Assembly (NCBI GenBank): GCA_963698035.1
Contig: OY969114.1
Span: 240,001-272,000 of the forward strand
Source of the DNA: Candidatus Saccharimonadota bacterium
GTDB taxonomy: Archaea; Micrarchaeota; Micrarchaeia; Micrarchaeales; Micrarchaeaceae
Reading direction: 5' to 3'
DNA: 32,000 nucleotides
Made by a program: the position numbers and the translations under genes
Shown here: positions 1 to 32,000 of the stretch, piece by piece
How the letters are laid out: each line of letters opens with the position of its first letter
Numbering within the stretch: position 1 is the first letter of the stretch
Notes under the pieces: model-generated
What the model saw: the letters and a program-made list of their open reading frames with translations, nothing else
What the model was told of the DNA's origin: nothing
The model's database searches: none

Positions 1-577
1 TCATTGAGAAGTGGTATATCAGATAGATGACAACCACAAAGACTGCTATTGCGAAGAGCACGACCAGTCCGCTCTTCGCCGAAAGGAAGTAGAACCCGAA
101 TGCCATCAGCACGACATCCCATATGAAGGTCCCTGCTATCGAGTATGCAAAGAACCTCTTCGGTGCCATCCTCGCGAAGCCTGCGGGGAAGCTCATCCAC
201 GTCCTTACTATTGGAATCATCCTAGATACGAAGACAGTTGTGTTGCCATTTCTTGCGAACCAGTCGTCGAACCTGTCGAGCGACTCCCTCCTTATGTGGA
301 AGAGGTGCAGATGCTTGTAGACGACCTCTTTTCCAAGGAAGTAACCTATGTAGTAGTCGATCGCGAGGCCTCCTATACTGCCGAGCAGCGCGGCCGCCAG
401 TGCAATGTAGAAGTTCATCAGCCCTTTCTGGACAAAGAGCCCCGCAAGGGGCAGCACCACCTCGCTCGGCACCGGCAGGGACGAACCCTCAAGGAGCATC
501 AGGCCAAATACGGCGAAGTACCCATATAGATGGAAGAGGCTGGTTATCGTCGCGTACGACGCGGTGAAGAGCTGCAT
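1..577 (-). CDS. DedA/SNARE-associated family membrane protein (C-terminus runs off the left window edge)
   Basis: Absent from the ORF track because it has no in-window stop. Manual minus-strand translation from ATG 577..575 gives MQLFTASYATITSLFHLYGYFAVFGLMLLEGSSLPVPSEVVLPLAG...NTTVFVSRMIPIVRTWMSFPAGFARM.... This matches the DedA pattern (LEG..LPxPSE and R.IP..R...S.PAG). The + ORFs 11..529 and 238..567 are antisense shadows. Confidence 0.8.
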   Translation of the reverse strand, partial: MQLFTASYATITSLFHLYGYFAVFGLMLLEGSSLPVPSEVVLPLAGLFVQKGLMNFYIALAAALLGSIGGLAIDYYIGYFLGKEVVYKHLHLFHIRRESLDRFDDWFARNGNTTVFVSRMIPIVRTWMSFPAGFARMAPKRFFAYSIAGTFIWDVVLMAFGFYFLSAKSGLVVLFAIAVFVVVIYLIYHFSM

Positions 578-677
578 GAACGTTGAGACTATGTCGAAAA
601 GCAATGGAACACCGGCAAGTCTATTTTGCTCGGCTAAATTAAATACTTTCGATGCACTGCATAATCAAGTGCTGAAG
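578..677. promoter_or_regulatory. Divergent intergenic promoter region (DedA / pelota), A/T box ATTAAATA at 638-645
   Basis: A 100-bp spacer lies between divergent starts. The TATA-like box sits about 33 nt upstream of the pelota ATG at 678. The same box-to-ATG spacing recurs at other genes in the window. Confidence 0.35.
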
Positions 678-1703
678 ATGAAGGTAGTAAAATTCTATGA
701 AAGCAGCGGAGCGCTCAAGCTGAGAGCGGACAGCATGGAGGACCTCTGGGCTATACAGAGGATAATCTTCGTGGGCGACCTCGTCAAGTCGGAGAGCGTG
801 AGGCGTTTCAAGGGCAGCGAGAAGGACACCGGCGAGCTCAAAGACGTAGTGATAAGGCTGAGGGTTGAGAAGACCGAGCTCGACAAGAATGCCGCGCGCC
901 TGAGGATAATGGGAAAGATAGTGGAGGGGAGACCCCTCGAGTATATCAGGCTGAACAGCTACCACACCCTCAACATAGCGCCCGGTGATACTCTTGAGAT
1001 AACCAAAGTGGAGTGGCACGATTACCTGATACAGGTGATAAAGAACGCGGTGAGGGACTCGAAGAAGCCGAGGCTTGGCATAATAGCGCTCGATGACGAG
1101 AAGGCGCTTCCCGCATACCTCTATGGCTACGGGATCGACTTCAAGGATGAGATATACAGCAGACTAAGCAAGAGGATGAGCCCGAAGGACTTCGCTGAGC
1201 AGCAGGTGAAGTACTTCAACGAGCTTATCAAGCTTGCTGGGGACATGAGCGCCGACATAATAGTGATGGCGGGCCCGGGTTTCACCAAGGACGAGCTGAA
1301 GAAATATGCGGAGACGAAGGGGCTCCTGAAGAAAATCCCGAAGAGGTTTTTCTTCTTCAAGATAAGCAACGTGGAGCGGTCCGGGATCTACGAGCTCATA
1401 AGAAGCGAGGACGTCTCGGAGCTGCTGGAGGGCGAGAGGATAAGACAGGAGTTCAGGCTTATGGCCGAATTCCTTGAAGGGCTTGGCTCGGGAAGGTCAA
1501 AGTCGGGCGAGAAGGAGGTCAAGGAGGCGATAGAGAACTACTCAGCAAAGACGATACTTGTCAATGACTCTGTGCTGAGCGACCAGAAGATGAAGGAGCT
1601 GCTCGCTCTTGCTGAGAAGGCAGGGCTGAAGATAGAGATATTTAACTCCGAGGACGAGCTCGGCAGGCAGCTGCATTCATTCAAGGATGTAGCCTCGATC
1701 TGA
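678..1703 (+). CDS. pelA: Pelota (Dom34-type) ribosome rescue / mRNA surveillance factor
   Basis: ORF 564..1703. The family-typical N-terminus MKVVKFYESSGALKLRADSMEDLWAIQRI begins at the internal ATG 678. It has a three-domain eRF1-like layout and ends in the pelota-typical KDVASI tail region. Confidence 0.9.
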   Translation: MKVVKFYESSGALKLRADSMEDLWAIQRIIFVGDLVKSESVRRFKGSEKDTGELKDVVIRLRVEKTELDKNAARLRIMGKIVEGRPLEYIRLNSYHTLNIAPGDTLEITKVEWHDYLIQVIKNAVRDSKKPRLGIIALDDEKALPAYLYGYGIDFKDEIYSRLSKRMSPKDFAEQQVKYFNELIKLAGDMSADIIVMAGPGFTKDELKKYAETKGLLKKIPKRFFFFKISNVERSGIYELIRSEDVSELLEGERIRQEFRLMAEFLEGLGSGRSKSGEKEVKEAIENYSAKTILVNDSVLSDQKMKELLALAEKAGLKIEIFNSEDELGRQLHSFKDVASI

Positions 1704-2168
1704 TCAGTGGATTACCCTCTGGCTTGTGAGATTCACAACCTCCCTTATAGTCTGCAGGTTGGCAGAGAGCCCCAACACCCCCACCACATCCGCTATCTCA
1801 GACTCCGTCGCATCCAGGCCATTCACGAGAATGAAGTAGTAAGCATAAGCATAGATTAGATGGTTCTTTATGCCTGCGCCCAGCACTAGATCTACCATCT
1901 TCGGGTTCGGCTCCAGATGTATTACCTTCAGTACGTTGGTAAGGCTCTCCTTGGTTATTTCACGACCGGCGAAGCTCAGGAAGGCAGCCGCAAACAGCAC
2001 GGACATAACACCGTCCTTCACATGGCTCCTGACGTCTTCGTTCGAGAGCGCCTTTTGGAGCTCGGCTATGAGTAGTTGCGCGCATGTGTCGGCAACCGCC
2101 TTCACTACCGACTCCGCGGCGCTATACTGCTCAGCCACATCGGGGCTTACCTGCTTCATCTCGTCCAT
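1704..2168 (-). CDS. Hypothetical protein with two ribosomal-stalk P1/L12-N-terminal-like repeats and no acidic tail
   Basis: ORF 1704..2210; the likely start is MDEMKQ at 2168. LFAAAFLSFAGREITKESLTNVLKVIHLEP resembles the archaeal P1 N-terminus (..LLLHSAGKEITEENLKKVLEAAG..). A second, weaker copy is YAYAYYFILVNGLDATESEIADVVGVLGL. The similarity is judged by eye only. Confidence 0.6.
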   Translation of the reverse strand: MDEMKQVSPDVAEQYSAAESVVKAVADTCAQLLIAELQKALSNEDVRSHVKDGVMSVLFAAAFLSFAGREITKESLTNVLKVIHLEPNPKMVDLVLGAGIKNHLIYAYAYYFILVNGLDATESEIADVVGVLGLSANLQTIREVVNLTSQRVIH

Positions 2169-2357
2169 TCTCCCACCCAAAAGCAAAATGCGCCTCCCTT
2201 CAGGGCGCATTCACCCTTTCCGATTATTATATTGGTTTTGAGATATTTACAGGTATTCTTCCGGCGTGACATACGTCTAACTGAGTTGCTGCAGTAAACA
2301 TCCATCCCCAAACGGGGATTTCATTGTTTCTTCGCCAGCTCTTGCCCCGTTTGTACG

Positions 2358-2433
2358 GCTTTGCTAATAAAGTATCAAATCTGCTAATTTAGTCTGCTAA
2401 TAAATTGACTTTTTTAGCAAAGCTCGTTTGTAC
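2358..2433. promoter_or_regulatory. Repeat-rich putative operator in a 420-bp non-coding gap
   Basis: There is a perfect 10-nt inverted repeat: GCTTTGCTAA (2358-2367) and TTAGCAAAGC (2414-2423). Three direct TGCTAAT copies lie at 2362, 2382 and 2395. CGTTTGTAC is duplicated at 2348-2356 and 2425-2433. The region lies upstream of the wHTH regulator gene. Confidence 0.35.
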
Positions 2434-2630
2434 AATACATTTAAATATTTTACAGCACGTTGAATAATTGACGCTTAATACGCGAATGGAAATGTGGTGT
2501 CGATGCAGGAACAAGCGCTGCGAATGGACTTTTGCTATACTGTTATAGGCAGCGCAAGCATCGTCATGTGGGACTGCAAGAATACACCGCTCTTCCATTT
2601 GGACGCGTGAACATCTTAAAAAAATCTTAG

Positions 2631-3020
2631 GTGTTTTCGATGGTCCAAATGGAAACTAGTGTTAGGTTAAGCCTTGAGTCGATGCTCTCGAGGCGCGAGC
2701 AGCTCGTCCTGATAGAGATAGGCCTTGACAGTGTGAGCACAGCCTCGAGCTTCGTCGAGTACATGAGCGACTCATACTGCATATCCAAGAGCTCGCTCTG
2801 GTACACACTCAAGAGGCTGAAGGAGAGGGGCTTCCTCGATTTTGCTACGAAAGATGAGCGGGGTAAGAGCCTTGAGCTGACCAAATCGGGAAGAGGCAGC
2901 CTGCAGCTCGTAGAGCACAGCAGAAGCGACATACTTAGGTACTTCAGCGGCGCTGCGATGAGCCGTTTTGTGGGGGCGCGGAATTACGCAGCGCTAGCAG
3001 GGCTCGGAGCCCTGGGATAG
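2631..3020 (+). CDS. Winged-helix (MarR/PadR-like) transcriptional regulator
   Basis: 129-aa ORF. The wHTH-like segment is STASSFVEYMSDSYCISKSSLWYTLKRLKERGFLDFATKDERGKSLELTKSGR (recognition helix, then a beta wing). The start could be one of the internal Met codons (MVQMETS). Confidence 0.65.
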   Translation: MFSMVQMETSVRLSLESMLSRREQLVLIEIGLDSVSTASSFVEYMSDSYCISKSSLWYTLKRLKERGFLDFATKDERGKSLELTKSGRGSLQLVEHSRSDILRYFSGAAMSRFVGARNYAALAGLGALG

Positions 3021-3040
3021 ACTCGGGTGGAGAATGGACA

Positions 3041-3062
3041 GATGGTCGGCATCCCGACCATC
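3041..3062. terminator. Perfect 9-bp hairpin between convergent genes, followed by a T-rich run
   Basis: GATGGTCGG (3041-3049), loop CATC, CCGACCATC (3054-3062), then TATTTTAT. It sits between the stop of 2631..3020 (+) and the stop of 3062..3385 (-). Confidence 0.45.
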
Positions 3063-3385
3063 TATTTTATCGCGCCTTCAGCCCTGAGCATGCGCATCTT
3101 CATCCTTGTCCCGCCATTTGAGTAGTTTCCTATGGAGCCGTCGCCCCTTATTACCCTGTGGCAAGGTATTGTCGGAGCAAGGGGATTTTTCCTCATGACG
3201 CTGCCGACCGCCCTTGCGGCGCCAGGATGACCTGCCATCTTTGCAAGTTGGCCGTAGCTTATAGTCTTTCCTCTTGGTATGGACTTTGCCGCAAGAAGGA
3301 CCTTTATCTCGAACTCGCTCATTCCCATCCTCTTGAGCTCCCGCCTCATTCTCGCATTGCTGCCTCGCATATCAAAGAACCTCAA
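3062..3385 (-). CDS. ogt: Methylated-DNA--protein-cysteine methyltransferase (single-domain Ogt/MGMT)
   Basis: The active-site motif is IPCHRVI, with upstream YGQLAKMAGHPGAARAVGSVMRKNP. At 107 aa it corresponds to the catalytic/DNA-binding domain only. Confidence 0.85.
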   Translation of the reverse strand: MRFFDMRGSNARMRRELKRMGMSEFEIKVLLAAKSIPRGKTISYGQLAKMAGHPGAARAVGSVMRKNPLAPTIPCHRVIRGDGSIGNYSNGGTRMKMRMLRAEGAIK

Positions 3386-3426
3386 AAAGGATTATTAACC
3401 TTATCTGGTCTTCTCTATTTGATAAG

Positions 3427-4350
3427 ATGGCTGTGCGAGCGAAGGGAATGAAGGTCTGGCTTGACGGAAGGTTCATAGGCTACGAACTGGCGAAGGTCTC
3501 GATACTGACGCATTCGCTGCAGTATGGGAGTGGCATATTCGAGGGGATACGCGCGTATCCCACAACGGGGGGTCCCGCCATATTCAGGCTGGACGACCAC
3601 ATAGCCAGGTTCTTCAGGAGCATAAAGATATATTCGATGCCGATTCGGTACACTCCGGAGGAGATGCACAGCGCGATAGTGAAGCTCGTGAAGATGAACA
3701 AGCTCGATTCATGCTACATACGCCCCTTCATATTCTACAACTCGCAGGATATAGGCATAGGGACCCGCGGGAAGCACAGCAGCGTCTTCGTGGCGACGGT
3801 GCCGATGGGCGCGTATTACGGGGCAGCGAAGGTGAAGGGACTGCGCTGCAAGATCTCTTCTTGGAGGAGGATAAACTCAAGTATATTGCCTGTCGAGGCG
3901 AAGGCGAGCGGCAACTACATAAACTCTATAATAGCCGGCAATGAGGCGGTGGCATCTGGCTTCGACGAGTCGATACTGCTGTCGTACAATGGTTACGTCG
4001 CCGAGGGGCCGGCAGACAACATTTTCATTGTCAAGTACGGGCACCTCATAACTCCGAATGCGAGCGCAGATATACTGATGGGGGTAACGAGGGACTCGAT
4101 AATACAGATCGCTGAGAGCCTGGGGCTTATAGTTGAGGAGAGGGAGACCCACAAGGAGGAGCTCTACTCTGCAGACGAGGTATTCTTCTGCGGAACTGCT
4201 GCAGAGATAACCCCGATAGTGAACATCGATGGGATAACGGTAGGGAACGGGAAGCCCGGCCCTATAACAAAGCTGCTATCTGAGAAATACGACAGTGTGG
4301 TAAGGGGCGAAAACCATGAATTCGGGGACTGGCTGACTCTGGTCAGATAA
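3427..4350 (+). CDS. ilvE: Branched-chain amino acid aminotransferase (class IV PLP enzyme)
   Basis: 307 aa. Motifs include HSLQYGSGIFEGIRAY, YIRP, EAKASGNY and EGPADNIFIVKYGHLITP, typical of IlvE. Confidence 0.9.
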   Translation: MAVRAKGMKVWLDGRFIGYELAKVSILTHSLQYGSGIFEGIRAYPTTGGPAIFRLDDHIARFFRSIKIYSMPIRYTPEEMHSAIVKLVKMNKLDSCYIRPFIFYNSQDIGIGTRGKHSSVFVATVPMGAYYGAAKVKGLRCKISSWRRINSSILPVEAKASGNYINSIIAGNEAVASGFDESILLSYNGYVAEGPADNIFIVKYGHLITPNASADILMGVTRDSIIQIAESLGLIVEERETHKEELYSADEVFFCGTAAEITPIVNIDGITVGNGKPGPITKLLSEKYDSVVRGENHEFGDWLTLVR

Positions 4351-4722
4351 TCAGAGCAGCTTTAGGGTTCCTGTAAACTGGTCTACCTCATCACCTTTCC
4401 ATGGCCCAACGCCGAGCGCGGTCTTCGTGCCGGGCGGCAGCTCAGTTAGTCCTGCATCCATCACCAGCGCGCACGGCACATTTTTGTACTGGAAGGCCTT
4501 GAAGAGCTTTATCAAAGCCTCTTCGCCGTCGACCTTCAGCACGATTTTCTTCTCACCTTCGTCGAGCCACTGCTTCGTTATCTTCTTATCTGCCCGCTCT
4601 GCCTCGAAGTAGCTCATGAGCGATGCGTGGCAGCCCTGCGCTACCATCTTCCCCTTCCCCATGTCCAGATCAGACCTGACTACTATCGCCTGCTTTATCT
4701 CGCCGGTGCTCGCCCTTGCCAT
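4351..4722 (-). CDS. pth2: Peptidyl-tRNA hydrolase, archaeal/eukaryotic type
   Basis: 123 aa. KQAIVVRSDLDMGKGKMVAQGCHAS...DAGLTELPPGTKTALGVGP matches the Pth2 family pattern. Confidence 0.9.
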   Translation of the reverse strand: MARASTGEIKQAIVVRSDLDMGKGKMVAQGCHASLMSYFEAERADKKITKQWLDEGEKKIVLKVDGEEALIKLFKAFQYKNVPCALVMDAGLTELPPGTKTALGVGPWKGDEVDQFTGTLKLL

Positions 4723-4751
4723 GAAACTGCTTGGAAGCCAATCTTTTTATT

Positions 4752-5405
4752 TTAGTGTGGCTGCAGCCTCGCCATCTCTTTTTTCTTTCCTGTTATGAGC
4801 GGGGCAGCGATACGATCGGCATCTTCCCAATCCCTCGCGACGTGCAGATTGCCGTTTATGGCTTCGAAAAGGCGCGCAAGCAATGGGTTATAGTCCTTTT
4901 TCAGCACTATGGCTTCGACACCTTCCCTTGCAAGAACGAGCGCAACCATCGGATCATCCTCAATCATTACGGTTCCCTCCTTTGGGATGAGATCAGCTTT
5001 GCTCCCATTCAGGGCTATCTTGATGTGTGCGCCCTTGATGCCGTGGTCACAGAGCAGCCTGCCCATCCCGCTTGAGTAGAGGAATGGGTTCGATGTACAG
5101 ATTGCGACCCCCACACCATCGGCAGCCGTTCTGCGCATATGCGCAGCCGCATGCTCGTCTAATTTTAGTTCGTTTAGGTTTTTTGCCTCATCCACCATCT
5201 TCTTGAGCGCCGCGTTCCTGAAAGGCTTGAGCCTGAGTATGTTGAAGAGCCCTTCTGCACATGCTCTCCTTATTGCGCCGTGGCCCTCTGGAGGGAATCC
5301 TCTCTTCAGTCTGAGCGTTATGTCATCTACAGCAACGCCGTCGACATCATAGATTACGGTTGCGCGATCGAACTTCCACTTTTCCTGTTTCGCCATCCGA
5401 ACCAC
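4752..5405 (-). CDS. HAD-superfamily-like hydrolase (tentative)
   Basis: VIYDVDGVAV fits a DxDG motif I, ICTSNP a motif II Ser/Thr, and MIEDDP an acidic motif IV. The start may be GTG 5405 or ATG 5396. The function is inferred from motifs only. Confidence 0.5.
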   Translation of the reverse strand: MVRMAKQEKWKFDRATVIYDVDGVAVDDITLRLKRGFPPEGHGAIRRACAEGLFNILRLKPFRNAALKKMVDEAKNLNELKLDEHAAAHMRRTAADGVGVAICTSNPFLYSSGMGRLLCDHGIKGAHIKIALNGSKADLIPKEGTVMIEDDPMVALVLAREGVEAIVLKKDYNPLLARLFEAINGNLHVARDWEDADRIAAPLITGKKKEMARLQPH

Positions 5406-5456
5406 CTATAATGGCTCGCATGCTGCATTTAAATATGACGGAGTGGTATTCGTCGA

Positions 5457-6680
5457 TTGCCAAAGGGGCATGTAGCAGGGCTTGGGAAATTATTAATTAG
5501 CTGTATGAATAATATATCAGATATGATGCTCGATGAAAAATCTGCGGCCTTTGCAACCTCGCTCCTAAGGGAGTACTACAGGGGCGCAGACCTTGCAATT
5601 GAGAACGTGTCAGAGAGGGAGTTCGGATTCGGCAACTTCGAGACAAAGATAGCTTTCAGACACTACGCATTCAAGGACCTCTCCGCGTTGAGGAGGTACT
5701 TGGTGGCGAACGCGCCACCGTTCTGCGACGCGTCCAGTTCGCTGTACGCCTATCCTGACGCCAGGCCGATGGAGAAGAAGCAGTGGAAGGGCTCCCCATT
5801 GACATTCGACCTTGACGCAAGCGACCTGCGCCTGGACTGCCAGAAGGCGCATGGAAGCTCGTGGATCTGCCAGAACTGCCTTGACGAGGTAAAGGCGGAA
5901 ACAATAAAGCTGATAGAGGACTTCCTTGTGCCAGATTTCGGCTTCTTGAGGAGCGAGATAAATGTGAACTTCAGCGGAAATAGGGGATACCACGTCCACG
6001 TGAACAGCAAGGAGATATTCCTTCTTGATTCAAAGCAGAGACGCAAGATAAGCGAGTACATCTCCGGCACTAGCATGGACATTAGGAGGTTCTTCCCTAC
6101 GATCGGGCAGAGGGGCATGCGCCTGGTGGGGCCCAAGCCGTCCGAGCATGGATGGGGAGGGAAGCTTGCGCGCGGGTTGATAACCGCGCTCAACGGCGGC
6201 ACAGCGGCGATGACAAAACTGGGGATAGACGCGAAGATGGCGAAGAGGTTAGAGGCGCAGAAAGCGGAGGTCATCTTCGGCATAACTACAGGCAACTGGG
6301 ACAAGATAAACATACAGAAGAAGGGAGAATTCTGGAGCGCGGTGATGCAGAGGATGGCGATATCGCAGAGCGACTCGATAGACAGGAATGTGACCAATGA
6401 CGTCTACCATCTCATAAGACTTCCGGACACAATACATGGCGGCACCGGCCTCATCGCGAAGAGGCTCGCCTCGCCCTCGCAATTGGACAAGTTTGATCCT
6501 ATGCTGGAGGCGGTCGCATTCGGAAGTGGAAGTGGGAGCGCAAAGCTGCACATAGAGAGGGCGCCCAAGTTTTCAATCGGCGGGGAGGAGTACGGGCCAT
6601 ATGAGAACAGTGACGAGAACCTGCCGGCGTGCACGGCACTCTACCTTATCCTCAAGAGGCTCGGAAGGATTACCGTGTAA
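5457..6680 (+). CDS. priS: DNA primase small (catalytic) subunit PriS
   Basis: LTFDLDASD and NFSGNRGYHVHV are catalytic motifs of archaeo-eukaryotic primases. A Cys cluster (CQKAHGSSWICQNC) forms a zinc knuckle. The track start 5457 is TTG; ATG 5505 (MNNISD) or the MML codons at 5523/5526 are more likely. The A/T box ATTTAAATAT is at 5427-5436. Confidence 0.9.
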   Translation: MPKGHVAGLGKLLISCMNNISDMMLDEKSAAFATSLLREYYRGADLAIENVSEREFGFGNFETKIAFRHYAFKDLSALRRYLVANAPPFCDASSSLYAYPDARPMEKKQWKGSPLTFDLDASDLRLDCQKAHGSSWICQNCLDEVKAETIKLIEDFLVPDFGFLRSEINVNFSGNRGYHVHVNSKEIFLLDSKQRRKISEYISGTSMDIRRFFPTIGQRGMRLVGPKPSEHGWGGKLARGLITALNGGTAAMTKLGIDAKMAKRLEAQKAEVIFGITTGNWDKINIQKKGEFWSAVMQRMAISQSDSIDRNVTNDVYHLIRLPDTIHGGTGLIAKRLASPSQLDKFDPMLEAVAFGSGSGSAKLHIERAPKFSIGGEEYGPYENSDENLPACTALYLILKRLGRITV

Positions 6681-6736
6681 ACTGGTATGCTTTTTATTTG
6701 TATGCAGTAGAATAGTCTACTATTTGCGAGGATTAG

Positions 6737-9091
6737 ATGGAGGGGGAAACTGAGCATAGCATGCCCGAAGCAGCCGCCGCGCACCCTGAGGCACCGAGCT
6801 CGGCGTCTCACGCCGCACCCCATACAAAGAGGGACTATCCAAAGGCGGTTGTCGATACATTGAGAGCGAAGGTGAAGAGGAAGCACATCATCGCCGCGGT
6901 AATCTACCTTGCGATAGCACTCATCATATTCTATCCTATAACAGCGAACATGTCTACTGTCGCACCGGGCACCGGAGGGGACCTCTATAGCAACATGTGG
7001 GGAATCTGGTGGGCCTCATATACGCTCTTCCAGACGCACGGCAACCTCTGGTATACATATCTTCTGTTCTGGCCGATAGGCAGCAACATCGCATACTTCA
7101 CCTTCGCGCCGATCGCAGCGGTGATAACGGCACCGTTCCAGGCGATAAGCGTAACCTTCGCATATAACGTCATATTTTTCATGGGGTTCCTGATCTCAGG
7201 CCTCGGCATGTTCATACTTGCAGACTACATAACAAAGAACGCGTATGCCGCATTCTTCGCTGGGATTGTCTTCGCGTATAGCGCCTTCCACGTTGCAACT
7301 GCAATCGGGCATCTTGACTGGATGGTAATCGGATGGGTCCCGCTTGCGCTCTACTTCTTCATAAGGATGGTGAAGGACGAGCACAAGTATCTATACGCGA
7401 TAGGACTCGCAGTCTGCATCGTCTTTGCAACCTTCATGGGAGACGTTGAGCAGGGAATCCTCACGGTCGTGCTGCTCTTCATAGTGTTCTTATGCTACCT
7501 GCTCTACTCGTCGACAAGGCGCTTGATGATGAACAAAAGGTTCTGGTTCGCGCTGCTTCTGTGCGTTGTTGCGACATTCATAATAGGCTCGTGGGGCTTC
7601 ATACCTGTAATCCACGGCATACTCGTGCCGGGGGCCGCGGCGAACGTGAACAGCAGGAACACGCTCTCGAACGACGCAGAGTGGAGCTCTCCGATCCTAT
7701 CGTTCTTCCTCCCGAGCCCGTATAACGGGCTCCTCCACAACCTCTCTCTCAGCTATGCGAGCATCTACTCGGTGGACCCGAACGAGAGGATAGCCTACGT
7801 GGGATACGCGGCGATGATACTGGTCGCCATCGGCATAATAAAAAGCTTCAAGGCTGCACGCCTCTGGATAATACTTGCTCTCTTCTTCGGCTGGATGGTT
7901 CTTGGGCCATACATACAGTTGGGGCAGTACATCAGCTCCGGCATACCGGGAATATACTATGCCTACCACTTCATACCAGGATTCAGCGTCCTCCAAGAGC
8001 CAGACCGTTTCTACGTGGCGTTCAGTATAGCTATTGCGATGCTCGCCGCGATCGGGATGAAGTTTCTCATGGAGAGGCTGGCGCGCATGAACGGGAAGAG
8101 CCTCATACAGTTCGGCGCGGTCGCCGCGTTCAGCGCGGTCTTCGTCCTTGAGAGCGCGGGCATAATGACATACGCATTCGCGCCGATTGTGGCAACATAC
8201 GTTACAATCCCGCCGTTCTACCATCTCCTGGCGAACTACAACGAGAACTTCTCGGTCCTGCAGCTGCCTATATTAATAAACAACAACATCCAATACCCAG
8301 ACCTCGCAGCCGGAGAGGCGTCGTTCTACACGAGTGCATCCCACAAGCCCATAGTCGGCGGTTATGGAGGCAGGATAAACCTGACGCAGGAGCTGGAGCT
8401 CTACGTGATTCCGCTTGCTGTAGCCACATCAAATCTGCAGCAGACCGGCAACTTCAGTTATTCCTCTCCAGTGCTTGAGAACTACACCGCGCAGAGCATC
8501 CTCTCGCTCTACGACTACGGCACGGCGTTTGTGGTGATAAACACGCAGGTGCTCAACCTGAGCGAGATAGATGAGCTCGAGCCATACGTGGCGGGCGCGT
8601 TCGGGAACCCGATCTACAAAGACAACAGCACTATAGCGTTCTCGACGAGCGCGGCGATAAACGCCTCTATATTCAGGAGCTACGTGGCATACCCGTCTGT
8701 GACAGACTGGGAGAACTTCGACAGCTTCATAAATGGCACTGTAACCAGCCTCTGGGCACCTATATCGCCCGGGCTGATATCGGTCTTCGCGCCGTACCAG
8801 AATGCGACAGACCTGCAGTATAAGATTTTCTCGTCAACGCCGTATCTGATAAACACTACTGTGAGCTTCTCTGCGGTTGCGGTCGGAGGCAGCAGCACTC
8901 TCCTTGTGGAGTCGCCCACCTCTTCAACGCAGTATGCGACTCTTGCGACCATGCCGCTGACAGGGACGCTGACAAGGTACTCCTTCAACACATCAATGAT
9001 ATCGGGGCCTTACGGCAACCCGCTGCTCTTCGTCAGCGAGGGGAGCGGCACACCCGGCATACTCAACATAACTTTCAGTGAAAGAAGATGA
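6737..9091 (+). CDS. Large polytopic membrane protein with an extracellular sequon-rich C-terminal domain; possible GT-C-type glycosyltransferase
   Basis: 784 aa. After a charged N-terminus there are more than 10 hydrophobic segments. An acidic first-loop motif (TGGDLYSNMWGIWW) recalls GT-C enzymes. The C-terminal ~330 aa are non-hydrophobic and carry 12 N-x-S/T sequons. No WWDYG (AglB) motif was seen. The function is speculative. Confidence 0.4.
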   Translation: MEGETEHSMPEAAAAHPEAPSSASHAAPHTKRDYPKAVVDTLRAKVKRKHIIAAVIYLAIALIIFYPITANMSTVAPGTGGDLYSNMWGIWWASYTLFQTHGNLWYTYLLFWPIGSNIAYFTFAPIAAVITAPFQAISVTFAYNVIFFMGFLISGLGMFILADYITKNAYAAFFAGIVFAYSAFHVATAIGHLDWMVIGWVPLALYFFIRMVKDEHKYLYAIGLAVCIVFATFMGDVEQGILTVVLLFIVFLCYLLYSSTRRLMMNKRFWFALLLCVVATFIIGSWGFIPVIHGILVPGAAANVNSRNTLSNDAEWSSPILSFFLPSPYNGLLHNLSLSYASIYSVDPNERIAYVGYAAMILVAIGIIKSFKAARLWIILALFFGWMVLGPYIQLGQYISSGIPGIYYAYHFIPGFSVLQEPDRFYVAFSIAIAMLAAIGMKFLMERLARMNGKSLIQFGAVAAFSAVFVLESAGIMTYAFAPIVATYVTIPPFYHLLANYNENFSVLQLPILINNNIQYPDLAAGEASFYTSASHKPIVGGYGGRINLTQELELYVIPLAVATSNLQQTGNFSYSSPVLENYTAQSILSLYDYGTAFVVINTQVLNLSEIDELEPYVAGAFGNPIYKDNSTIAFSTSAAINASIFRSYVAYPSVTDWENFDSFINGTVTSLWAPISPGLISVFAPYQNATDLQYKIFSSTPYLINTTVSFSAVAVGGSSTLLVESPTSSTQYATLATMPLTGTLTRYSFNTSMISGPYGNPLLFVSEGSGTPGILNITFSERR

Positions 9092-9744
9092 ACGAACTAA
9101 AGGTGATAATGGACGAGAGGGAGAGGAACCCCATACTAATCACCGGCCTCGAGGAGAATGGCATCGATGTTGAGAGGAGGACGATACCTGTCGGCGATTA
9201 CATAATATCCGACAGGATCTGCATAGAGAGGAAGACCGTATCGGACTTCGAGAGCTCGTTGATGAGTGGCAGGCTGCTCGAGCAGCTGAAGAGGCTGAAG
9301 GAGAGCTACTCCCTTCCGATAATAATTATAGAGGGTGACAGGGAGGACTTCAGGCTGGGCAGGAACGTGATAATAGGGGCGATGGTGACGATCTACGTGG
9401 ATTACGGCATTGAGGCGATACTCTCGGCGAGCGCAGGGGAGACCTCAGATATAATAGCGAGCATCGCGAAGCACGAGCAGGTTGAGAGTAATAGGGAGCC
9501 GACGCTGAAAGGGGGAAGGAGAGCCTACACAACTTTGCACTTCCAGGAGTACATCGTAGGCAACCTGCCGGGCATAGGGCCAAAATTGGCGAGGTCGCTA
9601 CTGAAACACTTCAAGAGCGTCAAGCGCATAGCAAATGCGGACGTGAAGGAGCTCATGGAGGTCGAGAAGATAGGGAAGAAGAAGGCAACGCAGATCCACG
9701 GGGTAATAAACAGCGAGTACGAGGAGCTAATCGAGGAGCGCTAG
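9088..9744 (+). CDS. xpf: XPF/Mus81-family structure-specific endonuclease, short form (ERCC4 nuclease + HhH2, no helicase domain)
   Basis: The ERCC4 motif is VGDYIISDRICIERKTVSDF. The C-terminal tandem helix-hairpin-helix is LPGIGPKLARSLL...VEKIGKKKATQI. Its ATG overlaps the upstream stop (ATGA at 9088-9091). Confidence 0.85.
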   Translation: MNELKVIMDERERNPILITGLEENGIDVERRTIPVGDYIISDRICIERKTVSDFESSLMSGRLLEQLKRLKESYSLPIIIIEGDREDFRLGRNVIIGAMVTIYVDYGIEAILSASAGETSDIIASIAKHEQVESNREPTLKGGRRAYTTLHFQEYIVGNLPGIGPKLARSLLKHFKSVKRIANADVKELMEVEKIGKKKATQIHGVINSEYEELIEER

Positions 9745-10233
9745 CGCCATCTTCTGCAGAACGAAGTCGTCGAGGTCCTCCTTCTGGCTTATTTCGAACC
9801 TCTTTGCAACCTCCAGCGACTTTGTTTGTGTTGGATTGAAATCGCCTTGAATCTTTATTGTGTCTTTCAGTTTGGATAGCGCGGCTTGGCTGCTGGCGAA
9901 GAGGACGAAACTTCTGTTGGACTTGGCGCCCATCATCTTTATTGCATCTCCTATCTGCCTGGTCATCGCGGCGTAGAGCAGCATCTCCACGGCGACGGTC
10001 GATGATACGTTCCTCTTCTCCTTGAAGGCCATTGCCGCATCAGCATACGCCCCGAGAAGATGAACCCTGCTTATTACAGAGTCTGTATTGAATATTTGGA
10101 TTAACCCCGAACCCTTTTTGTTTATGCCAGATATTTCATTTAGTATATCATCAATCTTTGCCGCTGATGATGCCTTCTTTATCGCAAATTCTGATATTTT
10201 TAGGTTTATTCCATTCAAAGCCATAAAAGCCAC
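9727..10233 (-). CDS. cgi121: KEOPS complex subunit Cgi121
   Basis: VAVEMLLYAAMTRQIGDAIKMMGAKSNRSFVLF matches the Cgi121 core (E.L.YaSg.RQI..AI...G). The start is GTG 10233 or ATG 10224. The 3' end overlaps xpf by 18 nt in convergent orientation. Confidence 0.8.
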   Translation of the reverse strand: MAFMALNGINLKISEFAIKKASSAAKIDDILNEISGINKKGSGLIQIFNTDSVISRVHLLGAYADAAMAFKEKRNVSSTVAVEMLLYAAMTRQIGDAIKMMGAKSNRSFVLFASSQAALSKLKDTIKIQGDFNPTQTKSLEVAKRFEISQKEDLDDFVLQKMALALLD

Positions 10234-10335
10234 CGCACTCTATTTTCTTCATTTTTCAAGATAGAGTTTGGTTGTATGCTTTAAAAGAACTTCGTTCTTC
10301 TACAGCTCACGCTGACTCTTATAAAACAAAAAGGT

Positions 10336-10345
10336 GGAGAAGAAG
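10336..10345 (-). repeat. 3' half of the 23S pre-rRNA processing stem
   Basis: Forward GGAGAAGAAG at this position is the exact reverse complement of CTTCTTCTCC at 13215-13224. In the minus-strand transcript the two flank the 23S and can pair. Confidence 0.6.
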
Positions 10346-13214
10346 TTCTGCAAATTAGGCTTTAGTAACGGTATGTTCACAGGTCGCTTGAGCTCCCTGT
10401 TTACGCACCCGTCCTATCAAAGTCGTGTAATTGCGACCGCCCTAGTGTCTCGTTTCGGGTATGGCTTCGTCCTTAGATGCTTTCAGGACTTATCCGTTTG
10501 GCGCGTGGCTACCCGGCAATGCATTCACAACCGGTACACTAGAGGCGCCGATCCCCCGTTCCTCTCGTATTAAGGGGATCTTATCCTCTGACACTAACAC
10601 TCCCAGTAGATACTACCGTACTGTCTCGCGACGTACTGAACTCAGCTCATGTACGTTTTTAATGGACGAGCAGTCCAACCCTTGGCGGCTTCTGCACCGC
10701 CAGGATAACCTAAGCCCATATCGATGTATCAAACCGCCGGGTCGATGTGAACTCTCACCGGCGACGAATCGGTTACCTCCAGAGTAACTTGTTTGACAGC
10801 TTGGAGCCCCATTAAAAGAGGCTACCAACGTTCGTTAAGCCCCTGTTTCCAGTCTGCATCCCACGCTTTTCAGGATACAGTCAGCCCTGCATTTGCCTTT
10901 ATGCTTACCGGTGGGTTCCCAACCCACCTAAGCAGAGCATTGGTCACTTTCGTTTCCTTATCGAAAGCAACCGTCCAGTCTAACTATCCACCTGCAGCTG
11001 TCCCCTTCCGGGTTAGCTGCGAAACAGATTAAGAGTGGTGTTACATTGTCGCTCCACGTGGGCCGAAGCCCACGCTTCGACGCTCCCACTTACGCTATGC
11101 ATAATCCATTACACAACAACAACAGGCTATAGTCAAGTTTCATGGAGACTTCGTTTCCCACTGAGAGATCGCGGCATATTCACCGCGCAGTAAGTTCACC
11201 GGATCCGATGTTGGGACAGTGGGACAGTCGTTACGCCCTTCATGCAAGTCACCTATTAAGTGACGAGGTATTACGCTACCTCAAGAGAGTCAGAGTTACT
11301 CCCGCTCTTTGCCAGCGCTTACTCCCCTTGAAACGGGGTTTCACGTACTGGCGGTGAGCAGGCGTCACCCACTGTACTTAGCTTTACGGCTTTGCGGTGA
11401 GTTGTGTTTTTGATAAACAGTCGCTGTCCCCTTGTCAATGATATCTGCATATACTATACGCAGACATGGCTTATCGAAAACTTACGCCACTAATTTGCCG
11501 ATTTCCCTAACCACGGGTTATTCCGTCACACCTTGGCCTTTTCAGCCAGCAGCACTTGTACTGGATCTAGGTACGGACTAGAATGATCGTTGCAGATTCC
11601 CTTTTCACGGGCTCAGGAATTCAGTCCATTAGTTCATTTAGCTGCTTCTCCTCATAACGAGACTCCGCAGCCATTTGCACTGTCTTGCAGGACCTATCCC
11701 CAAGCGTCAGAAATCCACCTTGTGTTGCCACGCCTACGTGCTAGGTGCAGGAATATTAACATGCTTCCCTTTTGCTGCAAGTGTGATTGGCTTGCAGCTT
11801 AGGATCGACTAACTCTCCGCTGACGAGCATTGCGAAGAAAACCTTGTGCTTCCGGTGTATGGGATTCTCACCCATATATGCTGTTACTAATACCAGGATT
11901 TTCACTGCGGCACGGTCCATGCGTCCTTTCGGACGCACTTCTTGCCGTGCAGCACGCCCTCTTACCCAGTCTTCTCGACTCTAGGGTCTCGGTACCTAGT
12001 TTAGCCCCGTATATCTTCGGACAGATGCATCTCAACCGGTACGCTATTACGCGTTTTTTAAAGGATGGCTGCTTCTGAGCCTACCTCCCGAGCTGTCTGT
12101 GACACATGCCGTCCTTTGATACACTTAACTAGGATTTGGGGACCTTAACCTCGGTCACTATCTTTGCAGTCTCGCGATGCTAGCTTACCCAACATCGCCG
12201 ACTCCCGGGGTCTACGCAGCACATGCATTCGGAGTTTGACAAGTAAGTGGAGCCTTTCGACTCCGTGCCTACTAATCGGTAGCTCTACCGCATATGCAAG
12301 CTCGCCCGGAGCTATCCTAAAGATACTTCAGAGGGGACCCGCTATTGCCGTGTTCGAATGGTATATCGCCGCTACCCGCAACTCACCCAACAGGACATGC
12401 CATGACAGGTTGCGGACCTCCACCAGGCGTTAGCCTAGCTTCGTCCTGGTCACGAGTAGTTCACAACGGCTTCGGGTCGTATAAAAGTGACTTTGGCATT
12501 TTCATACCCTGCGCCTCATATGCTTGCGCGCTCTCGCTTTCGCTTCGGCTTTCGCCTCGCCACTCCCATACACTCCCTGGCTCTTGCTTCAAGAAGAATG
12601 ATAAGACATTGTTCCATGCGCTTCGCATGTGTCCTTTCGGCACTTCTGCTTCAGCGCACTTCATTCCTTCCACGCCTTACCTTCGTGTCACCACCTAGTT
12701 TCAGATCTTTTCAATCCCACGCGTGTGGGTTCTTTTCAGCTTTCGCTCACGCTACTTGTTCGCTATCGGTCTGCAGCCAATATTTAGGGTTGGGGTTTAA
12801 TGCCCCCGTATTCGCTCTGCATATTCAAGCCAGAGTTACTCTATCTGCAGTACAACTCCAACGCATTTCGCCTACGAGGCTGTCACTCTCTATGGCCGTT
12901 CTTTCCAGAACGTTCGGCTCGTGCTCTGGATGTAAACACTGCACCACATCTCCCCCCTGTTGCCAAGGAGGGATTCAGGTTGCCCTGTGCGGCTTTCAAT
13001 CGCTTTACTTGCCGCATCGCATATGCTTTCTTTTCCTGCGGGTACTAAGATATTTCAGTTCCCCGCGTATGCTTGCGCTATTGCTAGCGCACAATTAAGA
13101 AATCCCAGGTTCAAAGCCTGACTTGCGGCTACCCTGGGCTTATCGCAGCTTGCCACGTCCTTCGTCGCTGCTGGAGCCAAGCCATCCCCTAGGTGGCTTA
13201 AATTATAATGCAAG
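10346..13214 (-). rRNA. rrl: 23S (large subunit) ribosomal RNA; ends approximate
   Basis: The reverse complement contains GGGGAUGGCUUGGCUCCAGCAGCGACGAAGGACGUGGCAAGCUGCGAUAAGCC (5' domain). It also contains GAGCUGAGUUCAGUACGUCGCGAGACAGUACGGU, the sarcin-ricin region ..UACGAGAGGAAC.., and CCUGAAAGCAUCUAAGG near the 3' end. The length of about 2.87 kb is normal, so there is no large insertion. All protein ORFs listed inside it are spurious. Confidence 0.93.
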
Positions 13215-13224
13215 CTTCTTCTCC
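13215..13224 (-). repeat. 5' half of the 23S pre-rRNA processing stem
   Basis: CTTCTTCTCC (forward) pairs with 10336-10345 in the transcript. Next to it on both sides lies a self-complementary UGCA flanked by unpaired bases, loosely like a bulge-helix-bulge. Confidence 0.6.
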
Positions 13225-13385
13225 TCAAATCAATCGTCAAGCAGACGATATCACAAATGCTGGCAAGAGATTACGGACTCTATCAAAGTATTTTCATCAA
13301 GCAGAAAAAGCCCTCGAATACAGAAAGGAGCCTATAAGAGCTCAGTTGCCATAATAGCACCGAACCATAATTACGTTGAATAAGG

Positions 13386-13393
13386 TATAAATA
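13386..13393 (-). promoter_or_regulatory. Candidate TATA box for the 23S rRNA transcript
   Basis: The minus strand reads GCTATTTATACC, about 160 nt upstream of the processing stem. There are no other genes between it and the rRNA. Confidence 0.3.
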
Positions 13394-13463
13394 GCTTGCT
13401 ATGCTTTGCGGCGACTGCTCGCAATGCTGCTTCTGAAGGCTTGGAGAGGCAACAATAAACTTA

Positions 13464-13470
13464 TTTATAT
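13464..13470 (+). promoter_or_regulatory. Candidate TATA box for the dCMP deaminase gene
   Basis: ACTTATTTATATG lies about 42 nt upstream of ATG 13512. Confidence 0.3.
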
Positions 13471-13511
13471 GTAATTGAACTAACAACTTAGCAGAGAGGT
13501 TGGGCGGTTGA

Positions 13512-14033
13512 ATGGCAGACGAAAAAAAAGAAAAGTATATCAGGCCAAGCTGGGATGAATATTTTTTGGAGATAAGAAAGGCGGTGGCAAAAAGGGCAAC
13601 GTGCGACAGGGGAAGAAGCGGCTGCGTGATAGCGAAGGACAAACAGGTGCTCTCGACCGGGTATGTGGGAGCGCCGGCTGGGATGCCACACTGCGATGAT
13701 GTTGGACACCTGTTCAAAGATACAATACATGAAGATGGTCACAGGACCAGGCATTGCGTAAGGACAGCCCACGCCGAAATGAACGCTATAACGAATGCGG
13801 CGAAGCGTGGGATATCAATAGATGGTGGCACCATCTACTGTAATATGACACCGTGCAGGACGTGCGCGATGGCGATCGTCAATGGTGGTATAAAGAGAGT
13901 TGTTTGTGAAAGAAGGTACCATGCCGGCGACGACGCTGAGGAGATGTTTGCCGCGACCGGAATAAAGCTGGAGTACATAGAACAAGGCACAGAGGAGTAT
14001 CCAGATACGGAAGGAAAAGAGGAAGATGAATAA
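13512..14033 (+). CDS. Deoxycytidylate (dCMP) deaminase, zinc-dependent CDA fold
   Basis: The zinc-ligand motifs are HAEMNAI and PCRTCAMAI. The N-terminus WDEYFLEIRKAVAKRATC is typical of dCMP deaminase/ComEB. Confidence 0.88.
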   Translation: MADEKKEKYIRPSWDEYFLEIRKAVAKRATCDRGRSGCVIAKDKQVLSTGYVGAPAGMPHCDDVGHLFKDTIHEDGHRTRHCVRTAHAEMNAITNAAKRGISIDGGTIYCNMTPCRTCAMAIVNGGIKRVVCERRYHAGDDAEEMFAATGIKLEYIEQGTEEYPDTEGKEEDE

Positions 14034-14044
14034 AGCAGCTGTTT

Positions 14045-14638
14045 TTATTCTGGCTTAGCAGCGAGCTTTTTAAGCAGTAAGTCTATTCCTTCATAAAGTT
14101 GCTTGAAGGAGCCGTTGTTATCGAGCCTGTGCCCCGCCATCGATATGCATCTGAGCAGCTGCTGCTTTGCGGGGTCATCGCTTCTGAGCTCCTTTTCCTC
14201 CTGTTTCCCAAACTCATCAAAGCTCTGTATATCACCATGTATATTTTGATTCTTTTTCACTCTTGCAATAGTGCGCTCAAAACGCAGTCTCTGATCTGCG
14301 AACACCTCAACTATTATCCCGCCACGGCGCATGAGCTCATCCGCTTCCGATGGATTCCTTATTGAAGTAATCACAACTCTTTTTTCTTTTGGATTCAAAT
14401 TTGCGGCTTCGGCTGCATCGATTGCATTCTTGCACCAGTAATTGAAGCTGTATTTTTGGCGCAACTCGTTGCCCAGCGCGATCATCTCGTTCCTGTCAAG
14501 GTGGTTCCTGCCCCGCCTCTTAAGTTCGTCCCTGATCTCCTGGCCCAGATCCCTATGCACATAGCCGTGATGCTGAACAAGATACCATGCCACAGTATCC
14601 TTTCCTGAGCCGTTTAATCCAACTATACCAATTAGCAT
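14045..14638 (-). CDS. P-loop nucleoside/deoxynucleoside-monophosphate-kinase-like protein
   Basis: The Walker A motif is GLNGSGKDT, directly after the likely start MLIGIV (ATG 14638; the track ORF extends to 14650). The SGKDT form resembles dNMP kinases. The substrate is unknown. Confidence 0.55.
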   Translation of the reverse strand: MLIGIVGLNGSGKDTVAWYLVQHHGYVHRDLGQEIRDELKRRGRNHLDRNEMIALGNELRQKYSFNYWCKNAIDAAEAANLNPKEKRVVITSIRNPSEADELMRRGGIIVEVFADQRLRFERTIARVKKNQNIHGDIQSFDEFGKQEEKELRSDDPAKQQLLRCISMAGHRLDNNGSFKQLYEGIDLLLKKLAAKPE

Positions 14639-14768
14639 ATGAAACCACACTCACTTGAAGCTCCCCATCCATGTATAATAAATACTCTTTTTACCATTGG
14701 CACCATCAGCTATAAAACTATCCAATGATACTTTTAATAGTTTTCCGGGCTAACGCGGGGTGCGATAA

Positions 14769-16001
14769 ATGCTGAGAATGGCCTCCAGCAATGCCGTTGC
14801 TGGCAAGATAAAGGAAAATCCTGACGACTTCGTGGTAGAGGAGATAGCAAAGAATGGGACCATCCTCAAGGTTAACCAGAAGGTGGCTGCGGAGAGCCTC
14901 GGCATGCAGTCATCGCCGGCAGGCAAATTCACGGTTTTTGTGATGCAGAAGAGGGACTGGAATACTATACAGGCCTTGAAGACGCTGGCGAAGAAGGCCG
15001 GCAGGGGCATGAGGTCTGTGGCCTTCGCAGGCACGAAGGACCGGGCATCCGTATCTACCCAACTGTGCAGCATATTCGGGGCGAGCGCCGAAAGGGTCTC
15101 CATGCTGCATGCCAAGGACATAACAATAAACGGGGCGTGGCAGAGCGATGTCGGAATAGAGATGGGCGACCTGCTCGGGAATCGGTTTACGATAACGGTG
15201 AGGGAGACCGACGCAACAGAAGAAGGAATACGCAAAATAACCGAGGAGTTGGATGGAATCTGCCCCAATTACTTCGGCGGGCAGCGGTTTGGCTTCAGAT
15301 CGAACAACGTGAGTGTAGGCCTCTCTATAATAAACGGGAACTTCGAGCAGGCAGCGATAGACTTCCTGACAAACACGTCGAACGAGAGGAACCTTGACTC
15401 AATAGAGGCAAGGGAGAGGCTCGCCAAGGAGCGGGACTTCAAGGCTGCGATGGATTACTTCCCCGGTTATCTGAAATATGAAAAGAGTGTGATAGAATAC
15501 CTTTCGAGGTATCCGACAGACTACGCCAACGCGATAAGAAGGCTGCCGCGGCAGCTTTCCCTGATGTTCGTGCACTCCGTTGAGAGCCAGATATTTAACA
15601 AAGAGGTGGAATCCAGGGCAGCAAGCACCCGCAACGAGGCCCAACCTGACGACATCTTCTGCACGGCAAATCCCTTCGGGTTCCCGGATATGTCGACTAT
15701 AAAGAGCACAAAAGATGCAACGCCTGAAGGAAGGCACTTTCTTGTGGGCAACATAATAGGCTACGAAAGCAAGGAGATAAACGAGAATGAGAAATTGATA
15801 ATGGAGGAATTGGGGATAACGAAGGAGATGTTCAAGATAGGGAGGATGCCGGAGCTGGGCTGCAGGGGCGACTACCGGGCATTGTTCGCGCCATTCGTAG
15901 ATTTCTCAAGCAAGATAGAGGACAAAAACGCTGTGCTTTCCTTCTCATTGCCTTCCGGGTCGTATGCCACCGTGCTGCTCAACGAGTTCGTGAAGGATTG
16001 A
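14769..16001 (+). CDS. truD: tRNA pseudouridine synthase TruD/Pus7 family
   Basis: The catalytic-Asp motif is FAGTKDRASVSTQ. N-terminal PDDFVVEEI and NYFGGQRFG are TruD hallmarks. The A/T box CTTTTAATAG lies about 30 nt upstream. Confidence 0.88.
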   Translation: MLRMASSNAVAGKIKENPDDFVVEEIAKNGTILKVNQKVAAESLGMQSSPAGKFTVFVMQKRDWNTIQALKTLAKKAGRGMRSVAFAGTKDRASVSTQLCSIFGASAERVSMLHAKDITINGAWQSDVGIEMGDLLGNRFTITVRETDATEEGIRKITEELDGICPNYFGGQRFGFRSNNVSVGLSIINGNFEQAAIDFLTNTSNERNLDSIEARERLAKERDFKAAMDYFPGYLKYEKSVIEYLSRYPTDYANAIRRLPRQLSLMFVHSVESQIFNKEVESRAASTRNEAQPDDIFCTANPFGFPDMSTIKSTKDATPEGRHFLVGNIIGYESKEINENEKLIMEELGITKEMFKIGRMPELGCRGDYRALFAPFVDFSSKIEDKNAVLSFSLPSGSYATVLLNEFVKD

Positions 16002-16043
16002 TGATGCCGTGCATAGAGCGGTACATCTGCCAGCAAAATCTTA

Positions 16044-16559
16044 TCAGGTAAGTCTGGCTCCGCATTTGCTGCAGAACTCTGAGCCGGTGGAGTTTCTCGT
16101 CCCGCATTTGCTGCAAAAAACAGGCGAACCATCGCCCCCGGCTGCAGGCTCATTCCCACCAGAACTCCCTCCATAAACCAACATCTGATTTACGTAATCG
16201 GCGAGCGTCTTGGCGTCAGTGTTGTTGAGCCCGTCTATCTCGCCCTCCTCCTTGCCGTTTTTCAACAGACCCTGGTCCTTGTCGTAGCCCTGCACCCTTA
16301 TGAATACCGACGAGGATATTATCCCCTTTTCAAACCTGACGCTGGTTATCTGCCTGTAGAGTATTACCTCGTAGTCCTTCCTCACCCCGAGCGTCGCCTT
16401 GTTCACTATTATCAGCCGCTTGTCGGTAGCTATCACCGACGTCGGCACGGTTACGGACCCGCCGGGGCCTACTCTCCTCTGCCTTACCGTGACCTGCACC
16501 TTCTCGTCCGGCATTAGGATTCCCTTCGCCGCATCTACATCATGCTGGTCAATGGCCAT
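16044..16559 (-). CDS. Bacterial-type PH (bPH/YdbS-like) domain protein with a C-terminal double zinc ribbon
   Basis: The likely start is MAIDQHD (ATG 16559), with TTTATATA on the minus strand about 30 nt upstream. The PH-like core is LMPDEKV...VIATDKRLIIV...ILYRQITSVRFEKG. The C-terminus is CSKCGTRNSTGSEFCSKCG. Confidence 0.6.
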   Translation of the reverse strand: MAIDQHDVDAAKGILMPDEKVQVTVRQRRVGPGGSVTVPTSVIATDKRLIIVNKATLGVRKDYEVILYRQITSVRFEKGIISSSVFIRVQGYDKDQGLLKNGKEEGEIDGLNNTDAKTLADYVNQMLVYGGSSGGNEPAAGGDGSPVFCSKCGTRNSTGSEFCSKCGARLT

Positions 16560-16612
16560 CTTATCTCTAATCTTTTCTGAAGAAAAGTATATAAACAGGC
16601 ATAGCGGGCTGC

Positions 16613-17356
16613 TTAGTGGTTCATGTTGTTGAATATATCTTCCCTGTCTTTGTTCGTGCCCTCTACCCACTGCGTTGACGGGCCAAGCGTTATCTCATAT
16701 CTGTCGTTTTCCATGCCATCAAGAGTCGCTCGGGCAACCTCAGATGCGGACACCGTCCATGCGACCTTCTCTATGGATTTGCCCTTCAGTTCGGTGTCGT
16801 AGACTGTTGGTGGGATTATCTCGAAGACCTTTATCTTTGTGTCCCTGAGCTGATAGCGCAGTGTCTTGGTGAAGGAATGTATTGCTGCCTTTGTTGCTGA
16901 ATAAACCGGAAATCTTGCAAGAGGGACGAACCCAAGCCCCGATGAAACATTGGCTATGCCAGCTGTATCGCATTTTAATAGAAAGGGGATGAAGCGCGCC
17001 GACAGGTATATCTGGGACCTGAGATTTATTTCGACCTCGTCTTCGTTATTCAGCAGATCCGCCATTCCATTCTTGAAATTTATAGGTCTCTGTATCCCCG
17101 CGTTGTTTATCAGCACGTTAAGCCCGGGGAAATTAGATGTGGCCCATTCGTAAAGGGCCTCGCGCCCCTCTTCCTTGGATATGTCGCATTGAAATATTTC
17201 TATTCCGGGGAGTGCCTTTTTGGCCTCGGCAAGCCTGCCCTGCCTCCTGCCGCATATAAGGACTTTGTTTCCTGATCCAGCAAATGCATTTGCGAGAGCG
17301 AACCCTATGCCTGTTGCCCCGCCGGTTATCAGGATTATATTCCCGGAAATTTTCAT
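16613..17356 (-). CDS. Short-chain dehydrogenase/reductase (SDR)
   Basis: The likely start is MKISGNIILITGGATGIGFALA (TGxxxGxG) at ATG 17356. The catalytic motif is YSATKAA (YxxxK), with NNAG upstream. The track ORF extension to 17431 would run into the tRNA. Confidence 0.85.
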   Translation of the reverse strand: MKISGNIILITGGATGIGFALANAFAGSGNKVLICGRRQGRLAEAKKALPGIEIFQCDISKEEGREALYEWATSNFPGLNVLINNAGIQRPINFKNGMADLLNNEDEVEINLRSQIYLSARFIPFLLKCDTAGIANVSSGLGFVPLARFPVYSATKAAIHSFTKTLRYQLRDTKIKVFEIIPPTVYDTELKGKSIEKVAWTVSASEVARATLDGMENDRYEITLGPSTQWVEGTNKDREDIFNNMNH

Positions 17357-17390
17357 ACTATCCCTTTTCCATAGCCAGCTTAATGCAATT

Positions 17391-17517
17391 CGCCGGGGTA
17401 GGGATTCGAACCCTAAAGCCCTTGCGGGCACCGGTTAGCCCGTTTTCGCATCACAGATCAGCTCTCGATGCCTTAAAAGCTCGAGACCGGCGCGTTACCA
17501 GATTCTGCCACCCCGGC
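17391..17517 (-). tRNA. tRNA-Ser (anticodon CGA) with a ~43-nt intron after position 37
   Basis: The reverse complement folds as follows: acceptor GCCGGGG/CCCCGGC, anticodon stem CCGGU/ACCGG, and loop CUCGAG|A. It has a long variable arm GCCC-GCAA-GGGC, a T arm UAGGG-UUCGAAU-CCCUA, and discriminator G. The insert (about 17437-17479) contains UCGAG, complementary to CUCGA of the anticodon loop. No CCA is encoded. There is one A:C mismatch in the D stem. Confidence 0.85.
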
Positions 17518-17551
17518 ATTTGCCAGCAGCCCATAGATTGCTGAGCAGTAT

Positions 17552-17576
17552 CTATTTAAGATTAGCTATTAAATAT
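17552..17576. promoter_or_regulatory. Back-to-back TATA-like boxes for tRNA-Ser (-) and the GT2 gene (+)
   Basis: The minus strand reads CTTAAATAG (17560..17552), about 35 nt upstream of the tRNA 5' end. The plus strand reads TATTAAATAT (17567-17576), about 31 nt upstream of ATG 17608. Confidence 0.4.
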
Positions 17577-17607
17577 CTTCTAGCTACCATCAATTGGTGG
17601 CAATCTG

Positions 17608-19167
17608 ATGGTCATATTGACGCAACAATATTTCACCCGCGGATTGATTATAAGGTTTGCAACGGCCGCCACCTTTATCGTGCTCTCCATTGCGAGCTTC
17701 ATCTTCGCGGGCTATATGTTTCTGGTCTCGAATTCGGCTTACACCCTCGCGATAGCGTGCGCCTTCCTCGCATTGACAATATTCGCCGGTTTCTTCAACG
17801 TGTACGCCTCGGTAGCGTACCTGAGGTCCTACTATTATGATAGGTACCTTGCAAACATAAAGAGGGGGCTCAGGCCTCTCCACAGGTTCCCGACTGTCGC
17901 AGTGGCCATGCCTGTCTTCAACGAGGATCTCGAAATGGTGAAGAAGAACCTGTCGGAGCTCTTCAAGATTGACTATCCGAGAGACAAGATGACCTTCTAT
18001 GTGTTGGATGACTCCACGAACCCCGAGGTCGCCAAGAAGCTGGAGCTCTTCTGCAGAAAGAACGACATCATCTTCATGCACAGAGACAACAGGAAGGGCT
18101 GCAAAGCGGGCGCGATGAACGCGCTGATAAAGATTGCAAAGGAGGAATTCCTCGCAATATTTGACGCAGATGAGTTCCTCACCAATAGGGGGTTCATGAA
18201 GGACATACTACCGTACTTCCAGGACAGCGCCCTTGCATATGTGCAGACCGAGAAGAGGTACAGGGAAGGCTCACTATTCTCGGGTGCGGTCGACCTCTTC
18301 GATGCGTTCTTCTTCAAGTTCATACAGCCGCAGAGGGCGCTCAACAACACCGCGCTTTTCGCCGGCTCGTGCGGCATGATAAGGATGTCCGCCGCCAGGA
18401 AGATAGGAGGCTTCCCCGAATATGTGATAGAGGATACCTTCTTCAGCCTCGAATCTGACCTTCACAACTTCAAGGGCCTCTATGTTCCTGAGGTTTACGC
18501 TCTTGGGGAGCCTATAGAAACATTCAGCAGCCTCATAAAGCAACAATGGAGGTACAACTACGGCGACACGCAGTTCATAAAGTACTACTTCAAGCGCTCG
18601 GGCAAGTCGAGGAAGCTCTCGTTGAGGGCGAACATGGACTACTACAGCCATGGCTTTGGCCTCAACTATCTATCCATTATACTTATTTTCTTCACCGTTC
18701 TCTCGGTACTGATAACGTTCTCTACGCTTCCGTTCGGGCATCTTACGGTAAAGGCGATTGTCCAGGGCCATTACATGAGTTGGTGGCTTGAGATACTGGG
18801 TGGCGTAGCGTTCACCCTATCAATACTTGCATCAGTGATATTGACAAAGGTCTATTTCGGCTCGGTGAAGAAGGGCTTCATGATCTTCGCGCTCAACTTC
18901 GCTCTCGCCATCTCGCGCGCCAAGGCCGCGCTGGCTGCGATATTCAAGAGGGATCCCACAGTACAGTGGATGAAGGTGGAGAAGGGCTCTGCAAGCAACC
19001 TGTCGTACGCGATAGCAAACACGAAGATGGAGATAGCCCTGTCCGCATCGTTCCTCTCGCTCGGCTTCGTAGCTTTCCTTGAGAGCAACGTATTTGGTGC
19101 GGTCTGGCTCGTTACATATGGCGTGCTCTACCTCTTTACCACAATACTGCTATACAGGTACGGATGA
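17608..19167 (+). CDS. Family-2 processive beta-glycosyltransferase (cellulose/chitin-synthase-like), integral membrane
   Basis: The D, DxD, ED and QxxRW series is VLDDSTNPE, FDADEF, VIEDTFFS and IKQQWRYNYG. There are two N-terminal and several C-terminal hydrophobic segments. Confidence 0.8.
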   Translation: MVILTQQYFTRGLIIRFATAATFIVLSIASFIFAGYMFLVSNSAYTLAIACAFLALTIFAGFFNVYASVAYLRSYYYDRYLANIKRGLRPLHRFPTVAVAMPVFNEDLEMVKKNLSELFKIDYPRDKMTFYVLDDSTNPEVAKKLELFCRKNDIIFMHRDNRKGCKAGAMNALIKIAKEEFLAIFDADEFLTNRGFMKDILPYFQDSALAYVQTEKRYREGSLFSGAVDLFDAFFFKFIQPQRALNNTALFAGSCGMIRMSAARKIGGFPEYVIEDTFFSLESDLHNFKGLYVPEVYALGEPIETFSSLIKQQWRYNYGDTQFIKYYFKRSGKSRKLSLRANMDYYSHGFGLNYLSIILIFFTVLSVLITFSTLPFGHLTVKAIVQGHYMSWWLEILGGVAFTLSILASVILTKVYFGSVKKGFMIFALNFALAISRAKAALAAIFKRDPTVQWMKVEKGSASNLSYAIANTKMEIALSASFLSLGFVAFLESNVFGAVWLVTYGVLYLFTTILLYRYG

Positions 19168-19171
19168 TTGC

Positions 19172-19477
19172 TTGATATACTTGAAGGTGCACGACACGGA
19201 AAACGGCAAGATTGTGGCGATGTGCGACGAGGCGCTTATCGACAAGGTTCTCGAGGAGGGCACCATTGTCATAGACATAAAAGGCTACTCCGATTTCTAC
19301 AGGGGTAAGCTCGTCTCCCCGGACGAGTCAAACGGCATTCCTGAGAAGAGCAAAATCTTCTCAGCCAACATAGTGGGGAAGGAATCTGTAAAGGCGGCGA
19401 TAGACTGGATGGTTATAGAGAAGGGGCACGTAAAAACCGTAAAGGGGGTTCCCTATGCCCAGGCATACAGAGTCTAG
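19172..19477 (+). CDS. DUF424-family small protein
   Basis: The track ORF 19079..19477 overlaps the GT2 3' end. The family-like N-terminus (M)IYLKVHDTENGKIVAMCDEALIDKVLEEG begins at the in-frame TTG 19172, 5 nt after the GT2 stop. Confidence 0.6.
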   Translation: MIYLKVHDTENGKIVAMCDEALIDKVLEEGTIVIDIKGYSDFYRGKLVSPDESNGIPEKSKIFSANIVGKESVKAAIDWMVIEKGHVKTVKGVPYAQAYRV

Positions 19478-19821
19478 TCCTTCCTTGTGAGGTCGAGTAT
19501 CGCTTTCGCTATGTCGCCGTTCGCATCAGAGAGCGCCTTTTTAACCCGGTCTTGATCGTTTATCCCGGTCTTCTCCTGCACAAGCTTTATGTCGTCCTCG
19601 CTTATGCTGAGCTCTACAGCCTTCTCGTTCTCAGATATGTCACCGGTTACCTGGAAGCTCGTGATGCCCCGCATTTCAATCCTTGTCACCTGGGGGCTTG
19701 CGATGACAATCTGCCTGTCATCGCACTCTATTGTCACCCTTATCGCGCTTATCTCCTCTGATTTTATGCCCATCTTGGCCATCATGCTCTTCATCGTCCT
19801 TGGGTCCATGTTCGGCATCAT
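19474..19821 (-). CDS. nac: Nascent polypeptide-associated complex protein (archaeal NAC, NAC + UBA domains)
   Basis: MMAKMGIKSEEISAIRVTIECDDRQIVIASPQVTRIEMRGITSFQVTG is the NAC domain. C-terminal EDDIKLVQEKTGINDQDRVKKALSDANGDIAKAILDL is UBA-like. Confidence 0.88.
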   Translation of the reverse strand: MMPNMDPRTMKSMMAKMGIKSEEISAIRVTIECDDRQIVIASPQVTRIEMRGITSFQVTGDISENEKAVELSISEDDIKLVQEKTGINDQDRVKKALSDANGDIAKAILDLTRKD

Positions 19822-19938
19822 CTAATCACAGCGCAAGATATTGTATCACAAAGAATTTATTGCTAACAGATGTAGCGGGGAGCGCAAAAACAGAAACAAA
19901 AGAGAGCCTTCTTAAGGATTAAAGGTGTAATTCAAACT

Positions 19939-20631
19939 ATGAGAGCCGACTCTGTAATCGTAGACCATGTGTCGAAAATCTACAAATCTGACACTGTAGA
20001 GGTGAGGGCGATAGACGATGTATCGTTCACCGCTAAGAAGGGCGAGTTCGTAGCCATAGTGGGCCCTTCCGGAAGCGGCAAATCTAGCCTTATGCACATG
20101 CTCGGCACGATAGACAAGCCCACATCGGGCGAGATATACATAGATGGAATCGCGACATCGAAGATGAGCGGGGACCAGCTGGCAGAATTCAGGAACAGCA
20201 AGCTCGGCTTCGTCTTCCAGGCATTCAACCTTGTAAACGGGCTTACTGCAGAGGGCAACGTAGAGTTGCCGCTGATGGTGAATCCTATCAGCACAGCCGA
20301 AAGAAGGGAGAGGGCATCAGGACTGCTAACGCAGCTCGGGCTCGGGGAGAGGCTCAACATGAAACCGCCAAAGCTGAGCGGCGGGGAGCAGCAGCGGGTC
20401 GCGGTTGCGAGGGCTCTTGTGAACAAACCGACGCTCGTTCTGGCGGACGAACCCACTGGTGACCTTGACACAAAGTCAGGCGAGGGAGTGGTAAAGCTGC
20501 TGCGCGAGATCTGCGACGAGAGAGGGATTACGATAATAATGGTGACACACAACCTTGAGATAATAAAGTACTGTGATAGGGTTATATACCTTAGAGATGG
20601 AAGGAAGGAAAAGCAGGTGCTGGTAAAATGA
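19939..20631 (+). CDS. ABC transporter ATP-binding protein (MacB/LolD-like)
   Basis: Walker A is GPSGSGKSS, the signature is LSGGEQQR, and Walker B is LVLADEPTGDLD. GGTG lies about 12 nt upstream of the ATG. Confidence 0.9.
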   Translation: MRADSVIVDHVSKIYKSDTVEVRAIDDVSFTAKKGEFVAIVGPSGSGKSSLMHMLGTIDKPTSGEIYIDGIATSKMSGDQLAEFRNSKLGFVFQAFNLVNGLTAEGNVELPLMVNPISTAERRERASGLLTQLGLGERLNMKPPKLSGGEQQRVAVARALVNKPTLVLADEPTGDLDTKSGEGVVKLLREICDERGITIIMVTHNLEIIKYCDRVIYLRDGRKEKQVLVK

Positions 20632-21884
20632 GGATGTGGATTCTCTTCTTGGTGCTGATTGCGGCTATTGTCCCGATATCGTTCGCAGCAACCGGTGGCG
20701 GGGGAACAAACCCAATACCACCGCCGCCCAACTTCTACATACAGACCAATGTGACCACAGTATGCAGGGGAGAGGTCAATTTGATACCGATAACATTGGC
20801 GGTGAGCGGGAGCGGTGGCATGGAAAACACGCAGATAGGGCTTGTTGGCGGCAAGGGACTGTACACGCTGGGCAACAGCACGATATCCCTACCGGTTGTC
20901 AATCAGACCAGCCCACAGACCGGCGATCTTCCCATTTTCGTCAGCTCGAATGCGTCGTTCGTGCAGGCCGAGCTTTCGATAAATTATTACTACTACACAA
21001 TCTACACAGACAGCGAGACAAGGAACGTTAGCCTCTGGATAACTACCTGCCCGCTGCCCCTGTCGGTCAACGTTAACCCCAAGATACTCGTAGCGGGCAG
21101 CATACAGAACATAACCTTCAACATAACCAATACCGGAGTGACGCCGCTCAACTCGATATCACTTAAGACAACATTCCCATCGCAATACGCTGCAGTGCTG
21201 GACAACCAGCCGATAGACGTCGGCTCTGTACCCGGAATGAGCAAAAAGACGATAAGCGCGAGCGTCTACGTCTACAAGAACGCATCGCAGCTGCTGCCAG
21301 CGCTGGTGAACATAACCTTCTTCAACGGCGTGCTCTTTGAGGAGTCGCTGAACACGCTCGACCTGCTTACCGCAGGCACGATAAACCTCACTACGTCTAG
21401 CCTTACAGTATCACCCAGCGCGCCCGCCCCTGGCAGCATCTTTTCAATATCGTTCGTGCTTACAAACACAGGAACGGATAGCGCCTCTGCTCTAGCAGCG
21501 ACTGCGCTTGCGGTGAAGGGCTTCACCACCTTCGGTTCCAGCTCGGTCTTCGTTGGCGATGTGGGAGCAGACAGCCAGACGCCGATAACGCTGACGTTTG
21601 TCGCAAGCAACAGCATAAGGAGCGGCAACTACACGATACCGATACGCATAAACTACCTTAACAGTTTCAGGGACAACATCAGCATGACGATGAATGTATC
21701 GGTAGGTATAGTAGGTGGCTCATCCTTCACAAGCTCGAACTCCGTAATAAGAAGCGGCACTAGCGTTTCAGTATATAGAACTGGCGGCTCTATCATGCTC
21801 GTAGTTGTTATAGGACTTGTTGTAGTGGTTATCGTCGAATCTGTGCTAATCTTTAAAACGCGGAGGAGGCGCCATCCTAAATGA
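20628..21884 (+). CDS. Secreted, C-terminally membrane-anchored surface (glyco)protein
   Basis: The N-terminal signal-like segment is MRMWILFLVLIAAIVPISFA. The C-terminal TM plus basic stop-transfer is IMLVVVIGLVVVVIVESVLIFKTRRRRHPK. It has 13 N-x-S/T sequons and beta-rich repeats reminiscent of CARDB/S-layer-type domains (by eye). ATGA overlaps couple it at both ends. Confidence 0.7.
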   Translation: MRMWILFLVLIAAIVPISFAATGGGGTNPIPPPPNFYIQTNVTTVCRGEVNLIPITLAVSGSGGMENTQIGLVGGKGLYTLGNSTISLPVVNQTSPQTGDLPIFVSSNASFVQAELSINYYYYTIYTDSETRNVSLWITTCPLPLSVNVNPKILVAGSIQNITFNITNTGVTPLNSISLKTTFPSQYAAVLDNQPIDVGSVPGMSKKTISASVYVYKNASQLLPALVNITFFNGVLFEESLNTLDLLTAGTINLTTSSLTVSPSAPAPGSIFSISFVLTNTGTDSASALAATALAVKGFTTFGSSSVFVGDVGADSQTPITLTFVASNSIRSGNYTIPIRINYLNSFRDNISMTMNVSVGIVGGSSFTSSNSVIRSGTSVSVYRTGGSIMLVVVIGLVVVVIVESVLIFKTRRRRHPK

Positions 21885-23182
21885 ATGTAAAGGATATACT
21901 CTGGCTGTCTTACAAGGACATAAGCGAGAAGAAGGTAAGGACGGGGCTCACTGCGCTGATGGTGGTGATAGGCATCGCCGCCATAGTCGCGCTTTTGTCT
22001 CAGACTGCAGGCATAAGCGCCAGTGTAAGCCAGACGCTTTCCTCGCTGGGGCCGACCTCGATAATAATTACGTCTACTGGCAGCACCGGCTTTACTGCTG
22101 CTGATACGGGTGACATATCTTCACTGCCGAACGTCAGCACTGTAATACCGATACTAACTTCAACGGCAACGCTGAGGGTTGGTAGCCTGAACGAGTCGAC
22201 CGAGCTTATAGGCATAACTTCGGAAGGGCTGCAGGAGCTGCTCGGCAGCACAAACCTGTACCAGGGCGCGATGTATCAGGACACAGTCGCACCGGACGTC
22301 GTTGTGGGATACAGTGCGGCCTTCCCCTCATCGGGTGCAGGTGCACAGGAGATACAAGTTGGGGACCCGGCAACACTAACGATTGGAGGGAAGGGCGGCG
22401 AGACGGTGACCGTGCCGGTGGTAGGAGTGCTGCAATCATACGCCAGCTCCCTGATACCGGTTGATAGTGGGGTTGTGATGTCGCTGACTGCTGCTGAGGC
22501 GCTGATGCAGAGGACATACTTCAATACGATACTTGTAAAGGCGACAAGCACCAGCAGCGTGACTGCGCTTTCGAACTTGATAACCGACATCTACGGAAGC
22601 AAGGCGAGGGTGATTACAACGCAGGAGCTGCTTACGGCCACCTCATCGATACTTGGGGAGATAACAACGCTATTCGTGATTGTAGGTGGTGTGTCGCTGC
22701 TCGTCGCAGCGGTAGGGATAATGAACGTGATGCTTATTGCGGTATTTGAGAGAACCCACGAGATAGGTGTAATGAAGGCGCTGGGCTTCAAGAACAGGCA
22801 CATAATGCTGATATTCCTCTTCCAGGCGATGACGATAGGGTTGGTCGGCGGAATTCTGGGAGTGGCGGCCGGCGCAGGCGCTTCCTACGCCCTTACCAGC
22901 GTATTAGGGCATTCATCTTCAACGTCCACAACGTCGTCGGCGAGCAGCGCATCGTCTGGCACTTATAGAGCTGGGGCTTCATCGGGCTTCGGCGGACCTA
23001 CGCTAGTCGCTGCCGGACCTTCAACATCATCCAGCTCCAGCCTGTCGTACCATCCCGTCTTTACCTTTACTACGATAGCGTCGGCACTGCTGGTCGCAGT
23101 GCTCGTAAGCGTAATAGCGGGCATATATCCGGCATGGAGGGCATCAAGGATGGAGCCCATAGATGCGCTGAGGGAGCTGTAG
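21881..23182 (+). CDS. ABC transporter permease, FtsX/MacB family
   Basis: It has an N-terminal TM, a large extracytoplasmic domain, and a C-terminal FtsX-type TM bundle (ERTHEIGVMKALGFKNRHI; C-terminal YPAWRASRMEPIDALRE). An unusual Ser/Thr-rich loop (SSSTSTTSSASSASSG...STSSSSS) lies before the last TM. Confidence 0.85.
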   Translation: MNVKDILWLSYKDISEKKVRTGLTALMVVIGIAAIVALLSQTAGISASVSQTLSSLGPTSIIITSTGSTGFTAADTGDISSLPNVSTVIPILTSTATLRVGSLNESTELIGITSEGLQELLGSTNLYQGAMYQDTVAPDVVVGYSAAFPSSGAGAQEIQVGDPATLTIGGKGGETVTVPVVGVLQSYASSLIPVDSGVVMSLTAAEALMQRTYFNTILVKATSTSSVTALSNLITDIYGSKARVITTQELLTATSSILGEITTLFVIVGGVSLLVAAVGIMNVMLIAVFERTHEIGVMKALGFKNRHIMLIFLFQAMTIGLVGGILGVAAGAGASYALTSVLGHSSSTSTTSSASSASSGTYRAGASSGFGGPTLVAAGPSTSSSSSLSYHPVFTFTTIASALLVAVLVSVIAGIYPAWRASRMEPIDALREL

Positions 23183-23212
23183 CTGCAGATGAAGACCAAG
23201 AAAGAGCAAAGC

Positions 23213-23221
23213 CTTAAATAG
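23213..23221 (+). promoter_or_regulatory. Candidate TATA box for the SPFH gene
   Basis: CTTAAATAG ends 24 nt upstream of ATG 23245, which is consistent with a leaderless or very short-leader mRNA. Confidence 0.35.
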
Positions 23222-23244
23222 ATTTAATGGATAAATGATATCTT

Positions 23245-24195
23245 ATGGCTGATGTTAAGCCTTCTGTGGGAACTGCGAGGTCTTATGCTTTTGGTGTAGC
23301 GGCAGCGGTCGACTTTCTTATAATAGCGATAATAACAGGATTCACATACTACCTGACATTCAGCATTATATCCGCAGTCGTAGTCTTCTTTGTAATCCTG
23401 CTGATTGTGCTGAGTCTATCTCTAAGGATACTTAACCAGTGGAACAGGATGGCCGTTCTTCGCCTTGGGAGATATGTTGGCGTGATAGGGCCGGGCCCCT
23501 ATCTGATAGTGCCGCTTATAGACAGGACCCCGATAAGGGTCGATTTGAGGGTAATAAGCACCGCGTTCAAGGCGGAGAGGACCCTTACAAAAGACAACGT
23601 GCCTGTAGACGTGGACGCGATACTCTTCTGGCAGGTCAGGAATCCCGAGAGCGCCATACTGAACGTGCAGTCTTACTACGACTCTGTCCTTCTAGCATCG
23701 CAGACCGCGATGCGGGACATAATAGGAAAGAGCGAACTTTCCTTGATGCTCTCCGGCAGGGATAAAATAGGAATGGATATACAGCAGCTCATAGAGGAGA
23801 GGGTAACCAACTGGGGTGTAGAGGCGATATCTGTAGAGATAAGGGATGTTACGATACCATCTGACCTTCAGAATGCAATGGCGAGGGTAGCGACATCCGA
23901 CAGGGAGAAGCAGGCAAGGGTCATACTAGCGGAAAGCGAATCGCTTGCGGCGGACAAGATGCTTGAGGCAGCACACAAGTACGAGACGGATCCCTTTGCG
24001 ATGCAGCTCAGGGGATTGAACATGATGTACGAGATAAGCCTCGCAGGGAAGAACGTCATGGTATTCATACCTACAGAGTCGAAGGGCTTCAGCCTGCCGC
24101 TGCCCATGGGTATCGCTGGGCTGAAGGACTTCATAGAGCAACGGGAAAAGGAGACGAAACCGGCTGATAAAAAGAAGAAGACAGACAGTAAATGA
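23245..24195 (+). CDS. SPFH/band-7 (stomatin/prohibitin-like) membrane protein
   Basis: An N-terminal hydrophobic hairpin is followed by ILNQWNRMAVLRLGRYVGVIGPGPYLIVPLIDR...TKDNVPVDVDAILFWQV, typical of stomatin-like proteins. The tail is Lys-rich. Confidence 0.85.
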   Translation: MADVKPSVGTARSYAFGVAAAVDFLIIAIITGFTYYLTFSIISAVVVFFVILLIVLSLSLRILNQWNRMAVLRLGRYVGVIGPGPYLIVPLIDRTPIRVDLRVISTAFKAERTLTKDNVPVDVDAILFWQVRNPESAILNVQSYYDSVLLASQTAMRDIIGKSELSLMLSGRDKIGMDIQQLIEERVTNWGVEAISVEIRDVTIPSDLQNAMARVATSDREKQARVILAESESLAADKMLEAAHKYETDPFAMQLRGLNMMYEISLAGKNVMVFIPTESKGFSLPLPMGIAGLKDFIEQREKETKPADKKKKTDSK

Positions 24196-24266
24196 TGTTT
24201 TGCTTGAGCCTCGGTTTTCGAACTTGAGGACTTCTATCTAATAATTTTGTGGAATATGTGTCCATC

Positions 24267-24598
24267 CTACTGAGATTCGATAGACGCCGGATTATTTAGG
24301 CGCAGTTTTTTATTTTGACAAGTGCCATGCAGTGGCGACGCTTTCTTGGCGTGGAATATTGCATAGGCCACCCCATCGATTTTTGGAATCCTAAAGCTGT
24401 CATCAAAATATATGGGAGTTACGGTGCGGTAATGGAACAGACTGCTTTTCGTGAAGATTACGAGCCCTAGCCGTCCTTATGCCTCCGATCGCGCGACCAT
24501 GTGATTGTATTGTCATCCCTTGATGCTCTCTTCAGCGCATCGAATAATTTCTCAAGGTCTTCCTGATACCTACCAATGTACGCGAACATCCTGCACAT
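24267..24598 (-). pseudogene. Decayed class-II (N-terminal Cys nucleophile) glutamine amidotransferase-like gene
   Basis: Manual minus-strand translation from ATG 24598 gives MCRMFAYIGRYQEDLEKLFDALKRASRDDNTITWSRDRRHKDG, then TAG at 24469..24467. Shifting one frame continues GLVIFTKSSLFHYRTVTPIYFDDSF...VAYAIFHAKKAS. Together these resemble the MCR(M/L)..Y.G...H.DGWG...H.RKAS pattern of YafJ-type amidotransferases. The fragment is truncated after about 110 codons. An A/T box (CTTATAAATTTT) lies upstream. Confidence 0.5.
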
Positions 24599-24800
24599 AT
24601 CAATAGCGGAAATAAACGCGTGCAAAATTTATAAGTCCTGCGCTTAATGGGGTGCAAGCATAAGGTATATATTCCTTGCCAGAGATGTTTCAGATGCGCA
24701 TTCGGTGAGAGATATGCCAGAAAAAGAGAAAGAGCCGGAGAAGAAAGACCCAGGCGGCTGGGGCGGGTAAAGTATTTTGTTACGTCTGCATTTTCGGATA

Positions 24801-26303
24801 CTATTCTGCAGCCAATACGCCCCTGATATCAGCCTTTGACTTCCTCCTAGCAATGCTTCCCTTTTCATATTTTATTTCATCTGATTTGGGTGCACCATAA
24901 TACTGTTCGAGTATCTCACTCTGATTTGAATAGGCATTGTCAAACAGCCTATAGCACAGTTCTCCCAGTACGGTTTCGCGTATAATCATCGTTTTGCATG
25001 CCGTTCCTTCGATGCCCTTTAATACCCCCTCGGTTTTCTCCAGCTCATTATCCTTGAGTATCGTGTGCGCAAATACAATGCCGTTCGGAACGAATATATT
25101 TCCTTCAAGGGCAAACCTGTTCGTAGGAAGCTGCTCACCTATAACATATTCGAGCAGTCCTTGTCTACTTTTGTCAAAACGGCTGCTGTCCACAATGCTC
25201 ATAGAATAAAGTTCCAAGTGCCTTATTGGAAGGTTCCCCATAGTCAAGGTCACCCTTTTTATCACCCTCCTCTCTTTCAATGCGTCAAAAGTATAGTTTG
25301 ATCTGCCCCTATCAAAGCCGTATCTTTCATCTATCGCAGTGAACTCCTCTTTGCCGTTATTGCTGAGCTCCTTTAATACGGCATACTCTCTGTTCAGCAG
25401 CCTCGATTGCGACTGCCTCTGATCGCGGCTATCTGCTGACTTTATTTTTTCCTTTAGCACTTCCGCGAAGAATTTATCGCGCAGCGGAACGCAACCGTAT
25501 GCGCAATCGAATATCGAGCTGTACCACTGGGCCTTGTAAGAAGGGAACGCGCTTTTTTGCATCTCATAAATCTTCTTTGTCGCAATACGCGTGTCGTTCT
25601 CCACCACATAGTATATGAAAAGGTCGTAATCGCCGTTCAAGACCATGACCAGCTGCACTCTCGGGTCCTTCCCCAATGCCGCCTTTATTTCCTCAGGGCC
25701 CGGCTTCTTGTCCTCGAATTTTACAAAAATGATAAACTCCGCGTATCCGAGCTTTGTCACATCGATCTCAGCGAAATACCTGATCCCGTACCTTTTCTCC
25801 AGCTTCTCTATATGGTATGCGACCGCCGTAGGCTTCAGGCCAGCAATGCCCCCAATCAACTGCAACGGCGCCCTTGCATTCATGCTCAATGCCATCAGTA
25901 TCTTCTTTTCCGCTTCACTCATCTCGAGCTGGCTTGCCTGGGCAGCCTGGGCCGGAGGCTCGCTCTTTTCCCCTGTCCAGACCACCTTTCCTCCGCGCGC
26001 CTCTATGAGCTCCCTCGCCCTGTCCAAGGCACTCTTCCTGGAGGTTTTCTCCAGAAATGACCCGTCTTCCAATATCCTTCCCAGGTATTCGGATATGGTA
26101 TTCGGTTTCTTCTCCTGCTTGTTCCAGAACGCCTTTACCTTGTATACGTAATATTTTGAGTTGATGATCTTCAAAGAGATGTAGAATGGATATTTCCTCT
26201 TCAAGCTGGCGAATGATTCGGATACCTTCGGCGGAAAGTCCTGCATATATTTATATGCCACTATAACATATTTATACCTTATGTATTCCCCTTTTATAAC
26301 CAT
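24801..26303 (-). CDS. Tandem Lrp/AsnC-like (two HTH + RAM-like modules) regulator with a novel N-terminal domain
   Basis: Module 1 is EKKILMALSMNARAPLQLIGGIAGLKPTAVAYHIEKLEKRYGIRYFAEIDVTKLGY...LNGDYDLFIYYV. Module 2 is REYAVLKELSNNGKEEFTAIDERYGFDRGRSNYTFDALKERRVIKRVTLTMG.... The N-terminal ~110 aa contain SKYYVYKVKAFWNKQEKKPNTISEYLGRI, a beta-hairpin ..YLG motif also seen at the N-termini of some transposases. Confidence 0.7.
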   Translation of the reverse strand: MVIKGEYIRYKYVIVAYKYMQDFPPKVSESFASLKRKYPFYISLKIINSKYYVYKVKAFWNKQEKKPNTISEYLGRILEDGSFLEKTSRKSALDRARELIEARGGKVVWTGEKSEPPAQAAQASQLEMSEAEKKILMALSMNARAPLQLIGGIAGLKPTAVAYHIEKLEKRYGIRYFAEIDVTKLGYAEFIIFVKFEDKKPGPEEIKAALGKDPRVQLVMVLNGDYDLFIYYVVENDTRIATKKIYEMQKSAFPSYKAQWYSSIFDCAYGCVPLRDKFFAEVLKEKIKSADSRDQRQSQSRLLNREYAVLKELSNNGKEEFTAIDERYGFDRGRSNYTFDALKERRVIKRVTLTMGNLPIRHLELYSMSIVDSSRFDKSRQGLLEYVIGEQLPTNRFALEGNIFVPNGIVFAHTILKDNELEKTEGVLKGIEGTACKTMIIRETVLGELCYRLFDNAYSNQSEILEQYYGAPKSDEIKYEKGSIARRKSKADIRGVLAAE

Positions 26304-26783
26304 ATGAAATTAGCTTAAATTTGGGTATTATCCATTATTTGGTGGCTTTGCGCTAAACTTTGCTCCTTCTTTCATGATTCACAATTAAATACAAGGTCTG
26401 CCGTAAAGATAAATTGGGTTAAGGGCGGGAGAATGGATGGGGTAAGTGGCGAATCTGTATCTAATGCAGAGGAGCTTGTATCCTATTTGATGCCTGTCCA
26501 TCTTTTATCATCTTGCCTTACCTCTCACCGCTTGGGCGCACCGTTGAATTCGGTACGCCCAGGCTTTCCCTCAGAGATGACGGGTTTGACGCGCACGCCA
26601 AATTGTAACCTTCAAGCTAAATGGGGATTAGATGGAAATTGGGAACTGGATAAAAAAGACAATCAATGGCAGCAGGTGCTATTCTGATAGCAGGCCTACC
26701 AGCATCATAAGGCTGTCATCTAATGTCTGGCAGATAGTATACGCTGACGAAGTAGAGGATTACCTCGGGGCGCTTCGCTTTAG

Positions 26784-26921
26784 GAAGAGGCCTATGTCGA
26801 TGTAAGTGGAAATAATTTTGTGGTAAAAGCGTGGTTTGTTGCTGGCAGGGAGCCAAAGTATCCGTCTGCGTACATCGCGAAGTACATGAGCAAGGATTTT
26901 GGTAGGGTGATTAGGGGTTGA
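26784..26921 (+). pseudogene. Stop-bounded 45-codon fragment with a rolling-circle-Rep-like YxxKY motif (very tentative)
   Basis: The manual translation is EEAYVDVSGNNFVVKAWFVAGREPKYPSAYIAKYMSKDFGRVIRG*. SAYIAKYMSK resembles motif 3 (u-Y-u-x-K-Y-u-x-K) of HUH replication initiators. No motif 1 or 2 could be found in neighbouring frames. Confidence 0.2.
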
Positions 26922-27061
26922 GTGATTCTGATGCAGATATCTCTTAGATTATTTTTAGGCTGGAAGATGCGGAGCGTGTCTTATGATGAGAGGTTCCCTC
27001 TGCTGAGGATATGTTCCGTATTTGATCGATAATAATTATGAAATTATGATTGGTGCTTTGA

Positions 27062-29047
27062 ATGGCAGTAACTATGGACCGGCATAAGGACGCAAGTTGG
27101 GAATTGGGGAAGATGCAGGCAGCTTCGCTAGTACGAACATTAAGCGACAGTCAGAGGATAATGTCACTGGAGGTGATATCTGCTGAACTGAGAAGCCGCA
27201 TATACAGTACCGTGAAAACAGCCGGAAGCGGGCACTTGGGCGGCACGTCTTCCTCAGTAGAACTTATAACTGCTTTGTACTTTGGTGGACTGCTAAGGTA
27301 CGATATAAATAATCCGAGAAATTCAGAAAGAGACAGAGTTCTGGTAAGGGGCCACATGGGTCCGTTGCGGTATAGTCTTTTCTCTTTGCTCGGATGGGTG
27401 GGCGAAGAAGAACTTAAAACGTACAGGCAGCTTGGCTCAAGGCTGCAAGGACACGAGTCGATGGAACTTGTGCCAGGAGTTGATATAACGCCCAGCGGAT
27501 CGTTGGGAATGCTACTGTCTTATGGCGTTGGTTGCGGATACGCAGCGAAGAGTATGGGACGGAACTTCAAGACCTATATATTCTTAGGCGATGGAGAGGA
27601 GGAAGAGGGAAATGTGAGCGAAGCGGCGAGACACGCTGCGAAATTGGGGCTTGACAATATCGTCTGCATTCTGGATAAAAACGAGAAGCAGTTGTCCCGA
27701 CCAATAAAAGATGTAGATTCTACGGATATAAGGAAACTGTGGGAAGCTTATGGATGGGACGTTAGGGAAATCTATAATGGAAATTCAATAAAGGACGTCC
27801 TGGAGGCTTATCAGGGCTTAACAAAAATTAATAGACCTACTTTTGTTATAGCACACACTACAAAAGGCAAGGGCTTGATAGGGGCAGAAGAGAATTGCTG
27901 TGGATACCATACAATAAGCAGTTGTACAAATGCTGCACTGGTAAATTCTATCGAAGAACATAAAAATAAAGTTCTGGAGTCTGGGCTCGATCCAAAGTCT
28001 CTAGCCAGGGAGTTAGCCTCAAAATTCGAATCAAAAGAGGTAGATGCAATAGAGGCGCAGAAGGTGGTTTTCAATCTGCAGAGCTGCAGCAGAAAATCTG
28101 ACATCCCTTCTGCGCTGAAGGACAGCACAGGGCTTCTCGCCATAGAAACATCGAGACACAAACTCAGGCTCTATGCGATGACGGCAGATATGGTGCGCTC
28201 CGACACAATCCGTACATACGGCTTCGTGGAGGGAACGCATTACATAGACGTAGGTTTGCGGGAACAGCACCTCTTTGCCATGGCCCACGGTATTTCGCAT
28301 ACTGATAGGGACTCCCGCATCCTGATACTTCCGGGGGAACAGTTTATGTACCGTGCAGCGGATCAGCTCAATGTCATGGCTCAAGCGGGAACAAAGGCGG
28401 TAATCATCGTGCTCAAGGCAGGATTGGCAGACAATCACAACGGATCGACACACCAATCGGTCGGCCAGCCAGGGATGTTCTTTACGATGCCAGAAATTAC
28501 GGTCCTTGAACCGGCAGACGTGCTGGACTTCTATAACTGCGTGAACTATGCTTTCACCGAATATGACAAACCGATATATCTGAGGCTTACCGACGTCCCG
28601 GTCAGGTCCCTGAGCGCCAAAAACAGGAACGTGCGCTGGTATGTTTTGGATAACCCGCACAGCTCGCCAGATATTGTATTTGTTGCGAGCGGATTCCCGG
28701 TTTCCAATGCGGTAGAGGCTGGGGAGAAACTATACCGAGAACGGGGAATTATATCCAAGGTAATAAACGTCATAAACCAAAAGTCGCTTGACGAGGGATT
28801 CGTCAGGGAACTTGCGGAAGGAAAGCCAGTTCTTACCCTCTACAATGGGCATCCGGATATACTGAGACAAAACGTAGCGAGCACGGTAATGGAATTCGAC
28901 TCAAATAGGCCTTCGACAATCCATGGGCATGGGTTTAGGATAGGGACCTCGGGCAAATTGGATGCCCTGATACGGCATTTTAAGCTGGATGCGGACGGCA
29001 TAGCGGAACTTGCAGCGGATTTGGTATCGCTGAGGAGAGGACAATGA
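27062..29047 (+). CDS. Transketolase-family ThDP-dependent enzyme, N- and C-terminal halves fused (661 aa)
   Basis: Motifs are TAGSGHLGGTSSSVELITALYF, the ThDP motif GDGEEEEGNVSEAARHAAKLGLDNIVCILDKN, and IDVGLREQH in the pyrimidine-binding half. It is divergent from canonical Tkt, for example VRGHMGPLRYS where SKGH..P..Y is usual. Confidence 0.8.
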   Translation: MAVTMDRHKDASWELGKMQAASLVRTLSDSQRIMSLEVISAELRSRIYSTVKTAGSGHLGGTSSSVELITALYFGGLLRYDINNPRNSERDRVLVRGHMGPLRYSLFSLLGWVGEEELKTYRQLGSRLQGHESMELVPGVDITPSGSLGMLLSYGVGCGYAAKSMGRNFKTYIFLGDGEEEEGNVSEAARHAAKLGLDNIVCILDKNEKQLSRPIKDVDSTDIRKLWEAYGWDVREIYNGNSIKDVLEAYQGLTKINRPTFVIAHTTKGKGLIGAEENCCGYHTISSCTNAALVNSIEEHKNKVLESGLDPKSLARELASKFESKEVDAIEAQKVVFNLQSCSRKSDIPSALKDSTGLLAIETSRHKLRLYAMTADMVRSDTIRTYGFVEGTHYIDVGLREQHLFAMAHGISHTDRDSRILILPGEQFMYRAADQLNVMAQAGTKAVIIVLKAGLADNHNGSTHQSVGQPGMFFTMPEITVLEPADVLDFYNCVNYAFTEYDKPIYLRLTDVPVRSLSAKNRNVRWYVLDNPHSSPDIVFVASGFPVSNAVEAGEKLYRERGIISKVINVINQKSLDEGFVRELAEGKPVLTLYNGHPDILRQNVASTVMEFDSNRPSTIHGHGFRIGTSGKLDALIRHFKLDADGIAELAADLVSLRRGQ

Positions 29048-30402
29048 CTAGGGAAAAATCAGTAGAGCGCATCGACGAGGGCGTAGTCGAGAGAATTGAG
29101 GAGAGGTATATCGTAAGCCCAGCGCTACTGGGAAAATTCACTCAGTCCCTGGCAGGGTTTGTGGAAATCCAGAAATACCCCGAAGATTACGTGCAAACCA
29201 TTTATTTCAATAACCCCGAACATGAGCTACCGTTCGAAGTCTCGTTCAGGGCACGAAGAATAGCATCCTCGCACCTGGGCGTAACCCTAACGCCCAATGA
29301 AATTTTTAGAAGTGAGAAGAAATCGGAATATGTGGAAAGCAAGGTGGTGAAGGAGGTGGATCCGCCGATGGAGCTTGGCGCTATTATTTCAAGGTATTCC
29401 CTATTGACAAAAGTCCTTGACAATCCTATTACAATTCCACTTGCCCCCTACGTGGCCACGAGCTACGAAAGAAACAGCTATTGGGTAGGGAGCGTCGCCA
29501 GAATTACGATCGACAGGGATATAAGATATTACCTGATGGATGGATTGACCCCGGTATACATAGCTACAGAGGAGGGCGCAAGAATTGAGATAAAGTATCC
29601 AGAAGAGAAATCAGTTGCGCAGGGGATAAAAAGAGTGAGGGATGCCCTCGCCGGGATAAACGCCGAACCGACCATCCAAAAGAAGGTTGCGTCCTACAAC
29701 ATGCTTTGCGACCATTTGAGAAGCAAATCCAACAGGGCATCGCCAGTCCCCGAAACCGAGATAGAGGCAAAGCTTTCCCTAGATGGCGAGCACCAGTATG
29801 TAATCCATGATATAAAGCGGGACTTCTGCAATGGGCTTGTAAGAGGTTTTGAATTGTTGCCTGAACTGTCTTACTTGTTGGAGCGCGGAAAGCTTTATAG
29901 ATATAAACGCGCAAACGGCGGCGAAAACGTCAGGATAAATGTTGGAGAGGGATTTAGTAGAACAATCACTGTGAAAAACGAGGGGGAGATAGTCAATGAT
30001 GGCATAGAGCTAGGCTGCATCATTAAGAGGCATAAGTCGGAAGAGATTGCAGGCAACTACTTAGAAGGCGAAACCATTGGCACAATAAATAGGAGGCGGA
30101 AATACATTGTAGTGCAAAAAATTGGAACTGGTAATACCTATTCCATACAGGTAGATACGAGCACATGCATGGGGCAGCGGCTCTTCCAATTGGAGATCGA
30201 GGGCCAGCCTTCAAGCCCAGGAGCCGAGAAAGAGGCAATCGAGGACATAACTTTGCTTGCTGCCTTTTTGCTCAAAAAATATCCATTCTTAAGCCCGACG
30301 AAGCTGACGAAGAGAAAATGGCTAAACGATATGATTTTTAATATGCAATCCGAAGGGCTATTGAGGGGGGTAACATGCCAGGGCAAGAACAGCAGACTAT
30401 AG
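29044..30402 (+). CDS. Tandem triphosphate-tunnel-metalloenzyme protein (N-terminal VTC-like domain + C-terminal CYTH domain)
   Basis: The N-terminal half has RIEERYIVSP, YVQTIYFNNPEHELP, VSFRARR, RITIDRDIRYY and RIEIKYPEE. The C-terminal half has ETEIEAKLSL (ExExK), RTITVKNEG, INRRRKYIVV and FQLEIEG. The start overlaps the upstream stop (ATGA) and is preceded by GAGGAGAGG. Confidence 0.6.
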   Translation: MTREKSVERIDEGVVERIEERYIVSPALLGKFTQSLAGFVEIQKYPEDYVQTIYFNNPEHELPFEVSFRARRIASSHLGVTLTPNEIFRSEKKSEYVESKVVKEVDPPMELGAIISRYSLLTKVLDNPITIPLAPYVATSYERNSYWVGSVARITIDRDIRYYLMDGLTPVYIATEEGARIEIKYPEEKSVAQGIKRVRDALAGINAEPTIQKKVASYNMLCDHLRSKSNRASPVPETEIEAKLSLDGEHQYVIHDIKRDFCNGLVRGFELLPELSYLLERGKLYRYKRANGGENVRINVGEGFSRTITVKNEGEIVNDGIELGCIIKRHKSEEIAGNYLEGETIGTINRRRKYIVVQKIGTGNTYSIQVDTSTCMGQRLFQLEIEGQPSSPGAEKEAIEDITLLAAFLLKKYPFLSPTKLTKRKWLNDMIFNMQSEGLLRGVTCQGKNSRL

Positions 30403-31007
30403 AAGTAGGCGGCCGTAAAGTCGATATGGAATACTCTAAGAGAGGTCATAGGATATGTGTGGTATTGGTGCACGGTTTGTACGGCGACATGCGCGGCAGG
30501 TTGATCGAGAAGCTTTTCAACAGATTGAAGGGCGATTATGATGTGCTCAGGTTTAACTTCTCCTCCACTGGAAATCCAAAAAATATGGATACTAAAAAGT
30601 GCGTGACGGAACTGGAAGCTATCGTGGATTTCTTCGGGAACAGGAATATAGTACTCGTTGGCAAGTCTTTTGGCGCCTACATATCCTCAATAGTTGCAGC
30701 AGAGGAAAGATTTGATATTTTGGGCGTGATAGCCTTGGGCTACTATTTGCATGAAGAGGGCAAGCCTTCTGAGGTTTTTGACCAGAGCAGTGCTAGGACG
30801 ATAAAGGTACCTTTTACCATTGTGAAGGGAACCAATGACTTATACTGCAATGAAAATGTACTAAAGAAAGAAATTCCCAATTGCAAATTGCACGTAATCG
30901 GCAATGCAGACCATTCCTTTAAGCCAATTGCAAGCGGCACTAGCAGGGAAGATAATGAAGAAAAAGTCATCTCGCTTGTTGTGAAAGAGCTCAATAGCCT
31001 ACGCTAA
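30375..31007 (+). CDS. Small alpha/beta-fold hydrolase
   Basis: Motifs are VVLVHGLYGD, the nucleophile elbow LVGKSFGAY, and C-terminal GTNDLY...IGNADHSF (Asp/His). GAGGGGGG lies 7-14 nt upstream of ATG 30375. The gene overlaps the upstream gene by 28 nt; the alternative start is ATG 30426. Confidence 0.7.
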   Translation: MPGQEQQTIEVGGRKVDMEYSKRGHRICVVLVHGLYGDMRGRLIEKLFNRLKGDYDVLRFNFSSTGNPKNMDTKKCVTELEAIVDFFGNRNIVLVGKSFGAYISSIVAAEERFDILGVIALGYYLHEEGKPSEVFDQSSARTIKVPFTIVKGTNDLYCNENVLKKEIPNCKLHVIGNADHSFKPIASGTSREDNEEKVISLVVKELNSLR

Positions 31008-31152
31008 GGCAACTGAAACTGGCCCCTTTTGGACCCAGCTGCCTAATCAATTTTGATATATTCATTGGCATTGTCAGTTGCCTTCCTTATCCCATTCAAT
31101 ACCTCACCGTTATCAGAAACCCATACGTGGATACACTTGACCTTTGGTAAGA

Positions 31153-31224
31153 TGGACTCTGCGGGAATCGAACCCGCAATCTTCCGCTTGCAAAGCGGAC
31201 GCTTTACCATTAAGCCAAGAGCCC
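31153..31224 (-). tRNA. tRNA-Ala (anticodon UGC)
   Basis: The reverse complement is GGGCUCUUGGCUUAAUGGUAAAGCGUCCGCUUUGCAAGCGGAAGAUUGCGGGUUCGAUUCCCGCAGAGUCCA. It has a 7-bp acceptor stem with the G3:U70 Ala identity pair, anticodon loop UUUGCAA, and T arm GCGGG-UUCGAUU-CCCGC. There is no intron and no encoded CCA. Confidence 0.92.
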
Positions 31225-31415
31225 TTTTTAACTATCGGACATCTAGATTTATTATCTTATACATTTAAAGTTATCTCTTAACATTTGGGATTCTGCGGCG
31301 AAGACAAAAGCATTTATGCAGGGCAGGAGGACGTAATCCAGAAGAAGATAATAGCTGTTGTGATGCTCGGCACGATGATGGGCGCCTTGCGCCATATGCT
31401 GTAGCTTTTAAGAAT

Positions 31416-31790
31416 TTAGCGCCTTCGTTTTGGCTTGCCCATTTTCCTAGATTTCTTCGCCTTCCTCTTCCTAATTGGTTTATGCCTTCTTGCAGGCTTT
31501 GCCTTCCGCTTTCTAGGCGGACTTCTTGCTGCCCTTTTAGGGGTGCGCGCCTGCGTAGTGGAATACGCAGTCATTCTCTCAACTGTTTGGATGTCCTTTC
31601 CGCGCTCGATGTTTATCTTGCTTAGCATATCGTCGACTACGCTGTCGCTGACCGTCTCCGAGTCCCTTGCAGAATTAGAGAGGAGCGCATTTTCCATGTC
31701 GCTCGTCTTCATCATCTCATTGAGCGACCCGAGCATCTTTATTCTCTCCACTTCGCCTGAGTACTTGCCGTGCCCTCTCTTTTTTGCCAT
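31416..31790 (-). CDS. Hypothetical protein with an extremely basic Lys/Arg/Pro-rich C-terminal tail
   Basis: 124 aa. The N-terminal ~75 aa are acidic/neutral. The last ~45 aa are TPKRAARSPPRKRKAKPARRHKPIRKRKAKKSRKMGKPKRRR. I recognise no family. Confidence 0.55.
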   Translation of the reverse strand: MAKKRGHGKYSGEVERIKMLGSLNEMMKTSDMENALLSNSARDSETVSDSVVDDMLSKINIERGKDIQTVERMTAYSTTQARTPKRAARSPPRKRKAKPARRHKPIRKRKAKKSRKMGKPKRRR

Positions 31791-31871
31791 TGGTTTAACC
31801 CCACATTTTGCAATCTTCGTAATTGAGGTTATTTATTACTTTCGTAGGTGGGCTGCTTGCAGGGTCAAGAA

Positions 31872-32000
31872 TCAGATATCGAACTCCTCGGTCAGCATCG
31901 GCACTCTTGCATTGTACTTCTTGGAGGCGTATTCCCTGAAATCCCTTGATTTCGTTATCTCGCCGTGCACTATGAAAACGTTCTGCAGCCCCTTTACCTT
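31872..32000 (-). CDS. C-terminal end of a metallo-beta-lactamase/beta-CASP-type ribonuclease (partial; N-terminus off the right edge)
   Basis: Manual translation of the minus strand gives ..KVKGLQNVFIVHGEITKSRDFREYASKKYNARVPMLTEEFDI*. The ..V.HGE.. histidine motif near the C-terminus is typical of beta-CASP RNases (aCPSF/RNase J-like). Only 42 codons are visible. Confidence 0.4.
   Translation of the reverse strand, partial: KVKGLQNVFIVHGEITKSRDFREYASKKYNARVPMLTEEFDI

Follow-up and report, generated by a model that had tools for sequence, protein, structure and literature searches.

Why should a transketolase-like enzyme, a triphosphate-tunnel protein and a small hydrolase be encoded in a single operon? 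The question arises from three consecutive open reading frames at positions 27062–31007 of a 32,000-nucleotide stretch of DNA, the whole of which we call the window.

Layout and recurrence of the operon

All three genes lie on the plus strand: ORF1 at 27062–29047 (661 aa), ORF2 at 29044–30402 (452 aa) and ORF3 at 30375–31007 (210 aa). Reading the sequence bore out the original prediction of three coupled same-strand ORFs, both in their coordinates and at the two junctions, and every peptide motif that it quoted is found in the translations. At the first junction, an ATGA (29044–29047, plus strand) places the ORF2 start over the ORF1 stop, preceded by a purine-rich Shine-Dalgarno-like motif, GAGGAGAGG (29033–29041, plus strand). 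The second is a 28-nt overlap on the plus strand, from the ORF3 ATG at 30375 to the ORF2 stop TAG at 30400–30402, and a further purine-rich motif, GAGGGGGG (30363–30370, plus strand), lies ahead of ORF3 within the 3′ end of ORF2. Because the N-terminal sequence IEVGGRKV.MEYS is kept in aligned ORF3 homologs, ORF3 probably does start at this upstream ATG and so overlaps ORF2. Purine-rich motifs thus precede ORF2 and ORF3, and no Shine-Dalgarno motif precedes ORF1. The A/T-rich ATAATAATTATGAAATTATGA region, 17–37 nt 5′ of the ORF1 ATG (27025–27045, plus strand), is a possible archaeal TATA/BRE of a leaderless or short-leader transcript; in a comparison with loci L001 and L003, its sequence was not kept.

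A search of other genomes for the trio recovered the same gene order in two other lineages (L001/L021 and L002–L005), at protein identities of 51–70%, so that the trio is syntenic across three Marsarchaeota-type lineages. In the window, a divergent minus-strand gene (24801–26303) encodes a 500-aa protein with a putative Lrp/AsnC-type winged-helix HTH, as judged from weak profile matches (Pfam HTH_AsnC-type/HTH_24, below cut-off; NCBIfam LysM/LrpA-like, sub-threshold). Both L003 (37% identity over 361 aa, E = 1e-84) and L001 (25% identity, E = 6e-12) have a homolog of it in a like divergent position upstream of the trio, and the protein is a candidate regulator of the operon. With this gene order found again in two further lineages, and a homolog of the divergent HTH gene present in both, the arrangement is more than chance. 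The genes around the trio in the window are housekeeping genes and the GC content is 0.466 at 24–32 kb compared with 0.515 at 1–24 kb, so that the earlier description of an AT-rich accessory segment is weak; the label "orphan/accessory" is overstated.

A transketolase-like enzyme and its hydrolase partner

Judged from its sequence, ORF1 is a ThDP enzyme of the transketolase superfamily in fused form, yet it is no canonical transketolase, whether of the human TKT-type short form or of the split archaeal and bacterial form. As predicted, a single chain carries all three Pfam domains (Transketolase_N, 2.7e-34; Transket_pyr, 6.7e-18; Transketolase_C, 3.6e-7). The top PDB match is human transketolase (9e-43), and ORF1 shares with the human TKT-type short form its three-domain fold, length class, GDG-x27-N metal/ThDP motif, cofactor-activating Glu and ketol-donor His residues. 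Comparison with a published transketolase residue set (PMC8016368) showed that all cofactor and catalytic residues are retained, whereas the sugar-phosphate and stereo-selector residues are replaced family-wide. Across 120 homologs, H37, R100/101, H110, K244, H258, E366 and H464 are invariant; R318 is replaced by L, Q or F and H416 by K or D, D424 (yeast Asp477) is N in 118 of the 120, and R474 is variable. Two residues, K209 and R400, are newly invariant in the family, as is R/K at position 459, and these could compensate for the lost canonical phosphate-binding residues. The clade also carries NGSTHQ rather than EDGPTHQ, and its members fall below the NCBIfam equivalog thresholds for transketolases; ORF1 itself scores about half the cut-off (247 versus 488) or less (222 versus 575, 179 versus 682).

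It is therefore improbable, in our judgment, that ORF1 is the organism's pentose-phosphate transketolase, with ORF2 and ORF3 as unrelated neighbors on a shared transcript. A fused transketolase has been reported from a few DPANN (PMC11237513), the three Pfam domains and intact ThDP and catalytic residues would suit such an enzyme, sources name the homologs "transketolase", and RpiB-like genes lie within 8 kb of the locus in L003 and L009. However, pentose-phosphate genes do not recur among the neighbors of ORF1 homologs at 86 loci, be they for transaldolase, epimerase or isomerase; the genes found there instead encode Abhydrolase_11, NUDIX and HDAC-like proteins and GTP cyclohydrolase I. CPR genomes are, moreover, reported to encode a split transketolase separately, in an operon shared with aldolase (PMC7143001). 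The equivalog scores, residue replacements and neighbors agree in setting ORF1 apart from the ordinary enzyme, as the original prediction had supposed.

ORF3 proved to be the small α/β hydrolase expected, a serine hydrolase matching Pfam Abhydrolase_11 (3.1e-21) with a Ser98 (GKSFG)-Asp155-His180 triad that is invariant in an alignment with the L001, L003, L006 and L038 homologs; its matches in the PDB are weak and are to cinnamoyl/chlorogenic acid esterases. Members of the ORF1 family are common among both CPR bacteria and DPANN archaea, and an Abhydrolase_11 gene lies within 3.5 kb of the ORF1 homolog in 21 of 41 independent lineages (51%), usually directly 3′ of it with a 4-nt overlap, both in CPR (L038, Roizmanbacteria) and in archaea. 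Around this pair, CPR and DPANN genomes carry variable clusters of NUDIX/HD phosphohydrolases, an HDAC-like amidohydrolase, GTP cyclohydrolase I, SDR/RibD_C reductases and an orphan 453-aa protein. A further Marsarchaeota genome carries the pair with no ORF2, and an ORF2 homolog or other TTM neighbor was found at 0 of 80 metagenomic transketolase-like loci. Thus, the trio does not form a single indivisible unit: the widely conserved module is the transketolase-like and Abhydrolase_11 pair, and the ORF2 family occurs mostly elsewhere. With its cofactor and C2-ketol chemistry apparently intact but its distal substrate pocket remodeled, ORF1 probably acts outside the standard pentose-phosphate sugar phosphates, cleaving or transferring a two-carbon ketol unit on a non-standard substrate, and ORF3, its habitual partner, would probably hydrolyze an ester-type product or intermediate.

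Two tunnels in ORF2

ORF2 had been read as two tandem triphosphate-tunnel barrels, a VTC-like half followed by a CYTH half; the first assignment held for sequence, profiles and fold, whereas the second held for predicted fold and motifs but not for sequence similarity. The N-terminal half (aa 1–231; 29044–29736, plus strand) is VTC-type by sequence. It matches Pfam VTC (PF09359) at 25.1 bits against a cut-off of 23, as do 48 of 61 family members, and the family profile matches Vtc2 (3g3o) at 2e-10 and Vtc4 (3g3q) at 4e-7. Structure prediction and structural search agree with a tunnel fold: the AlphaFold (AF2) model of ORF2 has a pLDDT of 91.6 and a pTM of 0.90, and its top Foldseek match is Vtc4 (3g3t, E = 2e-8). 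The VTC complex is also matched, as are YgiF, SaTTM, CyaB, AtTTM3 and ThTPase, these five being matches to the whole model with the aligned half unspecified. Like Vtc4, the N-half has the tunnel strands TIYFNN, LxPYxAxxYxRxxF and RITxD, a closed β-tunnel whose lumen is rich in Arg and Lys, a single conserved Glu that binds metal and a Lys where the plug helix begins, and the two side-by-side tunnel domains recall the Vtc4-Vtc2/3 pairing. Unlike eukaryotic VTC, ORF2 is a soluble prokaryotic protein with no SPX domain, transmembrane part or nearby Vtc1-like partner, and the lack of the SPX and membrane parts speaks against a role in polyphosphate metabolism. The second tunnel of ORF2 belongs to the same chain (in cis) and has a full acidic patch, in contrast to Vtc2/3, which are thought to be inactive partners.

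The inward-facing residues of the N-tunnel are R17-x-E19-x-R21, S67-x-R69-x-R71, E91-x-K93, Y141-x-R143, R153-x-T155-x-D157, E182-x-K184 and K213. Read by the acidic-patch rule for hydrolytic TTMs (PMC4641920), the tunnel is basic at two of the four acidic-patch positions (R17, K184), and hence at only two of the four "basic exit" positions of Vtc4, and it retains the metal-1 Glu (E182) and the plug-helix Lys (K213). Because E19 and E91 are acidic where Vtc4 is basic, this tunnel may hydrolyze rather than polymerize. Each of the three operon-linked copies has Q or E in place of the family-conserved S212, and the copy in the window departs from the conservation table at other positions as well (I73, S145, K331); together, these changes hint at a shifted function in the operon-linked clade.

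The C-terminal half (aa 232–452; 29737–30402, plus strand) is a predicted second β-barrel with the topology β1-α-β(x7–8)-α-α and a classical acidic-patch TTM signature (E239-x-E241-x-K243, R297, K311, R329, R350/R352/K353, D371, E384-x-E386, K423), whose motifs are 95–98% conserved in the family. It shares with CYTH/TTM hydrolases (SaTTM of Sulfolobus, NeuTTM, AtTTM3, E. coli YgiF) the ExExK of strand 1, the ExE of the last strand, a mid-barrel acidic residue, a basic lumen and an eight-stranded tunnel with a plug helix. It differs from CYTH proteins in having no match to Pfam CYTH or to PDB sequences, including solved CYTH structures, no significant profile-profile match (hhalign) and no RxR strand motif, and in forming a barrel of about 200 aa behind a VTC-type tunnel; this architecture is unlisted among known CYTH fusions (HD, exopolyphosphatase, nucleotide kinase, CHAD). 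Only its predicted fold and its ExExK/ExE motifs thus make this half CYTH-like. Its acidic patch is complete, as is typical of two-metal hydrolytic TTMs.

That same patch is common to cyclases and RNA triphosphatases, and class IV adenylate cyclases (3n10, 2fjt) and Cet1/Pct1 are among the Foldseek matches. A signaling or nucleic-acid role for ORF2, as a CyaB-like nucleotide cyclase or an RNA 5′-triphosphatase, nevertheless seems quite unlikely: the Cet1-type matches are weak (TM 0.22–0.33), and no cyclic-nucleotide effector or RNA-processing genes recur near ORF2-family loci. We consider it more doubtful still that ORF2 hydrolyzes ThTP, or makes or recycles ThDP, for ORF1. ORF2 directly follows ORF1 and is translationally coupled to it, and mouse ThTPase is matched (5a65, E = 2.6e-4), but it ranks below Vtc4, YgiF, SaTTM and CyaB. 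The aromatic motif that defines ThTPases, W/YxRxR (PMC8233210), is absent, the N-half having SxRxR and the C-half no RxR. Moreover, ORF2-family genes occur at about 25 other loci away from transketolases or any ThDP enzyme, the 80 other transketolase-like loci lack a TTM neighbor, and where the surroundings of ORF2-family genes are informative, they consist of polyphosphate genes; the cofactor-handling proposal thus fares poorly.

Polyphosphate context and a proposed inserted module

The ORF2 family comprises about 177 clusters in DPANN, CPR and Bathyarchaeia, and its sole coherent gene context is polyphosphate. The genes that flank the homolog in about 11 Bathyarchaeota genomes are NUDIX, CHAD, Ppx/GppA, His_Phos_1 (SixA-like) and CYTH genes, although these soil Bathyarchaeota are one closely related group and amount to roughly one independent observation; at L033, a CYTH-PRK-CYTH gene lies directly 3′ of the homolog. 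Most DPANN/CPR loci are uninformative. NUDIX, CHAD, Ppx/GppA and His_Phos_1 are the accessory set typical of polyphosphate-kinase neighborhoods (PMC12995831), CHAD binds polyphosphate (PMC6537752), and YgiF-type (TTM-CHAD) and stand-alone CHAD proteins provide a comparable TTM-polyphosphate link. The Bathyarchaeota loci resemble prokaryotic PPK1/PPK2/PPK3 operons (PPX, CHAD, SixA/PhoE, NUDIX) in this set but differ in that no PPK1, PPK2 or dTMPK-like gene lies beside the homolog, the tandem-TTM gene standing in the place of a PPK. The operon in the window differs in turn, with no PPX, CHAD or other polyphosphate genes within 27 kb upstream.

Alternatively, the three proteins could belong to a single pathway that works on an organic metabolite bearing a triphosphate. 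A NUDIX or HD phosphohydrolase recurs in the clusters around the ORF1 family; in the Marsarchaeota clade, ORF2 would replace it and remove or process the tri- or diphosphate of an ORF1 substrate or product, with ORF3 acting in a later hydrolysis. A candidate substrate class is 7,8-dihydroneopterin triphosphate, which GTP cyclohydrolase I makes, or something related to it. We regard this as unlikely. NUDIX or HD genes lie within 3.5 kb of ORF1 homologs in 24% of independent lineages and FolE/FolE2 near them in 12%, where the orphan 453-aa protein and a reductase of the SDR or RibD_C type are usually present as well. ORF2 sits exactly between two conserved partners with start/stop overlaps on either side, its family also adjoins NUDIX genes in Bathyarchaeota and Paceibacterota, and the clade-specific change at S212 is common to the operon-linked copies. 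However, neither the window nor L001/L003 has a GTP cyclohydrolase, NUDIX, HD or reductase gene next to the trio, the ORF2 family is independent of transketolase-like genes apart from these operons, and the pterin link is speculative chemistry.

We favor, with moderate confidence, a co-transcribed, coupled archaeal operon whose host is probably related to Marsarchaeota, with the divergent HTH protein as its regulator, and in which ORF2 acts on inorganic tri- or polyphosphate. Here, ORF1 and ORF3 would be one module and ORF2 a second, of different history, which came to lie between them by insertion in a single Marsarchaeota clade. As a soluble tandem-tunnel enzyme, ORF2 would bind NTP and extend or hold a polyphosphate chain in its VTC-type tunnel, while the acidic-patch tunnel would hydrolyze or trim short-chain polyphosphate or PPPi, or make primer. 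The ATGA coupling argues that ORF2 is functionally tied to ORF1 and ORF3, which two independent modules would leave unexplained.

In summary, ORF1 appears to be a widespread, non-standard transketolase-like enzyme accompanied by its usual hydrolase partner, ORF3, and by an inserted two-tunnel protein, ORF2, whose relatives mark polyphosphate gene clusters with no known polyphosphate-making enzyme.

An operon of three overlapping genes

The three same-strand genes lie at 27062-31007 (+), and we recovered the coordinates of the original prediction for each of them: ORF1 at 27062-29047 (661 aa), ORF2 at 29044-30402 (452 aa) and ORF3 at 30375-31007 (210 aa). Both coupled junctions are present on the + strand. 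At the first, GAGGAGAGG at 29033-29041 is followed by an ATGA overlap at 29044-29047; at the second, GAGGGGGG at 30363-30370 precedes the ORF3 ATG at 30375, and the ORF2 stop codon TAG lies at 30400-30402, giving a 28-nt overlap at 30375-30402. This overlap is probably genuine, because the ORF3 N-terminus encoded from 30375 (IEVGGRKV.MEYS) is kept in homologs. Every peptide motif quoted in the original prediction was likewise found in the translations. ORF2 and ORF3 are preceded by purine-rich motifs, and an A/T-rich stretch lies 17-37 nt upstream of ORF1, whose start region lacks a Shine-Dalgarno motif. These upstream motifs would fit a single archaeal transcript whose first gene has a short leader or none. 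The 758 nt upstream of ORF1 yielded no conserved small ORF and no conserved RNA.

The window is archaeal, with an archaeal 23S rRNA gene (10343-13213, -), a tRNA-Ala gene (31153-31224) and a probable intron-containing archaeal tRNA gene (17391-17517, -), and its other genes are housekeeping genes (eRF1-like protein, PriS, XPF, Cgi121, TruD, PTH2, ABC transporter and SPFH). The operon had been assigned to an AT-rich accessory segment, a description that we consider poorly founded because GC content is only modestly lower around the trio (0.466 at 24-32 kb vs 0.515 at 1-24 kb) and the surrounding genes are housekeeping ones. The complete 23S rRNA gene stands alone, flanked by Cgi121-like and cytidine deaminase ORFs; neither 16S nor 5S rRNA genes were detected anywhere in the 32-kb window, and in the source genome these rRNA genes seem not to be linked. 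The intron-containing tRNA corresponds to a 127-nt Rfam match (39 bits) absent from the ARAGORN calls. A 784-aa ORF (6737-9091, +), flanked by the primase PriS gene and the XPF/ERCC4 gene, is without any Pfam match. A 124-aa ORF (31416-31790, -) without a meaningful Pfam match has a C-terminal tail extremely rich in Lys and Arg (PKRAARSPPRKRKAKPARRHKPIRKRKAKKSRKMGKPKRRR) and may bind nucleic acids.

A non-canonical transketolase-like enzyme and its partner genes

ORF1 matches all three transketolase domains in Pfam (Transketolase_N, 2.7e-34; Transket_pyr, 6.7e-18; Transketolase_C, 3.6e-7), in keeping with the prediction of a single-chain thiamine-diphosphate (ThDP) enzyme of this family, and its closest solved relative is human transketolase (TKT), to which it aligns end to end (9e-43). 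It falls below the curated NCBIfam transketolase equivalog cut-offs for EC 2.2.1.1, with scores roughly half of those values (NF004559, 247.5 vs 488; NF004556, 222 vs 575; TIGR00232, 179 vs 682). To compare active sites, we aligned 120 homologs with human TKT, taking the residues of the active-site shell from PMC8016368. The ThDP/metal motif (GDG...N), the cofactor-activating Glu and the catalytic His are all in place, as D177, N207, E401, H58, H98, H131, H283 and H464 of ORF1 are invariant among the 120 homologs. In human numbering, His37, Arg100/101, His110, Lys244, His258 and Glu366 are retained and family-invariant, and position 428 is invariably His, as in yeast. Four residues are replaced: Arg318 (L352 in ORF1; L/Q/F in the family, the alignment around Arg318 being less certain), His416 (K452; mostly D), Asp424 (N460; N in 118/120) and Arg474 (D511; variable). 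Ser345 is kept in ORF1 only (S380) and is K in most family members. The retained residues contact the cofactor and the C1-C2 ketol end, and the replaced residues are those that, in an EC 2.2.1.1 transketolase, bind the distal sugar phosphate and determine stereochemical selectivity. K209, R400 and R/K459 are newly invariant in the ORF1 family, and a motif NG(S)THQ stands in place of EDGPTHQ.

The family is large, with more than 600 word-filtered matches at 45-52% identity, and spans Patescibacteria/CPR, Woese-, Pace- and Nanoarchaeota, Omnitrophica and Marsarchaeota. The fused transketolase previously noted in a few DPANN (PMC11237513) probably belongs to it; a separate, split transketolase has been reported in CPR genomes, in an operon with aldolase (PMC7143001).

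We clustered and annotated the neighbors of the ORF1 family, and wrote out their gene orders, at 80 metagenomic loci together with DPANN and Roizmanbacteria loci. Pentose-phosphate genes were not recurrent among the neighbors in these loci. Among the outcomes that the original prediction named as counting against it was that ORF1 is an ordinary pentose-phosphate transketolase surrounded by unrelated genes; such an enzyme would share the three-domain fold, and we consider it improbable given the replaced residues, the sub-threshold scores and the lack of recurrent pentose-phosphate neighbors. The genes that do recur encode Abhydrolase_11 (Abh11), an orphan family of ~453 aa (unk453), an HDAC-like amidohydrolase, NUDIX and HD proteins, GTP cyclohydrolase I (FolE/FolE2), an SDR or RibD_C protein and a PLP decarboxylase. 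Examples of gene order around the transketolase-like (TK-like) gene are FolE, unk453, TK-like, SDR, Abh11, NUDIX (locus L038); NUDIX, TK-like, HDAC, unk453, RibD_C, Abh11 (L070); and NUDIX, PLP-decarboxylase, TK-like, HD (L036).

For neighbor frequencies, loci with flanks of 1.5 kb or more on each side were collapsed to 70%-identity lineages (n=41), and genes were counted within 3.5 kb. Abhydrolase_11 was near the ORF1 family in 51% of the 41 lineages, unk453 in 29%, an HDAC-like gene in 27%, NUDIX or HD in 24% and FolE or FolE2 in 12%. The Abhydrolase_11 gene usually lies immediately 3' of the TK-like gene, with a 4-nt overlap. Because the two are paired in 51% of lineages, ORF1 and ORF3 form a pair that is old and conserved across many lineages, and it belongs to an as yet undescribed pathway. 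ORF3 is itself an Abhydrolase_11 protein (PF20408; 76.4 bits vs a cut-off of 27) with weak resemblance to cinnamoyl and chlorogenate esterases, and its triad of S98 (in the GKSFG nucleophile elbow), D155 and H180 is invariant across five homologs, including one from CPR, which agrees with its earlier description as a small alpha/beta hydrolase. ORF1 may be a non-canonical ThDP enzyme of ketol transfer or cleavage, with ORF3 as its putative esterase-type partner, both drawn from an undescribed CPR/DPANN pathway.

Several further features of these loci deserve mention. unk453 always lies directly beside the TK-like gene (21/86 loci: L038 4648-5982, L088 4636-5997 and 19 others), and its other frequent neighbors are Abhydrolase_11, NUDIX, FolE or FolE2 and a reductase of the SDR or RibD_C type. 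Pfam, NCBIfam and PDB gave no match for unk453, and an enzymatic role is suggested by Cys-x-His and Asp-His motifs that are invariant in the family. In some DPANN-type loci (L036 3595-9346, L048, L051, L056 and L081), the TK-like gene is instead paired with genes for a PLP-dependent decarboxylase (upstream) and an HD phosphohydrolase (downstream), plus NUDIX, an arrangement that is an alternative version of the same TK-like cluster; L048 and L081 also contain a kinase-like 402-aa ORF. A 444/453-aa protein beside TK-like genes in CPR was tested as a relative of ORF2 and rejected, and ORFs of 400-425 aa in the "ORF2 position" of other TK-like loci proved to be unrelated (kinase-like, aaRS-like or MFS transporter).

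The predicted tandem triphosphate-tunnel protein

A word-indexed search gave only 2-5 relatives of ORF2, whereas an exhaustive profile search revealed a family of 177 cluster representatives (46 below 1e-30), nearly all of 420-460 aa and full length. In the scan of reference genomes, a single-protein query found nothing and a broad alignment was too diverse for pattern design, whereas a tighter alignment worked. AlphaFold2 modeled ORF2 from a 61-sequence alignment with a pLDDT of 91.6 and a pTM of 0.90 (a 3-sequence alignment gave a pLDDT of 46) as two helix-linked beta-barrels, at approximately residues 13-204 and 238-436. Top Foldseek matches in the PDB were exclusively triphosphate-tunnel (TTM) proteins, led by Vtc4 (3g3t, E 2e-8) and the VTC complex (8i6v_D), with further matches to YgiF, SaTTM (TM 0.70 of target), class IV adenylate cyclases, AtTTM3, mouse ThTPase and Cet1/Pct1. 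Mediator Med18/20, a known look-alike, was also among the matches. The model and its matches, including the closed tunnel barrel characteristic of the VTC family, fit the predicted tandem arrangement of two triphosphate tunnels.

The VTC-like character ascribed to the N-half (aa 1-231) was recovered by profile comparison. Pfam VTC (PF09359) matches residues 114-188 at 25.1 bits, above the gathering cut-off of 23, and is found in 48/61 family members (best 1.4e-13); the family profile matches Vtc2 (2e-10) and Vtc4 (4e-7), with the TIYFNN, LxPYxAxxYxRxxF and RITxD strands aligned. In the VTC family, an SPX sensor domain, a membrane domain and a Vtc1 partner serve to couple synthesis with translocation. 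ORF2 has no further Pfam domains such as SPX, its model consists of two soluble barrels, and no membrane partner recurs in the neighborhoods of the family that we examined. Hydrolytic TTMs carry a four-Glu acidic patch for a second metal, whereas Vtc4 has basic residues at these positions, which guide the growing chain, and retains only the metal-1 Glu and the plug-helix Lys (Martinez et al. 2015, PMC4641920). In the N-half of ORF2, strand 1 carries R17-x-E19-x-R21, the last strand E182-x-K184 and the plug helix K213. Placed by strand pattern rather than residue-level superposition, the basic residues R17 and K184 stand at the first Glu of ExExK and at the second Glu of ExE, respectively, and E19 and E91 are acidic, which suggests an intermediate, VTC-leaning tunnel.

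The C-half (aa 232-452) carries the CYTH motifs ExExK (E239-x-E241-x-K243) on strand 1 and ExE (E384-x-E386) on the last tunnel strand, with each of these five residues on a predicted beta-strand and conserved in 95-98% of 61 members. Judged from these residues, this tunnel is predicted to be of the hydrolase type, with a full acidic patch. Sequence comparison did not link it to CYTH: 20 C-halves had no match to Pfam CYTH (PF01928) at E up to 10, a C-half profile had none in the PDB, probabilities in hhalign comparisons with two genuine CYTH domains were 0.3-5.5%, and genuine CYTH proteins appeared only below threshold (E 0.6-8) in a local unfiltered HMM search. Nor did hhalign demonstrate a relationship between the two halves. 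The whole ORF2 model matches many CYTH structures (Foldseek; aligned half unreported), and the order of secondary structure in the C-half fits a TTM barrel. Support for the predicted CYTH half thus comes from the model, the strand order and the strongly conserved motifs and not from Pfam, PDB or hhalign matches, and we call it CYTH-like on the former grounds.

The determinant of thiamine triphosphatases is W/YxRxR, an aromatic strand motif stacking against the thiazole ring (PMC8233210). Neither ORF2 half has it: the N-half has S67-x-R69-x-R71, with a small residue first, and the C-half lacks RxR, having only R/K297. Thiamine-triphosphate handling by ORF2, originally suggested by its pairing with a ThDP enzyme, is therefore very unlikely.

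We examined the ORF2 family at 25 reference-genome loci and three further loci. The 25 cover Parv-, Nano-, Aenigm-, Micr- and Iainarchaeota, Bathyarchaeota, Saccharibacteria, Paceibacterota and Marsarchaeota, and among them ORF1/ORF3 homologs accompany an ORF2 homolog only in Marsarchaeota-type loci; the three further loci have no ORF1/ORF3 homologs alongside. In ~11 Bathyarchaeota genomes, the ORF2 homolog has a NUDIX gene upstream, convergent genes for CHAD, Ppx/GppA and a His_Phos_1 (SixA/PhoE-like) phosphatase, and a separate CYTH protein, and no PPK1, PPK2 or dTMPK-like gene flanks it. PPX, SixA/PhoE, CHAD and NUDIX are precisely the typical companions listed for polyphosphate (polyP) kinases, and Thermoproteota are noted to lack PPK1/2 (PMC12995831); CHAD is a polyP-binding module (PMC6537752). 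In soil Bathyarchaeota (L018, L022, L023, L025, L026, L029, L031, L032 and L035; for example, L023 7021-13360), the cluster of NUDIX, tandem-TTM, CHAD, Ppx/GppA, His_Phos_1 and 307-aa CYTH genes reads as a complete polyP accessory set without a recognizable polyphosphate kinase (PPK). This polyP context is strong but essentially single-lineage, because the Bathyarchaeota genomes are closely related, and other DPANN/CPR contexts are uninformative.

Two other observations concern individual loci. In a Nanoarchaeota MAG (L033), the ORF2 homolog is directly followed by the gene (9273-10958, +) for a 562-aa CYTH (HEIERKF)-uridine-kinase/PRK P-loop-CYTH protein, which resembles plant TTM1/2 but has two tunnels. 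At two unrelated loci, toxin-antitoxin pairs occur close to ORF2-family genes, either immediately upstream or at a distance of a few kb (L001 13962-14488, MazE/ParE; L008 2802-3361, PhdYeFM/ParE), a proximity that is probably coincidental and hints that these regions are variable.

Coupling of two uncharacterized families

Proposed from the window as an orphan operon, the trio recurs in two other lineages, a Ca. Marsarchaeota MAG (L001/L021) and a third lineage (L002-L005), each time accompanied by a homologous divergent HTH gene. Identities between lineages are 67-70% for ORF1, 51% for ORF2 and 52-56% for ORF3. When L002 (1789-3099) and L003 (10002-11312) are compared, three assemblies carry an intact ORF2 homolog (436 aa), which in Logan assembly SRR10238610 is split into 366 + 69 aa, likely through an assembly frameshift rather than as a pseudogene. 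In another Marsarchaeota genome, the TK-like and Abh11 genes are adjacent and ORF2 is absent; the closest ORF2 relatives outside the operon are 37-38% identical. The simplest history is that a DPANN-type tandem-TTM gene was inserted into a pre-existing ORF1 + ORF3 pair in one clade. S212, conserved in the ORF2 family, is Q/E in all three operon-linked copies, which may mark a functional shift.

We consider that there is about an even chance that this is a composite operon, in which a non-canonical ThDP enzyme and an esterase-type partner are joined by an inserted tandem-tunnel enzyme, each function being predicted. The substrate of ORF2 would be inorganic tri/polyphosphate, with the VTC-type tunnel binding or extending polyP and the acidic-patch tunnel hydrolyzing or priming. 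The main rival, which we regard as unlikely, is that ORF2 stands in place of the NUDIX/HD phosphohydrolase of the TK-like cluster, such that all three proteins serve one pathway on a triphosphorylated organic substrate.

A broader proposal, which we advance only tentatively, is that the ORF2 family might be an unrecognized prokaryotic VTC-type polyP polymerase with a hydrolytic or primer-generating second tunnel. It would then fill the place of the polyP synthase missing from PPK-less Bathyarchaeia, DPANN and CPR, and it would be a prokaryotic candidate for kinship with the catalytic core of eukaryotic VTC. In Marsarchaeota it would have been recruited into the operon of an equally uncharacterized ThDP enzyme that has been miscounted as a pentose-phosphate transketolase. 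Tandem VTC-CYTH proteins, prokaryotic VTC enzymes and the TK-like cluster were all undescribed in the literature that we searched, an absence that is not proof, and to our knowledge VTC-type polymerases have been treated as eukaryote-only. For archaea and ultra-small bacteria without PPK1/PPK2, the route to polyP is understood only in part (PPK3 in Sulfolobales). Located in kinase-less PPX-CHAD-SixA-NUDIX clusters, a soluble tandem enzyme of VTC-type and CYTH-type tunnels is a directly testable candidate for this role, and the family bears on the origin of the eukaryotic VTC core.

Finally, the fused "transketolase" of CPR/DPANN is routinely counted as a pentose-phosphate enzyme in genome-based metabolic reconstructions. 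Such reconstructions may be wrong, since the ORF1 family lacks canonical substrate-recognition residues and sits in a different conserved cluster (Abhydrolase_11, NUDIX/HD, HDAC-like, GTP cyclohydrolase I and unk453), behind which an undescribed pathway awaits description. The operon in the window is the one setting in which the uncharacterized ORF1 and ORF2 families are physically coupled, and it is therefore a natural experimental entry point to both.
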